Shown here in pieces: positions 1-64,000 of a stretch of DNA of 64,000 nucleotides (positions are counted from its first letter, which is position 1; each line of letters starts with the position of its first letter). The notes beneath the pieces were generated by a model that had not been told where the DNA came from, did no database searches, and saw only the letters and a program-made list of their open reading frames with translations. A program made the translations under genes and the position numbers. The DNA is from Candidatus Eiseniibacteriota bacterium (GTDB lineage: Bacteria; Eisenbacteria; RBG-16-71-46; CAZAMP01). Where the stretch lies: contig OZ245046.1 in assembly GCA_965224245.1 (NCBI GenBank), forward strand, positions 5,024,001 to 5,088,000. The letters run 5' to 3'.

Positions 1-684
1 GGTCATGATCGAGACGATGTCGCCCGGATCACCGAACGTGGGCACGAAGAGGGCGCCGATCGCCACGCCGAGGCCGGCGGCCTCGAGCGCGCGCTGATGT
101 GCGGCGACGTCGTCGACGCCGGCGACGTAGGAGTCGTCGCAGCCCGCCGGACGCGCGTCGGTCACGAGGATCGTCACCTTGCAGCAGTCGGCCCGGAAGT
201 CGGCCGGATCGAAGTCACCGGAGACGGCGCAGACGGTGCCGCCGGGGTTGAACACCTCGCGAAGCGCCTCGTCCGACGCCTCGGGCTCGCCCACGCCACC
301 GGTCGCGAACAGGGCCGCGATGCCGGCGGCCACGTCGGCGGTCGTGAACGTCATCGGAACGTCGACCTCGACGTCGTCCTTGAACGAGAGCAGCGCCGCC
401 TGCGTGTCGCCGCAGGTGTCGTCGGCAAGCGTGAGGATGCTGGCGATGCCGGCCTTCACGTTGTCGATCGCGCCACCCATCGAGCCCGTGTCGTCGATGA
501 CGAACACGAGGTCGATACACGTACAGTCGCCACCACCGTCTCGCAAGTCGTACCCGAAGTCGTGCGACGAGACCGAGCCCACGACCGGTCCCGCGGGACT
601 GTCGTTCGGGCTGATCTCGGTTGCCGCCGCCGGCAGGGCCAGCGCCGCGCCGACGAAACAGCTGAACGCGATACGAAGTGTCAT
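1..684 (-). CDS. Secreted von Willebrand factor A (VWA) domain protein, 3' end outside the window
   Basis: Not in the ORF track; read by hand from ATG at 684: MTLRIAFSCFVGAALALPAAA (signal peptide) ... CIDLVFVIDDTGSMGGAIDNVK (MIDAS-like) ... GGVGEPEASDEAL ... KVTILVTDARP. GAGG upstream. Confidence 0.85.
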   Translation of the reverse strand, partial: MTLRIAFSCFVGAALALPAAATEISPNDSPAGPVVGSVSSHDFGYDLRDGGGDCTCIDLVFVIDDTGSMGGAIDNVKAGIASILTLADDTCGDTQAALLSFKDDVEVDVPMTFTTADVAAGIAALFATGGVGEPEASDEALREVFNPGGTVCAVSGDFDPADFRADCCKVTILVTDARPAGCDDSYVAGVDDVAAHQRALEAAGLGVAIGALFVPTFGDPGDIVSIMT

Positions 685-1271
685 GCCGCTACCTCTGAAG
701 TTGAGACCCCATGTGCAGTCGGCGGTCGAGCTACGAGAGACCGCCGCACGTCGTTGAGCGCCGCGCTTCCCGGGCGCGTGCCGATCATCGTGACGGTGTC
801 ACCGACTCCGCCAGCTGCAGCGGGTGCAGCTCGAAAGGCAGAGGATGACGCCAGTAGATGACAGCTCGGGTGAACGGAACCCAGAGACGCCCCATCGCAC
901 CGAGAGGTCACGTCTGGGAGGAATCAGGCCCCGAACAACTTGCTAAAGTGTACGGGGTCGTTTGGGTCCTGGTCAATTGGGGTTTCGTCGAGGATGCCGG
1001 CCCGGGTACCGGCGGCATGCCCACCCCGCAGGCCGGCCGGTGGTCGCCGCCGCCCAGACTCCCCGTGTGCGCCAACCTCAATCGGTGGAGTGACATACAC
1101 GGTAGGCGCCCCCCGCGCCCGATCCGTCGCATTCGAAGGGGGGTTCCCGTAGACTCGGGCACGCTCTCCGGGGGCGCGGTGCTCCCGGTCGAGATCGACC
1201 TCGGGCAGCGGCGTCGCCGGACGGCGAGAGCCGAGGCTCGACCTGCACGACCGAGTCCGAGGAACCCAGCT

Positions 1272-4200
1272 ATGTGGCGATCGGTGTTTTGCGTGACCGT
1301 GGCGGTGGCCGGCGTGGTGCTCCTGCCCGGGTGTGGGCCGGCGGGCGACGGACCCGAGCTCACGAGGCTCCGCAACCAGGCCAAGGCTCACTTCGAGAAC
1401 GGGGAGACCGCCGAGGCGATCGCGATCTTCCAGGACGTGCTCGCGTCGCCGGGCGCCACGCCCGAGGACGAGGTGAACCTCGGCAAGGCGTACTTCCTAG
1501 CCGGCGATCACGATCACGCGATCTCGATTCTCGAGCGCGCGCGAGAATCGCTCCCGACCCTGCCCGACATTCCGTACAACCTCGGAATCATGCACAAGCG
1601 CGACGGCCGCATCGACGACGCGATCGCCGAGCTCGAGCGGTTCCACGAGCTGGACCCGGGGTCGGTGCCCGGCACGTTCAACGTCGGCGTGCTCTACGCG
1701 CGCGCCGGGCGCAACGCCGATGCGCTGCTCGCGTTCGACCGCATCCTGGCCGCCGATCCCTTCAACGCGGCCGCTCACTATCAGCGGTTCACGGTGCTGC
1801 GCGCGCTGGGCCGCCGCGACGAGGCGCAGCTGGCGTTCGACCGGTTCGCGGAGCTGAAGGATCGCATTCCCGCCGAGCGCCTGGAGAGCGTCGCGCTCGA
1901 GGAGTCTCCGTACTTCGAGATCGCATACCGCGAGCCCGGCGACGCGGAGCCCGCGCGGATCGAGCCCATCATGCCGCCGTATACGCTGGGTTTGTCGGCG
2001 ACACCCGGGTCGGTGCCGCCGTTCGACGGCGCCACGGCCCTCGCCGCGGGCGACGTGGACGGAGACGGTGACGCGGACGTCGTCGTCGTGCATCGCGCCG
2101 CCGCCGGCGCGGCGGTGGCGACGGTCGTCCGGAACGACGGGGACGGCCGCTGGCTCGTGGCGCTGGATCTGACCGCTCCGGCCGGGGACGCCCACGGGCT
2201 CCGGCTCGTCGATCTCGACAACGACACCGACCTCGACGTGCTCGTGGTCTCCGCGCGCGGCGCGAAGCTCCACCGCAACGATGGCCAGGGCGCCCGCCTC
2301 TCGTTCTCCGATCAGACCGACGCCTCGCGCCTGGCGAACGCCACGGGCACCGCCGTCTCACTGGCCGACTACGACCACGACGGTGATCTGGACGTACACG
2401 TGTCCGGACACGCCGACGCGCTCTCGCGACTCTATCGAAACGGCGGCACGCCCGATCCGGCCACGCCGCCGGTGTTCGTGGACGTGACGGCCGAGGCTTA
2501 CCTGCCGAACCAGGGCACCGCGGGGCCGGTCTACCGCGACCTCGACGGTGACTTCGACACCGATCTGGTGGCGCTGAACGCGTCGGGCCGGGCGCGCGCC
2601 CACCGGAACGCGGGTCAGCAGGAGTTCCGGGCCGCGCCGTCCGAGGTGACTCCGTCCTCGCCGGCGCGGGCGCTGGCGTGTGACGACGTCACCGGTGACG
2701 GGTGGGCCGACGTCGTCCTCGCCACCGACGCGGGGCTCGAGGTGTTCGCCAACGCCGGGGAGGTCACGTTCACGGCCGCCGGCACGTTCGCGCTCGGCGG
2801 CGCGCCGCCCGACGACGCGACGGCCCCCGCCATCCTCGCGATGGAGCTCGTCGACCTCGATGCCGACGGCGATCTGGACGCGGTCCTCACGCGGGCCGGC
2901 GGCACCGTCGTCGCGATGCGAAACGACGGCCGGGGGTCGTTCGAGGACGTCACCGAGACGTGGGGCGTGACGGGCCTCTCCCTCGTGCCCACGCTGGCGG
3001 CGCCCGCCGTGTCCGATCTCGATGGGGACGGCACGCTCGATCTCGTGGGCGTCGATCCCGAGGGCGGGTTCGTCGTCTCCCGGGGAGCCGGTGGTGGCGC
3101 GAACGTCTGGCTCACGCTGGAGGGCGGCAAGAGCAATGCGAGGGGCGTGGGCTCGGTGGTCGACGTGCAGTCCGGGAGGCTGTTCACGCGGCGCACGGTC
3201 ACGGACACGCCGATGCCGATCGGGGTCGGCACGCACACCACGCTGGACTTCGTGCGCGTGCAGTGGCCGAGCTGGATCATCCAGAACGAGATCGACGTGG
3301 ACCTGACCGCGGAGAGACGAATCCACGTGAAGGAGAAGCCGGCGGCGCTCGGCTCGTGTCCCAGCCTCTATGCGTGGGACGGCGACGCGTACGTGTTCGT
3401 GACCGACGTTCTGGCCACCACGTCGCTCGGGCTCGCGCTGGACGGCGAGACACCGATGCCGTTCGACGACGAGGAGTTGATCCGCATCCCGACGGACCTG
3501 GCGGCCGTGACCGACGGCGAGCTCCAGTTCGTGATCACCGAGGAGCTCAACGAGATCGTCTACCTGGATCAGGTGCGCCTGCTCGTGGTCGACCATCCGC
3601 CGAGCGTCCGGGTGTACTCGAACACCATCCTCCGCGACGAGCCCTTTCCGCCGGCCGGCATCGTGGCCGTCAGACGCGAACGGCCGCCCTTCGCCGCCAC
3701 CGATCACACCGGTGCGGACTGCCTGACCGCGATCGGGGCGGTGGACGGCTTCTATGCGGCACCCTTCGAGAACGTGGGCCGCCAGTATCACGGGCTCGCC
3801 GACATGCACGCGATCGACCTCGAGCTAGGTCCGGCGACCGATCGATCGACGCTCGTGATGATCCTCCACGGCTGGATCGACTGGCCCGAAACGGCGACGT
3901 TCCTGTCCATCGCGCAGAACCCCGATCTGGAGCTGGTGCTGCCCACCGTGCACGCCAAGGGTGCGATCGGCTGGCGGCAGGTGCACGCGCCGTTCGCCGT
4001 GCAGGCGCTCAAGCCGAAAGACGTCGTGCTCGATCTCCGCGGTCGGTTGAACCCGGACGAGACGGTCCTCCGGATCGAGTCGAACCTCGCGTGCTACTGG
4101 GATCGGATCGCGCTGGCCGACGCCGTCGATGCCGAGCGGGAGACGGCCGTCGTCATCGTGGACCCGAGCCGGGCGGAGCTGAGCTTCCACGGCTGGTCGG

Positions 4201-4631
4201 CGCGCCGCCCACGGGACGCGAGCCCACTCACCACGTACGACTATCACCGCGTGGACCTGAAGGCGCCCTGGGCGGGCTCGACGGGGCGCTTCACGCGCTA
4301 TGGAGACGTGCTGCCGCTGGTCACGCTGCGCGACGACATCTACGCGATCCTGAACACCGGCGACGAGGTGCGCTTCGCGGTGTCGGCAACCGGTCTTCCC
4401 GAGGAGCATGCCGGCTGGGTGCGCGACTATTTCGTGTGGCTGGCCGGATTCGAGAAGCAGGCCGACTACGGCACGCTCGCATCGGGAACGGTGGAGCCGC
4501 TACCGTTCCGCGAGATGGACACGTATCCGTACGGCCCGGGTCAGGCGTATCCCGACGGTGACGCCCACCGGCAATACCTGGAGACGTTCAACACGCGTCT
4601 GGTCGAGCGCGCCGCTTCGCCTCCTCGATGA
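1272..4631 (+). CDS. Lipoprotein with TPR repeats, FG-GAP repeats, an ASPIC/UnbV-like region and an uncharacterised C-terminal domain
   Basis: MWRSVFCVTVAVAGVVLLPGC lipobox; TPRs (VNLGKAYF, YNLGIMH, FNVGVLY); many DxDxDGDxD loops; SNARGVGSVVDV...GVG...VQWPS; SCPSLYAWDG. Start trimmed from the track's 858. Confidence 0.85.
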   Translation: MWRSVFCVTVAVAGVVLLPGCGPAGDGPELTRLRNQAKAHFENGETAEAIAIFQDVLASPGATPEDEVNLGKAYFLAGDHDHAISILERARESLPTLPDIPYNLGIMHKRDGRIDDAIAELERFHELDPGSVPGTFNVGVLYARAGRNADALLAFDRILAADPFNAAAHYQRFTVLRALGRRDEAQLAFDRFAELKDRIPAERLESVALEESPYFEIAYREPGDAEPARIEPIMPPYTLGLSATPGSVPPFDGATALAAGDVDGDGDADVVVVHRAAAGAAVATVVRNDGDGRWLVALDLTAPAGDAHGLRLVDLDNDTDLDVLVVSARGAKLHRNDGQGARLSFSDQTDASRLANATGTAVSLADYDHDGDLDVHVSGHADALSRLYRNGGTPDPATPPVFVDVTAEAYLPNQGTAGPVYRDLDGDFDTDLVALNASGRARAHRNAGQQEFRAAPSEVTPSSPARALACDDVTGDGWADVVLATDAGLEVFANAGEVTFTAAGTFALGGAPPDDATAPAILAMELVDLDADGDLDAVLTRAGGTVVAMRNDGRGSFEDVTETWGVTGLSLVPTLAAPAVSDLDGDGTLDLVGVDPEGGFVVSRGAGGGANVWLTLEGGKSNARGVGSVVDVQSGRLFTRRTVTDTPMPIGVGTHTTLDFVRVQWPSWIIQNEIDVDLTAERRIHVKEKPAALGSCPSLYAWDGDAYVFVTDVLATTSLGLALDGETPMPFDDEELIRIPTDLAAVTDGELQFVITEELNEIVYLDQVRLLVVDHPPSVRVYSNTILRDEPFPPAGIVAVRRERPPFAATDHTGADCLTAIGAVDGFYAAPFENVGRQYHGLADMHAIDLELGPATDRSTLVMILHGWIDWPETATFLSIAQNPDLELVLPTVHAKGAIGWRQVHAPFAVQALKPKDVVLDLRGRLNPDETVLRIESNLACYWDRIALADAVDAERETAVVIVDPSRAELSFHGWSARRPRDASPLTTYDYHRVDLKAPWAGSTGRFTRYGDVLPLVTLRDDIYAILNTGDEVRFAVSATGLPEEHAGWVRDYFVWLAGFEKQADYGTLASGTVEPLPFREMDTYPYGPGQAYPDGDAHRQYLETFNTRLVERAASPPR

Positions 4632-5589
4632 GCGCCTTCTGGCCCTCGGTCGTGCGCTCGGCCGCCGTTCCGGCGCCGCGGTAGGCCGGTGCATTTTGGG
4701 TCGGATACAGCTCGGGGCGCCGGTGCGCGAGCATCGCGTGCCCGGATCGGCGCCCGCGCTCGTGACGGAGCGCCGCCAGGTCGATGGGCGCCACCACGAT
4801 CCGCTCGCCCGGCCCCGGGGACGCCTCGGCCAGGACGCGACCGTCGTAGTCGACGATCATGCTCCCACCGGGCCACGAGAAGGGCGGGTAGTGCCGGAGG
4901 CTCGCGCCCTGGTTCGCCGCCACCACGAACGCGGTGTTCTCGAGCGCGCGACAGCGATTGACCACCGTCCACCAGTCCATGGGCGCGGTGGTACCCCAGG
5001 GATCCATGTACGCCGATATCCGGATCAAGACGTCGGCCCCCTTCACGGCCAGCTCCCGCGTGACCTCGGGGAAGAGCCAGTCGTAGCACGTGGCCACGCC
5101 GAGGCGGCCGATGCTCGTCTCGACCACCGGCAACGGGTCGTCGGGGTAGTCGGGAAGGTCGTGGGGGCTCGCGTGCACCTCCCATGGGATCCACGGGTTC
5201 ACCTTCCGGTAGCGTGACAGGAGCGTTCCGTCAGGCCCCAGGAGGCACGTCGTGTTGAACACCGTGTCCGGCCAGCGGGCATCGACCTCGAGAAAGCTCC
5301 CGGTCTGGACGTGGATGCCATGAGTCCTGGCGCACTCGGCCATGCGCGCGACGTGCTCGTTGTCCACGGGCATCGCGAGCTTGTCGAGGAGCTCCTCGGC
5401 GCTGGGATAGACCGGCGCCGCGTGCGCGAACTCGGGGAACACGACGAGGCGTACGTCGTGAAACGGCGCGTAGCCAACGACGGCCTGCTCGACGAGCTGA
5501 ATCATGCGGGTGGTGTTGCGAGCCATGTCGCGACGATCGACCGGATTCGGACAGTCGACCTGGCAGGCGGCGGCATAGTAGCGATCCAC
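4588..5589 (-). CDS. Carbon-nitrogen hydrolase (nitrilase superfamily)
   Basis: E-K-C triad motifs VFPE, YRK, TCYD; VVAAN; GGSMIVDYDG. Confidence 0.9.
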   Translation of the reverse strand: MDRYYAAACQVDCPNPVDRRDMARNTTRMIQLVEQAVVGYAPFHDVRLVVFPEFAHAAPVYPSAEELLDKLAMPVDNEHVARMAECARTHGIHVQTGSFLEVDARWPDTVFNTTCLLGPDGTLLSRYRKVNPWIPWEVHASPHDLPDYPDDPLPVVETSIGRLGVATCYDWLFPEVTRELAVKGADVLIRISAYMDPWGTTAPMDWWTVVNRCRALENTAFVVAANQGASLRHYPPFSWPGGSMIVDYDGRVLAEASPGPGERIVVAPIDLAALRHERGRRSGHAMLAHRRPELYPTQNAPAYRGAGTAAERTTEGQKALIEEAKRRARPDAC

Positions 5590-5766
5590 GGGTCCTCCGG
5601 GTGCGGGCGAGAAGAGCGGCGCGAGGGATCACCTTAGCAGCGAGCCCCGAGCGGCGTCGATCCCGGGGCGCCGGTGCACTCCCGGGGATCGCGTCCGACT
5701 CGGCGTGGTCACCGGCCGGACTTCCGTCTAGACTGCCTCCACTTCCGCCGAGAGGGGGCCGAGTCC

Positions 5767-7254
5767 ATGCCGGTTCGCAGGTCGCTCGTATCGCTCGCGC
5801 TCGTGCTGTGGACCGGATGCCTGTCGCGAGCGTCCGACCCGATCCCGGCGGTCGGCGGGCGCGGGCCGGCCGACCTGGCACCGGGGCGCGACTCCGTGGT
5901 GCGCCTGGAGGACGGGACGCTCGCCATGCTGCCGTTCGCCCATCTCGCGCTCGACGCACTCCGGGAGTGCAGCGGCCTGGTTCGGCAGGGCGACGCGTTC
6001 TTCGCCCACAACGACAGCGGGGATGCGCCGGTGCTCTATCGCTCGACAACCCTCGACTTCGCCGCCGCCCGGACGCTTGCCGTGCCCGGTGCGAAGGCGC
6101 GAGACTGGGAGGACATCTGCACGATCGGCGACGACCTCCTCGTGTTCGACATCGGGGACAATCGCCGCGAGCGGAACGATCTCGTCATCTATCGCGTCCG
6201 CTATCGCGAGGCGAGGGGCGGGGAGCCCGGTCGGCTGGATCGGGTGGCGACGTACCCGATCGCGTATCCGAACGGCCGCCACGATGCCGAGGCGGGGTTC
6301 GCGATCGACGGCGTCGTCCACATCGTGTCCAAGGCGCGCGACGAGCGCGAGACGTTCGTCTATCGGTTCGACGTGCTCGAGGACGCGTCGGATCTGGCCT
6401 CCGGCATGCGGAACGTGCCTCGGCTGGTCGGCACCCTGGACGTCGGAGAGGGCGAGACCGTGACCGCGGGTACGTTCGATCCCGGCTCGGGCGAGGTGCT
6501 GCTCCTGACGTACTCCGCGGTGCTGGCGTACCCCGCGCACGCTCTCGCCGGCGCGCCGGCGACCCGCACCCGGATCTGGGCCCGGCAGTGCGAGTCCCTG
6601 TGCGCGGACGACGGACGCATCGTCATCACGAACGAGGAGCGGGACGTCTTCGTCGTGGACGCACGATTGCTCCGATCGTCGGCCTCGCTCTCGCCACCGC
6701 GTGCCCGCCTGACGCTGTCCGCGGAGGAGGCGACGCCGATTCCACTCCACGGCGCCGCGCCCGGGGACGCGCTGGGGTGGCGCCGAGAGGGCGACGCTCT
6801 CCACCTGCGGTTCGCGTTCGCACTCGACGACAGCGTAGCCGCGACGTCCATCGATCCCGTGCGGCTCGGGGGCGCGATCCTCTTCGTGTTCGGCGACGAC
6901 GAGACGACGCGGATCGGCGCCGGGCACGCGCTCGTGGCCGTCGGTCGGCGTCCCGACGGGACGTTTCACGCCTGGCGCGGTGACGGCGCCGGCGGGCTGG
7001 GCGCGCTGTCCCCGTTCGACGCCGCGGTGGTGACGGCCGCCGTGAGCGAAGGGTCCGGGTCACCCGTACTCGCGGGAGAGATCGTGCTCCCGCTCGCCGC
7101 CGTGGTCGAGGATCCCGACTCGTTCCTGTTCGACGCGCGCACGATCGGGCTGCGCGACGACGACGGACCGTACGTCTCGGGCCTCGGCTCATACTCGATG
7201 TATCGACCCTACACGTGGGCCGTCGTGCGCACGACGTCTCCCGTGTCCGGCTGA
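5767..7254 (+). CDS. Lipoprotein, probable beta-propeller followed by a DOMON/CBM9-like C-terminal region
   Basis: LWTGC lipobox; motifs ECSGL, HNDSG, DWEDI, DIGDN, HDAEA, QCES typical of an uncharacterised propeller family. Confidence 0.65.
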   Translation: MPVRRSLVSLALVLWTGCLSRASDPIPAVGGRGPADLAPGRDSVVRLEDGTLAMLPFAHLALDALRECSGLVRQGDAFFAHNDSGDAPVLYRSTTLDFAAARTLAVPGAKARDWEDICTIGDDLLVFDIGDNRRERNDLVIYRVRYREARGGEPGRLDRVATYPIAYPNGRHDAEAGFAIDGVVHIVSKARDERETFVYRFDVLEDASDLASGMRNVPRLVGTLDVGEGETVTAGTFDPGSGEVLLLTYSAVLAYPAHALAGAPATRTRIWARQCESLCADDGRIVITNEERDVFVVDARLLRSSASLSPPRARLTLSAEEATPIPLHGAAPGDALGWRREGDALHLRFAFALDDSVAATSIDPVRLGGAILFVFGDDETTRIGAGHALVAVGRRPDGTFHAWRGDGAGGLGALSPFDAAVVTAAVSEGSGSPVLAGEIVLPLAAVVEDPDSFLFDARTIGLRDDDGPYVSGLGSYSMYRPYTWAVVRTTSPVSG

Positions 7255-7321
7255 GCCGGCGGACGACCGGACCCGCCGACCGCGCACGGCCGCGCATTCG
7301 CCGTCGGAAGGAGTGTTGGAG

Positions 7322-7879
7322 ATGTTTCGCACGTTCGCGTGGGTTCTCGTGCTGGCTCAGCTGCTTTCGCCCGCGGCGGCGTCCGCGGAGGACAGGATCG
7401 GATTCGTGGACTCGGGGACCGTTCTCCAGCGTCATCCCGACCGACCGGCGGCCGAGGAGAGCATGCGCGCGTTCCGCGCGGAGCTCGATGCGCGCATGGC
7501 GGAGATGCGCGCCGAGCACACGTCGCGGGTGAACGCCTTCCGCGCCGCCCAGGACGCCGGCCAGCCCGATCAGGCGCTGTTCGACTCGGTCAAGGCGTAC
7601 GAGGAGCAGATCGACGCGTTTCTCGACGAGTCGCAGAGCGAGATCGAGCGCCGGGAGTCCGACCTGATGCAGCCCATGGTCGACGACGCCAACCGGGTCA
7701 TCGCGAGGATCGCCGAGGCCGAGGGGTTCACGTGCGTGCTCGACACGTCCAGCGGCGCCGTGGTCTACATTGACACCGCGAACGACATCACGATTCGCGC
7801 AATCCAGTCGCTGAGGGCCGAGGCCGAGGCCGAGTCCGCGGCGAGCCCCGGGTCGGACGAGGATGGCTCGGGGAGATAG
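7322..7879 (+). CDS. skp: Skp/OmpH periplasmic chaperone
   Basis: Signal peptide, RIGFVD, long helical region, IARIAEAEGFTCVLD...VVY....DIT; AAGGAG 8 nt upstream of ATG 7322. Confidence 0.85.
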   Translation: MFRTFAWVLVLAQLLSPAAASAEDRIGFVDSGTVLQRHPDRPAAEESMRAFRAELDARMAEMRAEHTSRVNAFRAAQDAGQPDQALFDSVKAYEEQIDAFLDESQSEIERRESDLMQPMVDDANRVIARIAEAEGFTCVLDTSSGAVVYIDTANDITIRAIQSLRAEAEAESAASPGSDEDGSGR

Positions 7880-7941
7880 CTCAGCTCGACCCCGGTCCAC
7901 CTGTCGCTCGTGCGGCTCGCGGGTCGGCGTCCCGGCGAGTG

Positions 7942-7950
7942 TGCTAGGAT
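7942..7950 (+). promoter_or_regulatory. Putative extended -10 promoter for the four-gene membrane operon
   Basis: TGCTAGGAT (TGn-TAGGAT) about 30 nt upstream of the GGAGG at 7981. Confidence 0.45.
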
Positions 7951-7990
7951 GCCCGGCGTCGCCGTTTCGCTCCTCACGCTGGAGGACCGA

Positions 7991-8881
7991 CTGAACACAC
8001 CTCGCATCCGCGCGCGCGTGCTGGGCATCGCGCTCGCCGCCGGCCTGACCACCGCCGCGCCGCCCGCCCTGGCCCAGGGCGAGGGCGAAGATCCGGCATC
8101 CGCCGAGGCGGCGACCGGCTGGTTCACGCCCAGCACGCTTCCCGTCGCGGTCGGCGTCGTGGTGTTCGGTTGTCTGGTGGTGGGCTTCGTGGGTCTGGCG
8201 CAACGCGGACAGAAGTTCTACATCCGGCGCATCCCGGGGCTGGAGGCGGTCGAGGAGGCGGTCGGCCGCGCCACCGAGATGGGACGCCCCATCCTGTTCA
8301 GCCCCGGTCTCGAGGTGATGGACGAGGTGGCCACGGTCGCCGCGATGAACGTGCTCGGCGAGGTCGCTCGCCGCGTGGCCAACTACGGAACCCCCATCCT
8401 GGTTCCGAACCGCGATCCGATCGTCATGACGGTCGCGCAGGAGGTGGTCCGAAACGCCTACCTGGCCGAAGGCGTACCCGATCGCTACCGATCCGAGGAC
8501 ATCTACTACACGACCCAGAGCCAGTTCGGCTACGCGGCCGCGGTCTGCGGCACCATGATCCGCGAGCGTCCGGCGGCGAACTTCTTCTTCGGCCGGTTCT
8601 ACGCCGAGAGCCTCGTGCTGGCCGAGACCGGCAACATGACCGGCGCGATCCAGATCGCCGGAACCGACGCCGATGCCCAGCTCCCGTTCTTCATCTGTGC
8701 GTGCGACTACACGCTCATCGGTGAGGAGCTGTATGCGGGGTCGGTGTATCTGTCGCGCGAGCCGCTGCTCCTCGGCGCGCTGAAGGCCCAGGACGTGGGC
8801 AAGCTCATCGTCATGATCCTCCTGGTGGTCGGATGCGCGCTCGCGGTGATCGGCGTCGACCTGCCCGCGATCGCGCAGTGA
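7991..8881 (+). CDS. DUF6754-like membrane protein (signal peptide, TM, soluble alpha/beta domain, TM); subunit 1
   Basis: YIRRIPGLEAVEEAVGRATEMGRP, AESLVLAETG, QLPFF..CDYTLIGEELYA..YL, which I recall as DUF6754. Start uncertain: CTG 7991 with GGAGG, or ATG 7949. Confidence 0.8.
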   Translation: MNTPRIRARVLGIALAAGLTTAAPPALAQGEGEDPASAEAATGWFTPSTLPVAVGVVVFGCLVVGFVGLAQRGQKFYIRRIPGLEAVEEAVGRATEMGRPILFSPGLEVMDEVATVAAMNVLGEVARRVANYGTPILVPNRDPIVMTVAQEVVRNAYLAEGVPDRYRSEDIYYTTQSQFGYAAAVCGTMIRERPAANFFFGRFYAESLVLAETGNMTGAIQIAGTDADAQLPFFICACDYTLIGEELYAGSVYLSREPLLLGALKAQDVGKLIVMILLVVGCALAVIGVDLPAIAQ

Positions 8882-8897
8882 GAGGGGTCGATCGTCG

Positions 8898-9542
8898 ATG
8901 AAGACCACGCTCCCCCTCGTATTCGGGTTCCTGGTCGGGGTCGTGATGCTGATCCAGTACTTCACGCCAAGCCAGACCATGCTGACCGCCTACAACGAGA
9001 TCCTCGACTGGAAGCAGATCGTCATCGGCATGACGTTCATCCTGGGCGTGTACTCGTTGATGCAGTACCACGGCCGGAAGATCTCCGCGCGCCGGGAAGG
9101 CTGGGGCTACTCGGTGGTGGCGGTGATCGGCTTCGCGGCGATGGTGCTGCTCGGGGTGCTCAACGTGTTCAGTGACACCAAGCGGCCGTTCACGTGGATG
9201 TTCGACAACGTGCAGGCGCCGATGCAGGCCACGATGTTCTCGCTCCTGGCGTTCTACGTGGCGTCGGCGTCGTACCGCGCGTTCCGGGCCCGATCCGGCC
9301 ACGCGACGATGCTGCTGGTGGCCGGTGTCGTGGTCATGCTCGGCCGCGTGCCGCTGGGTGAGTACTTTGCGATCCCGGGTACGAATGCGAGCATTCCATC
9401 GCTGGCGGACTTCGTCCTCGACGTTCCGAATCTCGCGGCCAAGCGCGGCATTCTGATCGGTGTGGGGCTGGGCATGGTGGCCACCGCGATGAAGATCCTC
9501 CTCGGCATCGAGCGGACGTACCTCGGAAAGGGCAGTCAATGA
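8898..9542 (+). CDS. Approx. 6-TM membrane protein; subunit 2
   Basis: Six hydrophobic segments; TMFSLLAFYVASASYRAFR; AAKRGILIGVGLG; GAGG upstream. Confidence 0.85.
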   Translation: MKTTLPLVFGFLVGVVMLIQYFTPSQTMLTAYNEILDWKQIVIGMTFILGVYSLMQYHGRKISARREGWGYSVVAVIGFAAMVLLGVLNVFSDTKRPFTWMFDNVQAPMQATMFSLLAFYVASASYRAFRARSGHATMLLVAGVVVMLGRVPLGEYFAIPGTNASIPSLADFVLDVPNLAAKRGILIGVGLGMVATAMKILLGIERTYLGKGSQ

Positions 9543-9588
9543 CGCACGTAGGGGTCCGATCCCGGCCGCGCCGCGGTGGAGATCGACG

Positions 9589-10476
9589 ATGACGAGCATC
9601 GCGGGACACGACGACCAGCGTCACGACGGCTTCGCCGATCGACTCCTCCATCTCGATCGGCGGATCATCTTCCTGTGCGTCGCGCTCGCGGTGATCATCC
9701 CCATCATCCGGCCCATCGGGATGCCCATCAAGTCGTCCAAGGAGGCCGAGGACTTCATCGCCGCGCTGGAGGAGGTGAAGCCCGGTGAGGTCGTGATGTT
9801 CTCGTTCGACTACGAGGCGGACGTGCGTGCCGAGCTGGACCCGATGGCGATCACCACCTTCCGTTACTGCTTCGACCACGACATCAAGATCGTCGCGTTG
9901 ACGAACTACGCCGGTGGCCCGGGCATCGCCGAGGCCGTGTACCGTCCCGCAATGGAGGAGTTCGGCAAGACCTACGGCGAGGACTTCGTCTTTCTCGGCT
10001 ACAACACCGACTGGCAGGGCACGATGCTCCGGATGGGCGAGTCCATCCGCGCCACGTTTCCGGCCGACCACTACGGAGCCCGCACCGACGGGATGTCCAT
10101 CCTCGACGGTGTCGACTCGTACGCCGACATCCCGCTCCTCGTGTCGGTGGCCGGCAGCGCGCTCGCCGAGTACTGGGCGATCTTCGCCGGAGGCAAGTAC
10201 CAGCAGAAGGTGATCACCGGCAACACGGCCATCCAGGCCATCCTCGTCTACCCGTACTACAACGCGGGGCAGATCTCGGGCTTTCTCGGCGGCCTGAAGG
10301 GCGCCGCCGAGTTCGAGAAGCTGGCCGGGTACTCCGGTGACGCGACCCTGGGCATGGACGCGCAGAGCACGGCGCACGGCCTGATGGTCGTGTTCATCCT
10401 GCTCGGCAACGTCGCGTTCTTCCTTCAGCGACGACAGCGCGGCCGCGATGCGCACGCGGGAGGATCGGCCACATGA
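9589..10476 (+). CDS. TM, soluble domain, TM protein, apparent paralogue of subunit 1; subunit 3
   Basis: DRRIIF TM, AELDP, YGEDFVFLGY, YPYYNAGQ..G.LGGLKGAAEFE, MDAQS, C-terminal TM. Confidence 0.85.
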   Translation: MTSIAGHDDQRHDGFADRLLHLDRRIIFLCVALAVIIPIIRPIGMPIKSSKEAEDFIAALEEVKPGEVVMFSFDYEADVRAELDPMAITTFRYCFDHDIKIVALTNYAGGPGIAEAVYRPAMEEFGKTYGEDFVFLGYNTDWQGTMLRMGESIRATFPADHYGARTDGMSILDGVDSYADIPLLVSVAGSALAEYWAIFAGGKYQQKVITGNTAIQAILVYPYYNAGQISGFLGGLKGAAEFEKLAGYSGDATLGMDAQSTAHGLMVVFILLGNVAFFLQRRQRGRDAHAGGSAT

Positions 10477-11096
10477 ACGTCGAGAGCATCGGCGTCCTCA
10501 TCGCCGCCTTCTTCACACTGGCGATCTTCAGCTTCCTGTACCGGGAGAATCCCGTCTACCGCTTCGCCGAGCATCTCCTGGTGGGGGTCTCGGCGGGCTA
10601 CTACCTCGTGCAGTTCTGCATCGCCGCCATCTACCGCAAGCTCTACGTGCCGATCGCCGACGACGGCCACTGGACGCTCGTCTTCGGCGGGATCCTCGGG
10701 TTCCTGATGCTGTTCCGCTTCTCACGCCGCACGGAGTGGATCTCGCGCTTCTCCCTCGCCTTCTACGTGTCGGCGGGCGCCGGCTACATCATCCCGAACA
10801 TCCTGAACGCGCAGGTGCTTGAGCAGGTGCAGGCCTCCTTCCTGTCACCGGCGGGAACGGTGTCGGCCTGGGCCACCGTGAAGGAGCTCCTGATCGTGGT
10901 GGGCGTGCTGTCGATTCTCGTCTACTTCTTCTTCTCGAAGCCGCACAAGGGCGCAACCTCCGCGGTGGCGAAGGTGGGCATCGCGTTCCTGATGGTAGGC
11001 TTCGGCGCCTCGTTCGGCTACACGGTCATGGGACGCGTGACGCTCCTCATCGGTCGCATCACGTTCCTGCTGCGAGACGTCCCCCAGGCCTTCTGA
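10473..11096 (+). CDS. Approx. 6-TM membrane protein; subunit 4
   Basis: ATGA overlap with the upstream stop; FSFLYRENPVYRFAEHLLVGVSAGY; FLMVGFGASFGYTVMGR. Confidence 0.85.
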   Translation: MNVESIGVLIAAFFTLAIFSFLYRENPVYRFAEHLLVGVSAGYYLVQFCIAAIYRKLYVPIADDGHWTLVFGGILGFLMLFRFSRRTEWISRFSLAFYVSAGAGYIIPNILNAQVLEQVQASFLSPAGTVSAWATVKELLIVVGVLSILVYFFFSKPHKGATSAVAKVGIAFLMVGFGASFGYTVMGRVTLLIGRITFLLRDVPQAF

Positions 11097-11151
11097 GTCT
11101 CCGCCCGACGGCAACCGCCCGCCGACCGCCGATCGCGACGACCGGCGCCGA

Positions 11152-14100
11152 TCACGGGGACGCGACCGTGAGCTTCTCGCGGGCCACGATCCGCCTGGCG
11201 TCGCCCGAGACGAACTCGAGTCGCACGAAGTAGACGCCCGCGGGCGCGGCACGTCCCGACGGCGTGCTCAGATCCCACACGACCGCGTGCTCGCCCCGCT
11301 CGACCGGTCTCGTGCCGGACGACCAGACGCGACGCCCGTCGACCGCGAACACGTCGACCACGGCCGATCCGTCGCCGGGCACCCGATAGTGGAGCCGGGT
11401 GGACGCCGAGACGGGGTTGGGACGCGACAGGAGCCACACGCCGGGGGACGTCGGCCGGGAGGCTGCGTCGGCGCGGGCAACCAGCTCGAAGCGATGTTCG
11501 CCGGGGTCGACGTCGAGCGAGCGAAGCGTGCCGAGATCCCACTCGATGCCCGTTCCGTCCTCGCGCAGCGTGACCGCGTGGCGGCCCGCCCCACCGCCGT
11601 CGAGCGCGAAGGCCAGCGTCGTGGGCCTCGACGCCGTCAGCGTGACCGTCCACGCGACGACGTCCGACGAGAGACCGGCGACGCTCTGCCGGTACCGCCT
11701 CGGCAGCGTTAGGGCAGGCGGGGAGTCGGGTCGACCGATCCAGAGATCCATCTCCTCGCCGGGAGCCGGGGGCGCGGCGGCACGATCCAGGGGATCCCAG
11801 TCGTCGCGCGCCTTCGCGTCCCGACCCAGGACGATCGTCCGGGTGGCGGCGTGCTCGGGCTCCGCCGTCCGCTCCCGTGCGGAGACGAGGACGCGTAGGG
11901 CCCACACCGCGCCGGTCGGCTCGGGAGCGCGGCCGACGGATCTCGCCGCCCCGGTGCCCACGACCTCCCCGGCCGGGATCATCAGCGTGAGGGGCCGCGC
12001 GACCAGGTTCAGCACCCAGCAGCCCGACGAGGCGGGAAGGTCGTCCGACATGACGTACGCGTCGCCCACGCGCTGGTACACGTCCTGACCGACGAGCGTG
12101 CCGGCATCGCTGAACGCGACCGGATCGCTGGCGCCGTCCCGGATCATCATCGCGTCGGGATCCACGAGCACGTCGTAGGCGGCGGGATTACCCACCATCG
12201 TCCAGTTGGATGGGAGGAGCGGGACCTCGAAGAAGCCCGGCTCCGCGGGCCAGCTCGTCGAGCCGAGGACCGACCACGGGTGAGACGTGCGTGTGGCGAG
12301 CCAGAACCCGGCGCCGGGCTCCACGTCGAAGGGCGTGGAGCCGTCCAGACGCTCGTACGCCGTCGTGATCCGGCGATGAAGGAACCAGGTCGTATCGCTC
12401 GACGGGCCGCCGAACACGGCCTCCAGCGCCGCGATCACGTCGTCGTCCTCGATGCCGATCGCCGGCAGTCCGATCATGTGGTGGCGGAGATCGCGATTGG
12501 GCGGCATGCCGGCGCCGGTCGTCACCGATGCGCGCCGAGGCGCGGCCGGTGTCCCGACCTGGAGCTCGCCGCCGTCGTCGATCGTCAGCGTCGCGACGTA
12601 CTCGAATCCCCGGATCGACGCGGACGCATCAACCGTCCAGTCCGGGCCGTCGAGCGTCATCTCCAGCGGGTCGCCGTACCCGTCCTCGCCGCCGAGTCGC
12701 CGGACGATCGACGCGGCGATGACCGACGCGGTCCCCACGTCGGGGTTCGGCAGCCTCATGACGACCCCTCCCGGGCCGGAGGTCACGGTGGCGTCGGCCA
12801 CGTCGACGGTCCTGACGCGGACCGACTCGGAGTAGCCGAAGTAGTCGACCGTGATCGTGGCCTCGCCGGCGGACACCCCCTCGAGCCGACCGGGCTCCAC
12901 CGAGACGACGCCGGGATCGGACGAGGACCAGAGGGCCAGTGCCGTGACGTCGGCCGTCCCGCCTCCGTCGAGCAGCAGGATCGCGTCGACCTCGGCCGTC
13001 ATGCCGACGGCGAGGTAGAGATCCGACTCGCTCAGCTCGAAGCCCACCGCGTCCTCGGCGATCACGGTGACGGTCACGGTGACGCCCGGCGAGACGTTGC
13101 CGGCCGCGTCGATGGCGGAGATGCGATACGAGTAGTCCTGATCGGTGATCAGGTCGGCGTGGTTGATCGTCGACTCCGTCGTGGTGAAGAAGATGAGCTC
13201 CTCGCCGTCGGCGAAGGACGTGGGCGGGGCGGATCCCTCCCTCCAGCGCACGACCGAGCCGACGGCGTCGGCGGGCAGGCTCCAGGTGATCGCGACCCCG
13301 TTGCCGCCGCTACGCGCGGTGACGTCGAACGGATCGGCGGGCGGCACGTCGTCGTCCTGCCGGATGGCCACGTCCCAGGGCTGCTCTCCGTCGGTGGCGA
13401 AGACCGTGGTCTGGGCATCGTCACCGCACGTCTGCACGTTCACGCGCTGCATGTCTCGATCGGCGAAGAACAGTCGGTCGCCGACCGGATCGTATGCCAC
13501 CCCCTCGGTCTCGGCCTGGGTCAAGAAGCACGCGTCGGACGAGTGGGACGTCCAGTCGCCCGTGATGTCGATGCGATGAATCGTGCCCTGATTCGCCGCG
13601 TCACGTTCGGTCCAGTAGAGCGTGCCCGCGATCGGATCGATGTCGATTGCCTCCACCTCCTCGGGGACGATGAGCGTCTTCGTGGTGGGCACCGCGTCGT
13701 CCAGGGTCGCGAGATCGATCGACGTGATCTGCCCGCCATCGGCGTGAGCCGAGCACCAGAAGATCCGGTTGCGCCAGAGATCGAGGGCGACGTCGTTGGG
13801 CTGGGTCGCCGTGCTGTCGACGATCGCGATGGGTGAGTGTCCGGCGTCCTGACCGTCGATGTGGCCGTAGAAGACGCCTCGGAACATCGGGTCGCTCGGA
13901 TTGCCGGCGTCGCACTGCGTACCGCCGCCGCGCGCGGCCCAGTAGACGCGCTGGCGGAAGGGGTCGACCGCCACGCCCTTGGCGCCGCACCAGTCGTACA
14001 GCAGGCGCCGTTCCCCGGTGCTCGGGTCGACAGTCAGAACCTCGTCCTCGCCGCGCTGGGTGACGAAGATCTGCCTAGTCAGGGGCTCCCACGCGATGCG

Positions 14101-15486
14101 CTGTGCGCTGGACAGGTCCTGAGCCAGGACGTCCGTGTAGCCGCGTCCGATCCGGGTGGCGCCGAGGAAGTTGCTCTCCGCGTCGCTGGGCGCGAGTCCC
14201 GTCCAGTAGACCGTCGCCGTGCCGCCTCCCGGCTCGCCGCGGGTGATCGTGATCGTGGACCGATACGGGCGGGCGACGCTCAGGTTGCCATCCTCGTCCT
14301 CGAAGAACAGCGCATACGAGACGACGTCATCCGCGGTGGGATGGACGACCTCGGTGGCGTCGTCGACGAAGAGCACGGCCGGCGCTCCCTCGAAGGGATT
14401 TCCCGGAGGTATGAAGCCCGGTCTCCACCGGATCACGGTGGTCGCCACCAGGCTCGTGTCCGGCGGTGCCGCCCAGCGAAGCCGGACCCCCGACGGCGTC
14501 GCGGCGCCCGAGGCGGCGAACACCCGCGGAGGCGGGCGCCGATCCAGCCGCTCGACGACGATGTCGCCCGGGAGCGACCCGTCCGGAAGCGCGTGGTCGG
14601 GCGTCGTCAGGACCACCGGTCCGGTCGCGTCCAGATCGGCCACGAGGATGGCCGGTGCGCTCGGACTGCGATCGGTCCAGTACAGTCGACGCGCCTCGGA
14701 GTCGATGAACAGGCCCCGCGGCGACGTGTCGCCCACGTCGTAGCGCGCGAACAGGACGGGTCCGCCGCTCCCGTCGGCCGCATGCGAGTAGATGCCCCTC
14801 CCCGAGCTCTGGGTCGAGGTCCAGAAGACGCGGTCGGACTCGGGGTCGTAGTCGACGTCCCAGATGACGCCCGCACTGGAGACGATCTGGGTGGAGCCAT
14901 TGGGATCGGTCCGCCAGATCGCCTGGACCGGCAGCTCCTTCTGACCCCAGTACAGCGCGTTGGTGCGAAGGTCGGCGACCAGCCCCCTGGGTCCGAGGAG
15001 GTCACCGACCACGGTGATCTGCCCGGTCCCGTCCGTGGCCCGGCGGACGACCGAGCCGAGTATGGGCGGCGAGGCGTCGTCCCGCCCGGTCTCCAGCCAG
15101 AAGACGTCTCCCCGGAAGCGGTCGACCGCGATCGCTTCGGGGTTTGCCGACTCCAGGAGCGGCGTGCCGAACGGCTCGTGCACGAACACGTCGGTCCCGG
15201 TCACCGGCGTGCGGTAGAGCGCGTCGGGGTTCGCACTCATCCAGTAGAGCATGCCGGAGCGCCGATCGAAGGCGAGCCCGTCGTTCGCGTCGCTGGCGAT
15301 CGCGGCGATTCCGAGAGGTGTGGTCGAGTCGTCCTCGTTGATCCGGTAGATCTCGTCGACGGCCGGATTCGCATCCACCCAGTAGATGTGGCGGCCGGTC
15401 TCGGCCTGTCCGCGCCCGGCGATCCCGATCAGAAGCGCGAGGGCGGCGTGCGCGGCGATGACGCGCGGACGTGTCGAAGCGGTCAT
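11152..15486 (-). CDS. Large secreted protein: YWTD-type propellers, Fn3-like segments, an Ig-like domain and a C-terminal FlgD-Ig/T9SS-like domain
   Basis: AGGAGG before ATG 15486; signal peptide; repeated IYWVD/LYWTD/VFWTS/LYWTE; WSSSDPGVVSV; PNPV...FAVDGRRV...WD...GVYFVRL. Confidence 0.85.
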   Translation of the reverse strand: MTASTRPRVIAAHAALALLIGIAGRGQAETGRHIYWVDANPAVDEIYRINEDDSTTPLGIAAIASDANDGLAFDRRSGMLYWMSANPDALYRTPVTGTDVFVHEPFGTPLLESANPEAIAVDRFRGDVFWLETGRDDASPPILGSVVRRATDGTGQITVVGDLLGPRGLVADLRTNALYWGQKELPVQAIWRTDPNGSTQIVSSAGVIWDVDYDPESDRVFWTSTQSSGRGIYSHAADGSGGPVLFARYDVGDTSPRGLFIDSEARRLYWTDRSPSAPAILVADLDATGPVVLTTPDHALPDGSLPGDIVVERLDRRPPPRVFAASGAATPSGVRLRWAAPPDTSLVATTVIRWRPGFIPPGNPFEGAPAVLFVDDATEVVHPTADDVVSYALFFEDEDGNLSVARPYRSTITITRGEPGGGTATVYWTGLAPSDAESNFLGATRIGRGYTDVLAQDLSSAQRIAWEPLTRQIFVTQRGEDEVLTVDPSTGERRLLYDWCGAKGVAVDPFRQRVYWAARGGGTQCDAGNPSDPMFRGVFYGHIDGQDAGHSPIAIVDSTATQPNDVALDLWRNRIFWCSAHADGGQITSIDLATLDDAVPTTKTLIVPEEVEAIDIDPIAGTLYWTERDAANQGTIHRIDITGDWTSHSSDACFLTQAETEGVAYDPVGDRLFFADRDMQRVNVQTCGDDAQTTVFATDGEQPWDVAIRQDDDVPPADPFDVTARSGGNGVAITWSLPADAVGSVVRWREGSAPPTSFADGEELIFFTTTESTINHADLITDQDYSYRISAIDAAGNVSPGVTVTVTVIAEDAVGFELSESDLYLAVGMTAEVDAILLLDGGGTADVTALALWSSSDPGVVSVEPGRLEGVSAGEATITVDYFGYSESVRVRTVDVADATVTSGPGGVVMRLPNPDVGTASVIAASIVRRLGGEDGYGDPLEMTLDGPDWTVDASASIRGFEYVATLTIDDGGELQVGTPAAPRRASVTTGAGMPPNRDLRHHMIGLPAIGIEDDDVIAALEAVFGGPSSDTTWFLHRRITTAYERLDGSTPFDVEPGAGFWLATRTSHPWSVLGSTSWPAEPGFFEVPLLPSNWTMVGNPAAYDVLVDPDAMMIRDGASDPVAFSDAGTLVGQDVYQRVGDAYVMSDDLPASSGCWVLNLVARPLTLMIPAGEVVGTGAARSVGRAPEPTGAVWALRVLVSARERTAEPEHAATRTIVLGRDAKARDDWDPLDRAAAPPAPGEEMDLWIGRPDSPPALTLPRRYRQSVAGLSSDVVAWTVTLTASRPTTLAFALDGGGAGRHAVTLREDGTGIEWDLGTLRSLDVDPGEHRFELVARADAASRPTSPGVWLLSRPNPVSASTRLHYRVPGDGSAVVDVFAVDGRRVWSSGTRPVERGEHAVVWDLSTPSGRAAPAGVYFVRLEFVSGDARRIVAREKLTVASP

Positions 15487-15506
15487 GCGTGTCACCTCCT
15501 CCGGGA

Positions 15507-16397
15507 TCACCAGCGCAGGATCCAGGCGATCGGTCCCAGGCCGGGCGGCGGCGGCGGGTTCGGGTCCAGGCGGTCGGGCTCTTGCTCCCCGTTCTTCTCG
15601 TCGCCCTTGAACAGAAGGTATCCGCCGACGCCCGCGGCGGCGACACCGGCCACGATCGCGACGGTCCTGAGGATGGAGGATCCATCCTCGTCGCTGGGCG
15701 TCACCAGCGTGACCGGGATCCTCTGCTCGCGCGCACCATCGATCGTGAACACGAGCGCGGCGGCGGCGGCGCCCACGACGTCGCTCGCGCCGGGTCCGGG
15801 CGTCACCCGCACCTCGGCGGCTCCCGACGCCGCGGTCCCGTTCCTCGGTGTCACCGAGAGCCAGGACGGAGGCGTCTGCAGCGACCAGGTGAACGCCCGA
15901 CCATCGGCCGACGCCAGCGTGAGCGTCCGGACGAGTTCGCCGTCCTCCCGATCACCGCGCAGCTCGAGGCTCTCGGGCGTGATCGTGACGCGGATGGGCC
16001 GGCTGGCGCGCGCCTCCTCGAGGAGCGAACGCTCGGTCATGCCGCCGGGCTCGGGCTGGAACGTGGGCAGCTCCTCCAGCAGCGCGCGGTACTCGGACAG
16101 GGCGCTCTCGCGATCACCCATCGATACGAAGATCTGCGCGCGGAGATCTCGAACCTCCGCGCGACACACCGGATCGAGCGACGAGAGATCCAGACCACGG
16201 ACGGTGTCGAGCGCGCGCTCGAACTGAGCTTCGTCGTAGAACAGCGAGACCGCGCGGGCGATGTCGGGGTCGCCGGCGGCGCAATCGTCGATGCGCGCGG
16301 CCGCCGCCGCCGTCGCGGACAGTGCGGCGACGCCGAGGGCGAGGCACGTGGTCTGCGCCCGCCGGCGGACGGTCGCGAGTCGTGTCGATGTCTGCAT
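15507..16397 (-). CDS. Exported TPR + BACON-like protein with a C-terminal hydrophobic segment
   Basis: Signal peptide, helical TPR-like region, FTWSL..PSWLSVTP.NG, VAIVAGVAAAGVGGYLLF, poly-Pro; GGGGAG RBS. Confidence 0.7.
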   Translation of the reverse strand: MQTSTRLATVRRRAQTTCLALGVAALSATAAAAARIDDCAAGDPDIARAVSLFYDEAQFERALDTVRGLDLSSLDPVCRAEVRDLRAQIFVSMGDRESALSEYRALLEELPTFQPEPGGMTERSLLEEARASRPIRVTITPESLELRGDREDGELVRTLTLASADGRAFTWSLQTPPSWLSVTPRNGTAASGAAEVRVTPGPGASDVVGAAAAALVFTIDGAREQRIPVTLVTPSDEDGSSILRTVAIVAGVAAAGVGGYLLFKGDEKNGEQEPDRLDPNPPPPPGLGPIAWILRW

Positions 16398-16427
16398 GGC
16401 GACTCCCCGATCGGTGAGATCTCACCG

Positions 16428-19181
16428 TCAGTTGGCGATCATCCGGAACTCCACCATGACCGTATCACCCGGCGCCAGTCGCACGTCACCAAACTCGGGC
16501 TCCGACCGGTGGCCGTCGCGCGACACCGTGACGCGGTAGGGCCGCTCCCGCCACTCGAGCTCGAGGGCGGGCACGGGCGTGCGAATCGGTCCGCCGGCGC
16601 CGGTGAGCGGCTCACCATCGATCGACACCGGATCTCGTCCCCCGCTCACGATGCGGACGTAGCCGACGTCCGGCGTCGCGTCGAAGGTGATGGCCTCGAC
16701 GCCGCCGTCGACGGCGCGGACCGACCGCCTGGCCGGCGAGAACCGATGTCCCAGCTTGGAGACGGTGACGTCGATCTCGTCGTCCGTCGTCGTGACGTCT
16801 GCCCGGAACGGCAACCGAACGCTCTCGTAGAGTCGATCGCCGATCCGGACGTCGACGTCGGTGAGCCGGCCGGCGGCCACGCGAACGGTGAACGTCTTCT
16901 CGCGCGGGGTCGGCGGCACGTCCCGATCCCACGGCTTCTCGTCGAGCCGCACGTGGGTCGCGAAGTCCTGCCCGGGGTCGATGCGGATGGACGACGTCGA
17001 CGGCTCGAACCCGCTCTTGCCGACCTCGAGTCGGCCCTCCAGCCGCGCGTCGGTGTCGATCCGATAACGCTCGATGGGAGTGGTGCCCAGTGAGCGCCCG
17101 TCGAAGACGACGGAGGCGCCCGTCGGTGTGCTGGTCACGCTCAGGGTCACGTAGGTGCGGACGAGCTGGATCGGCGGTACGCGCGTGGCTCGACCCCCGA
17201 CGACGTCGATCGATCGCGTCTCCGCGCGGTAGCCGGCGTGCTCCGCTCGAACCGTGTACGTGCCGGCGGGCAGCGAGTCGACCGCACCGGCAGCCAGCGT
17301 GACGCCGGTCTCGACGATCCGAACGGTCGCGTCCCCCGGCGTCACCGCGACCAGGGCGATGGTGCCGACCGTGGAGGTGGGCGTCTGGATCTCCGCGTCG
17401 GGCCAGAGCGCCCAGACGCCGAGCAAGACGACCACGACCGCCGTGAGTGCGGCGGGGAGCACCCACCGGCGCCGAGCCGGCGCGGCCGGCGACCCGGGTG
17501 CCGTCCTCGCCGGCGCGACCACCGGCGTCGGCATCACCGGCGGTGCCGGCGACTCCGCGGTCGGACCCGGAGAGCTGCGCGACCTCGACGCGTCCGCCCC
17601 CGCGAGCGATCCCGATCCGGAGCGCGAGCCCGACCCCGGATCCGACCCGGACGCCGAATCCGTCCCGGACGCGAGACCCGTCCCCGTCGAGACGTCGGAC
17701 CCCGAATCGACACCGGTCCCGGACCCGAGATCCGCCCCCGACGTGACGTCGGACCCCGACGTGACGTCGGACCCCGACGTGACGTCGGACCCAGCTTCGA
17801 CATCCGACCCGGTGTCGCTCGTGCCCGGTTCCGATCCGGGTCGTGAGCCCGATCCGGGGTCGGACTCGGGGCGAGACGACGACGTCGGCGTCCTGGCCAC
17901 GATCGTCGGATCGTCGTCCGCCTCGGGTGTCGGCAGTGGGGTCGGCGTGAACTGCGTGGCGTCGTCGTCCACCGTCGTCGAGCGAGAGGCCGCACTGGAC
18001 CTGAGCGTGACGTCGGGGTCCACCTCCACGCCGGTATCGAGCAGGTCCCCGACGCCCGAGTCCTCGATGATGCGCGTCTCGTCCGGAGTGAGAACCTCGC
18101 GCAGGTCCTGAACGTTCTGCCGGCGCAGCATCTGCCGGATGTCGTTCATGACCGCCATTGCTTCCTCGTTGCCCTTGTCCACGTACAGCACGACGGTGAT
18201 CGCCTTGAGGGCGTCGATCGCCTTGCGCTCGCCGAACGCGATCAGGTTGTGCGCCTTGTACAGGTATCGCCTGGCCACCTGCCGCCGCATCGCGCCCGAG
18301 ACCCCGAGAGGATCGCGCACGAACTCCTCGAGCAGTCTCCGGCGGCGCGGGATGTTCAGTCCGTCGACGAAGCGTTCCATCCACTCCCGGACGTCGCCGG
18401 TATCCGCCGGCCGACCCGAGGGCTCCTTGGCCAGGAGGCAGTGCACGAACTCGCTCAGCTCGGGGGTCACGAGCGGATTCCGTTCGTCGAGCCGTACCGG
18501 CTCGTCCCGCACGATCGCGGTATGAATCGCGATGGCGGATCGCCCCTGGAACGGGCGCTGGTTCGCAAGGAGCTGGTACGCGATGACGCCGAACGCGAAC
18601 AGGTCGGCGCGGAAGTCGACCTCGTCCGACACGATCTGCTCGGGGGCCATGTAGGCCGGGGTGCCGAGACTCTGACCGGTCGACGTGACGTTCGAGACGT
18701 CGATCGTGGACTTGGCCAGGCCGAAGTCACCGATCTTGGCCACACCGTCGCGTGAGATGAGAATGTTCGAGGGCTTGAGATCGCGGTGCAGGACACCCCT
18801 CGCGTGCGCCACCTCGAGTCCGCGCACGATCTGGAGCAGGAGGAGCGATGCGACCTCGAGCGGCATCGGCGACACCGACTTGATCATCTGATCCAGCGTC
18901 GGTCCGTCGACGAACTCGAGCACCATGAACGGCGGCCGATTGGAGCGAGAGTACTCGATGACGCCGACGATGTTCTCGCTGTGGAGTCCCGCCGCCGATC
19001 GGGCTTCGATCTCGAAGCGCTTCAGGAACTCCTCGCCGTCCGCCAGGTGCGGGTGGATCGTCTTGACGGCGCGGACGGCACCGATCGACAGCTGCCGGGC
19101 CGCATAGACGGTCCCCATCGCGCCGTGATCGATGCGTCGGAGAATCTCGTAGCCGGGAATGTCGGGAAGGTCGTTGGACAT
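16428..19181 (-). CDS. Hanks-type Ser/Thr kinase with low-complexity linker, TM and extracytoplasmic PEGA domains
   Basis: GAMGTVY, AVK, HRDLKPSN, DFG, GTPAYMAPE; TM WVLPAALTAVVVVLLGVW; VTSTPTGASVVFDG..LGTTP. Confidence 0.92.
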   Translation of the reverse strand: MSNDLPDIPGYEILRRIDHGAMGTVYAARQLSIGAVRAVKTIHPHLADGEEFLKRFEIEARSAAGLHSENIVGVIEYSRSNRPPFMVLEFVDGPTLDQMIKSVSPMPLEVASLLLLQIVRGLEVAHARGVLHRDLKPSNILISRDGVAKIGDFGLAKSTIDVSNVTSTGQSLGTPAYMAPEQIVSDEVDFRADLFAFGVIAYQLLANQRPFQGRSAIAIHTAIVRDEPVRLDERNPLVTPELSEFVHCLLAKEPSGRPADTGDVREWMERFVDGLNIPRRRRLLEEFVRDPLGVSGAMRRQVARRYLYKAHNLIAFGERKAIDALKAITVVLYVDKGNEEAMAVMNDIRQMLRRQNVQDLREVLTPDETRIIEDSGVGDLLDTGVEVDPDVTLRSSAASRSTTVDDDATQFTPTPLPTPEADDDPTIVARTPTSSSRPESDPGSGSRPGSEPGTSDTGSDVEAGSDVTSGSDVTSGSDVTSGADLGSGTGVDSGSDVSTGTGLASGTDSASGSDPGSGSRSGSGSLAGADASRSRSSPGPTAESPAPPVMPTPVVAPARTAPGSPAAPARRRWVLPAALTAVVVVLLGVWALWPDAEIQTPTSTVGTIALVAVTPGDATVRIVETGVTLAAGAVDSLPAGTYTVRAEHAGYRAETRSIDVVGGRATRVPPIQLVRTYVTLSVTSTPTGASVVFDGRSLGTTPIERYRIDTDARLEGRLEVGKSGFEPSTSSIRIDPGQDFATHVRLDEKPWDRDVPPTPREKTFTVRVAAGRLTDVDVRIGDRLYESVRLPFRADVTTTDDEIDVTVSKLGHRFSPARRSVRAVDGGVEAITFDATPDVGYVRIVSGGRDPVSIDGEPLTGAGGPIRTPVPALELEWRERPYRVTVSRDGHRSEPEFGDVRLAPGDTVMVEFRMIAN
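17736..17789. repeat. 18-bp tandem repeat, three perfect copies (CCCCGACGTGACGTCGGA), encoding (GSDVTS)n
   Basis: Read directly; flanked by degenerate GSxxxS/T hexapeptides in the kinase linker. Confidence 0.9.
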
Positions 19182-19410
19182 GCGTGGAACATCTCGCGAC
19201 TGCCGTCTCGGGAGCGAGCCCGAACGCACGCGTGCGATCCGAGCTGACATACGATATCACATTGGGAGGGCGAGCGTTCCGGGGAGACCGGGGAATGGGC
19301 AGGGGCTCGTCGGAGGGGAAGCCGCTGCGGATGGAGACGACTGGGAGCCGGGATGAACGCGGCCCCACCCGCAGCGAAACGGGTGAAACGTGGGGATCGG
19401 CGACCGCGGA

Positions 19411-20355
19411 TCAGTCGACCACGGTCAGCCTCGCGGTCTCCGCGACGTGTGATCCAGCGACGCGGACGAAGTAGACGCCGGGCGCGAGCGCGTTGCCGCG
19501 CGAGTCCCGGACGTCCCAGTGCACCACGCCCCCGGGCGTCGACGTCTCGAAGCGGTTGACCAGGCGACCGGTCACGTCGAGCACGCGCACCGACACGGGT
19601 TCGTCCGACGCGAGCCCGAGCGAGATCGTCCCTCCCGCCCGCACCGGATTGGGTCCGAGCGTGATCGGCGTCGTCCCCGGCTGGTGGGCCGGGACCGCCA
19701 CGACGGTCTCGAACGTACCGGCGACGTAGAAGTCACCCGTGGCGATCGTGTCGGTCCCCTCGAAGGCCTGACCCCAGCCCGACGACGTCAGCGTCATGAT
19801 GTAGGTCTCGTACGGCTCCAGAACGAACGTCTCGTTCACGGTGAGCGACTGATCGGCTCCCGCAGGGGCCGCGTGGAGCATCGTCCCGTCGGGGCCGACC
19901 AGGATCAGCGTGACGCCCCCGTTCCCGCCCTGAGAGAGCCCTCCGCCGATCTGGAGAACGGTCGTCTCGGTCACCGTGAAGTCCATCCGGAACGCGCTCA
20001 GCCCGAACGCCTCGGCGAACATCTCGGGATTCGCCGGATCCGCCGTGGCGTCGCCGAAGCTGTTGCCGGCCAGGAGGAGCATGTTCCCGGTCAGCTCGGA
20101 GTGCTGGCTCGCCTGCGCGTTGCCCGAGCCGTCGGGAAGCGACAGGAACTTCTGGGCGGGTGGCCCGAAGAGTCCGCCCTCGGTGCTCTGATGCTGGTCG
20201 AAGTCGGTCAGGAAGTCGGTGCCGTCGAACAGGTTCACGAAGGCGGCGGTCTGGCGATCGAAGGCGAGCGGAACGACGTCGGCGCGTGCGGAGACGGACG
20301 CGACGACGCCCAGCAGGATCGCGACAGGCACACGGCGACAGAGCATCGAGGGCAT
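19411..20355 (-). CDS. Secreted protein with C-terminal FlgD-Ig/T9SS-like domain
   Basis: GGAGG + ATG 20355; signal peptide ending SARA; GPNPVR...VLDVTGRLV...WDVRDSRG...GVYFVRV. Confidence 0.85.
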   Translation of the reverse strand: MPSMLCRRVPVAILLGVVASVSARADVVPLAFDRQTAAFVNLFDGTDFLTDFDQHQSTEGGLFGPPAQKFLSLPDGSGNAQASQHSELTGNMLLLAGNSFGDATADPANPEMFAEAFGLSAFRMDFTVTETTVLQIGGGLSQGGNGGVTLILVGPDGTMLHAAPAGADQSLTVNETFVLEPYETYIMTLTSSGWGQAFEGTDTIATGDFYVAGTFETVVAVPAHQPGTTPITLGPNPVRAGGTISLGLASDEPVSVRVLDVTGRLVNRFETSTPGGVVHWDVRDSRGNALAPGVYFVRVAGSHVAETARLTVVD

Positions 20356-20613
20356 GGTTCCTCCGGTTCGACACGGGTGGTCCGGCTCAGGTCTACCGTG
20401 GAGACGCGAGGTCGCGGGAGAATGATACCGCGTACCGGAAAGCACCGGCCGGGCCACCCCATCGGACCGCCCCTGGACCGGGGCGCCGGTGTGTCGAGTG
20501 CCGCCGGCGAGTGATCGCGGGATCGACGCTGGATGTCCATCGTGATATAGGGGTAAGAGATACGGGCAGTTCCGGCGCATCGGTGCCCGAGAGCCGGAGA
20601 GCGAGATCGAGAC

Positions 20614-21525
20614 ATGATGACCGAACTCGGCATTGGCCTCCTCGGCGTGGCGCTCGGCATCGCCGCCGGCCCCCGGCTGCGCGCGCTCGTGCGCCGCGTG
20701 GCCCGCGACCGCGGCGGCGACCCCACGACGCCGCCCGGCGGCTCCCAGCGCCGGATCCATCTGGTCGGGCCCCCGACCGACGAGAGCGAGCACCTGGACA
20801 AGATGGCGGCCATCGGCATGCTCGCCGCCGGGATCGCCCACGAGATCAAGACGCCGCTCGGCGCGGCCACGAGCATGCAGGAGACGCGAAAGCGCGCCCA
20901 GACGAAGCTCCTGGCCGCGGTGGAGAACGGCGACGACGAGACCGACGAGGACGGGTCGGCCAAGCTCCTCGGCATCATCGGCGACGCCGACGAGGTGATC
21001 GACACCGCACTCGAGCGCGTGGCCGCGATCGTGAACGAGCTGCGGCAGGTCGCCCGTCACGAGGCGTCCGAGCCCGAGCGGCTCGACGTCACCGAGCCCA
21101 TCGAGAGCGCGCTCACCCTGGCCTGGCACAAGCTGAAGGGACGGGTGACCATCGAGCGGGACTTCGCCCCCCGCGCGGACGTGATCGGGCATCCCGGCAA
21201 GCTGAGTCAGGTGTTCCTGAACCTCTTCGTGAACGCCGCGCAGGCCATCGAGGACTCGGGGACGCTTCGCATCACCGTGACGCGGGACGAGAACCGCGTC
21301 CGGGTCGACGTCACCGACACCGGTAGCGGGATCGATCCCTCCCGGCTGGATGCGATCTTCGAGATGGGCTTCACGACCAAGTCGGCCGCCGAGGGTACGG
21401 GTCTCGGTCTGGCGATCTCCCGCCGGATCGTCGAAGCGCACGGCGGGACGCTGTCGGTGTCGAGCGCACCGGGCACGGGATCCACGTTCACGGTCTCGCT
21501 CCCCGCCGCGGACTCGGTGGCGTGA
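20614..21525 (+). CDS. Histidine kinase (one N-terminal TM, DHp, HATPase; no obvious sensor domain)
   Basis: AGIAHEIKTPL, QVFLNLFVNA, DTGSGI, FTTK..GTGLGL. Confidence 0.92.
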   Translation: MMTELGIGLLGVALGIAAGPRLRALVRRVARDRGGDPTTPPGGSQRRIHLVGPPTDESEHLDKMAAIGMLAAGIAHEIKTPLGAATSMQETRKRAQTKLLAAVENGDDETDEDGSAKLLGIIGDADEVIDTALERVAAIVNELRQVARHEASEPERLDVTEPIESALTLAWHKLKGRVTIERDFAPRADVIGHPGKLSQVFLNLFVNAAQAIEDSGTLRITVTRDENRVRVDVTDTGSGIDPSRLDAIFEMGFTTKSAAEGTGLGLAISRRIVEAHGGTLSVSSAPGTGSTFTVSLPAADSVA

Positions 21526-24263
21526 GGGTCCTCGGCCGGATCTTCCCCGTTCGACCCGACGAGATCGCGCTCGTGACGCTGATGGCGGCGGGGTACGGGG
21601 TCGTCCTGATGACCCAGTACTTCCTGAAGCCGGCGCGCGACGCGATGTTCCTGATCGCGCTGAGCCCTTCGCAGCTCCCGATCGTGTTCATGTTGACCGC
21701 GCTGATCGCCGCGCCGGTCGCGTCGATCTTCTCCCGCGCGAGCCGGTCGACGTCGCTGCCGCGACTGGTCGTCCGGACGTTTCTGACGTTGACGGCGAGC
21801 ATCCTGGGGCTGCGTGCGCTGCTCTCGTTCGATTCCCCGTGGGTCTACTACCTCTTCTACGCATGGGTCGGCGTCTTCGGCGTGCTGTCGACGTCGCAGT
21901 TCTGGCTTCTGGCCGGCGCGGTGTTCGACGCCTCGCAGGCCAAGCGCCTGTTCACGTTGATCGGGGCCGTGGGCATCCTGGGGGCGATCCTGGGAGGTGA
22001 GGCCACGCGCTGGTGCGTCGAGTCGCTGGGCGTGTCCACGCCCGATCTCCTGTACGTGGCCGCCGGGCTGTGCGGCACGGTGACGCTTCTGATCCTCGCC
22101 GTCCGGCGGACGGCGCCGAGCGATCTCGGCCGGGCCCCGCGACGCGCCACCGACGACGGCGAGGACACCCGCGCAGGCCGGCTCTTCTCCACGATCAGGC
22201 GATCGCGGCACCTCCAGCTGACGGTGGGGATCATCGCCGCCGCGATCCTCACCGGCACGTTCGTGGACTACCTGTTCAAGACGCTGAGCTACGAGGCGAT
22301 CTCGAACGAGGACGGGCTCACCGCGTTTCTCGCGCGCTTCTACTCCACGGTGAACATGGCCTCGCTGCTCCTTCAGCTCCTGGCCACGAACGCGGTGCTT
22401 CGCCGCTTCGGGGCGGCCGGCGCGCTGGCCATCTTGCCGGTGCTGCTGACGCTCGGCGGGATCGGTGTGCTGATCGTGCCCTCCCTGATGGCGGTGAGCC
22501 TGCTGCGTGGCAGCGACATGGCGCTCAAGTACTCGCTGGACAAGACGGGACGGGAGCTGCTCTTCCTGCCGGTCCCGATCGAGCTCAAGCGCCGGACGAA
22601 GCTCTTCATCGATCTCTTCGTGGACAGGTGGTTCCGGGGCTTCGCCGGCCTCCTCTTGCTGGTGATCACGACCGCGCTGGGCGGTCGCTCGGTGGCGCTC
22701 TCCATCGTGATCGTCGTCGCGGCCGCGGTGTGGCTCGTGCTCGTCGTGCGCATGCGCTCGGAGTACCTCGAGTCGTTTCGGCGTGCGATCGAGCGCCGCG
22801 AGCTGGACCTGAGCGACGTCCCGCTGAACCTCCGCGAGAGCGCGGCGGTGAACTCGCTCCTGACCTCGCTGGACAGCGAGAACCCACGTCAGGTCGTCTA
22901 TGCGCTGGAGACGCTGCGATCGGCGGCGGGCGTCGATCTCGTGTCGCGGGTCGGTGCGCTCCTGTCGCATTCCACTCCGGACGTGCGCGCCGCGGCGTTG
23001 CGGGTGCTGATCGAGAAGGGTGACGGGAGCTGGCGGGCCACCGTTTCGGAGCTCCTGGAGGACCCGGATCCCGTGGTGGGTCGCGAGGCCGTTCGCTACC
23101 TCGTGGAGCACGGGGACGACGCGACCGAGCTGCTGGACGAGCTGCGCGGGGCCGGATCGCCCGCCGTCGTGGACGCGACGTGGGCCTACCTCGCGGCGTT
23201 CGGCTCCTCCGCGGTCTGCGACGCGCTATCGGACGACGCGCTCGAGGTGAGTATCGGCGCGGTCGGTCGCGCGCGCGACGTCCACGTCGCCTGCGTGCTC
23301 GGTCGCCGTACCCAGGCCGGCGACACGACCCGGCTCGAGACGCTCCTGGACCACACGGACCCCGACGTGGTTCGCGCGGTGCTCGCGAGCATCGGTCGCC
23401 GGCGACTCCTGTCGATGTACGCCCGGGTCGAGGCGGCGCTCGCACGGCGCGCGGTCCGGCCCGCGGCCCGCGAGACGCTGGAGGCGTTCGGCGCGGAGGC
23501 GGTCCCGCTGATCGCCGGGGGGCTGGCGGACCCCGCGCGGCCGCTGATCGTGCGCCGTTCGCTCGTGCGAGCCCTGGGCGAGATCGTTGAGCCCACGGCG
23601 GCCGACGCCCTCCTCGACGCGCTCCGGGATGGTGCGCCCGAGCTCCGGGGGGACGTGCTCCGCGCGCTGAACGTGCTCCGGACCGCCGATCCCCGTCTCG
23701 CGTTCGAGCCGCGGGTCATTCGCCAGGCGATCGATCGCGAGATCGCGCTCTCCGAAGCGGCGCTCACCACCGCGCCCCTGTTCGCGAGCCCGTCCAGCGA
23801 GCCCGAGCGGTTGTTCGCACGGGCGCTCGGGGAGCGCGCGGCCGCCGCGCGCGGCCGCGTGTTCGAGCTCCTGGCGCTCGAGTTCCCCGTCCGGGACATT
23901 CGCAACGCGGCGCTCGCCCTGATGAGCGAGTCCCGCGAGACGCGGGCCAACGCCCGGGAGTTCCTCGAGCAGCTGCTTCCAGTCGATCTCCGGGCACCCA
24001 TTCTGAGAGTCGCGCGCGGAGCCAGGCGCGTGGCGGAGCGCGACCCGAGTGCCGGCCGCCCCGCGCCCCGCGCGGCGGAGCGGGAGGCGGCGCTCTCGTT
24101 CTACCTGGCCGGCGAGGATGCCTGGCTGAAGAGCTGCGCGCTCCTGGTGAGCGCCGAGATGCCGACAGACGTGCTGCGCGAGCTGGGTCGGCGCGCCCGG
24201 TCCGATCCGTCTCCGATGGTCCGCGAGACGGCTGCTCTGGTGACGGCCGCGGGCTCGGAGTAG
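21522..24263 (+). CDS. NTT/TLC (Npt1/Npt2-like) transporter fused to HEAT repeats
   Basis: YFLKPARDAMF, SQFWLLA...QAKRLF, KYSLDKTGRELLFLP, K.FID; about 12 TM followed by HEAT-like repeats; GTGA overlap with the kinase. Confidence 0.88.
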   Translation: MRVLGRIFPVRPDEIALVTLMAAGYGVVLMTQYFLKPARDAMFLIALSPSQLPIVFMLTALIAAPVASIFSRASRSTSLPRLVVRTFLTLTASILGLRALLSFDSPWVYYLFYAWVGVFGVLSTSQFWLLAGAVFDASQAKRLFTLIGAVGILGAILGGEATRWCVESLGVSTPDLLYVAAGLCGTVTLLILAVRRTAPSDLGRAPRRATDDGEDTRAGRLFSTIRRSRHLQLTVGIIAAAILTGTFVDYLFKTLSYEAISNEDGLTAFLARFYSTVNMASLLLQLLATNAVLRRFGAAGALAILPVLLTLGGIGVLIVPSLMAVSLLRGSDMALKYSLDKTGRELLFLPVPIELKRRTKLFIDLFVDRWFRGFAGLLLLVITTALGGRSVALSIVIVVAAAVWLVLVVRMRSEYLESFRRAIERRELDLSDVPLNLRESAAVNSLLTSLDSENPRQVVYALETLRSAAGVDLVSRVGALLSHSTPDVRAAALRVLIEKGDGSWRATVSELLEDPDPVVGREAVRYLVEHGDDATELLDELRGAGSPAVVDATWAYLAAFGSSAVCDALSDDALEVSIGAVGRARDVHVACVLGRRTQAGDTTRLETLLDHTDPDVVRAVLASIGRRRLLSMYARVEAALARRAVRPAARETLEAFGAEAVPLIAGGLADPARPLIVRRSLVRALGEIVEPTAADALLDALRDGAPELRGDVLRALNVLRTADPRLAFEPRVIRQAIDREIALSEAALTTAPLFASPSSEPERLFARALGERAAAARGRVFELLALEFPVRDIRNAALALMSESRETRANAREFLEQLLPVDLRAPILRVARGARRVAERDPSAGRPAPRAAEREAALSFYLAGEDAWLKSCALLVSAEMPTDVLRELGRRARSDPSPMVRETAALVTAAGSE

Positions 24264-24272
24264 CATCCCGCC

Positions 24273-24695
24273 ATGCTCACCGTGATCGAGAAGGTCATCC
24301 TGCTTCAGAACGTGGACCTGTTCCGCGAGGTGCCCACCGAGGAGCTGTCGCTGCTGGCGACCATCGCCGAGGAGCGTTCGTTCCTGGAGGGAGACATCAT
24401 CTTCCGGGAGAACGACGCGGCCAACGCGCTCTACCTAGTGATCGACGGTCGCGTGCGCCTCCACCAGGACACGCGCGAGATCTTCGTGGCCGGTCCGCGC
24501 GATCCGTTCGGGACCTGGGCGCTGTTCGACGACGAGCCTCGCGTGGTCACGGCCACCGTCATCGCCGACGCCCGGCTCCTTCGCGTGGACCGGCGTGACT
24601 TCGTGGATCTCCTGGCCGACAACGTCCAGATCGCACAGTCCTTGATCCGAACGGTCGCGCGCCGACTACGCGCCTTGGCGGGCCGCGTTTCGTGA
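24273..24695 (+). CDS. Stand-alone cyclic-nucleotide-binding domain protein
   Basis: IEKVILLQNVDLF, IFREND...LYLVIDGRV, FGTWALFDDEPR. Confidence 0.9.
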   Translation: MLTVIEKVILLQNVDLFREVPTEELSLLATIAEERSFLEGDIIFRENDAANALYLVIDGRVRLHQDTREIFVAGPRDPFGTWALFDDEPRVVTATVIADARLLRVDRRDFVDLLADNVQIAQSLIRTVARRLRALAGRVS

Positions 24696-24818
24696 GCGCC
24701 GCCGGATCCGGTGTGGTAGAGTCTCCGCTCGAAACCAGCTGCATCAACCAGCAGCCGGACACGAAGGCCCCAGGCGGATCAGCCACGGCGCAGGTCGCGG
24801 TGGCCCACGACGAGGCCC

Positions 24819-25295
24819 ATGACCACCGACAGCTCGTTGATCGTCGTCGTCGACGACGAAGACATGGTGCTGACGAGCCTCGAGTCGTTCCTGTCGCTCG
24901 AGACCGAGTACGACGTCCACACGTTCCGATCCCCGGACGCCGCGCTCGCGTTCGCGCGCGAGCACGAGGTCGACCTCGTGATGTCCGACTACCTGATGCC
25001 GGAGATGGACGGGATCACCCTCCTCGGGAAGTTCAAGGAGATCCATCCGTCGGCGCCTCGCATTCTCCTCACCGGATACGCCGACAAGGAGAACGCGATC
25101 AAGGCGATCAACGAGGTCGGGCTGTTTCAGTACATCGAAAAGCCGTGGAACAACGCCGATCTCCTGATCATCCTCCGCAACGGACTCGAGCGACACCGTC
25201 TGATGAAGACGCTGGACGAGAAGATCGACGAGATCAATCGCGCGTACGGACAGCTTCAGGGCCTCCAGAAAGACATCCTGAAGACGTTCATCTAG
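24819..25295 (+). CDS. Response regulator (REC domain plus short coiled coil)
   Basis: VVDDE, MSDYLMPEMDG, LTGY, KPW. Confidence 0.93.
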   Translation: MTTDSSLIVVVDDEDMVLTSLESFLSLETEYDVHTFRSPDAALAFAREHEVDLVMSDYLMPEMDGITLLGKFKEIHPSAPRILLTGYADKENAIKAINEVGLFQYIEKPWNNADLLIILRNGLERHRLMKTLDEKIDEINRAYGQLQGLQKDILKTFI

Positions 25296-25423
25296 GAGTC
25301 ACGGCCGTGGATGTCAGACGATCGGTTCGACATCGGAGAGGCACCGCCCCGGGGGCGAGCACGAGCCCGTTTCCGATCCGCCCGCGAGTGCGCGTGCGGT
25401 CCCGCCGAGCGGCCGCCCACCGG

Positions 25424-26668
25424 ATGGTGTCCGTGGTGGCCGGCCTGTCCGCGGGCGTTGCCATCCACGCCGAGGCCATGGACATCAGCGAGCTCTACAT
25501 CAGTGGCTTCGTCAGTCAGGGCTACGTCAACACGAGCGAGAACGACTTTCGGCTACCCAACGCCACCGAGGGGACGTTCGACTTCAACGAGGCGGCCATC
25601 GCCGTCTCGGTCATGCCGAGCCCTCGCTTCCGGGTCGGGATCCAGTTCACCGCACGCGACTTCGGCGACAATGGCAACAACCAGGTCATGCTGGACTGGG
25701 GATACGGCGACTTCCGCTGGCGGGACGAGCTGGGCATTCGCGCGGGCAAGGTCAAGGTCACCTGGGGGCTGTTCAACCATCTTCGTGACCTGGACTTCGC
25801 GCGCACGTCGATCTTCCTGCCGCACAGCGTCTACAACGAGGACCTGCGCGACTTCGCGCTCGCGGTGCAGGGCGCCTCGATCTATGGAAATGCGTGTGGC
25901 GGCGAGACAGGTAACCTCGACTACGAGGTCTACGCCGGCGCCTACAACGTACCCGATCCGGATCAAGGGCTCTGGAACACCGAGTGGCGGTACGCGGGGC
26001 AGCAGATCGCGGCCGCATTCGAGGGGATGGACGGAATCGCCGGCGCGCGCTTCGGGGGTGTTCTCGAGCCGAGCGTCCACTTTCCGTGGGCGATCGGCGG
26101 GTCGTTGTTCTGGAACACGCCGGTGGTGGGTCTTCGCGTGGGTACCAGCTGGATCAGGACCGAAGCCGAGGGGTCGGCCCGCCTCATCTTCGATCTGGAG
26201 CTCGAGAACGACGACGGGACCATCGACCAGACCCGCACCGACGTCGTGACGCGTTTCGAGTCGCACGTCGATCAGCTGGCGGTGCACTCGATCGAGTACG
26301 TGCACGGCCGCCTGGCGTTGTCCGCGGAGTATTACCGTGAGGTCATCGGCTATCCCGCGTCCGACGGGTGGTACGCGATGGTCGGCTACGAGCTGACGGA
26401 CTGGCTGACACTGGGCGGGTACCGCGCGGTCTCCCATCGAAACATCCACGATCGCGACGGCACGAAGTCCGCCACCGAGGAGGAGCCCGCCGAGGCCTGG
26501 TACCTGAAGGACTGGACGGCCACGGCGCGGGTCGACATCCTCGACAACTGGCTGGTGAAGCTCGAGTACCATCGGATGCACGGCCTCGGCTTCCTGGAAC
26601 GGGCGCTCGCCGGGGAGGGCGACGCGGACTGGGACATCCTCGCCGTGAAGAGCACGGTGCACTTCTAG
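25424..26668 (+). CDS. Outer-membrane porin-like beta-barrel
   Basis: Signal-like N-terminus; ISGFVSQGY, LDWGYGD, IRAGKVK..GLFN, LVKLEYH; terminal Phe (STVHF). An in-frame GTG at 25307 with AGGAG is an alternative start. Confidence 0.8.
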   Translation: MVSVVAGLSAGVAIHAEAMDISELYISGFVSQGYVNTSENDFRLPNATEGTFDFNEAAIAVSVMPSPRFRVGIQFTARDFGDNGNNQVMLDWGYGDFRWRDELGIRAGKVKVTWGLFNHLRDLDFARTSIFLPHSVYNEDLRDFALAVQGASIYGNACGGETGNLDYEVYAGAYNVPDPDQGLWNTEWRYAGQQIAAAFEGMDGIAGARFGGVLEPSVHFPWAIGGSLFWNTPVVGLRVGTSWIRTEAEGSARLIFDLELENDDGTIDQTRTDVVTRFESHVDQLAVHSIEYVHGRLALSAEYYREVIGYPASDGWYAMVGYELTDWLTLGGYRAVSHRNIHDRDGTKSATEEEPAEAWYLKDWTATARVDILDNWLVKLEYHRMHGLGFLERALAGEGDADWDILAVKSTVHF

Positions 26669-26682
26669 TGGGGAGGCTCGAC

Positions 26683-27123
26683 GTGCGAAGCTTCGCCAGA
26701 CTTCTCGCCGTGCTGCTGGCGGTTCTCGTCCTCACTCCGTTCGATCCGGTCACGTCGGTTGCGTCGGCCGAGGTTCACCTGATCGCACACCCGTCGGTGC
26801 CGGACGACACCCTCGCGGTCTCCGACGTACAGCGAATCTACCTGGGCAAGCGCAGCCGCTGGAGCGATCGATCCGCGGTCGTGCCCTCGATGCTGTCCGG
26901 CGGCGACGTGCACGAGACGTTCGTGTCGGAGATGCTGGGCCGGTCGGTGAGCCGGTTCGACAGCTTCTGGAAGCAGGCCGTCTTCACCGGGAAAGGCATC
27001 CCGCCGAAGTCGTTCGACAGCGAGGAGGCGATCCTCGCGTTCGTGGCCTCGACCCCCGGCGCGATCGGATACGTGTCCGACACCGTCCAGGTGGACGGCG
27101 TTCGGATCATCGTCGTCGAGTAG
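26683..27123 (+). CDS. Small exported PstS-like binding-fold protein
   Basis: GGGAGG + GTG; signal peptide; IYLGK..RW; FWKQAVFTGKG.PP; VASTPGAIGYV. Confidence 0.85.
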   Translation: MRSFARLLAVLLAVLVLTPFDPVTSVASAEVHLIAHPSVPDDTLAVSDVQRIYLGKRSRWSDRSAVVPSMLSGGDVHETFVSEMLGRSVSRFDSFWKQAVFTGKGIPPKSFDSEEAILAFVASTPGAIGYVSDTVQVDGVRIIVVE

Positions 27124-27136
27124 CCGTGGAGCTCGC

Positions 27137-29185
27137 GTGAAGTTCACGCACAAGATCTTCCTGATGCCGCTCCTGGCCGCGGTGGCGTTCGCCGTCGTGT
27201 TCATGGTCGTGCGTCGAGGCACGAACGACGATCGTGCGCTCCTGGCCCAGGTCGAGGGCGGCAACTTCCGTGAGTTTGCGCTGGGTCTCCACCTCGAGCG
27301 CACGGTGCTCCAGATCCGCCAGATCCTGCTCAACGCCACCTACCTCGAGGAGATCGCCGAGATCGAGGAGGCGGACACCTACCGCGAGATCTTCACCGGG
27401 CTGATCGCCGCCGGACGCGCGGAGCCGCTCGTCGACCACCAGACGCTGGATCGCCTGGAGGGTGCGTTCCTCGAGTACTACGACCTGGCCCGATCCACCA
27501 CGGTCGATCTGATCGAGAAGGGATACGACAAGCTGGAGGAGGACGACTACGCACGCTTCGCCCAGAAGGTCGAGCGCGAGGAGGCGCTCCTGGAGGAGCT
27601 GAGACGGGTCACGCAGGCCAACGACGCGGGGATGAAGCGCGCGTTCGACACGATGTGGGAGCAGCAGGAGCGGCGGGCCCGCAGCGTCCACGTGACCATC
27701 GTCCTCGCGCTGCTGACGCTGGTGGCGCTTTCGCTGGGAGTGATCGCGTCGGTGGTCCGGCCGCTCCGTTCGATCACGCGCGCCACGGAGGCCATCGCCG
27801 ACGGCAAGCTCGACGAGACGATCGATTACCGTTCCCAGGACGATCTCGGACGTCTCGCGGGGTCGTTCAGATGCATGCAGCAGAGCCTGAGCGACGAGTT
27901 CGAGCGGCGATCCCGGGCCGAGAGCGCGCTTCGCCTCAGCGAGGAGCGGCTGGAGCTTGCGTTCCACGTGGCGTCGGACGGGCTCTGGGACTACGACGTG
28001 CCGAACGAGTCGCTGTACATGAGCCCGCGGTTCTTCGAGCTGCTCGGCTACGAGCCCGAGGAGCTGGGCGATACCATGCGGATGATCCAGGAGATCACCC
28101 ATCCCGAGGATGCAGCGGAGACCGAGGCGGCGTACGTGGCCCATCTCCGTACCGGGGAGCCGATCGACATCGAGCATCGCGTCCGGCGCAAGGACGGAAC
28201 CTGGTGCTGGATCCACGTTCGCGGCGAGGTCGTCGAGAACGATCTCCGGGGCCGTCCCCGGCGCAGCATCGGCGCGTGCACCGACATCACCTTGCGCAAG
28301 GAGGCCGAGGAGCAGCTCGCGATCGCGCAGCAGGAGCTCGTGGACGCCGCCCACAGCGCCGGGATGGCCGAGATCGCGACCAGCGTCCTCCACAACGTCG
28401 GCAACGTGCTGAATGCCGCGACCACGTCGGCCGGTGTCCTTTCGCGGACGCTGGCACAGTCCAGGGTGAACACGCTGGTCCGGCTCGCCGACGTGGTCCA
28501 CGCACACGCCGAGGACTTTCCCGAGTACGTGAGGAACGATCCCCAGGGGCGAAAGCTCCCGGGCTTCCTCGGGCAGCTGGCCGAGGTCGTGGCCGGCGAG
28601 TGGAAGCGTCTCGGCGAGGAGGTGGCCAACATCACCAAGAGCCACGACCACATCAAGGACATCATCGCCATTCAACAGAGCTACGCCGGGGTCTCGGGCG
28701 TCACCGAGGACGTGTCGCCCACGGTGCTCATCGAAGACGCCGTCCACCTCCTGGGGGCGTCGTTCGAGCGCCACCACATTCGCTTCTCGGTCGACGCCGA
28801 TCCCACCCTGCGCTCCATCCGGGTCGAGAAGCACAAGGTCATGCAGATCCTGATCAACTTGCTCAAGAACGCTCGCGACGCCCTCAAGGAGCACGGCGGG
28901 GAACGACGGATACTCGTGCGGGTGGATCGCAAGTCGGACTCCGAGATCACGATATCGGTGGTCGACAACGGGATCGGGATCTCCGCCGAGAATCTCGAGC
29001 GCGTGTTCACGTACGGCTTCACCACGAAGCCGGACGGACACGGGTACGGTCTTCACGGCAGCGCCAACGCGGCCCGCGAGATGGGTGGGTCGTTGACGGT
29101 GTCCAGCGACGGACCCGGGCGGGGAGCGACGTTCACGCTGACGCTGCCCAGGAACGAGGACACCGTGACGAGGAGGCGGGCGTGA
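27137..29185 (+). CDS. Sensor histidine kinase (TM, periplasmic domain, TM, HAMP, PAS, DHp, HATPase)
   Basis: RPLRSIT..DDLGRL (HAMP); DGLWDY..HPED (PAS); SVLHNVGNVLN; NLLKNA; FTTKPDGHGYGL. Confidence 0.93.
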   Translation: MKFTHKIFLMPLLAAVAFAVVFMVVRRGTNDDRALLAQVEGGNFREFALGLHLERTVLQIRQILLNATYLEEIAEIEEADTYREIFTGLIAAGRAEPLVDHQTLDRLEGAFLEYYDLARSTTVDLIEKGYDKLEEDDYARFAQKVEREEALLEELRRVTQANDAGMKRAFDTMWEQQERRARSVHVTIVLALLTLVALSLGVIASVVRPLRSITRATEAIADGKLDETIDYRSQDDLGRLAGSFRCMQQSLSDEFERRSRAESALRLSEERLELAFHVASDGLWDYDVPNESLYMSPRFFELLGYEPEELGDTMRMIQEITHPEDAAETEAAYVAHLRTGEPIDIEHRVRRKDGTWCWIHVRGEVVENDLRGRPRRSIGACTDITLRKEAEEQLAIAQQELVDAAHSAGMAEIATSVLHNVGNVLNAATTSAGVLSRTLAQSRVNTLVRLADVVHAHAEDFPEYVRNDPQGRKLPGFLGQLAEVVAGEWKRLGEEVANITKSHDHIKDIIAIQQSYAGVSGVTEDVSPTVLIEDAVHLLGASFERHHIRFSVDADPTLRSIRVEKHKVMQILINLLKNARDALKEHGGERRILVRVDRKSDSEITISVVDNGIGISAENLERVFTYGFTTKPDGHGYGLHGSANAAREMGGSLTVSSDGPGRGATFTLTLPRNEDTVTRRRA

Positions 29186-30564
29186 ACGACCCGACGGCCC
29201 GCAACAACCGGATCCTGATCGTGGACGATCAGGAGCAGATCCACGCCGACTACCGGAAGATCCTGGTCCTGGAGGACGTGGCCACGCGCGAGTTCGTCTC
29301 GGCGGAGGCCGACTTCTTCGGCGAGGCCGCGACCACGCGATCGCTTCCGGAGTACGAGATCGAGTCCGCGTACCAGGGGACCGAGGCCGTCGATCTCATC
29401 GAGGCCGCCTGTGCGGCCCGCCGGCCGTACGCGATGGCCTTCATGGACGTTCGCATGCCCCCCGGCATCGACGGCGTCGAGACCACACGACGGGTCTTCG
29501 AGGTCGACTCCGAGATCCAGATCGTGATCTCCACCGCCTACGCGGACTACGCCTGGGAGGACATCTACGGCGAGTTCGGCTCGAACGATCGGATGCTGTT
29601 TCTCCGAAAGCCGTTCGACACGGTGGAGGTTCACCAGGTCGCGAGCACGCTCACCGAGAAGTGGACGCTGGCACGACGGGCCAACCTCCGGCTCGACGAG
29701 CTGGAGTCACTCGTGGAGCAACGCACGAGCGAGCTGGAGCACGCGCTCTCCGATCTGAGGACGGCCCAGGCACAGATCGTCCAGGCCGAGCGCATGAGCG
29801 CCATCGGGAAGCTGGTGGCCGGCCTGGCCCACGAGCTGAACACGCCGCTCGGCGTCCTACGATCGGCGTTCGACGTGACCGAGCGGAGCGTGTCGATCAT
29901 CCGGGGCGCCGGAGCCACGCCGGGAGACGAGGGCGCGCCGATGGTCGCAGGCGGCATGGCGATCTCCGACACCGAACGCACGCGACGGGTGGAGAAGGCG
30001 TGGGCGGCCCTGACGCAGAACCAGCGCATGGCGGCCGAAGCCACCGAGCGCGTGTCCGAGCTCGTCGGCGAGCTGCGGAGCTTCAGTCGCCTGGACGAGG
30101 CCGAGAAGCAAGAGCTCGACCTCCGAGACGCGCTGGACAACACGCTCAACGTGCTGCGCGCGAGCATCCCCGATCGCGTGGAGATCGTCCGCGAGTACAC
30201 GGACACACCCCGGGTGACCGCTCACGCCCGTGAGCTGAACCAGGTCTTCCACAACCTGATCACGAACGCGGTTCGTGCCGTGGACGGCGACGGGCGCATC
30301 ACCCTCCGCGTCGCGCCCGACTCGTCGACCGGGGAGGTCGTCGTGGTCGTCGAGGACACCGGCCGCGGCATTCCCCCCGAGAGGCTGGCCACGCTCTTCG
30401 ACGTACAGTTCTCGGCCAGCTCCCGGGTCAAGATGGGGTGGGGGCTCGCGATCGGCCACCAGATCCTCCAGCGGCACGGAGGCTCACTCACCGCCACGAG
30501 CCGCCCCGGCGTGGGAAGCGCGTTCACGGTCCGATTGCCGGCGACGTCGGGCTGGACGGTCTAG
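29182..30564 (+). CDS. Hybrid receiver-histidine kinase
   Basis: GTG overlapping the upstream stop, AGGAGG upstream; RILIVDD, FMDVRMPPG, RKPF; LAHELNTPL; NLITNA; DTGRGI. Confidence 0.9.
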   Translation: MNDPTARNNRILIVDDQEQIHADYRKILVLEDVATREFVSAEADFFGEAATTRSLPEYEIESAYQGTEAVDLIEAACAARRPYAMAFMDVRMPPGIDGVETTRRVFEVDSEIQIVISTAYADYAWEDIYGEFGSNDRMLFLRKPFDTVEVHQVASTLTEKWTLARRANLRLDELESLVEQRTSELEHALSDLRTAQAQIVQAERMSAIGKLVAGLAHELNTPLGVLRSAFDVTERSVSIIRGAGATPGDEGAPMVAGGMAISDTERTRRVEKAWAALTQNQRMAAEATERVSELVGELRSFSRLDEAEKQELDLRDALDNTLNVLRASIPDRVEIVREYTDTPRVTAHARELNQVFHNLITNAVRAVDGDGRITLRVAPDSSTGEVVVVVEDTGRGIPPERLATLFDVQFSASSRVKMGWGLAIGHQILQRHGGSLTATSRPGVGSAFTVRLPATSGWTV

Positions 30565-31268
30565 AAGCGTCCCGGGTACAGAACGTCGATCGCCAGCGAG
30601 AAGGCCGGGCGTACCAGGAACTGCGACAGCCGCCACGCCAGGAACAGACCCACGAACGCGATCGGACCGCCCCGCATGAACTCGTTCACCGCCCGGGCGC
30701 GATCGTCGGAGAGGAACAGCCCCAGGACGGTGATGCCGTCCAGCGGCGGTACGGGGATCAGATTGAACACGCCCAGCCACAGGTTGAGCGCGAACAGGAT
30801 GCTGAGACCGATGGCCAGCGGGTGGGGGGCGCCGGGCTCGGGTCCGGCGACGATCGAGACGAAGCTGATCGTGTTCGGCATGCTCAGCGCACCGGTCATG
30901 ATCAGTGCGCGGATCAGGATCCCCACCACCACCACGATCGCGAAGTTGGCCAGAGGTCCGGCCAGCGCCATCCACGCGGCGCGACGGGGATGGCGATACT
31001 GCCAGCGCGCGTCGAACGGCGCGCTCGCCCACCCGATCATGAAGCCCATCCAGAGATAGCTGACGATGGGGACGATGATCGTCCCCAGCGGCTCGCGCCG
31101 CATGTGGGGCATCGGATTCAGGGTCAGCGAGCCCGCGGCGTACGCGGTGAGGTCGCCGCCGCGCTTCGCGGCCCACGCGTGCGCGGCCTCGTGGCACGTG
31201 AAGGAGAACAGGAAGCACACGTACCAGATGATACCCAGGGCAACGATGTTCGGATCGTAGGCGTCCAT
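30561..31268 (-). CDS. Site-2 protease (M50 family)
   Basis: HEAAH, AGPLAN, FNLIPVPPLDG. Confidence 0.93.
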   Translation of the reverse strand: MDAYDPNIVALGIIWYVCFLFSFTCHEAAHAWAAKRGGDLTAYAAGSLTLNPMPHMRREPLGTIIVPIVSYLWMGFMIGWASAPFDARWQYRHPRRAAWMALAGPLANFAIVVVVGILIRALIMTGALSMPNTISFVSIVAGPEPGAPHPLAIGLSILFALNLWLGVFNLIPVPPLDGITVLGLFLSDDRARAVNEFMRGGPIAFVGLFLAWRLSQFLVRPAFSLAIDVLYPGRF

Positions 31269-31275
31269 GCGTGAG

Positions 31276-31298
31276 ATCCTAATCTCGCGTGCTATGAT
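31276..31298. promoter_or_regulatory. Back-to-back divergent -10 elements for the M50 protease and glgC
   Basis: Minus-strand TAGGAT at 31281-31276, 7 nt from the ATG; plus-strand TGCTATGAT at 31290-31298. Confidence 0.45.
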
Positions 31299-31390
31299 CC
31301 GCCAGTCCTATGCTGCGGTGTCCATCGAGCACGCCGTCCGACAGCGGGAGACGGCGACGGTGGACGACATGCATTCCCGGGGGAGCCGTC

Positions 31391-32665
31391 GTGGGTCAAT
31401 GGATGGACCGGGTCGGAGACGTCATCGTGGTCATCCTCGGTGGCGGCCGCGGAATGCGGCTCGATCCGCTCACCCGGATGCGAAGCAAGCCGGCGGTGCC
31501 CATCGCGGGCAAGTACCGGCTGATCGACATCCCGATCAGCAACTGCATCCACTCCCAGATGCGCCGCATGCTCCTCCTGACCCAGTTCAACTCGATCTCG
31601 CTGCACCGTCACATCTCGTCCACGTACAAGTTCGACCCGTTCTCGCGGGGCTTCGTCGAGATCGTGGCCGCTCAGCAGACCCCGGAAGGACAGCGGTGGT
31701 TCCAGGGCACGGCCGACGCCGTCCGACAGAACCTCCACCTCATTCGCGAGCTGCGCGGCGACCGCGTGCTGATCCTGGCCGGTGACCACATGTACCGCGC
31801 CGACTACCGGGAGATGCTCTTCGATCACCTCGAGCACGACGCCGACATCTCCATCGCCGTCTACCCGTGTGGTCGCGCCGAGATCGCCGGCTTCGGCGCG
31901 GTTCGCGTGGACGAGAGCGGCCGGATCGTCGAGTTCCGCGAGAAGCCAAAGGACGATGCGGCGCTCGCGGGCATGGAGGTGGCCGACTCGCTGCGCGCCA
32001 GTCACGGCGTCAGCGCGGCCAAGCCCTACCTGGGGTCGATGGGGATCTACATGTTCAAGAAGGACGTTCTCATCGAGTGTCTCGCGAACGACCTCGTGGA
32101 CTTCGGAAGCCACATCATCCCGGCCGCGGTCGGCGAGCGAACGGTGCAGGCATACTTCTTCGACGGGTACTGGCGCGACATCGGAACGATCGGCGCCTTC
32201 TACCATGCGCACATGGATCTGCTCGAGATGGAGCCGCAGTTCGACTTCAACGACTCGAAGTGGCCCTTTTACACCCACCCGCGCTACCTGCCGGGCGCCC
32301 GGCTGGACCGCACCACGTTCTCGCGGAGCGTCCTGTCCGAGGGAACGCGGGTGAGCGAATCCACCATCGAGCATTCGATCATCGGGCTGGGGATGACCAT
32401 CCGGGCGTCCACGGTGAAGGACTCACTGATCATGGGCGTCGACGCGATCACGCCGCACCCTCCGGCGGGGGCGCCGCCGATCGGCATCGGCGCCGGGAGC
32501 CACGTGGAGCGGGCGATCATCGACAAGAACGCACGCATCGGTCGCAACGTGAGCATCGTGAACGCCGACCACGTCGACGAGGGAGATGGCGAGGGCTGGG
32601 CGATCCGGGACGGGATCGTGATCGTACCCAAGAACGCGATCATTCCCGACGGCACGGTGATCTGA
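31391..32665 (+). CDS. glgC: Glucose-1-phosphate adenylyltransferase
   Basis: ILGGGRGMRLDPLT..RSKPAVP, WFQGTADAV, GDHMY, FREKP, SMGIY, YWRDIGT, AIIDKNARIG. Confidence 0.96.
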   Translation: MGQWMDRVGDVIVVILGGGRGMRLDPLTRMRSKPAVPIAGKYRLIDIPISNCIHSQMRRMLLLTQFNSISLHRHISSTYKFDPFSRGFVEIVAAQQTPEGQRWFQGTADAVRQNLHLIRELRGDRVLILAGDHMYRADYREMLFDHLEHDADISIAVYPCGRAEIAGFGAVRVDESGRIVEFREKPKDDAALAGMEVADSLRASHGVSAAKPYLGSMGIYMFKKDVLIECLANDLVDFGSHIIPAAVGERTVQAYFFDGYWRDIGTIGAFYHAHMDLLEMEPQFDFNDSKWPFYTHPRYLPGARLDRTTFSRSVLSEGTRVSESTIEHSIIGLGMTIRASTVKDSLIMGVDAITPHPPAGAPPIGIGAGSHVERAIIDKNARIGRNVSIVNADHVDEGDGEGWAIRDGIVIVPKNAIIPDGTVI

Positions 32666-32906
32666 GCTCACCGGCGTCCTCGCGAGCCCCGGACGCCGAC
32701 ACGAGGCCCGACTCACTGGACGATGAGCCTCGGACGTGTGGTCTCTGGACGAGGCGACCCGCCGAGCTCCTACGACGGCAGCCGGGCCGAGCTCGTTCCC
32801 ATGCCCCGGTCGACGCCACGGTCGGGTTCCGGCTATCATCCCCCGGCTCTGGACGAGACCGGCCGGTGCGATCCGGCCGGCGCCTCAGCGTGGGAGGAGA
32901 CGCGGG

Positions 32907-34682
32907 ATGAGCTCGAACGACGTCAACCGGCAGAGTCGGATCGCGCAATGGGCGTTCGACACACGCGGCGTGCTCGGTCGCTTCCATCTGTGGCTGGAGG
33001 ACGTGGACGAGGTCTTCGAGCTCGGTACGGCGGACATGCCCACCTTCACCGGCTCGGCGCTCGAGCGCGGGCTCGTGATGACGACCGCGGTCACCGCCCT
33101 CGGGACGCGACTCTTCGGCAGCCATGGCGAGGGCGCCGGGACCGACAAGGCCACCCTGAACCGGGTGAAGAAGGACGCCGACGCCGTCTCCGCCTACGCG
33201 ATGAGCGAGGGGCTCTGGTATCTCACCCGGGCGCTCCCCGAGAATCACGCGGTCATGGTCTCGCTCGGCGAGGGCCTGATGCCCAAGGCCGGCGAGACGC
33301 CGGAGATGGGCTCGAATCCCCTGCTCGGCTTCGGGCGCGTGTATGCGCGGCCCGAGGTCGCGCGCTACCTGGACGACCGCGTTCGCGAGCTCCTGAACGA
33401 CGACGGATACGGGTGGGCGGACTTCTGGCGGGACGTCAACGACCGGGGCCTGACCGTGTGGGGCGCCGCGATCGACACCCTCGAGAACACCTCGCGCTTC
33501 GCGAAGGGCAGCTCGACCGGACCGATGGCGGTGCTGCACCTGTTCGATCAGCCGTTGAACGTGGCCAAGCCCTACGAGGGCTACATGGGCTCCCTGACGC
33601 TTCCCAACGCGGTCGTCGCCGAGGCCGAGAAACGGGCGATCCTGTGCGACTACCGCACGCCGCGGGCGAAGGTGCTCGAATGTGCGCTGGCCGCGTATCC
33701 GGGTCTCACGGCCGAGAACGTGCACGTGTGGACGCTGGGCGGCCCCTCGCGCCAGGCGCGGCTCGGGGGTCTGTGGGACGCCTGGCGGTCGCTCGGCGTT
33801 CACGTGGTCGAAGACGGCTGGCGTCTGCCGGGTGGCGGGGAGACCTTCAACGAGTCCGGTACCTACGCGCCGATCTACCGTGTGGGTCCGCTCGACGTGG
33901 ACGGCGAGACGCATCTGTTCCTCTGCGACGGCTACGCCGCGTCGGCCGAAGCGATTCAGGCCGCGAGCCTGGATCCCGTCCTCGACGTGACCACGTCGAT
34001 GGTGCTGTTCTCGTCCGAGTTCGAGGTCTCGTGCGAACGCGAGTCCGAGGTCATGGGGCTCTCGCCGGACGAAGCCTCGTTCGCGCGGGATCTCGCCGCC
34101 GTTCTCGGCCGAGACGTCGACGCCTTGCTCGAGTCGACGTACGCGTCGATCATCCGGCACGCCGCCTCGGCGAACCTGCCGCTGGGGAAGCGCACGCTGA
34201 CCATCGACGACGTGATCCCGATGAAGCAGTGGCGCGTCCTCGCGCTCTCGGGGTGCATGTGCCCCGACCCGTACTCGGGCATGCCGGGCGTGGAGGAGGT
34301 CGCCCCCTCCACGTTTCGGGTGACGGTTCGGGCCGCCACCCGGCAGAAGTGCCGCCGCGTGACGCTCACGCTCCGTCTGATGGAGTCGATGGACGAGTCT
34401 CGACGCGTCTTCTCGCCGCTCCTGGATCGGTTCTACGCCGGAGAGAACTACCGCCAGCGCCCGGTCAAGATCTCCGACTCGGGTCGGATCCGGAACGAGC
34501 TCATGACGTGGTGCTCCGAGGCGCTGGAGTTCAACGCCGACGGCACCATCGGGGTCGATCTCGCGCGTGTCGACGATGCGGTGCTTCCTCCGGACAAGAA
34601 GACGTTCGTGATGGACGTGCTACGCTGGTACCACACGGAGCATCCGTTCTGGTTCAAGTGGCTCTCGCTCTCGGACGGCTGA
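32907..34682 (+). CDS. Divergent GlpX-like (class II FBPase/SBPase fold) phosphatase with a long C-terminal extension
   Basis: KKDADAVSAYAM, VSLGEG, AIDTLENT, YMG, VVEDG, SAEAIQAA run colinear with the GlpX motifs; GGAGG RBS. Confidence 0.65.
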   Translation: MSSNDVNRQSRIAQWAFDTRGVLGRFHLWLEDVDEVFELGTADMPTFTGSALERGLVMTTAVTALGTRLFGSHGEGAGTDKATLNRVKKDADAVSAYAMSEGLWYLTRALPENHAVMVSLGEGLMPKAGETPEMGSNPLLGFGRVYARPEVARYLDDRVRELLNDDGYGWADFWRDVNDRGLTVWGAAIDTLENTSRFAKGSSTGPMAVLHLFDQPLNVAKPYEGYMGSLTLPNAVVAEAEKRAILCDYRTPRAKVLECALAAYPGLTAENVHVWTLGGPSRQARLGGLWDAWRSLGVHVVEDGWRLPGGGETFNESGTYAPIYRVGPLDVDGETHLFLCDGYAASAEAIQAASLDPVLDVTTSMVLFSSEFEVSCERESEVMGLSPDEASFARDLAAVLGRDVDALLESTYASIIRHAASANLPLGKRTLTIDDVIPMKQWRVLALSGCMCPDPYSGMPGVEEVAPSTFRVTVRAATRQKCRRVTLTLRLMESMDESRRVFSPLLDRFYAGENYRQRPVKISDSGRIRNELMTWCSEALEFNADGTIGVDLARVDDAVLPPDKKTFVMDVLRWYHTEHPFWFKWLSLSDG

Positions 34683-34794
34683 CCGACGATCGACGGACGA
34701 AGGGCTCGCCGACCCACGCGGAGGTCGACCCGCGGGTGGGCAGGCCGTCGACGTCGATTCGGCGCCGATCCCGGCCGACACGGACACGGACACC

Positions 34795-35898
34795 ATGATC
34801 ACACGCTCGACATCCGGCTCCTCGCGGCCCCGAATCTCGGTCGCGCCGATGATGGACCACACCGACCGGCACTGCCGTTACTTTCACCGGCTCCTCTCTC
34901 GTCGCACGATGCTCTATGCCGAGATGATCAGTCCCGGCGCCATCCTCTTCGGGGATCGCGAACGCTTCCTCCGGTTCGACGAATCCGAGCATCCGGTCGC
35001 GGCGCAGCTCGGGGGCAGCGACGCGGCACAGATGGCCGCGAGCGCCGCCATCGTGACCGAGTTCGGCTACGACGAGGTGAACGTGAACGTCGGCTGCCCG
35101 AGCGACCGGGTTCAGTCGGGGAAGTTCGGCGCCTGCCTGATGAAGGAACCGGCCCTGGTGGCCGACTGCATCCGGGCGATGCGAGACGCGACCGACATCC
35201 CGGTCACGGTGAAGTCCCGCATCGGCGTGGACGACCACGACGCGTACGAGGACCTGGCCGAGTTCGTGTCCGCGGTCGCGGCGGCGGGGTGCCGGACGTT
35301 CATCGTGCACGCACGCAAGGCGTGGCTCGAGGGGCTCAGCCCGAAGCAGAATCGCGAGGTGCCCCCGCTTCGCTACGACGTCGTGTTCCGTCTGAAACGG
35401 GACTTCCCGGGGCTGAACATCGAGATCAACGGCGGCGTGACGTCGCTCGATCAGGCGGAGATGCTCCTGGCCGAGACCACCGGGGTGAGGCTCGACGGCG
35501 TGATGATCGGACGGGAGGCGTACTCGAATCCGTGGATCCTGGCCGACGTGGATCGGCGCTTCTACGGCGAGCCCGAGGTCTCACGCTCACGCCTGGACAT
35601 CCTCGAGGCGTACCTGCCGTACGTGGCCGCCGAGCGCGCGGCAGGTGTCCGTCTGGCACCTCTCGTCAAGCCGATCCTGGGTCTGTTCCAGGGGCAGCCG
35701 GGTGCGAGGCGGTGGCGGCGGGGCCTGAGCGAGTCGGTTCCGCCGGATGCGGGCGCGGAGTTCGTCAGAGCGTGCGCCGCGCACGTGCGATCGGCCGGCA
35801 CGTCGCGGCCGGGCGCCTCGCGCTCTCCGATCGAGCGTGACGAGGGCCGCGAGCGTGACCGCGATCGCGTATGCGGACGCGCCACGCGCACCGGCTAG
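34795..35898 (+). CDS. dusA: tRNA-dihydrouridine synthase A
   Basis: VAPMMDHTDRH, QLGGSD, NVGCPSDRV, VKSRIG, HARKAWL, NGG, GVMIGR. Confidence 0.95.
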   Translation: MITRSTSGSSRPRISVAPMMDHTDRHCRYFHRLLSRRTMLYAEMISPGAILFGDRERFLRFDESEHPVAAQLGGSDAAQMAASAAIVTEFGYDEVNVNVGCPSDRVQSGKFGACLMKEPALVADCIRAMRDATDIPVTVKSRIGVDDHDAYEDLAEFVSAVAAAGCRTFIVHARKAWLEGLSPKQNREVPPLRYDVVFRLKRDFPGLNIEINGGVTSLDQAEMLLAETTGVRLDGVMIGREAYSNPWILADVDRRFYGEPEVSRSRLDILEAYLPYVAAERAAGVRLAPLVKPILGLFQGQPGARRWRRGLSESVPPDAGAEFVRACAAHVRSAGTSRPGASRSPIERDEGRERDRDRVCGRATRTG

Positions 35899-35963
35899 CG
35901 CGGAGCGCCCGCCGCCACGACCACGCACCGGACCGACCCGCCGCCCGGAGAGCGACAGTCCGA

Positions 35964-36842
35964 TCAGTGTCGCGATACGTCGATCCGGTTCGCGATCGTC
36001 CCGATCCCGTCCACGGTGCACTCGACGAGATCGCCGGCGCGCAGGAAGCGCGGGGGTGTCTCGGCCACTCCCACCCCGGCGGGGGTGCCGGTTGCGATGA
36101 CGTCACCGGGAAGCAGCTCCACCACCGCGGAGATTGCCGCGAGCGCGTCCGCGACGCCGAAGATCATGTCCGACGTGCCGGCGCGCTGCACAACCGCACC
36201 GTTGACCCGGCACTCGATCGAGAGATCCTGCGGATCGGACAGCTCGTCCGAGGTGACGATCCAGGGGCCCATCGGACACGACCGGGGCAGGCTCTTGCTC
36301 AGGTAGTACTGGCGATGTCGCTCCTGGAGGTCGCGCGCGGTCACGTCGTTGACCACGGCGTAGCCGAACACGTGCCCCAGCGCGCGCTCGCGCGGAACGC
36401 GATGCGCGGCGTGACCCACCACGACCGCGAGCTCGACCTCGTGATCGAGCGCGTGGGCGAGGCTCTCGTCCACCGCGATCGGGTCGAACGGTCCGGTGAG
36501 GCTGTCGCCGGACTTCGCGAACACGATGGGCGCCTCGGGGAGCCGGATCGGTCGCCCGCGAGACGCGTAGATCTCCTCGGCATGGCCTCGGTAGTTCAGT
36601 CCGAGCGCGAGAAACGACCGGGGGCTCTCGATCGGGGTCTCGAGCGAGACGTCGTCGAGCGACATCGCGCGGTTGCTTCCGACCCAGGCGGCGACGCGTT
36701 CGCCGCGATCGCGGCCGCTCAGAGCCGTGATCACGTCGCGCATCGCGGACGGCGCGTCGTCTCCGTCGAGGAGGGTGACCGAATCGCCGTCCACGATCCC
36801 GATCCGGGTCCGTCCCTCGCTCCGGACACGAGCCCACTTCAC
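35964..36842 (-). CDS. Fumarylacetoacetate hydrolase family protein
   Basis: GLNY..H, DHEVEL, NDVTARD, SKS, GDVIATGTPAGVG. Confidence 0.93.
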   Translation of the reverse strand: MKWARVRSEGRTRIGIVDGDSVTLLDGDDAPSAMRDVITALSGRDRGERVAAWVGSNRAMSLDDVSLETPIESPRSFLALGLNYRGHAEEIYASRGRPIRLPEAPIVFAKSGDSLTGPFDPIAVDESLAHALDHEVELAVVVGHAAHRVPRERALGHVFGYAVVNDVTARDLQERHRQYYLSKSLPRSCPMGPWIVTSDELSDPQDLSIECRVNGAVVQRAGTSDMIFGVADALAAISAVVELLPGDVIATGTPAGVGVAETPPRFLRAGDLVECTVDGIGTIANRIDVSRH

Positions 36843-36854
36843 GGCGTCACGACC

Positions 36855-38135
36855 TCAGGTCGCGTCCTTCGCGAGACGGATGCCCGTGAACTGCCACCGT
36901 GCGCCCGGCGCGAAGAAGTTGCGATACGTGCTCCGGATGTGCGTGACCGACGTCGCGCACGACCCGCCCCGCAGCACCATCTGGTTGCACATGAACTTCC
37001 CGTTGTACTCGCCGAGCGCGCCTTCCGCGACGCGGTAGCCGGGATAGGGCGTGTACGGGCTCTGCGTCCACTCCCAGGTGTCTCCGAAGAGCTGCGCGGG
37101 ATGGTCGTCGGCCATGTCGTCGGTCGCGTCGGGATGGAGCTTCTCGGACTCGACGAAGTTGCCGCGGGTCGGGGCTCCCGATGCGGCGATCTCCCACTCC
37201 GCCTCGGTCGCGAGCCGCACGCCGGCCCAGCGCGCGTACGCGTCGGCCTCGAACAGACTCACGTGGGTGACCGGCCGGTGCGGATCCACCTCGGCGAACC
37301 CGTTCAGCGTCAGGTGATGCCAGCGACCGTCGATCTTCTCCCAGTACAGAGGGGCTCGCCAGCCCTGGGCGCCCACCGTGGCCCAGCCCTCCGACAGCCA
37401 GAGCTGCGGCGTCTGGTAGCCCCCGTCGTCGATGAAGCGAACGTACTCGCCCGCGGTGACCAGGCGGGACGCGAGCCGGAACGCATCCACGAACACGCGA
37501 TGGCGAGGTCCCTCGTTGTCGAAGGCGAACCCGTCGCCGTGGTGCCCGATCTCACGAATGCCCTCGTCGTACGCGTGCCACGCCATCGCTGCCGGCCTGG
37601 CCGCGGGCGGCGACGATCGCGCGCGATAGGCGGGCCGAAGCGGGTTGAACGACAACACGTGCTTGATGTCGGTGACGATCAGCTCCTGGTGCTGCTGCTC
37701 GTGTTGAAGCCCGATCTCGATCACCGCCGCCAGGGGGTGACCGGGATCCAGCGATCCCAGCAGTCGGGTCATCGCGTCGTCCACCTGCTCGCGATAGCGG
37801 AGCACGTCCGCCAGTCCGGGGCGCGAGACGAGCCCCCGTCGCGGTCTCGGATACTGGTCGCCGACGGTGTTGTAATACGAGTTGAAGAGGACGCGGTACG
37901 CGTCGTCGAAGGGCGTGTAACCCCTCACCGCGTCGGACAGCACGAACGTCTCGAAGAACCACGTCGTGTGCGCGAGGTGCCACTTGGTCGGCGACGCGTC
38001 GGTCATCGACTGGACCGTGCAGTCCTCCGGGGACAGCGGCTGGCGGATCCAGTCGGACATCGCGCGCACGGTGCGATACCGCTCGAGCAGCGTCCGGTTG
38101 GCCGACGCGACCGTCGGTTGGGCCATCGTGCCCAT
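36855..38135 (-). CDS. egtB: Ergothioneine biosynthesis sulfoxide synthase
   Basis: QSMTDASPTKWHLAHTTWFFE, FNSYY, HEQQHQEL; FGE-like C-terminus EYNGKFM..RGGS; AAGGAG RBS. Confidence 0.9.
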   Translation of the reverse strand: MGTMAQPTVASANRTLLERYRTVRAMSDWIRQPLSPEDCTVQSMTDASPTKWHLAHTTWFFETFVLSDAVRGYTPFDDAYRVLFNSYYNTVGDQYPRPRRGLVSRPGLADVLRYREQVDDAMTRLLGSLDPGHPLAAVIEIGLQHEQQHQELIVTDIKHVLSFNPLRPAYRARSSPPAARPAAMAWHAYDEGIREIGHHGDGFAFDNEGPRHRVFVDAFRLASRLVTAGEYVRFIDDGGYQTPQLWLSEGWATVGAQGWRAPLYWEKIDGRWHHLTLNGFAEVDPHRPVTHVSLFEADAYARWAGVRLATEAEWEIAASGAPTRGNFVESEKLHPDATDDMADDHPAQLFGDTWEWTQSPYTPYPGYRVAEGALGEYNGKFMCNQMVLRGGSCATSVTHIRSTYRNFFAPGARWQFTGIRLAKDAT

Positions 38136-38221
38136 CGAGGATACTCCTTGTCGAATGCGATCGGTGACGGGCGCGGCCAAACGCCGCGAACCCGGAAGCT
38201 CGTCCTGTGCGGGTGTCCCCG

Positions 38222-38695
38222 TCAGTGATCGGAATGCCCGGTCTCGTCGTCGTCGCCGTGGTCGCCGCCGACGCCGTTGGTGCCGGACCACCGCGCCAGC
38301 GCGTCGAGGTCGGCGTCGGTGAGGGTCGCGTCACGATGCAGCAGACGATACAGCTTCGGCGGCATGTGCCCCTCGGCGGCCTCCTCGAGGGACTCCTCGG
38401 CCATGTGACGCCGGCGTCCCGCCGGCACCTCGTGCCAGGTCGACAGATTCATCTTGGCGCGCGCCTCGGTCACGTCGTGGGAGATCAGCCACGAGACGGG
38501 AGCCACGTGCGCGTACCACGGCCGCTGCGTCCGATTCGAATGGCAGTCGTAGCACGCGCGTTCGAGTACGGCTCGCGCATCGGCGGGAATGTCGGGATCT
38601 CGGTGCTCCGGCGGATTCGAACGTTCGACTGGAACGACTTGAAACGCGGCGAGGACCACGACCACGAGCCCCACGACCTGATGACGACGACGCAT
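38222..38695 (-). CDS. Haem-binding domain protein (single c-type haem motif)
   Basis: N-terminal TM; ACYDCHSN.T.RPWY..VAPVSW; MPP..Y. Confidence 0.88.
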   Translation of the reverse strand: MRRRHQVVGLVVVVLAAFQVVPVERSNPPEHRDPDIPADARAVLERACYDCHSNRTQRPWYAHVAPVSWLISHDVTEARAKMNLSTWHEVPAGRRRHMAEESLEEAAEGHMPPKLYRLLHRDATLTDADLDALARWSGTNGVGGDHGDDDETGHSDH

Positions 38696-38797
38696 TGCCA
38701 GCATACCTTTCGAGTAGCGAGTCGAGAGTCTGGCAGCGCGGCCGGCCGGTGTAAAGCCCTCCCGGCCTCGGGGCTCGCGCGTCCGTCGAGGCCGACG

Positions 38798-40033
38798 TCA
38801 CGTTCGCCGCCGCGCGTCCTGCAGGACGATCGCGGCGACGGCGACGAGAATCAGCACCATCACGACGGTCAACACGGCGGGATGGCGTCGCACCCACTCC
38901 CAGCCGATTCCGGGCGGCGAGTAGCGGGGGTTCGTGACCTCGGGACCCAGAGCCGCGAGCTCGAACGCCTCGGTCCGCATCACGACGTCCTGCTCGACGG
39001 CGCCGGAGCTTCCCAGAAACGGGTCACCGTAGTTGATCCACAACCGCGTCGCATCGGACGGAACGCGAAGCACGATGCGGGTCGGAACGACCTCCACGGC
39101 GAGCGGTGTGAACGGCGCCGTCGCACCGCCCGCGCCGACGACGGACACCCGAATCCCCGATGCGCGCTGCGGGGAGAACGTCACGTGTCGGTTGCTCTCA
39201 CGGCGACGTGCCTGGGTCTCACCCGGGTCGACGGACCGCCACCGATCCGGCGCGACCTCCAGCTCGATCATGAGACGGTTGAACGCGCTCTCGTCGGTCG
39301 GCTCGACGACGACGCCGGCGACCCATCGCGATGCGACGAGGTCCAGGCGATGGCCCCACCGGTCACCGCGAAGCTCGGCGGTCGGCGTGAACGCGGCGTG
39401 CCGTCGGGGCGCAGGCTCGGTCGACTCGGTGTACAGCATCGCACCGGGCAACGACGCCCCGGCGTTCGTCGGTCCGACGAGCCGGACGTGACGTGGTGGC
39501 CGCGCGGGAAGCCGGACCACGGTCAACGTTCCCGTGACGTCGCCGAGCGTGGATACCTCGGCTTCCAGGGGCGCCCAGCGTCGCCCGGTCCGGCCCCCGA
39601 GCACGTGGATCGACGCCGGTCGGCCGAGCGCGGCAGCGTCGGGTATCACGACCAGCGCGGACACGGTCGTCGACTCGAGCTCGACGTCGAGCACGGGACC
39701 GGCGTTGGGATCGTCGTGCCAGGTCAGGGAATCGCTCCCCAGCGCCCTCCACCGCACGTCGGTGTCCCTCGGCAGGGTCGTGAAGTGTGGCACCAGGTGC
39801 CCCGCGTCATCCGACACCCGGACGTCGGCGAACTCGTTCGTGGCGGCGGCCAGCGAGTCGTCAGCGAGTACGGTGATCCAGCGGCCGGCGAGCTCGGCCG
39901 CGTCGATCTCGATCGGACGGCGGTGAGGGAGGCGTCGTAGCGGATCCTCGCCGGTGTCGTCGGCTCTCGAGGGGGTCGTCACGGCCAGGGCCGCGGCGAT
40001 CGCGACGATCTCGAGACCGAGCTTGCGCCTCAC
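38798..40033 (-). CDS. Exported, C-terminally anchored protein (DUF3999-like)
   Basis: GTG overlapping the upstream stop; signal peptide; DVRVSDDAG..VP; YGDP; C-terminal TM followed by RRR. Confidence 0.65.
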   Translation of the reverse strand: MRRKLGLEIVAIAAALAVTTPSRADDTGEDPLRRLPHRRPIEIDAAELAGRWITVLADDSLAAATNEFADVRVSDDAGHLVPHFTTLPRDTDVRWRALGSDSLTWHDDPNAGPVLDVELESTTVSALVVIPDAAALGRPASIHVLGGRTGRRWAPLEAEVSTLGDVTGTLTVVRLPARPPRHVRLVGPTNAGASLPGAMLYTESTEPAPRRHAAFTPTAELRGDRWGHRLDLVASRWVAGVVVEPTDESAFNRLMIELEVAPDRWRSVDPGETQARRRESNRHVTFSPQRASGIRVSVVGAGGATAPFTPLAVEVVPTRIVLRVPSDATRLWINYGDPFLGSSGAVEQDVVMRTEAFELAALGPEVTNPRYSPPGIGWEWVRRHPAVLTVVMVLILVAVAAIVLQDARRRT

Positions 40034-41865
40034 GTCGATCGCTCGCGTTGATAGAGAAGCGAGATCGCCAGGAGGAGAAGCCCCACCCCCACGAAGGTCG
40101 CGATGCGATAGCCCTCGCGCAGAACGTCGATGTCGAACGCGAAGACCTTCAAAACGAGCACGCCGAGAACGGCCACGCCGAGCAGGCGAAGCGGGCGGTA
40201 GGACGTGAGAAATCCCACCAGGATCAACGCGCCCGCGTACACGGCCCAGATCAGCGACAGCGTCATCAACATCGGAAGGCGCAGGCTTCCGGGTGCGCTG
40301 ACGACGGCCTCGCGCGCGCCGAAGGTGGCGATGGTCTCGATGGACACCCGCCACAGGAACACCGACGGGGCAACGAGCGCGAGCGTCGTCAGGAGCGAGC
40401 GTTCGGTGGGAGAGAGTGCGTCCCGATGTCGGTGCAGCTGCCGGGCCGCGAACCCGATCGCCGCCGCGGTCAGCGTGCCGACCAGGAACGACACGTTCAG
40501 CACCGGATGCTCGAGGGACGCCGACGAGGTCAGATCCCGGGTGTCGAAGACCAGCACCCGGAACACCGACAGCACGAACACGCCGAGTCCCATCGCGCGA
40601 TGGGGCCCGCTCCCGAGCCGGAGACCCGAGACCACCAGCGCGGTGCCGAGAAGCGTCCAGGCCAGCGTCGTGGACTCGGCGTCGAAGTGGCAGGGCACGG
40701 CGACGACGGCGAGGACGATTCCCGTGTAGTGCGTCAGTCGCGACGCGGGCGATCGCGTGGCCGGCGTCCAGCCGGCACGACCCAGCACCACGTAGATCAA
40801 CGCCAGGAGCGCGATGGCGATGCCGCGTAGCGGGGCCGCGTTCGGGGTCAGCGCGGCGTACAGGACGGCCGCATACCCCAGCCCGTTGCCCGCCACGATG
40901 AGGCTCTCCACGCCACTCCACGGCGTGCGGGGCGAGTCCGCCGCACCGTGTCGCGCGACGAACGGGAGCGCGGCGAAGGCGAGCCACAGCGGGGTGACGC
41001 CCGCCAGCGCCGCGCCGACGGCATCCGCCGAGAAGCTCCGATCCCACCAGTGGAGGATCTGGAGCGCGACCCCCGCGAACGTGACGAGCGGGAGTGGAAC
41101 CCAGCGCCGCCGGGTCGCGACCGCCAGGGCGCCCACCGTGCAGATGATCAGGTACGGAAACAGGAACGGCGCGGGATTGCCGGGCGCGGACAGGAAGGCC
41201 GGCGTCGCGAGCGCGCCGGTCGTGGTCAGAATGGCCACCGAGATCGCGTCGTGACGAAGCGACGACACGGTGCCGATGGCGGCGACGGCCAGAAGAAACG
41301 GATACACCACGGTGGCCGGGACCAGCGCGTGGAACCCGTGCGCGGCGTAGGCGGCGAGGAACAGGAGCGCGATGCCACCGCCCAGGAGGCCACGGCCGAG
41401 AAAGCGCTGGGCCCGCGACGACAGGAGCGTTCCGGTCACCACGAACACGAACGCGACCAGCGTTCCCAGGAGGACCTGTCCCGTGCCGGCCAGGGCGCCC
41501 GTGCCGAGGTCGGCGGCCAGGAAGAAGGCGGTCCCGAAGAACACGGCCATGATCCCGACCCACGTGAGCCACTGTCCCCCGATCAGCGCCTCGAGGTCCC
41601 GGCGCTCGCGGGGGGTGCGGGGGCGGGGCTCGACGCGTCGACGCGGCGCGGCCGGCGCCGACGTCTCGGCGGCGACGGGGGCCGCGGGCGCCGGGGCGCT
41701 CGGCGGCGTCTCGACCGCGCCGAGCGAGGTCGCGGTCCGGCCGCCGAGGGCGCGGAGCTCGGCCCGGACGCGCTTCATGTCGCTTCGCAGCACGAGCGCC
41801 ACGATCAGCGCCACCGGACCGGACAGGACGAGCCCGATCGCGAGGATGAGCATCATCACTTCCAT
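40030..41865 (-). CDS. DUF2339-like polytopic membrane protein
   Basis: [26 protein letters not shown]...YRI.TF.GVG; many TM segments. Confidence 0.85.
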
Positions 41866-42016
41866 GATCCTCAGCCTACGAGGTCGCCGCCGGCCGCGCC
41901 AGAGGGAACATCGGGACCCATAACTTATTATCATGAAACGATTTGATTCGCGGACTGCCCGCGCGGGCGGGACTGCCGCCGACCCCGCCGGGCCGCGAAC
42001 TTTCTTCGCCCGCCGA

Positions 42017-42042
42017 TGCAACCCCTTACTCCGACACCCGTA
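42017..42042 (+). promoter_or_regulatory. Putative ECF-sigma (SigW-like) promoter
   Basis: TGCAAC-N16-CGTA versus the SigW consensus TGAAAC-N16-CGTA. Confidence 0.55.
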
Positions 42043-42110
42043 GTTGATGCCATCGAGGCCCCCAAGACCTCGCTCGGCTTTGCCCCCAGGAAACGAGTGG
42101 AGTAACCGTC

Positions 42111-44015
42111 ATGAATCGGATGTACAGATCTTTCACCAGCGGAGCCGCTGCCCTCCTCGCCTTCGCGTCGGTCGCCACCGCGGACGAGTTCATCCGACTG
42201 GACGATCCCGACGTCTACGATCTCCAGACGCAGGGCTTCGAGCTCGAACGCGGTGGCGAGGTCTCGATCGACGCCGTGGGCCTTCGGCCCCGAAACGCGG
42301 ACGATCTCTCGGTCTATGCCTGGATCCTCGATGCCCGCACGCGCGAGGTGGTCTGGAGGATGGACCGGCGAAACACCGACCGGATGAGGGGATCACGCGT
42401 GCTCCGCGAGGTCAGGACCACCCTCGACCTGCCGGCCGGCGAGTACGAGCTGTACTTCTTCTCCGGCGACGATCTCGCGACCGTCTCCATCCACTGGAGC
42501 GACTGGAGCGACTGGCGCGAGTGGTTCTCCTGGAGCCGCGACGACGATCGTGACCGCGAGTGGAGGGAGGCCGAGGAGGAACGCGAGCGCGAGCGCGACC
42601 GCGAACGCGACGAACGCGACCTCGAACGCGACCTCGAGCGGGCCGAGCGGGATCGCGAGCGCGCCGAGCGGGCCCTGGACCGCGCCAAGCGCGACCGGGA
42701 CTGGGAGCGCGCTCGCCGGCGCCACGACGAGCTCGACGACTGCTACGTGAGCCTCTCGTCCACCGACCTCTCGTCGCGGGACATCCGCCTGACGGACGTC
42801 GACGGAGGCTTCGAGGACGCCCTGGTCCGGTTCAACGAGGTCGGAGACTCCGAGTACCTCTCGCAGGGCTTCGAGATCGATCGTCCGCTGTCGCTCCACC
42901 TGTACGCGCTGATCGAGCATCCGAAGGGCGACCGCGAGCCCGCCGACTACGCCTGGATCATCAACGAGGAAACCCGGGAGGTCGTGTGGCGCACCACCAA
43001 GCGCAACACCGATCGAGCCGGTGGCGGGGACAAGAACCGCGTGTTCGACGACGAGGTGGACTTCGAAGCCGGCCGGTACGTGCTGAGCTACGGCACCGAC
43101 GATTCGCACTCCTACGAGGAGTTCAACGTGAACCCGCCCACCGATCCGCTCAACTGGGGCGTGACGGTGAGCCCGGGTCGCGACTTCCGATCGGGATCGT
43201 TCTCGCTGTTCGAGAGCGCTCGCGAGCGTGACCCGCTGGTCGCGTTCACGCGCGCGGGGGACTACGACTTCTTTGAGCAGGCCTTCCGCCTGGACCGCGA
43301 CGGCGACCTCCTCGTCTATGCGCTCGGCGAGTACTCGTACGGCGACCGCGAGTTCGTCGACTACGCCTGGATCGCCGACGCCGGGACCGGCGAGGTGGTC
43401 TGGGAGATGACGCGCGACAACACGATCGCCGGCGGCGGGGCCGAGAAGAACCGAATGTTCGACGGGCGCGTTCACCTCGAGCGCGGCGACTACGTCGTGT
43501 ACTACGTCACCGACGACTCGCACTCGTACGAGGACTGGAACCAGGCGCGTCCGATCGATCCGAACGCCTGGGGCGTCCAGATCTTCGCCAGCGACGACAT
43601 CGACAGCGGCGACCTGGAGCTCATGACGATGTCCGAGGTTCAGGACGACGCCGACGTGCTCGCACGAATCGTGCGCGTGGGAGACCGCGAGCGCCGGCGT
43701 GAACGCTTCACGCTGGACGACGACGCGCGGGTGCACATCTACGCGCTCGGCGAGGGCACCGGGGGCGAGATGTACGACTATGCGTACATCATCGACGACG
43801 ACTCCGGCCGCACGGTGTGGGAGATGACCTATCGTGACACCGATCACGCGGGCGGCGCCCGGAAGAACCGGCGCGTCAGCGAGGACATCCGGCTCGAAAG
43901 CGGCCGCTACGAGGTAGTGTACGTGTCCGACGGCTCGCACAGCTTCCAGGACTGGAACGCGCGCCGTCCCCGCGATCCGATGAACTGGGGCGTCACGGTC
44001 ACCCGGGCTCACTGA
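42111..44015 (+). CDS. Secreted protein with four tandem homologous domains and a charged helical insert
   Basis: Signal peptide; repeated YAWI.D..T..VVW.M...NT..AGG..KNR...G.Y...TD.SHS...N..P.DP..WGV. Confidence 0.85.
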   Translation: MNRMYRSFTSGAAALLAFASVATADEFIRLDDPDVYDLQTQGFELERGGEVSIDAVGLRPRNADDLSVYAWILDARTREVVWRMDRRNTDRMRGSRVLREVRTTLDLPAGEYELYFFSGDDLATVSIHWSDWSDWREWFSWSRDDDRDREWREAEEERERERDRERDERDLERDLERAERDRERAERALDRAKRDRDWERARRRHDELDDCYVSLSSTDLSSRDIRLTDVDGGFEDALVRFNEVGDSEYLSQGFEIDRPLSLHLYALIEHPKGDREPADYAWIINEETREVVWRTTKRNTDRAGGGDKNRVFDDEVDFEAGRYVLSYGTDDSHSYEEFNVNPPTDPLNWGVTVSPGRDFRSGSFSLFESARERDPLVAFTRAGDYDFFEQAFRLDRDGDLLVYALGEYSYGDREFVDYAWIADAGTGEVVWEMTRDNTIAGGGAEKNRMFDGRVHLERGDYVVYYVTDDSHSYEDWNQARPIDPNAWGVQIFASDDIDSGDLELMTMSEVQDDADVLARIVRVGDRERRRERFTLDDDARVHIYALGEGTGGEMYDYAYIIDDDSGRTVWEMTYRDTDHAGGARKNRRVSEDIRLESGRYEVVYVSDGSHSFQDWNARRPRDPMNWGVTVTRAH

Positions 44016-44043
44016 CCGCCGTCGCGCCGCCGACCGTCTGAAC

Positions 44044-44094
44044 CGCCGGGCGGGCCGGGCTTCCGCACACCGGAAGCGCCGGCCCGCCTCGGCG
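44044..44094 (+). terminator. Long GC-rich hairpin downstream of the repeat-protein gene
   Basis: GGCGGGCCGGGCTTCCG ... CGGAAGCGCCGGCCCGCC; no U-tract. Confidence 0.55.
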
Positions 44095-44143
44095 TGTATG
44101 CTCCGGCCCGTTGATCGACCACCCGGACCGGAGCCTTCTTCGA

Positions 44144-45961
44144 GTGACGCGAGCCGACGACACCCCCCCGCGCAGCCGCGCCGACGTGCGCGCCGCCTAT
44201 CGCACACGGCGAGACGAACGCGCCGCCGTTGCGGCCGGGCTCGCCTCCCGGGACCGCACCCTCGCCGCTCTTCGCGTCGGGGTGTTCCTCGCCGGCCTCG
44301 TTCTCGCGTGGCTCGTGCTCGCCCGGGGATCGCTCGGCCTTGCCTGGCTGAGCGTGCCGCTTCTCGCCTTCCTCGGGCTGGTGGTCGTGCACGCACGCGT
44401 CATGCGGAGCCTCGCGCGAGCCACGCGTGCCGTTCTGCACTACGACGCCGGGATCCGGCGCCTGGACGACGCCTGGGCCGGTGAGGGCGACCCCGGCGAC
44501 GAGTTTCGGGATCCTGACCACCCCTACGCCGAGGATCTGGATCTCTTCGGGAAGGGATCGCTCTTCGAGCGGCTGGCCGTGCTGGCCACCGCCACCGGTC
44601 GGCGCACGCTGGCCGGATGGCTTCTCGCGCCCGCGAACGCCGAGACGGTCGCGCGCCGTCAGGCGGCGATCGCCGAGCTGCGTGACGACGTCGGTCTTCG
44701 GGAGCGATTGATCGTGACCGGATCGGAGGTGCGCGTCGGGGGCCGCGAGGCGCGCATCGAGTCCTGGGTGGCCACACCGGACCGCCTCGGCGCCCCACCA
44801 CTGCGCGCGCTGGGGGTCGCACTGACCCTCGCGGCCGTCGCCGGCGGCGTCGGATGGGCGGCCGGCGCATGGCCCGGACACGTACTCGCGCTCGTGGCGA
44901 TCGCGGAGCTCGCGCTGTGGCTCGTCGTCGGGCGCACCATCCGTGCGGTTCTGGCGGACGTCGAGCCGATCATGCGGGACCTGGATGATCTCGCACCGGT
45001 GCTGGAGTTCGTCGAGTCCGGCGCCTTCGAGGCTCCGCTGCTCGGGGATCTCCGTTCCGCCATGGACGTGACCAGACCGGCTCCCGCCGCCATCGCCCGG
45101 CTCCGCAGGCTGGTGGAGCTGGTGGACTCCACCCGCAATCCGTTCTTCGCACCCGCCGCGTTTCTCCTCCTCTGGTCGTTCCACCTCGCCGTCGCGGTCG
45201 AACGGTGGCGCTCGCGGCACGGCGATCAGATCGACACGTGGTTCCGCGTGGCCGGCGAGCTGGACGCGCTCGTCGCGATCGCCGGCTACGCGCACGAGTG
45301 CCCCGAGGACCGATTCCCCTCGCTCGAGACGGGCGCGTGGCGGCTCTCGGCCGAGGGCCTCGGGCATCCGTTGATCCCGATCGATCGCGCGGTCCGGAAC
45401 GAGGTCACGCTGGGAGTGGACGGACCCTCGCTTCTGGTCGTGAGCGGATCGAACATGTCCGGGAAGAGCACGCTCCTTCGCGCCGTCGGGCTCAACGCCG
45501 TCCTGGCTCAGGCCGGCGCGCCGGTGCGCGCGCACTCGTTCCGGCTCACGCCGTTGACCGTGGGAGCGTCGATCCAGACCGTGGACTCTCTCGCCGAGGG
45601 ACGGTCCCGCTTCTACGCCGAGATCTCGAGGCTGCGCCAGCTGATGACGCTGGCCGAGGACTCCCCGCCGCTGCTGTTCCTGGTGGACGAGGTTCTGGCG
45701 GGGACGAACTCACACGATCGGCGCATCGGCAGCCGCGCGGTGCTGTCGGGGTTCCTCGCGCGCGGGGCGTGCGGCCTCGTGACGACACACGATCTCGCCC
45801 TGACCGAGCTCGTCGACCAGCTGGGAGCGCCAGCGCGCAACGTCCACTTCGAGGACCATCTCGCCGGCGGCGTGATGCACTTCGACTACCGGCTTCGCGA
45901 CGGCGTCGTGACCAAGAGCAACGCCGTCGCGCTGATGCGGTCGGTCGGCCTGGACGTCTAG
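44144..45961 (+). CDS. Membrane-anchored MutS-family ATPase (domain V type, no mismatch-binding domain)
   Basis: TM segments; HPYAEDLDLFG; GSNMSGKST; SRFYAE; DEVLAGTNS; TTHD. Confidence 0.9.
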   Translation: MTRADDTPPRSRADVRAAYRTRRDERAAVAAGLASRDRTLAALRVGVFLAGLVLAWLVLARGSLGLAWLSVPLLAFLGLVVVHARVMRSLARATRAVLHYDAGIRRLDDAWAGEGDPGDEFRDPDHPYAEDLDLFGKGSLFERLAVLATATGRRTLAGWLLAPANAETVARRQAAIAELRDDVGLRERLIVTGSEVRVGGREARIESWVATPDRLGAPPLRALGVALTLAAVAGGVGWAAGAWPGHVLALVAIAELALWLVVGRTIRAVLADVEPIMRDLDDLAPVLEFVESGAFEAPLLGDLRSAMDVTRPAPAAIARLRRLVELVDSTRNPFFAPAAFLLLWSFHLAVAVERWRSRHGDQIDTWFRVAGELDALVAIAGYAHECPEDRFPSLETGAWRLSAEGLGHPLIPIDRAVRNEVTLGVDGPSLLVVSGSNMSGKSTLLRAVGLNAVLAQAGAPVRAHSFRLTPLTVGASIQTVDSLAEGRSRFYAEISRLRQLMTLAEDSPPLLFLVDEVLAGTNSHDRRIGSRAVLSGFLARGACGLVTTHDLALTELVDQLGAPARNVHFEDHLAGGVMHFDYRLRDGVVTKSNAVALMRSVGLDV

Positions 45962-46027
45962 CCGACGCCGGGACCGACCGACGGCTCTTCGCGCGCGCGG
46001 CGCGCGGGCGCACGTCACCGCGGGGGA

Positions 46028-47038
46028 CTAGCCCGCCGCGATCGACTGGCCCTTGACGGGCTCGCCGCGTTCGACGTGCTCGTCGCCGACCTGGAAGTCG
46101 GTGAAGCGGGCGGGTAGCCCGTCTCCGTCCCCGACGATCGCCGAGTTCTGAAGGTGGTAGTGAAGATGCGGCTCGCTGGAGTTGCCGCTATTGCCACAGG
46201 TCCCCAGAAGCGTGCCCGCCTCCACGACGTCACCCGCGGTCACCCGGATGGTGCCCGGTCGAAGGTGCGCGAGGAACGAGAACTCGCCGTTCCCGTGATC
46301 GATGATCACGTGGTTGCCGAGCGGCTGGGCTGCATTCGTCTCGCCGGGTACGTTGTCCGGAATGCCGTCCAGCACCGCCACGATCTGGCCGGGCGCCGGT
46401 GACAGGAGCGGCGCGCCGTAGCAGAAGTAGTCCTCGTTGCGATCCCCGTCGCCGCCATGCGTCGTTCCGTCCCGCTCGATGACGAGATCCAGCGCGAACC
46501 GCTGATCGCGCGTGGCGGCGTGATGGTTCTCCTCGAGCGAGCGTCCGCCCCAGAAGACGTACCAGGTCTCGTCGAAGGGGAGCCTCAGCGTGGTTCTCGG
46601 CTCGTAGTCGAGGAAGTCGCTCGGATGCGGACGCGACGACGGGCGCACCGTGAAGCCCGCGATCGCCTCGTCCGGGGTGAACGCCCAGCACATCTCGACC
46701 AGCTCGGGCCGCTTCTCGAACCGGGCGAGACGAACGAACTCGGTCAGCGTGCCCTTGGGGCCGGTCGTCTCGTCCAGGATCTCGACCATCGTCCCCAGCT
46801 GGGTCACGCAGGTGCTCTGGAACGCGGCGAGCTTCTCGTCCGGCATCGCGTTCGCGAGCTGGGGATCGAAGGCGGCGGCGATCTGATCGAGGCTGCCGGC
46901 CAGGAACGCATCGGAGTACGTGCGTCCGAGCGCGAGGGCGTCTGCACCGGCGCTCGAGGACGCCAGGGCGCCGGCGACGAGGGCCCACAGAAGCGGGGCC
47001 GCGAGCTGCCGCCCGTGGCCCGGGTAGACGAAAGACAT
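46028..47038 (-). CDS. M23 family peptidase with a DUF3887-like N-terminal domain
   Basis: Signal peptide; NHH...FALD; GNHVIIDH; AHL; GNSGNSSEPHLH. Confidence 0.88.
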   Translation of the reverse strand: MSFVYPGHGRQLAAPLLWALVAGALASSSAGADALALGRTYSDAFLAGSLDQIAAAFDPQLANAMPDEKLAAFQSTCVTQLGTMVEILDETTGPKGTLTEFVRLARFEKRPELVEMCWAFTPDEAIAGFTVRPSSRPHPSDFLDYEPRTTLRLPFDETWYVFWGGRSLEENHHAATRDQRFALDLVIERDGTTHGGDGDRNEDYFCYGAPLLSPAPGQIVAVLDGIPDNVPGETNAAQPLGNHVIIDHGNGEFSFLAHLRPGTIRVTAGDVVEAGTLLGTCGNSGNSSEPHLHYHLQNSAIVGDGDGLPARFTDFQVGDEHVERGEPVKGQSIAAG

Positions 47039-47085
47039 CGGTTGGGTCTCTCCGGAGTCCGCGGCGCGAGACCGCGAGTGGACGA

Positions 47086-47649
47086 TCAGGGATACTCGAA
47101 CAGATGAAGCTTCGGCCGCCCGAGGACGTTTCCGTAGATCGCCCACTCGTTCGGGGCTCGGCCGGTTTGCCCGAAGATCCAGAGCTCGCGGAGGTTCAGG
47201 GAGGGGAGGTCGAGGGCCGCGAGGTTGCGGATGCCCTCGCGGTTGAGGTGGATGCCGACGACCAGACCATCGGAGGAGGCGTAGCGGGTGAGCTTCTCGA
47301 GGACACCGTCGATGCTGCTGTCGGGGTTGACGCGGGTGGGGACGACTTCCTTCAGCTGAACGGGTATGAAGACCGTTCTTCGTCGGGCGCGCCAGGCCAT
47401 GACGCAGTCGTAGTCCGCGTCCTCGGCGAGGGCGTAGAACACCGGTCGTTTGAGGACGGCGGTGGCGAGCCCGTGGCAGAGGATCGCGGCCTGGTGTCGC
47501 TCGCGGATGTAGCGGTGACGTCCGGAGCGATACCGACGCAGAGGATCCCCGCGATGCGGTGGGCCGTGCCGGCGCCGCATCCATTCGAGCGCGTGGCGCG
47601 GATCGCTGTAGGTGAGCGTCTCCCACTGGCGCTGAGTGATGCTGTCCAT
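47086..47649 (-). CDS. Hypothetical protein, possible PD-(D/E)xK nuclease-like fold
   Basis: AGGAG + ATG; EDADYDCV...FIPVQLKE. Confidence 0.55.
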   Translation of the reverse strand: MDSITQRQWETLTYSDPRHALEWMRRRHGPPHRGDPLRRYRSGRHRYIRERHQAAILCHGLATAVLKRPVFYALAEDADYDCVMAWRARRRTVFIPVQLKEVVPTRVNPDSSIDGVLEKLTRYASSDGLVVGIHLNREGIRNLAALDLPSLNLRELWIFGQTGRAPNEWAIYGNVLGRPKLHLFEYP

Positions 47650-47864
47650 GCCGTGCTCCTAGGGCGACGCGGTGCGGGGGCACCCGAGATAGCACTCCAA
47701 CTATATCATGATTACGCTTCCCCCGCTGCCCGATGAACCCGGCGGCTGCGCGCACGGTTCCTCGGCGCGCCGTCGACGCATCACGGGGGATCGGTCTCCT
47801 TCACGTTCGACACGTGCCCGGCTCCGTGCTCGGCACGGTGCCCGGCCTCTCGCCCGTCGTCTCG

Positions 47865-48368
47865 TCATTCCGAAGAGTCAGCCGACGATGCACCCGCGGA
47901 CGGCTCATCGCAACCAAAGAACGCCGCGTTCAGCGCGAGGAACGCGTGGGCCCAGCGATACGAGGTCAGAACCGGGCGGTGATCGCGTCCGATCGCGCGC
48001 AACGCCGCGGCCAGTGCCTCGACGCTCGCGAGACCGCCGTCCGGATCCGGCGACAGCTTGCCGACCCGGGGATACGCCGTCCGGATGGGCGGATCGACCG
48101 GCAACGAGCGGGGCTCGACGTGCGCGTAGCGGCGCTCCATCGGCGCCACCAGTCGCCACGTCGCATCGAGGATCAGGATCGGTCGATGGCGGTCGGCCGG
48201 TGTCAGCGGCGGGCCCTCGAAGCCGAGCCGGACGTGGTCGCCGACGTCGGGATCCTCGGTGGGATACACGAAGAACTCGATACCGGCCAGACCCTCGAGA
48301 GGCGTCAGCGAGCACTTCTCGGGCCGCTCGCGCCGGTGCCGGATGATCGTGATGCGCGGTCGGTTCAT
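47865..48368 (-). CDS. Tsr3/DTW-like aminocarboxypropyltransferase homologue
   Basis: PEKCSL, LDATW, RSLP, LASVEALAAA, YRWAHAFLALN. Confidence 0.75.
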   Translation of the reverse strand: MNRPRITIIRHRRERPEKCSLTPLEGLAGIEFFVYPTEDPDVGDHVRLGFEGPPLTPADRHRPILILDATWRLVAPMERRYAHVEPRSLPVDPPIRTAYPRVGKLSPDPDGGLASVEALAAALRAIGRDHRPVLTSYRWAHAFLALNAAFFGCDEPSAGASSADSSE

Positions 48369-48448
48369 GAGCCCAAGAATACGTAACGATCGTTCTCGCG
48401 GGCAAACACGGCTAGACTCCGGTGACCACGGTCGCCGACGGAGGATGC

Positions 48449-48922
48449 ATGCGGTGGGCCCGAGTGCTGCTCGCCGTGATGCTCGCGGCCGTCATCGGTC
48501 TGACGATCTTCGGAACGCTGGCGGTGCGACACGTCACGGTGGAGTCCGCGAACGCCGGACGCGCAGCGGATCGTTTCGCACACGTCCATGCCGAGTACCC
48601 GGGCGGGCCGGCGCTCCGGATCGAGCTCGACGCAGAGGGGCGCGCTCACGTCGTCCCGCGCGGCGATCCACCGCACGGGGATCGTCCGTCGCGCCTCCGG
48701 GTGCTGGCCTACCGCGTTCGCGACGACCGTCTCGCCGAGGCCGACGTCCCCTACTGGTTCGTCCGGCTGAAGCGACCGGCTCTCGCGTTCGCGCTGCGTC
48801 GAACCGGGGTGGATCTGGATGCACTCGGTCTCTCCGGCGCGGAGCTCGACGCGCACGGGCCGGGCATCCTGATCGATCGAGAGGGACGCGACGGTGATCG
48901 CGTCATGGTCTGGCTGGAATGA
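48449..48922 (+). CDS. Hypothetical membrane-anchored protein
   Basis: GGAGG + ATG; N-terminal hydrophobic stretch; ends VMVWLE. Confidence 0.6.
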   Translation: MRWARVLLAVMLAAVIGLTIFGTLAVRHVTVESANAGRAADRFAHVHAEYPGGPALRIELDAEGRAHVVPRGDPPHGDRPSRLRVLAYRVRDDRLAEADVPYWFVRLKRPALAFALRRTGVDLDALGLSGAELDAHGPGILIDREGRDGDRVMVWLE

Positions 48923-49446
48923 GGGAGACGACGCTCATGGTAGACGTGCACGCGGTGATCATCTCGCAGTTCCGGGCCGCGCTGGCCATGCTCGACGCCG
49001 CGATCGACGCCTGCCCGGACGGGGTCTGGGACGACGCGCGGTGCGAGAACCGGTTCTGGCACGTGGCCTACCACGCGCTCCACTACACACACCTGTACCT
49101 GAGCCCGTCCGAGGAGGCGTTCGTGCCGTGGGCGAAGGACCGCAAGGACGCGTGGTTTCTCGGTCCGTATCCGTGGCCGCCTCATGACGTGCCCGAGGTC
49201 GGAGATCCCTACACGAAGGCCGAGCTTCGTGAGCACGCGTCGCTGGTGACGTCGTGCGTGACCCCCGGCGTGACGTCGCCGGCGCTGGAGGCACCATCGG
49301 GGTTCTCGTGGATCCCGCTCACGCGCCTCGAGCTGCATCTCTACAACATCCGACACGCTCAGCATCACGCGGGTCAGCTGGTGGATCGCGTTCGGCGCGA
49401 CGGTGGCAAGGGCGTGGTCTGGGTCGGTCGCGGGGTGGACGCGTAG
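48919..49446 (+). CDS. DinB family protein
   Basis: FWHVAYHALHY; YNIRHAQHHAGQL. Confidence 0.85.
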   Translation: MRETTLMVDVHAVIISQFRAALAMLDAAIDACPDGVWDDARCENRFWHVAYHALHYTHLYLSPSEEAFVPWAKDRKDAWFLGPYPWPPHDVPEVGDPYTKAELREHASLVTSCVTPGVTSPALEAPSGFSWIPLTRLELHLYNIRHAQHHAGQLVDRVRRDGGKGVVWVGRGVDA

Positions 49447-49461
49447 AGGATCCGAGGCCTC

Positions 49462-50307
<846 letters not shown>

Positions 50308-50323
50308 CGCCGGGGGCCGGCCG

Positions 50324-50356
50324 GAGGTCGCGCTCTTGCTCTACGAGCGCGACCTC
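50324..50356. terminator. Perfect 12-bp inverted repeat between convergent genes
   Basis: GAGGTCGCGCTC-N9-GAGCGCGACCTC. Confidence 0.5.
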
Positions 50357-50552
50357 ACGCTCGATCCGACCCGCACGCATGCCCTCGAGAGGATCGAGAC
50401 GCGGCGCGCCGTGGGCGCGGGAGAAGGCGAGGCCGCGACCGGCGACGACTGACGGCATTCCGCCGGACCCGGCGCGCCCGCAGAGGTGACAAAGCGGCGC
50501 CCGGAGGCACTGTGACCTCCGGGTGCCTCGGGAGGGACGGGATCGTCTTCGA

Positions 50553-51224
50553 TCACGCGCTCGCGTGGACGCGGCCGTTGCCGTTGCCGTTCCCCACGCT
50601 CGCGGCCATGCGGGAGACGAGGGTGGTCATCAGTCCTTCCCAGTGTGCACGCAGGAGCGCCGCCGCCTTCGTCGTGTCTCCGGCACGGAGCGCCTTGGTC
50701 ACCGCGAGGTGCTCCCGCGACCAGTCGGCTCCGACCTCACCGCGGAGGTACTGGTAGGCGTACCGCCGGACGGTGTCCTGCAGGGGGTCGATCGTCGTGA
50801 GCAGGCGGCGATTCGGGCTGCCGGCCACGAGACGCTGGTGCCAGATCCGATCCAGCTCGACGACGTCCTCGATGCGCTCGGCGCCCGGTAGCTGTCTGGC
50901 CACCGCGTCGAGCTCGTCGAGCGTCGGTCCATCGAAGCGCAGGCCATCGATCGCCAGTGCCTCGAGCGTCCACAGCATCGGCAGGACGTCCTGGATCTCC
51001 CGGTCGCTGAATCGTTTCACCGTGAAGCCACGACCGGGGGCCGACGAGACGAATCCCTCCCACTCGAGCTCGTGCAGGGCCTCGCGAAGCGGAGTGCGGC
51101 TGACGCCGAGCTCGTCCGCGAGGGCGATCTCCTTCAGGCGCGTGCCCGGGGGAAGCTCTCCGTTCAGGAGGCGAGAGAGGACTTCGCGGCGGACGTCGTC
51201 GCGCAACGGGCGTCGAGTGATCAT
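50553..51224 (-). CDS. GntR (FCD) family transcriptional regulator
   Basis: LPPGTRL.E..LA.ELGVSRTPLREAL; WH; EH; AAGGAG RBS. Confidence 0.93.
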   Translation of the reverse strand: MITRRPLRDDVRREVLSRLLNGELPPGTRLKEIALADELGVSRTPLREALHELEWEGFVSSAPGRGFTVKRFSDREIQDVLPMLWTLEALAIDGLRFDGPTLDELDAVARQLPGAERIEDVVELDRIWHQRLVAGSPNRRLLTTIDPLQDTVRRYAYQYLRGEVGADWSREHLAVTKALRAGDTTKAAALLRAHWEGLMTTLVSRMAASVGNGNGNGRVHASA

Positions 51225-51524
51225 GTTCGGAGCTCCTTCGAGGCCTTGGGTCATGTCGTCCCCGGCGGCGTGTCGAATACGGTGTACGACGACAGGTGTC
51301 GTCCTGGTTTCCTTTTGTCGGGAAATACGTTACAGAGCCACTCGCCCCGGTGGGGGCATGGCACGGCCCAGGGGGTCGTGCCCCGGGGTTCGGACTCGCC
51401 GGCGGGGAGTTCAGGGCGATCGGTTATTAGTGGCCGGCGAGGCCCGAAAGGTTGCATCGATCCTCGGGGCCTGGCCCGGAAGGAGCGAGCGCCCGGGCAC
51501 ACCGCCCCGGCCCGCCACCCCGAG

Positions 51525-51552
51525 TTGACGCCGTCCCCCAGCACACTACACT
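51525..51552 (+). promoter_or_regulatory. Putative sigma70 promoter of the S9 peptidase
   Basis: TTGACG-N16-TACACT. Confidence 0.55.
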
Positions 51553-51600
51553 CGCCGGCTCGACCCGACCCGAACCTCACCGAACCCGAGGAGCGCGAAC

Positions 51601-53631
51601 GTGGCGACCAGAAAGACGCGCCGCGGGCGAAAACGCCCGATCACGAAGGAAGACCTCCTGACCCTCAACATGGTGCGACGCGGAACGGTAGCGCCGGACG
51701 GACGCCACTTCGTGTTCGCCGTGGAGACGGCCAGAAAGGACCGGAAGGGATACGACTCTCACCTGTATCGACTACGCCTCGAAGACGGTGAGGTGCGACA
51801 GCTCACGTTCGGCCGGCGGCGCGATTCGGGCCCCGTGTTCTCGCCGGACGGCCGGCGCGTGGCCTTCCTGGCCAAGCGCGGCCACTATCCGGGCATCCAC
51901 GTGATTCCGATCGACGGTGGAGAGGCCCGGTCGGTCGTCGAGAAGGACGGCAGCTTCGCCGCGCTCAGCTGGTCGCCGGACGGGCGCGCGCTCCTGTGCA
52001 CGTTCACCGAAGCCGATCCGAACCCGGCCGCGAAGGACGACGAGCCGTTCGATCCCGAGAAGGAGCCGCCCAAGCGCGAGGCGCCCACGTACCGGCACAT
52101 CACCCGCCTCTTCTACCGACTCGACGGCGCCGGCTTCCTGCCGTTGCACAAGCCCCAGGTGTGGACGTTCGACGTCGAGACCGGCACCGGCGCGGCCCTG
52201 ACGAGCATGAAAGAAGGCGCCAACGAGCCATCGTTCTCGCCGGACGGCAAGCGCATCGTCTTCACGTCCAACGTGCGCCGCGACCCCGACCAGGACATGG
52301 GCTTCGAGGACATCTTCGTTCTTCCCTCGTCGGGGGGGAAGCCGCGTCGGGTGCCGACGCCGGTCGGTCACACGTCGTCGCCGACGTTCTCGCCCGACGG
52401 GAAGACGATCGCGTACCTCGGACACGATGAAACCGAGAACCCGTGGTACGAGAACGATCGCGTGTGGACGGTACCGGCGAACGGGCGAGGCCCCGCCCGG
52501 TGCCTGTGCCGCCGGTTCGACCAGCCCGGCTACGACGCGACGATCTCCGACACCGGCGAGGGGTTCGCCGGACTCGCGCCCCGCTGGAGCCCCAGCGGCG
52601 CGTGGATCTACTTCGTGTCGTGCGGGTTCGGCGCCTCGGGTCTGTACAAGGTCCGCGCGCGGGGGGGTACTCCCGAGCGCGTCACCCCCGAGAAGGTACA
52701 TCTCCAGACCGTCGACCTGACGCGCGACTGCCGGGAGGCGGTGGGCGTGATGTCCGACGCGGTGACCCCGAGCGAGGTGTACTGGTTCGACCTGGAGACC
52801 GGAGAGTCCGAACGTCAGACCACGCTGACCAAGCCGTGGACCGACGAGATCGACATCCAGCGACCCCTCGAGGTGAAGGTCCGCTCGACCGAGGGCGCAC
52901 GCGTCCAGGCCTGGATCCTGCGCCCGCCGAAGTTCCGGCCGACCAAGCGCTATCCGGCGATCATCGAGGTGCACGGCGGTCCGATGACGCAGTACGGCTA
53001 CTCGTTCTTCCACGAGCTGCAGCTCCTGGCCGCTCAGGGCTACGTCGTCTACTACAGCAATCCCCGCGGCTCGCTGGGCTACGGGCGGGCGTGGGCCGAG
53101 GCGATCAAGGACGACTGGGGCAAGCGCGACTACGAGGACGTGATGGCCGGCGCCGACTACCTCGAGTCGCTTCGCTACGTGAACCCCAGACGGATCGGCA
53201 TCACCGGTGGGTCGTACGGCGGGTTCATGACGAACTGGGCGGTGGGACACACGCGCCGGTTCAAGGCTGCCGTCACCCAGCGCTCGGTGGTCGACATCAA
53301 GACGTTTCTGGGCTCGTCCGACGTGGGCTTCGCGTTCCATCACGAGTTCGGCGGTCAACCGTGGGAGGTGCCCGAAGCGTACGTGCGGATGTCGCCGTTG
53401 ACGTACGCGAAGAACATCCGGACGCCGCTGCTGATCATCCACTCGGAGAACGATCTCCGGTGTCACATCGAGCAGGCCGAGAACCTCTTCGCCACGCTGA
53501 AGCTGTTGAAGCGAAAGGTGGAGCTCGTGCGCTTCCCCGAGGAGTCGCACGGACTGTCGCGCGGCGGACGACCCGATCGCCGGCTCGCGCGACTCGAGAA
53601 GATCCTGGACTGGTTCGAGCGCTACCTCTAG
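51601..53631 (+). CDS. S9 family (acylaminoacyl/dipeptidyl) peptidase
   Basis: FSPDG repeats; HGGP; GGSYGG; D..C; ESHGL. Confidence 0.95.
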   Translation: MATRKTRRGRKRPITKEDLLTLNMVRRGTVAPDGRHFVFAVETARKDRKGYDSHLYRLRLEDGEVRQLTFGRRRDSGPVFSPDGRRVAFLAKRGHYPGIHVIPIDGGEARSVVEKDGSFAALSWSPDGRALLCTFTEADPNPAAKDDEPFDPEKEPPKREAPTYRHITRLFYRLDGAGFLPLHKPQVWTFDVETGTGAALTSMKEGANEPSFSPDGKRIVFTSNVRRDPDQDMGFEDIFVLPSSGGKPRRVPTPVGHTSSPTFSPDGKTIAYLGHDETENPWYENDRVWTVPANGRGPARCLCRRFDQPGYDATISDTGEGFAGLAPRWSPSGAWIYFVSCGFGASGLYKVRARGGTPERVTPEKVHLQTVDLTRDCREAVGVMSDAVTPSEVYWFDLETGESERQTTLTKPWTDEIDIQRPLEVKVRSTEGARVQAWILRPPKFRPTKRYPAIIEVHGGPMTQYGYSFFHELQLLAAQGYVVYYSNPRGSLGYGRAWAEAIKDDWGKRDYEDVMAGADYLESLRYVNPRRIGITGGSYGGFMTNWAVGHTRRFKAAVTQRSVVDIKTFLGSSDVGFAFHHEFGGQPWEVPEAYVRMSPLTYAKNIRTPLLIIHSENDLRCHIEQAENLFATLKLLKRKVELVRFPEESHGLSRGGRPDRRLARLEKILDWFERYL

Positions 53632-53647
53632 ACGGCTGACCGCGCGC

Positions 53648-54607
53648 ATGGCCTCTCACGACACGGATGCCGGCCTCAGGCGAGCCCTGTTCGCCGGCAT
53701 CTTCGCGAATCTCGGGGTGGCGATCGCGAAGTTCGTCGCATTCCTGATGACGCGGAGCGCCGCGATGCTCGCCGAGTCCTTGCACTCGGTGGCCGACAGC
53801 TCCAACCAGCTCCTGCTCCTGGTGGGGCTCCACCGGAGCCGCCGCCCCCCCGACGAGGCGCACCCGTTCGGCTTCGCGGCCGAACGCTACTTCTGGTCGT
53901 TCGTGGTGAGCATCAACATCTTCCTCCTGGGGGCGCTGTTCGCGATCTACGAGGGCGTGAGAAAGGTGCTCGATCCTCATCCGATTCACGATCCCGTCTG
54001 GAGCTACCTCGCGCTCGCGCTGGCCACGGTCTTCGAGGCGTACGCGCTGAGTGTCGCCTGGCGGGAGTTCCGGCACTTTCGTCGCGAGTCCGACGGGTCG
54101 CTGCTCGAGTCGCTTCGCGACGCGAAGGACCTGTCGCTGCCCACGGTCCTGTTCGAGGACACCGCCGCGATCCTGGGCCTCGCGATCGCGGCGACGGGCA
54201 TCACCTTGTCGCTCGTCACTCACGACGGGGTCTACGACGGCATCGCGTCGATCCTGATCGGCGTCATCCTGCTCGGGGTCGCGTGGTTCCTGGCCACCGA
54301 GAGTCACAGCCTGTTGATCGGAGAGTCCGCGTCGCGCGGGAAGCGCGCGACCATCCGGACCGCCGTCGAGGCCGATCCGGCCGTCCGGCGCCTCGTGGAG
54401 CTGAAGACGTTGCAGCACGGACCCGGACACATCCTGGTGGCGCTGACGCTGGAGTTCGCGGACGACCTCTCGACCGATGGGGTCGAGGACGCGATCGTGC
54501 GCATCGAGCGCGCCATTCGCGACGCCGAGCCCGCGGCGCGGCACATCTTCGTCGAGGCCGGCGCGTTTCGCGGATCCCGGCCCGATCAGCCGCCCGAGAC
54601 GGCCTGA
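53648..54607 (+). CDS. Cation diffusion facilitator transporter
   Basis: AESLHSVAD, HPFG, FEDTAA, ARHIFVE. Confidence 0.93.
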   Translation: MASHDTDAGLRRALFAGIFANLGVAIAKFVAFLMTRSAAMLAESLHSVADSSNQLLLLVGLHRSRRPPDEAHPFGFAAERYFWSFVVSINIFLLGALFAIYEGVRKVLDPHPIHDPVWSYLALALATVFEAYALSVAWREFRHFRRESDGSLLESLRDAKDLSLPTVLFEDTAAILGLAIAATGITLSLVTHDGVYDGIASILIGVILLGVAWFLATESHSLLIGESASRGKRATIRTAVEADPAVRRLVELKTLQHGPGHILVALTLEFADDLSTDGVEDAIVRIERAIRDAEPAARHIFVEAGAFRGSRPDQPPETA

Positions 54608-54861
54608 ACGATCGTGAGCACGTCGCCGTCGGAGGTGGTCACCTCCGACGGGTCGAGCCAGCGCGTGTTTGTGCCGTTGTGAAAGCAGAGCACGTGCTGG
54701 CGAAACCCGCCGCTCTCGTCGAAGAGGTGCCGCGCGAGCTCGGGGTGCGCCGCACGAATCGCGTCGAGCGCGCCGGCCACCGTGTCCCCTTCGATGGGGA
54801 CCGTGCGTGCACCCATCACGGATGCGAGAAGGCTCGGCAGCTCGACGGTGAGAGTGGCCAC
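54586..54861 (-). CDS. MoaD/ThiS ubiquitin-like protein
   Basis: 91 aa beta-grasp pattern; C-terminal AVSGG. Confidence 0.9.
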   Translation of the reverse strand: MATLTVELPSLLASVMGARTVPIEGDTVAGALDAIRAAHPELARHLFDESGGFRQHVLCFHNGTNTRWLDPSEVTTSDGDVLTIVQAVSGG

Positions 54862-54865
54862 GTCG

Positions 54866-55921
54866 TCACCGCTCGTAGGCGCGGACCGACAGGATCCGCG
54901 GCAGGTGCATCGGGAGCTGCCGCCACGTATCGCCGCCGTCGACGCTCACGTGCAGCGTCCCGGCCGTCGTGCCCGCATACACGCCGCAGGGATCCCGATG
55001 ATCCACGTCCATGGCGCCGCGGAGCACGGCGCCGTAGAAGTGCTCGGTCGGCAGGCCCTCGGCGAGCTCCTGCCAGGAGTCCCCGTCGTCGCGACTGCGA
55101 TACACGCGGAGCTTCCCGTCACGCGGCATGCGGTACTCGTCGCTCTCCAGCGAGATCGCGAACAGCGCTCCCGTCCGTCGATCGCGCGCGATCGGAAAGC
55201 CGAACCAGGATCCGAGGCCATTCTCGATGCGCTCCCACGACTCGGCGCCGTCGGTCGTGCGGTACATGCCGGTGTGGTCCTGTCGCCAGATGCGATCACC
55301 GTTCTCCGGGTCCATGGCCAGCCCGTGTACGCAGTATCCGATGTCCGGATGGACCTCGTCCTCGATGGCGACCCGGACCCCCGCGTTCTTCGGCGTCCAG
55401 CTCGCTCCGCCGTCTTCGCTCCGGAACACGCCTACCGCGGAGATTCCGCAGAACAGCCGTTCGGGACGCCGGGGATCCGCGAGCACCACGTGCGCACACA
55501 GGCCACCCGCGCCCGGGAACCAGCCGTCCCGTGTCGGATGCTCGTTGAGCCCGTCGATCGATGACCAGCTCTCGCCGCCGTCACGCGACACGAAGAGCCC
55601 GGCCTCGTCGACGCCGGCATAGATCGCGTCGCCGGCCGTCACGAGCGTCCAGATCTGTGTCAGGCGGCGATCGCCGCCATCGGGATACGCGGGGGCGGCC
55701 GGCAGCTGCGTCCAGTCGACGAGGTCGCGACTCGCCTGCACGCTCGCGCCGTAGACACGACTGGCGGTCCCGAGCAGCATCCGTCCGTCCGGCGCCTCGG
55801 TGGACGTGGTGACCGCCCAGCCCTTGAAGATCGGTCCCGCCACGTCCCAGGACGCGCGCGCGTCGTCGCCGCGCAGGATGAACCCGCCTTTGACCGTGCC
55901 CACGACGAGAACGACGCTCAT
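54866..55921 (-). CDS. BNR/Asp-box beta-propeller protein (cytoplasmic)
   Basis: VGTVKGGF; repeated SxDGGxSW/TW; GGLCAH; CVH; no signal peptide. Confidence 0.88.
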   Translation of the reverse strand: MSVVLVVGTVKGGFILRGDDARASWDVAGPIFKGWAVTTSTEAPDGRMLLGTASRVYGASVQASRDLVDWTQLPAAPAYPDGGDRRLTQIWTLVTAGDAIYAGVDEAGLFVSRDGGESWSSIDGLNEHPTRDGWFPGAGGLCAHVVLADPRRPERLFCGISAVGVFRSEDGGASWTPKNAGVRVAIEDEVHPDIGYCVHGLAMDPENGDRIWRQDHTGMYRTTDGAESWERIENGLGSWFGFPIARDRRTGALFAISLESDEYRMPRDGKLRVYRSRDDGDSWQELAEGLPTEHFYGAVLRGAMDVDHRDPCGVYAGTTAGTLHVSVDGGDTWRQLPMHLPRILSVRAYER

Positions 55922-56073
55922 GAGGAGGCTCCTTCGACGAACGGGGAACGCCGCGCAACCGCACACGCGTTCCGGACGTCTTGGTTTGATACAATGGGCG
56001 TCTCGGGACAGTAGCAGAGTCTACGAGCACACACGGACCGGGTTTCAGCAGCCGCGGGACGGCGAGGGCTTCC

Positions 56074-58245
56074 ATGACCCACGATCGAGATGCGAGGCCG
56101 GATGCGGAGACGATCGCGTGGCATCCGAGCCCCGGCTCGGTCGATCGGTCTCCCCCCGACGCGCCACTCGCCGGGGTCGTTCCCGCTCGTCTGGGCCGGT
56201 ACCGGCTCATGCGCCCGCTCGGGAGCGGTGGGTTCGGCCAGGTCCACCTGGCGCACGACGAGGTGCTCGATCGTCCGGTCGCGGTGAAGTTCCTGGCCAG
56301 CACCCGGCCAGTGGAGGTGGCGCGGCTGCGCCGAGAGGCCCGCGTCACGGCCCGCCTCTCGCATCCCAACATCGTCGCGATCTACGAGCTCGGCGAGCAC
56401 GACGACCGCCCGTTCATCGTCATGCAGTACGTGCCGGGATCGACGCTGGCGTCGGTGACCCTGGAGCGGGACGCGCTCGTCCGGATCCTGATCCAGGTCG
56501 GCGACGCGCTGCACGCAGCGCACGCGCGGGGCATCGTGCACCGGGACATCAAGCCGTCCAACATCCTCGTGGGCGAGGACGGCCGCGGCTACCTGACGGA
56601 CTTCGGCATCGCGGGCGCGCGCTTCGTGGACGGCGCGGCCGCGCCTCTCGAGATCGCGGGAACGCCGGCCACGATGTCGCCCGAGCAGGCCCGAGGTGAC
56701 CCGACGCGCATCGATGCCCGGAGCGACATCTACTCGTTCGGCGCCACGATGTATCGACTCCTGACCGGACGCGACGCCTATCGAGGACGCACCGCCGCCG
56801 AGGTCATCGAACGCGTGCTCTCGGCGACCATCGTGTTCCCCCGCGCGCTCGATCCATCCATCCCGCGCAGTCTGGAGGCGATCGTGCTCAAGTGCATGGA
56901 CCGTGATCCCGGCGCCCGATACGCCACCATGCACGACGTCGTCGACCAGCTCCGGCACGCCGCCGCCGGCGACCGGATCGACGGCGAGTCCGGCGCGTGG
57001 CTCCGCCGTCTCGTCGGTGCCGAGGTTGCCACCGCGCGACGGCGAGATCCGCCGCCGGAGAGCGAGGCGGCCGAGTTCGCCCGCGAGATCGCCGAATGGG
57101 ACACGCACCTCTACCGCGTGTCGAGCAACCTGCCGAGGCTCTTCCCGGCGCTCCACGAGATCGTCGCGCGACTGGATGCGATCCTGGAGATGCGTCCCGC
57201 CACCGCGTGGGCTCGCTTCTACCGGGGCATGGCCTACCAGCGGCTGGGACGTCTCGTGGAGGCGCTCGACGACATGGAGGTCGCGATCGATCGCGTCGCC
57301 GACCGGACGGGCGCGCTCTTCGAGCTCGGCCGACTGTACCTCGAGCAGTACCTGCGCGAACGCCGGGCGGCGCTCGCGCACGTGAGCCCGGTGGGCGCTC
57401 GCGCCGACCTCCAGGCGGCCCGCACGCGCCTCGACCACGCCGTGGCCGCGCTGCAGGAGGCCGAGGCCACCGGCGGCACGCTGCGCCGCTGGCAACACGA
57501 CTACGTGATCGCGGTCAGCGCACTGGCCGAGGACGACGTGGAGCGATGCGTGGCCACCTGCGACGCGATGCTCGCCGAGGACGCGGATCTGGAGGAGGTG
57601 TGGAAGCTCCGCGGCGACGCCCTCCGGGCGCGCGGACGCGATCCCATCGAGAGCTACGACCGGGCCGTCGACGTGCGCCGGAGCTACGTCGACGCGCTCG
57701 TCGCGAAGGCGGAGACCCTGCTCGAACGCGCGGCGTTCGACGCCGCTCGCGAGACCCTCGACCGCGTGCTCGAGCTCACGCCCGACTGTCCGGCCACCAC
57801 GATGATGATCTCCCGGAGCTATCTCACCGAGGCCCGGCACACCGAGGACACCGCCGCGGCGGCCGACCTCCTCGCTCGTGCGGCGGCCGTGCTCGCGCGT
57901 CTCGACCCCGAGCGGAGCCCTGACTACGACACGGCCGTGCTGGAGGCCGAGATCGGGATCGCCCTCGCCGAGGCGACCCGCACGATGGATCCCACGCGGA
58001 GCGCGCTCGCGGCGCTGGCCCGGGCGAGACGCCTGCGTGGGTGCCAGAACCGGGTGGACCTCCTCGAGGCGTCGACGTGGCTCGCGCAGGCGCGTCTCGA
58101 GCCGGACGAGGAGACGGCGTGCGCCTACCTCACGCAGGTCCGAGATCGGCGACACACCGTCAGCCCGGGCGCGATTCCCGACACGCCGTGGCAATCGGTG
58201 TTCGACGGCGCCGAGACCCTCGCGCGAGAGCGAGGCTGGACGTGA
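56074..58245 (+). CDS. Cytoplasmic Ser/Thr kinase with TPR repeats
   Basis: GSGGFG, AVK, HRDIKPSN, DFG, MSPEQ, DIYSFG; TPR-like C-terminal half; TGATACAAT at 55987-55995. Confidence 0.92.
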   Translation: MTHDRDARPDAETIAWHPSPGSVDRSPPDAPLAGVVPARLGRYRLMRPLGSGGFGQVHLAHDEVLDRPVAVKFLASTRPVEVARLRREARVTARLSHPNIVAIYELGEHDDRPFIVMQYVPGSTLASVTLERDALVRILIQVGDALHAAHARGIVHRDIKPSNILVGEDGRGYLTDFGIAGARFVDGAAAPLEIAGTPATMSPEQARGDPTRIDARSDIYSFGATMYRLLTGRDAYRGRTAAEVIERVLSATIVFPRALDPSIPRSLEAIVLKCMDRDPGARYATMHDVVDQLRHAAAGDRIDGESGAWLRRLVGAEVATARRRDPPPESEAAEFAREIAEWDTHLYRVSSNLPRLFPALHEIVARLDAILEMRPATAWARFYRGMAYQRLGRLVEALDDMEVAIDRVADRTGALFELGRLYLEQYLRERRAALAHVSPVGARADLQAARTRLDHAVAALQEAEATGGTLRRWQHDYVIAVSALAEDDVERCVATCDAMLAEDADLEEVWKLRGDALRARGRDPIESYDRAVDVRRSYVDALVAKAETLLERAAFDAARETLDRVLELTPDCPATTMMISRSYLTEARHTEDTAAAADLLARAAAVLARLDPERSPDYDTAVLEAEIGIALAEATRTMDPTRSALAALARARRLRGCQNRVDLLEASTWLAQARLEPDEETACAYLTQVRDRRHTVSPGAIPDTPWQSVFDGAETLARERGWT

Positions 58246-58952
58246 GCGCGGCGACCCTGCCCGCCGATCTCGCGGACTTCGTCACGACGCGACTCGAAAC
58301 CGCGGCCGACCCCGCGAAGGCGGGTCCGATGGCCGCCTACATGAAGACGTCGATGCCGTTCTTCGGGGTCCAGAAACCCGAGCGGGTGCGCATCGTGCGC
58401 GAGGCACTCCGGCGTTTCCGGCCGGCGTCGCGACGATCCTACGAGGCGTCGGTGCGCGCGCTCTGGTCGCGCCCGCATCGCGAGGAGAAGTACGCGGCCA
58501 TCGCGGTGGCGATCGGCGTCGACGAGCTCGTCGCTCCCGCGTCGCTGGGGCTGTACGAGCGCCTGATCCGCGCCGGTGCCTGGTGGGACTTCGTGGACGA
58601 CGTGGCCATTCGTCTCGTGGGGCGCGTGCTCCGCGAGCACCGAGAGAGCACGAAGCCGCTGATGGAGGCATGGATCGACGACGACGACATGTGGATTCGT
58701 CGATCCGCACTGATCTCCCAGATCACGCACGAGGACGACACCGACCACCGCACGCTGTTTCGCCACTGCCGTCGCCGCGCGTCCGAGACCGAGTTCTTCA
58801 TCCGCAAGGCGATCGGATGGGCGCTGCGCGACTACTCTTACGCGGCTCCCGACCGCGTGGCGGCGTTCCTGATCGCCAATCGGGAACGTCTGAGTGGACT
58901 GTCGTTTCGTGAGGGCGCCAAGGCGCTTCGAAGAGTGGGCCACGACCTCTAG
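58242..58952 (+). CDS. alkD: DNA alkylation repair protein (AlkD-like)
   Basis: AYMK..FFGV, REEKY, WWDFVD, WIRR, EFFIRKAIGWALR. Confidence 0.9.
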   Translation: MSAATLPADLADFVTTRLETAADPAKAGPMAAYMKTSMPFFGVQKPERVRIVREALRRFRPASRRSYEASVRALWSRPHREEKYAAIAVAIGVDELVAPASLGLYERLIRAGAWWDFVDDVAIRLVGRVLREHRESTKPLMEAWIDDDDMWIRRSALISQITHEDDTDHRTLFRHCRRRASETEFFIRKAIGWALRDYSYAAPDRVAAFLIANRERLSGLSFREGAKALRRVGHDL

Positions 58953-59047
58953 CGGCTCGCTGGCCGGTCTGACGGCTGGCGTGCGACATCGCGCGGCGTC
59001 ACACTCCTCCGACGCGACGATGGAGCTTCGACCGAGGGTGTGCTGAC

Positions 59048-59575
59048 ATGTCGAGTCAGGATACACAACCCCCGATGCTGGTTGAGCCCACGGCGCGGCT
59101 CGAGGCGGAGTTCGGGGCGATGGCGCGCGAGTACGTCGCCGCCGGCGAGCCGCGCGACACGACCCCGCTCGACGACTTCACCGCGTACGTCACGAGGCTT
59201 CACCGTTCGCACGCCGGCCACGCGCGTCCCGGGCGCGTTCCCCAGTCGACGTACTGGCTCGTCGGGGGTGATCGGATCCTCGGCGTGAGCCGACTGCGTC
59301 ACCGGCTCCTGCCCCACCTCGAGCTCGAGGGCGGGCACATCGGCTACGAGATCCGACCCACCGAGCGCCGCCGGGGTCTCGGTACGTGCATCCTCGCGTT
59401 GACGCTGGAGAAGGCCCGCGAGCGCGGACTCATGCGTGTCCTCATCACCTGCGACGACGACAACGTGGGCTCCTGGAGGATCATCGAGCACAACGGCGGG
59501 TCCACCTACACCGAGGCCACGTCCGAGCGCAGCGGCAAGCGGATCCGCCAGTACTGGATCGACCTGCCGCGCTAG
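59048..59575 (+). CDS. GNAT acetyltransferase
   Basis: GGHIGYEIRPTERRRGLG; CDDDN..S..IIE.NGG. Confidence 0.92.
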   Translation: MSSQDTQPPMLVEPTARLEAEFGAMAREYVAAGEPRDTTPLDDFTAYVTRLHRSHAGHARPGRVPQSTYWLVGGDRILGVSRLRHRLLPHLELEGGHIGYEIRPTERRRGLGTCILALTLEKARERGLMRVLITCDDDNVGSWRIIEHNGGSTYTEATSERSGKRIRQYWIDLPR

Positions 59576-60573
59576 CGGGGGCCAAAGGTCGACTTCACAC
59601 GGCCCCAGCTCGTGATCTCGACCGGCGTGTCGACACATCCGACCTCCCGGGCGCCGATGAGCCCGCAGTCGCCGGGCGAGTGCGCCGGGGCGCACGGCGA
59701 CTCCGGTCGGAGCGTGAGGTCGCCGGCCTCGGCGTCGCAGAACATCGGATCGGCCGAGAGGTTCCCGCCGCCGTCGGATCGGCAGGGGACGTCGTCGCCG
59801 CCTTCGTTGCCGAAGACGTCGCAGCACGTCATCAGCGGCGTTCCGCCGCCGCACCAGATCGCGCCACCGCCCCGGCCAAAGGCCAGGATGCAGTTCGAGA
59901 CCGTCACGCCGGGGGCCTCGACGTCGAACACCGAGCCGGTGGGCGACGTGTTCGCGTGGAACGTGGAGTGCTCGATCGACGCCGTCTCGCCGGTCGCGTC
60001 GCCCGGGATCGACGCGTCGTCCAGATCGATGGCACCGCCGTTCCTCTCCGCGACGTTGCCGACGAACACGCACCCGGTCACCAGGAGGCCCGACTGCTCG
60101 GAGTAGATCGCACCGCCGCTTCCGGTTGCCACGTTGCCGTCGAAGACGCAGTGGGCGAACGTCAGTGCGGTCCCCGAAGCGCAGCTTGCAGCGGCCCCGC
60201 GCGAAGCATGGCCGCCGGTGATCGTGACGCCCTCCAGCACCGATGCACGCGTCTCGCCGCTGGCGAACAGGAACGCTCGGTGGAGATCGCCGGCGCTGCC
60301 CTCGCAGTCGATGATGCAACCCGACGGATCTCCGCTCTCGGATCGGATCGTGACGGCCTTCCCCAGGTAATCGACGTCGCGGTTGCCGTCGCCGGTGAAC
60401 GTACCGCCGGTGAGGAGGATCTCGTCGCCATCCGTGGCGGCGTTCACGGCCGCCTGGATGGTCGCGTACTCCCCGCTGCCGTCCGCGTGCACGACGTACG
60501 TCGTGGATCGCGCAAGGTCGTTCGCCAACGACGACAGGGCGAGCACCAGCACCGGAGTCACCGTGAGCTTCAT
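59572..60573 (-). CDS. Secreted pectin-lyase-like beta-helix protein with an SWGRVK tail
   Basis: Signal peptide; YATIQAAV; GGAI/FxxN repeats; ADPMFC; ends PVEITSWGRVKSTFGPR. Confidence 0.88.
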   Translation of the reverse strand: MKLTVTPVLVLALSSLANDLARSTTYVVHADGSGEYATIQAAVNAATDGDEILLTGGTFTGDGNRDVDYLGKAVTIRSESGDPSGCIIDCEGSAGDLHRAFLFASGETRASVLEGVTITGGHASRGAAASCASGTALTFAHCVFDGNVATGSGGAIYSEQSGLLVTGCVFVGNVAERNGGAIDLDDASIPGDATGETASIEHSTFHANTSPTGSVFDVEAPGVTVSNCILAFGRGGGAIWCGGGTPLMTCCDVFGNEGGDDVPCRSDGGGNLSADPMFCDAEAGDLTLRPESPCAPAHSPGDCGLIGAREVGCVDTPVEITSWGRVKSTFGPR

Positions 60574-60944
60574 GTCGTGAGTCCTCCCTGCACTTAGCCG
60601 GTCGCAAGACCCCGTCGATGGGCGCGGCTACCGAAGCGGTGCCGCACTCTTTAGCATCGCCACGCGAGGTCGGATCATCTATAATCCAAGCTGTCCTCGC
60701 TTCTAAGTCCGCATACGAGCGGTAGCCCTCCGACGACCCGGCCCTGAACGGAGGTCTCGGATGTGAACGCTCCTTCTGATCGACTTGCGGGTCATTCCTG
60801 CCGGCGCCCACGCCACCGAGGACGGTGGCTGGTCGCTTCCGCACGCGTCGAACGTGCACGTCACCGCCCCGACCTACACCGGATGTGGCGATTGCGGTCC
60901 GCTCCGACCGGCGATCCGTCGCAGGTATCGAACCGGAGGTTCCG

Positions 60945-61643
60945 ATGAGACGACTGATCACGATCGCCGCACTCCTCGTTCCCGTCGTCGCCAAGGCCGA
61001 TCCCGGCGCGATCGACAAGTACACGATCGACGTACACTTTCAGCCGCCGAGCTACCTCGGGTGCACCGAGGGCGCCGTCGCCGACGCGGCCCTGAACTGC
61101 GACGTGCTGAACCCGGTCGCGATCGACGTCGGGGAGTTCACGCCCAACTTCGCCTGGCTCATCGCGGGCTCGATCCCCGAGGGCACAGGTCCCGGCGCCG
61201 AGGGCGGCATCGGGGGGCTCCAGTTCGGGCTCGAGTACCCGGAGACGGTCTTCCTCGGCGGAGGCTTCACGCTCTGCACCGGCGGGTCGGAGATTCCCCA
61301 GGACGATCTGGACGGCACGTGGCCCGAGAGCGGCACCGGCAACGCCGTGACGTGGGCCGGAGGATGCTACCTCGTGACCGACAACCCGGACGGCGTGACG
61401 AAAATCGGCTTCATCCCGATCAACCCCGGGAGCACGGGCTTCCTGTTCGTGCGAGGAGACCCGAGGATCGGCGAGGCGCAGGCCGCGGGCTGCGACGCCA
61501 TCACGTTCCGGATCTGCCGCCAGCTACTGGGGTGCGGTCAGACCGAGCCGGGAGGTCCGCCGGGAGAGATTCGCTGCGGCGGATTCTGCGCGATCCCGAT
61601 CGTCGAATCCTCGTGGGGGCAGATCAAGAGCGCGTACCGCTGA
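60945..61643 (+). CDS. Secreted Cys-containing hypothetical protein with an SWGQIK tail
   Basis: GGAGG + ATG; signal peptide MRRLITIAALLVPVVAKA; ends IPIVESSWGQIKSAYR. Confidence 0.85.
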   Translation: MRRLITIAALLVPVVAKADPGAIDKYTIDVHFQPPSYLGCTEGAVADAALNCDVLNPVAIDVGEFTPNFAWLIAGSIPEGTGPGAEGGIGGLQFGLEYPETVFLGGGFTLCTGGSEIPQDDLDGTWPESGTGNAVTWAGGCYLVTDNPDGVTKIGFIPINPGSTGFLFVRGDPRIGEAQAAGCDAITFRICRQLLGCGQTEPGGPPGEIRCGGFCAIPIVESSWGQIKSAYR

Positions 61644-61654
61644 CGCGTCACCGT

Positions 61655-61688
61655 GCGGGCCGCTCCGACCCTTCCGAGGGCGGCCCGC
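61655..61688. terminator. Hairpin between convergent genes
   Basis: GCGGGCCGC...GCGGCCCGC, 9-bp stem. Confidence 0.45.
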
Positions 61689-61709
61689 TCGCCGATCATT
61701 CCCGAGGCG

Positions 61710-63266
61710 TCAGACCTCGATCTGTGCCAGGAACTCCTCGGTGGAGTTCGTCTTGCTGAGCCCGTGGACGAGCTTCTCGACGCAGTCCTCGAGCTTCATG
61801 CGCGCGATCGTCCGGCGTAGCGTGTAGACCTTCTGCAGGTTCTCCGGACGCAGGAGCTTCTCCTCCTTGCGCGTGCCCGACTTCGGAATGTCGATGGCCG
61901 GGAAGATGCGCTTCTCCGAGAGCTTCCGGTCCAGGATCAGCTCGGCGTTGCCGGTGCCCTTGAACTCCTGGAAGATCAGCTCGTCCATCTTGGAGCCGGT
62001 CTCCACGAGCGCGGTCCCGATGATGGTCAGGCTGCCGCCGTCCTCGACGTTGCGCGCGGCGCCGAAGATCTGACGAGGTCGCTCCATCGCGCGAGCGTCC
62101 ACGCCGCCGGTCATCGTGCGGCCACGACCCTCGATCAGGTTGTTGTACGCCCGCGCCAGTCGCGTGATCGAGTCGAGCAGCATCACGACGTCGTGACCGA
62201 GCTCGACCAGGCGCATGCACCGCTTCCAGACGGCCTCGGCGAGCGCGGTCTGTGTCTCTGCCAGCTCGTCGTTGGTCGACGCGTACACCTCGCCGTCGCA
62301 GTTGCGCCGCCAGTCGGTGGCTTCCTCGGGCCGCTCGTCGACCAGGAGCACCAGCAGCTTGGTGTCGGGGTAGTGCTTGGAGATGCCGTCGGCCAGGTCG
62401 CGCAGGATCGTGGTCTTGCCCGAGCGAGGCGGCGACACGATGAGGCCCCGCTGCCCCTTGCCGATCGGGCAGAACATGTCCAGGAGCCGCATCGAGATCG
62501 GGCCGCCGTCCTTGCCCAGCTCGTAGTGCTCGTCCGGGTCGATCGACAGGAGCCGCTTGAACTCGGGGACACGCACCATCGCGGCCGGATCCTCGCCGTC
62601 GACCTTGTGCACCTCGGTCAGCTGGTGGCGATTGCCGCTGGAGGCGACCAGGCCTTCGATGTAGCTCCCCTCGTGTAAGTTGTTCTTTTCTATCAGGTTG
62701 CGATTGACGGCGATGTCCTCGGGGGTCGACAGGAAGCGATTCTCGGCCTTGCGGAGCACGCCGTGCCCCTGGCGTTCGACGAGGAGCATGCCGGTCTGCA
62801 CGGACGTCGTCTGGGGTCCGCCGCCGCCTCGGCCGCTCCGCGATCGGGTGCGGCCGCCGGAGCGACGATCCTGGCGGCCGGAGCCGCCACCACGCGACTG
62901 CCGTTCAGGCCGCCCCGAGCCCGAACGCGATCGGCGGGCGCCCGGCGTGGCCCCGTTGGACCGACGCCCGTTGGGGGCTCCCCAGCGTCCATCGCCGCCA
63001 TCGGCGCGGTCTCGCGACCTGTCGTCGCGGTTTGACGGTCTGCCGGATCTACGACCGGGGCCACCCCGGCGGGGACGATCACCGCCGGCGCGGTTACCGT
63101 CTGCCTCGGCGCCGAGTCCGCCGTCGCGCTCCTCGGAGCCGGGGCGCCGGGAGTCCGGGCGGGGACGCCGCGAGCGCGTTGTGGATCGGCCGTCTCCGGA
63201 CGGGCGCCGGCGACCGTGACCGCTCCCGCGCTTGGGGCGATCAGTGGGTCTGTCTGACGATCCCAA
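61710..63266 (-). CDS. rho: Transcription termination factor Rho with an Arg/Gly-rich N-terminal extension
   Basis: [56 protein letters not shown]. Start placed at TTG 63266 with GAGG upstream (uncertain). Confidence 0.93.
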
Positions 63267-63582
63267 ACGTAACCTCTGGGCTGTGGTGAAGCGAAGCGCG
63301 CGCTCAGGGGCGTACCCCTCGAACCGTGGTGTCAGCGCGCGAAAAAACGCCAGAATTGGTGAGCGCGAAGAGATTTTCTTTGGTTGGTCGGAAGCGCGTA
63401 GCTTCCCGGTAAGAGCGCTGACCAACGAAGCGTACACGACCCGGCGGGCGGAATCCAAGGTCGAATGTGGACCGATCGTACATCGGCCCGATCCCCGAGA
63501 GTGCTTCGGTTTGGATCCGGACCCCGGTAACATCCCTTTATATCGACCGGTCCACCCCTTCTCTTTGGGAGTTTCGTCGCCC

Positions 63583-64000
63583 ATGACCACACGTCTCGAC
63601 AGGCCCAAGGCCCGGGTCCAGGCGCTCCGGGAGCGCATGCGCCGGGAGGAGCTCGCGGCCTATCTCGTTCCGAGCACCGACGATCACCACGACGAGTACG
63701 TTCCGCCCTGCTGGGAGCGCCGGGCCTGGATGAGTGGCTTCACCGGCTCCGCGGGCGAGCTCCTGGTGACGCTCGACGGCGCACACCTCTGGACCGACGG
63801 CCGGTACTTCGCGCAGGCCACCCGCGAGCTCCGGGGCAGCGGCATCGCGCTGATGAAGATGGGCCAGAAGGGCGTCCCCGTGCTGGCGGACTTCCTTGCC
63901 GACTGCGTCCGGAGCGGAGGCGCGATCGGAGTCGATCCGCGCGTGCTGATGCACGCGCGCCACGAGAGCATCCAGCGCGCGCTCCGGGGCGGAAAGGGCG
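63583..64000 (+). CDS. Xaa-Pro aminopeptidase (M24B), 3' end outside the window
   Basis: Read by hand: YLVPSTDDHHDEY...RAWMSGFTGSAG...LWTDGRYF. Confidence 0.92.
   Translation, partial: MTTRLDRPKARVQALRERMRREELAAYLVPSTDDHHDEYVPPCWERRAWMSGFTGSAGELLVTLDGAHLWTDGRYFAQATRELRGSGIALMKMGQKGVPVLADFLADCVRSGGAIGVDPRVLMHARHESIQRALRGGKG

Follow-up and report, generated by a model that had tools for sequence, protein, structure and literature searches.

A conserved four-gene DUF6754 membrane cassette, probably part of a new type of ATP-coupled machinery in the membrane

Introduction

Four genes of a Candidatus Eiseniibacteriota genome encode a widespread, so far unstudied four-protein membrane unit, here called the DUF6754 cassette or module. 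Its constant co-occurrence with an actin-fold ATPase makes the module a probable part of a new type of ATP-coupled machinery in the membrane. The cassette was analyzed in a stretch of 64,000 nucleotides (the window; contig OZ245046.1, positions 5,024,001 to 5,088,000, assembly GCA_965224245.1), and coordinates given below are those of the window unless stated otherwise.

A conserved four-gene unit

The preliminary description of this DNA reported four tightly spaced membrane genes, and four co-directional ORFs are indeed present at 7910-11096. All lie on the plus strand: S1, the DUF6754 subunit (7910-8881; assigned from its ORF, a PF20539 match and an AlphaFold2 model); S2, a 214-aa polytopic subunit (8898-9542; ORF); S3, a bitopic subunit (9589-10476; ORF and AlphaFold2 model); and S4, a 207-aa polytopic subunit (10473-11096; ORF). 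S1 and S2 are separated by 16 nt and S2 and S3 by 46 nt, and the end of S3 and the start of S4 overlap by 4 nt. The start of S1 is uncertain, with GTG 7910, ATG 7949 and CTG 7991 as candidates, the last of which sits 4 nt 3' of GGAGGA; the genome is 70% G+C. A scan of 7000-11400 revealed no promoter or terminator in the operon interior, and an Rfam scan of the surroundings of the window cassette detected neither riboswitches nor RNAs of any other family. In the window, a gene for an OmpH/Skp-type chaperone ends 31 nt upstream of the cassette. It was considered as a component of the system and rejected, as an OmpH query stayed without a match at E <= 1e-3 throughout the 23 loci, among them those of the closest cassettes (L031, L033 and L036).

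The four genes recur together in other genomes, as the preliminary description implied. The order S1-S2-S3-S4 is kept in 23 of 23 loci and at 79 of the 82 S1 genes that are followed by sufficient contig sequence, supporting the conclusion that the four genes are a conserved unit. Mean column identity across phyla is 46% for S1, 41% for S3, 39% for S2 and 33% for S4, and the S3 family comprises 5,423 representatives of 50%-identity clusters (E <= 1e-3). The source genome holds four paralogous cassette copies with 30-52% identity to the window proteins, and two or three cassettes stand in tandem at 16 of 80 loci. By record titles, the carriers span many, mostly uncultivated phyla, and they include Eisenbacteria, WOR-3, Zixibacteria, Poribacteria, Ignavibacteria, Scalindua, Nitrospirota, Methylomirabilis and Desulfuromonadaceae.

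Domain architecture and membrane topology

S1 is a full-length member of Pfam DUF6754 (PF20539), a catalogue entry without a function. The match (375.7 bits, E 1.2e-112) covers profile positions 3-251 of 257, so that S1 passes the curated gathering cut-off of 27 bits over the whole domain. The protein starts with a signal-peptide-like N-terminus and a short exported linker, followed by a membrane helix (~74-98), a Rossmann-like (beta-alpha)x6 domain predicted to be cytoplasmic and a C-terminal membrane helix (285-313). Its AlphaFold2 model has a pLDDT of 84.6, with the core above 95, and its invariant polar residues are R106, E123, E233, E239, Q248, Q257, D266, E272, E273, D295 and K298. S3, for which no Pfam family was found when 71 members were scanned, is built from an N-in helix (24-40), a Rossmann-like (beta-alpha)x6 domain on the predicted periplasmic side with an insert at ~150-182, and a long helix (251-291) leading into a K/R-rich tail predicted to be cytoplasmic (AlphaFold2 pLDDT 94.9). 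Both models have the element order helix-alpha0-(beta-alpha)x6-helix, which supports, at the level of predicted structures, one architecture and one fold class for S1 and S3. Their structural neighbors form the same generic Rossmann-like set, including KTN/RCK regulatory domains, and neither Foldseek nor VIA-align returned a specific structural relative for either protein. Shared neighbors are to be expected of a fold as widespread as the Rossmann-like sandwich.

The other two subunits had been described as proteins of ~210 aa with ~6 transmembrane segments, in good agreement with the 214 and 207 aa and ~6 hydrophobic segments each found here. Pfam lacks a model for S2 and S4 as it does for S3, S2 likewise has no NCBIfam family, and in the ESM Atlas both S2 and S4 led to clusters labelled 'hypothetical protein' and nothing else. 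Scanning of the sequence families revealed no transporter fold or motif in S2 or S4.

The soluble domains of S1 and S3 are predicted to face opposite sides of the membrane, and S2 and S4 to be oppositely oriented. Positive-inside counts, insertions and a natural fusion support this prediction, upholding the topology first proposed, with the S1 domain in the cytoplasm, that of S3 in the periplasm, the N-terminus of S2 inside and that of S4 outside. In S1, the 15 residues past helix 1 have a mean K+R of 3.4 (127 homologues), and the N- and C-tails of S3 have K+R counts of 3.1 and 4.3, respectively. Hydropathy and K/R profiles of ~110 homologues (n = 114 for S2) suggest S2 is N-in and S4 N-out, K/R-rich loops being located at 55-68 and 127-133 in S2 and at 24-30, 82-92 and 156-166 in S4. 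S1 N-termini can carry exported-type Fn3 domains or long ectodomains. The loop between helices 3 and 4 of S2 (~89-108) is predicted to be outside and is an insertion hot spot in homologues; at loci L078 and L067 this outer loop has taken up an FG-GAP propeller or a domain resembling that of S3. In the natural fusion P0140, one extra hydrophobic segment joins S3 to S4, which fits the N-out orientation of S4.

A co-occurring actin-fold ATPase

The preliminary description saw no ATPase, which is correct locally but not at the level of the system, as an operon encoding a GlmL-like ASKHA ATPase (PF13941) invariably accompanies the cassette in the genomes surveyed. Among 41 genomes of the class, 38 have both PF20539 and PF13941 and 3 have neither; in Nitrospirota, 14 of 121 genomes encode both and the other 107 neither, the genomes in these counts being related and so non-independent samples. 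There is usually one match to the ATPase per genome and one to six to DUF6754. The ATPase gene lies ~2 kb upstream of a cassette, and it is adjoined in 35 of 36 loci by the gene for c5, a small amphipathic protein, and likewise in 35 of 36 by that for c2, a soluble 375-aa protein. The only PF13941 gene of the source genome (contig C1, 1480718-1482580) is followed by c2 and a cassette at 1.4837 Mb, placing the ATPase core (C1, 1.480-1.484 Mb) directly upstream of a paralogous cassette and 3.5 Mb from the window. Since the window cassette has no ATPase nearby, it is phyletic co-occurrence only that points to its dependence on the distant one. The flanking genes vary by lineage (aroK/aroB, purF, glycine-cleavage genes) and indicate no single pathway. 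Where glycine-cleavage genes adjoin, the block runs gcv-c33-c5-ATPase-c2-cassette, and an Rfam scan of these gcv-ATPase loci was likewise negative.

The partner ATPase has intact phosphate-binding motifs, an end-to-end match to PF13941 (E 9.5e-124) and a ~130-aa C-terminal extension. It shares PF13941 with GlmL/MutL of glutamate mutase, and GlmL relatives bear NCBIfam names of mutase accessory or reactivating proteins. However, with 223.1 bits versus the NF040745 equivalog cut-off of 475, the partner ATPase is a member at the PF13941 level only, and it adjoins membrane cassettes, not mutase genes.

Proposed role of the module

Tentatively, we favor a reading in which the four genes encode one DUF6754 module that is part of a modular ATPase-coupled machine, probably for uptake. 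In its predicted anatomy, S1 anchors a nearly invariant Rossmann-like domain at the cytoplasmic face by a membrane helix on either side of it, S3 anchors a more variable one likewise at the periplasmic face, and S2 (N-in) and S4 (N-out) contribute ~12 further helices. The module would not be self-sufficient; the single-copy core of the larger system would consist of c5, the GlmL-like actin-fold (ASKHA) ATPase and c2. Each cassette may be a cargo-specific trans-membrane unit, its cargo being bound by the variable outer parts (the S3 domain, the S1 N-terminal ectodomain and the S2 outer loop) and the membrane path possibly being formed by S2 and S4. The shared ATPase module could then dock on the invariant cytoplasmic domain of S1 and power the step. 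In this way one energizer would serve many membrane modules, for which uptake is the likeliest use. Prediction of the four-subunit complex, with S3 as the partner of S1 (residues 66-323), S2 and S4, scored 0.75 three times; a control with S1 replaced scored 0.76, and those with the partner replaced 0.00 and 0.00, so that these scores speak for binding no more than against it.

Shared energizers are known from group II ECF transporters, EI/HPr of the PTS and TonB-ExbBD. By analogy, the genomes analyzed here have one ATPase core each, and their diverged membrane cassettes, of which there are 1-6, are scattered or stand in tandem. However, the energizer is actin-fold and GlmL-like, not a P-loop ATPase, and components of ECF, ABC, PTS and TonB systems have no sequence or fold link to the cassette. 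None of the Pfam and NCBIfam transporter models (ABC, ECF, TRAP, PTS, MFS and others) reaches its curated cut-off with S1-S4; there are scattered sub-threshold matches to hydrophobic families, such as TMD0_ABC in 12 of 60 S2 members (best E 5e-4).

In the preliminary description, the four proteins were instead suggested to form an antiparallel, pseudo-symmetric 2+2 assembly with an in-plane two-fold axis, S3 and S4 being an inverted duplicate of S1 and S2. The ancestor would have been a two-gene unit of a bitopic Rossmann protein and a 6-helix protein that was duplicated. The alternating gene order and the opposite orientations within the S1/S3 and S2/S4 pairs are consistent with this scenario, as is a secondary structure-guided alignment of S1 and S3 (251 columns, 55 identities), in which the element order is identical and all elements are in register. 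The motif strings quoted in that description were all found in the translations, and its colinear S1/S3 motifs correspond to equivalent elements of the two AlphaFold2 models (beta1, beta3, beta5, alpha5 and the C-terminal helix), but the similarity of the two proteins is not above chance by BLASTP (E 0.92) or hhalign. No homology signal emerged from hhalign in either pair. S1 and S3 gave P 0.03-0.07 with membrane helices alone aligned, S2 and S4 gave P 0.044-0.28 without colinearity, and the non-pair controls were equally good (S1/S4 0.062; S1/S2 and S3/S4 0.24; S2/S3 0.53), with profiles of 24, 59-71, 109-127 and 236 sequences. Weighting by secondary structure did not improve the within-pair signal, nor did an enlarged S3 profile (236 sequences, Neff 4.5) improve that of hhalign. 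The guided S1/S3 alignment is weakly better than shuffles (z 2.1 for the whole protein, 21/1000; z 1.6 for the soluble domains), and with so common a fold shared structural neighbors are no surprise. BLASTP of S2 against S4 is not above chance (E 1.1), and the likeness of FSLLAFYVASASY / FSLAFYVSAGAGY is lost at the family level, the motif being kept in the S2 family while the S4 family consensus is merely PIAFxxGxxxG. Given the above, we regard the inverted duplication as possible but doubtful.

Inverted pairs of 6-helix paralogues are known in RnfA/RnfE and NqrD/NqrE (PF02508), in which an iron centre is bound by conserved cysteines of both partners. S2 and S4 resemble them in their length of ~200 aa, in having ~6 helices and in being predicted to lie in opposite orientations, and c2 matches the N-terminal barrel-sandwich domain of RnfC below the threshold (E 5e-4; 20.5 bits, cut-off 25.6). 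However, S2 and S4 have no detectable mutual homology, their invariant or nearly invariant columns contain no Cys, and the neighborhood of the cassette encodes no flavin, Fe-S or NADH subunits. A scan of 60 homologues each of S2 and S4 (E <= 1) did not place PF02508 among the 25 families with the most matching members, and every family outside those 25 was matched by one member at most. The missing PF02508 match, the lack of S2/S4 homology and the lack of Cys lead us to reject a relationship to Rnf and Nqr at the sequence level.

It is improbable, in our estimation, that the cassette is a sensor or coupling device in which the outer domains detect a ligand or the state of the envelope and the S1 domain relays this to the actin-fold ATPase as output or scaffold. 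Actin-fold proteins often serve as scaffolds, conservation is highest in the cytoplasmic domain, whereas the outer parts vary and bear domains of adhesion or binding type (Fn3, FG-GAP), and KTN/RCK regulatory domains are among the structural neighbors of S1 and S3. However, ~12 polytopic helices per cassette exceed the usual need of signaling, and the flanks have no conserved kinase, cyclase or DNA-binding partner. Least probable of all is a membrane-bound enzyme or envelope-assembly complex with a catalytic S1, for example one modifying or flipping a lipid-linked or cell-surface molecule, which the many invariant polar residues of S1 and the neighboring OmpH/Skp-type gene of the window would suit, but whose supporting matches are no stronger than matches to Rossmann proteins that are unrelated, with OmpH unmatched in the 23 loci and several diverged copies per genome better suited to substrate-specific modules than to one biosynthetic step.

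Novelty and significance

The preliminary description knew of no assigned function, and Pfam, NCBIfam, PDB and structure searches matched no characterized complex. PDB searches with S1-S4 profiles, c2 and the ATPase gave nothing credible (best E 0.22, for S3). The nearest comparisons also include membrane-associated Rossmann-like domains such as KTN/RCK and transhydrogenase dIII. Searches covering the main text of papers found none on DUF6754, PF20539 or PF13941, and a further search gave only unrelated MreB/MamK matches.

We know of no primary transporter energized by an ASKHA ATPase. In the boldest form of the ATP-coupled machine favored here, one that we consider unlikely, the DUF6754 system would establish a new class of primary active transporters, or of trans-envelope motors, in which an actin-fold ATPase takes the place of a P-loop ATPase. 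Its membrane unit would go back to an ancient inverted duplication, with homologous Rossmann-like domains on the two membrane faces as its result, so that a conformational change driven from the cytoplasmic side would be mirrored in the periplasm. If S1/S3 and S2/S4 are true inverted duplicates, they would provide an inverted pair with large soluble domains on both sides of the membrane, for which no earlier case is known to us. If the system is a transporter, it would represent a new energy-coupling principle. As a common, conserved membrane system with no homologue of known function and an actin-fold ATPase as constant partner, it marks a large annotation blind spot in environmental genomes.

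Results

Conservation of the four-gene cassette

The four closely packed membrane genes of the preliminary description are real open reading frames, all on the + strand: S1 (7910-8881, 323 aa counted from GTG), S2 (8898-9542, 214 aa), S3 (9589-10476, 295 aa) and S4 (10473-11096, 207 aa), with 16 nt between S1 and S2, 46 nt between S2 and S3, and a 4-nt overlap of S3 and S4. The start first proposed for S1, at 7991, is a CTG 4 nt downstream of GGAGGA that would yield a clean signal peptide, but it is uncertain, with GTG 7910 or ATG 7949 as alternatives. DUF6754 (PF20539) covers full-length S1 (E 1.2e-112), while S2, S3 and S4 matched no Pfam or NCBIfam family; homologues scanned singly (60 of S2, 71 of S3 and 60 of S4) gave merely scattered sub-threshold matches to hydrophobic families. 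No paper naming DUF6754, PF20539 or PF13941 was found in a full-text literature search of main texts.

The four-gene membrane unit is conserved elsewhere. Three more sets were located by tblastn in this genome, at about 1.297, 1.484 and 3.819 Mb of contig C1, with 30-52% identity to the window proteins, and gene order is identical in 23/23 loci (20 regions of 20 related genomes and the three paralogous loci). A wider scan with degenerate patterns, taking a single genome for each species, reduced 588 candidates to 505 relatives and 80 kept loci, from MAGs labelled Eisenbacteria (the closest relatives, at 75% identity), WOR-3, Zixibacteria, Poribacteria, Ignavibacteria, Scalindua, Phycisphaerae, Nitrospirota, Methylomirabilis, Desulfuromonadaceae and others. 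Of the S1 genes in these loci, 82 are followed by 2.6 kb or more of contig, and after 79 of them S2, S3 and S4 come next in order; 21 further S1 genes near contig ends were left out. The exceptions are at loci L067, L074 and L083; the S1 genes at L074:6975-7925 and L083:7893-8765 have at least 2.6 kb of downstream contig without S2-S4, so that each may be an orphan or a degraded copy. Of the 80 loci, 16 contain two or three cassettes, in most cases arranged head to tail. Searching 50%-identity cluster representatives with an S3 profile returned 5,423 at E <= 1e-3, 4,226 at 1e-10 and 1,469 at 1e-30.

In the window, the cassette is flanked by genes for large, probably exported proteins: a 1,452-aa protein (11152-15510, - strand) whose matches to YWTD/LDL-receptor-B repeats are weak, a 1,257-aa protein (858-4628, + strand) containing both TPR and FG-GAP repeats, and a 526-aa protein (5674-7254, + strand) without a Pfam match. 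A carbon-nitrogen hydrolase gene (4588-5589, - strand) is also nearby. An OmpH/Skp-type periplasmic chaperone gene (7313-7879, + strand; PF03938, E 1.1e-20) ends 31 nt upstream of S1. It was rejected as a component of the system, having no counterpart beside the other cassettes examined: at E <= 1e-3, the OmpH query hit 0/23 other cassette loci, a set that includes L031, L033 and L036, which hold the closest cassettes.

An actin-fold ATPase trio as genomic partner

At the genomic level, the cassette is strictly partnered with an actin-fold ATPase trio that occurs in single copy. In several phyla, three co-directional genes are found upstream of cassettes, encoding a small amphipathic protein (c5, ~100-130 aa), a PF13941 protein of the GlmL/MutL actin-fold family (~600 aa) and a soluble protein (c2, ~375 aa); c5 and c2 are each present in 35/36 ATPase loci examined. 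DUF6754 and PF13941 occur in the same 38/41 genomes of the class, with neither in the remaining three (G002, G010, G024), and in the same 14/121 Nitrospirota genomes, with neither in the other 107, in samples whose related genomes are non-independent and in part incomplete. Each family occurs once in those 14 Nitrospirota genomes, the two genes lying on one strand at a distance of ~2 kb. In the genome under study, the one PF13941 gene (C1:1480718-1482580) has c2 next downstream and, after it, the paralogous cassette at 1483704. This region outside the window (C1:1478061-1486671; L122:6061-14671), with the only GlmL-like ATPase operon of the genome, comprises, in this order, gcvT, gcvH, a c5-like ORF, the ATPase, c2 and paralogous S1-S4.

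The partner ATPase carries DxGxTxTK- and DxGGxTTD-type phosphate motifs; it falls short of the NCBI GlmL equivalog, with 223 bits against a cut-off of 475. A sub-threshold RnfC_N barrel-sandwich match was all that c2 returned, and a sequence search for relatives of solved structure found none for the ATPase or c2. A second, divergent match to PF13941 is present in four genomes of the class (G001:C30, G006:C80, G013:C19, G033:C10; E 1e-94 to 1e-101), in open frames that span 869-924 aa, and may represent a longer ATPase paralogous to the partner.

Within the class, glycine-cleavage genes precede the ATPase block, with gcvT-gcvH in 19/20 loci (the 20th breaks off at gcvPB), usually accompanied by gcvP and a 2-helix protein, c33. 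The same place is occupied by gcvPB in a Desulfuromonadaceae MAG (L159) and in locus L096. Among 12 Nitrospirota loci, none has gcv genes near the ATPase and two have lipA. The remaining flanks vary by lineage (aroK/aroB, sulfatase, purF), and a riboswitch sought in this context was not found.

Relationship and orientation of the subunits

A mirror-duplication model of the cassette, in which S1/S3 and S2/S4 would be inverted paralogue pairs of an antiparallel 2+2 complex as the preliminary description proposed, is rather unlikely. In its favor, confident AlphaFold2 models (pLDDT 84.6 for S1, with a core above 95, and 94.9 for S3) have a common order of elements: membrane helix, alpha0, six beta-alpha units and a long C-terminal membrane helix, with an additional insert at ~150-182 in S3. 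When these elements guide the alignment, all of them stay in register (251 columns, 55 identities), and the five motif pairs first noticed in S1 and S3 fall on equivalent elements. Against shuffles within secondary-structure classes, however, this alignment is weak (z 2.1; 21/1000), as are the soluble parts alone (z 1.6; 62/1000). BLASTP gave E 0.92 for S1 against S3 and 1.1 for S2 against S4, and hhalign aligned membrane helices alone, with P 0.03-0.07 for S1/S3 and 0.044-0.28 for S2/S4, the same outcome with profiles of 24, 109-127 and 59-71 sequences and with 236 in the S3 profile. Scores were no different for non-pair controls (S1/S4 0.062, S1/S2 and S3/S4 0.24, S2/S3 0.53), and giving hhalign secondary structure as well brought no improvement for S1/S3. 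Neither pair thus gave a sequence signal of paralogy. For S2/S4, the top-scoring alignment is not colinear with the proposed motifs, and the region around FSLLAF is kept in the S2 family, while the S4 consensus there is merely PIAFxxGxxxG. S1 and S3 thus share architecture and fold class in their models, with common descent unproven.

The proposed orientations are supported, as predictions, by K+R counts averaged over ~110 homologues and, independently, by natural variants. K+R of 3.4 within 15 residues past the first helix would place the S1 domain inside, and K/R-rich N- and C-tails (3.1 and 4.3) the S3 domain outside; S2 is predicted to be N-in, as its K/R-rich loops follow helices 2 and 4, and S4 to be N-out, as they follow helices 1, 3 and 5. 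N-terminal extensions of 400-750 aa are found in some S1 homologues, with Fn3 in WOR-3 (L063:6660-8783, L064:6489-8783) and ectodomains in L101 (407-3451, 5838-8777) and L115, compared to only ~25 exported residues in the window S1. The helix 3-helix 4 loop of S2 holds an FG-GAP propeller in an Ignavibacteria homologue (L078:8854-10638) and, at the same point, an S3-type Rossmann-like domain in a Planctomycetota one (L067:1249-2595). The sole S3-S4 fusion among 150 representatives (P0140, 598 aa) has exactly one additional hydrophobic segment between the last helix of S3 and the first of S4, matching the requirement of S3 C-in and S4 N-out. Insertions at two points of the outside domain are common among S3 relatives, many of which have them close to positions 115 and 241 of the profile; another representative, P0070 (472 aa), continues after S3 with an additional helix and a ~175-aa tail. 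The predictions therefore support Rossmann-like domains that face opposite sides of the membrane, and polytopic subunits inserted in opposite orientations.

Discussion

Within the cassette, conservation is highest in the cytoplasmic S1 domain (mean column identity 46%), and the outside parts vary and are decorated. The scheme proposed here resembles the logic of shared-module ECF or PTS systems, although the cassette system has no homology to either. Each cassette may be a cargo-specific trans-membrane module, with one shared energiser serving them all, a reading that does not need the mirror-duplication model. We infer that bacteria encoding these cassettes may use them as such modules on a common energiser, most likely for uptake.
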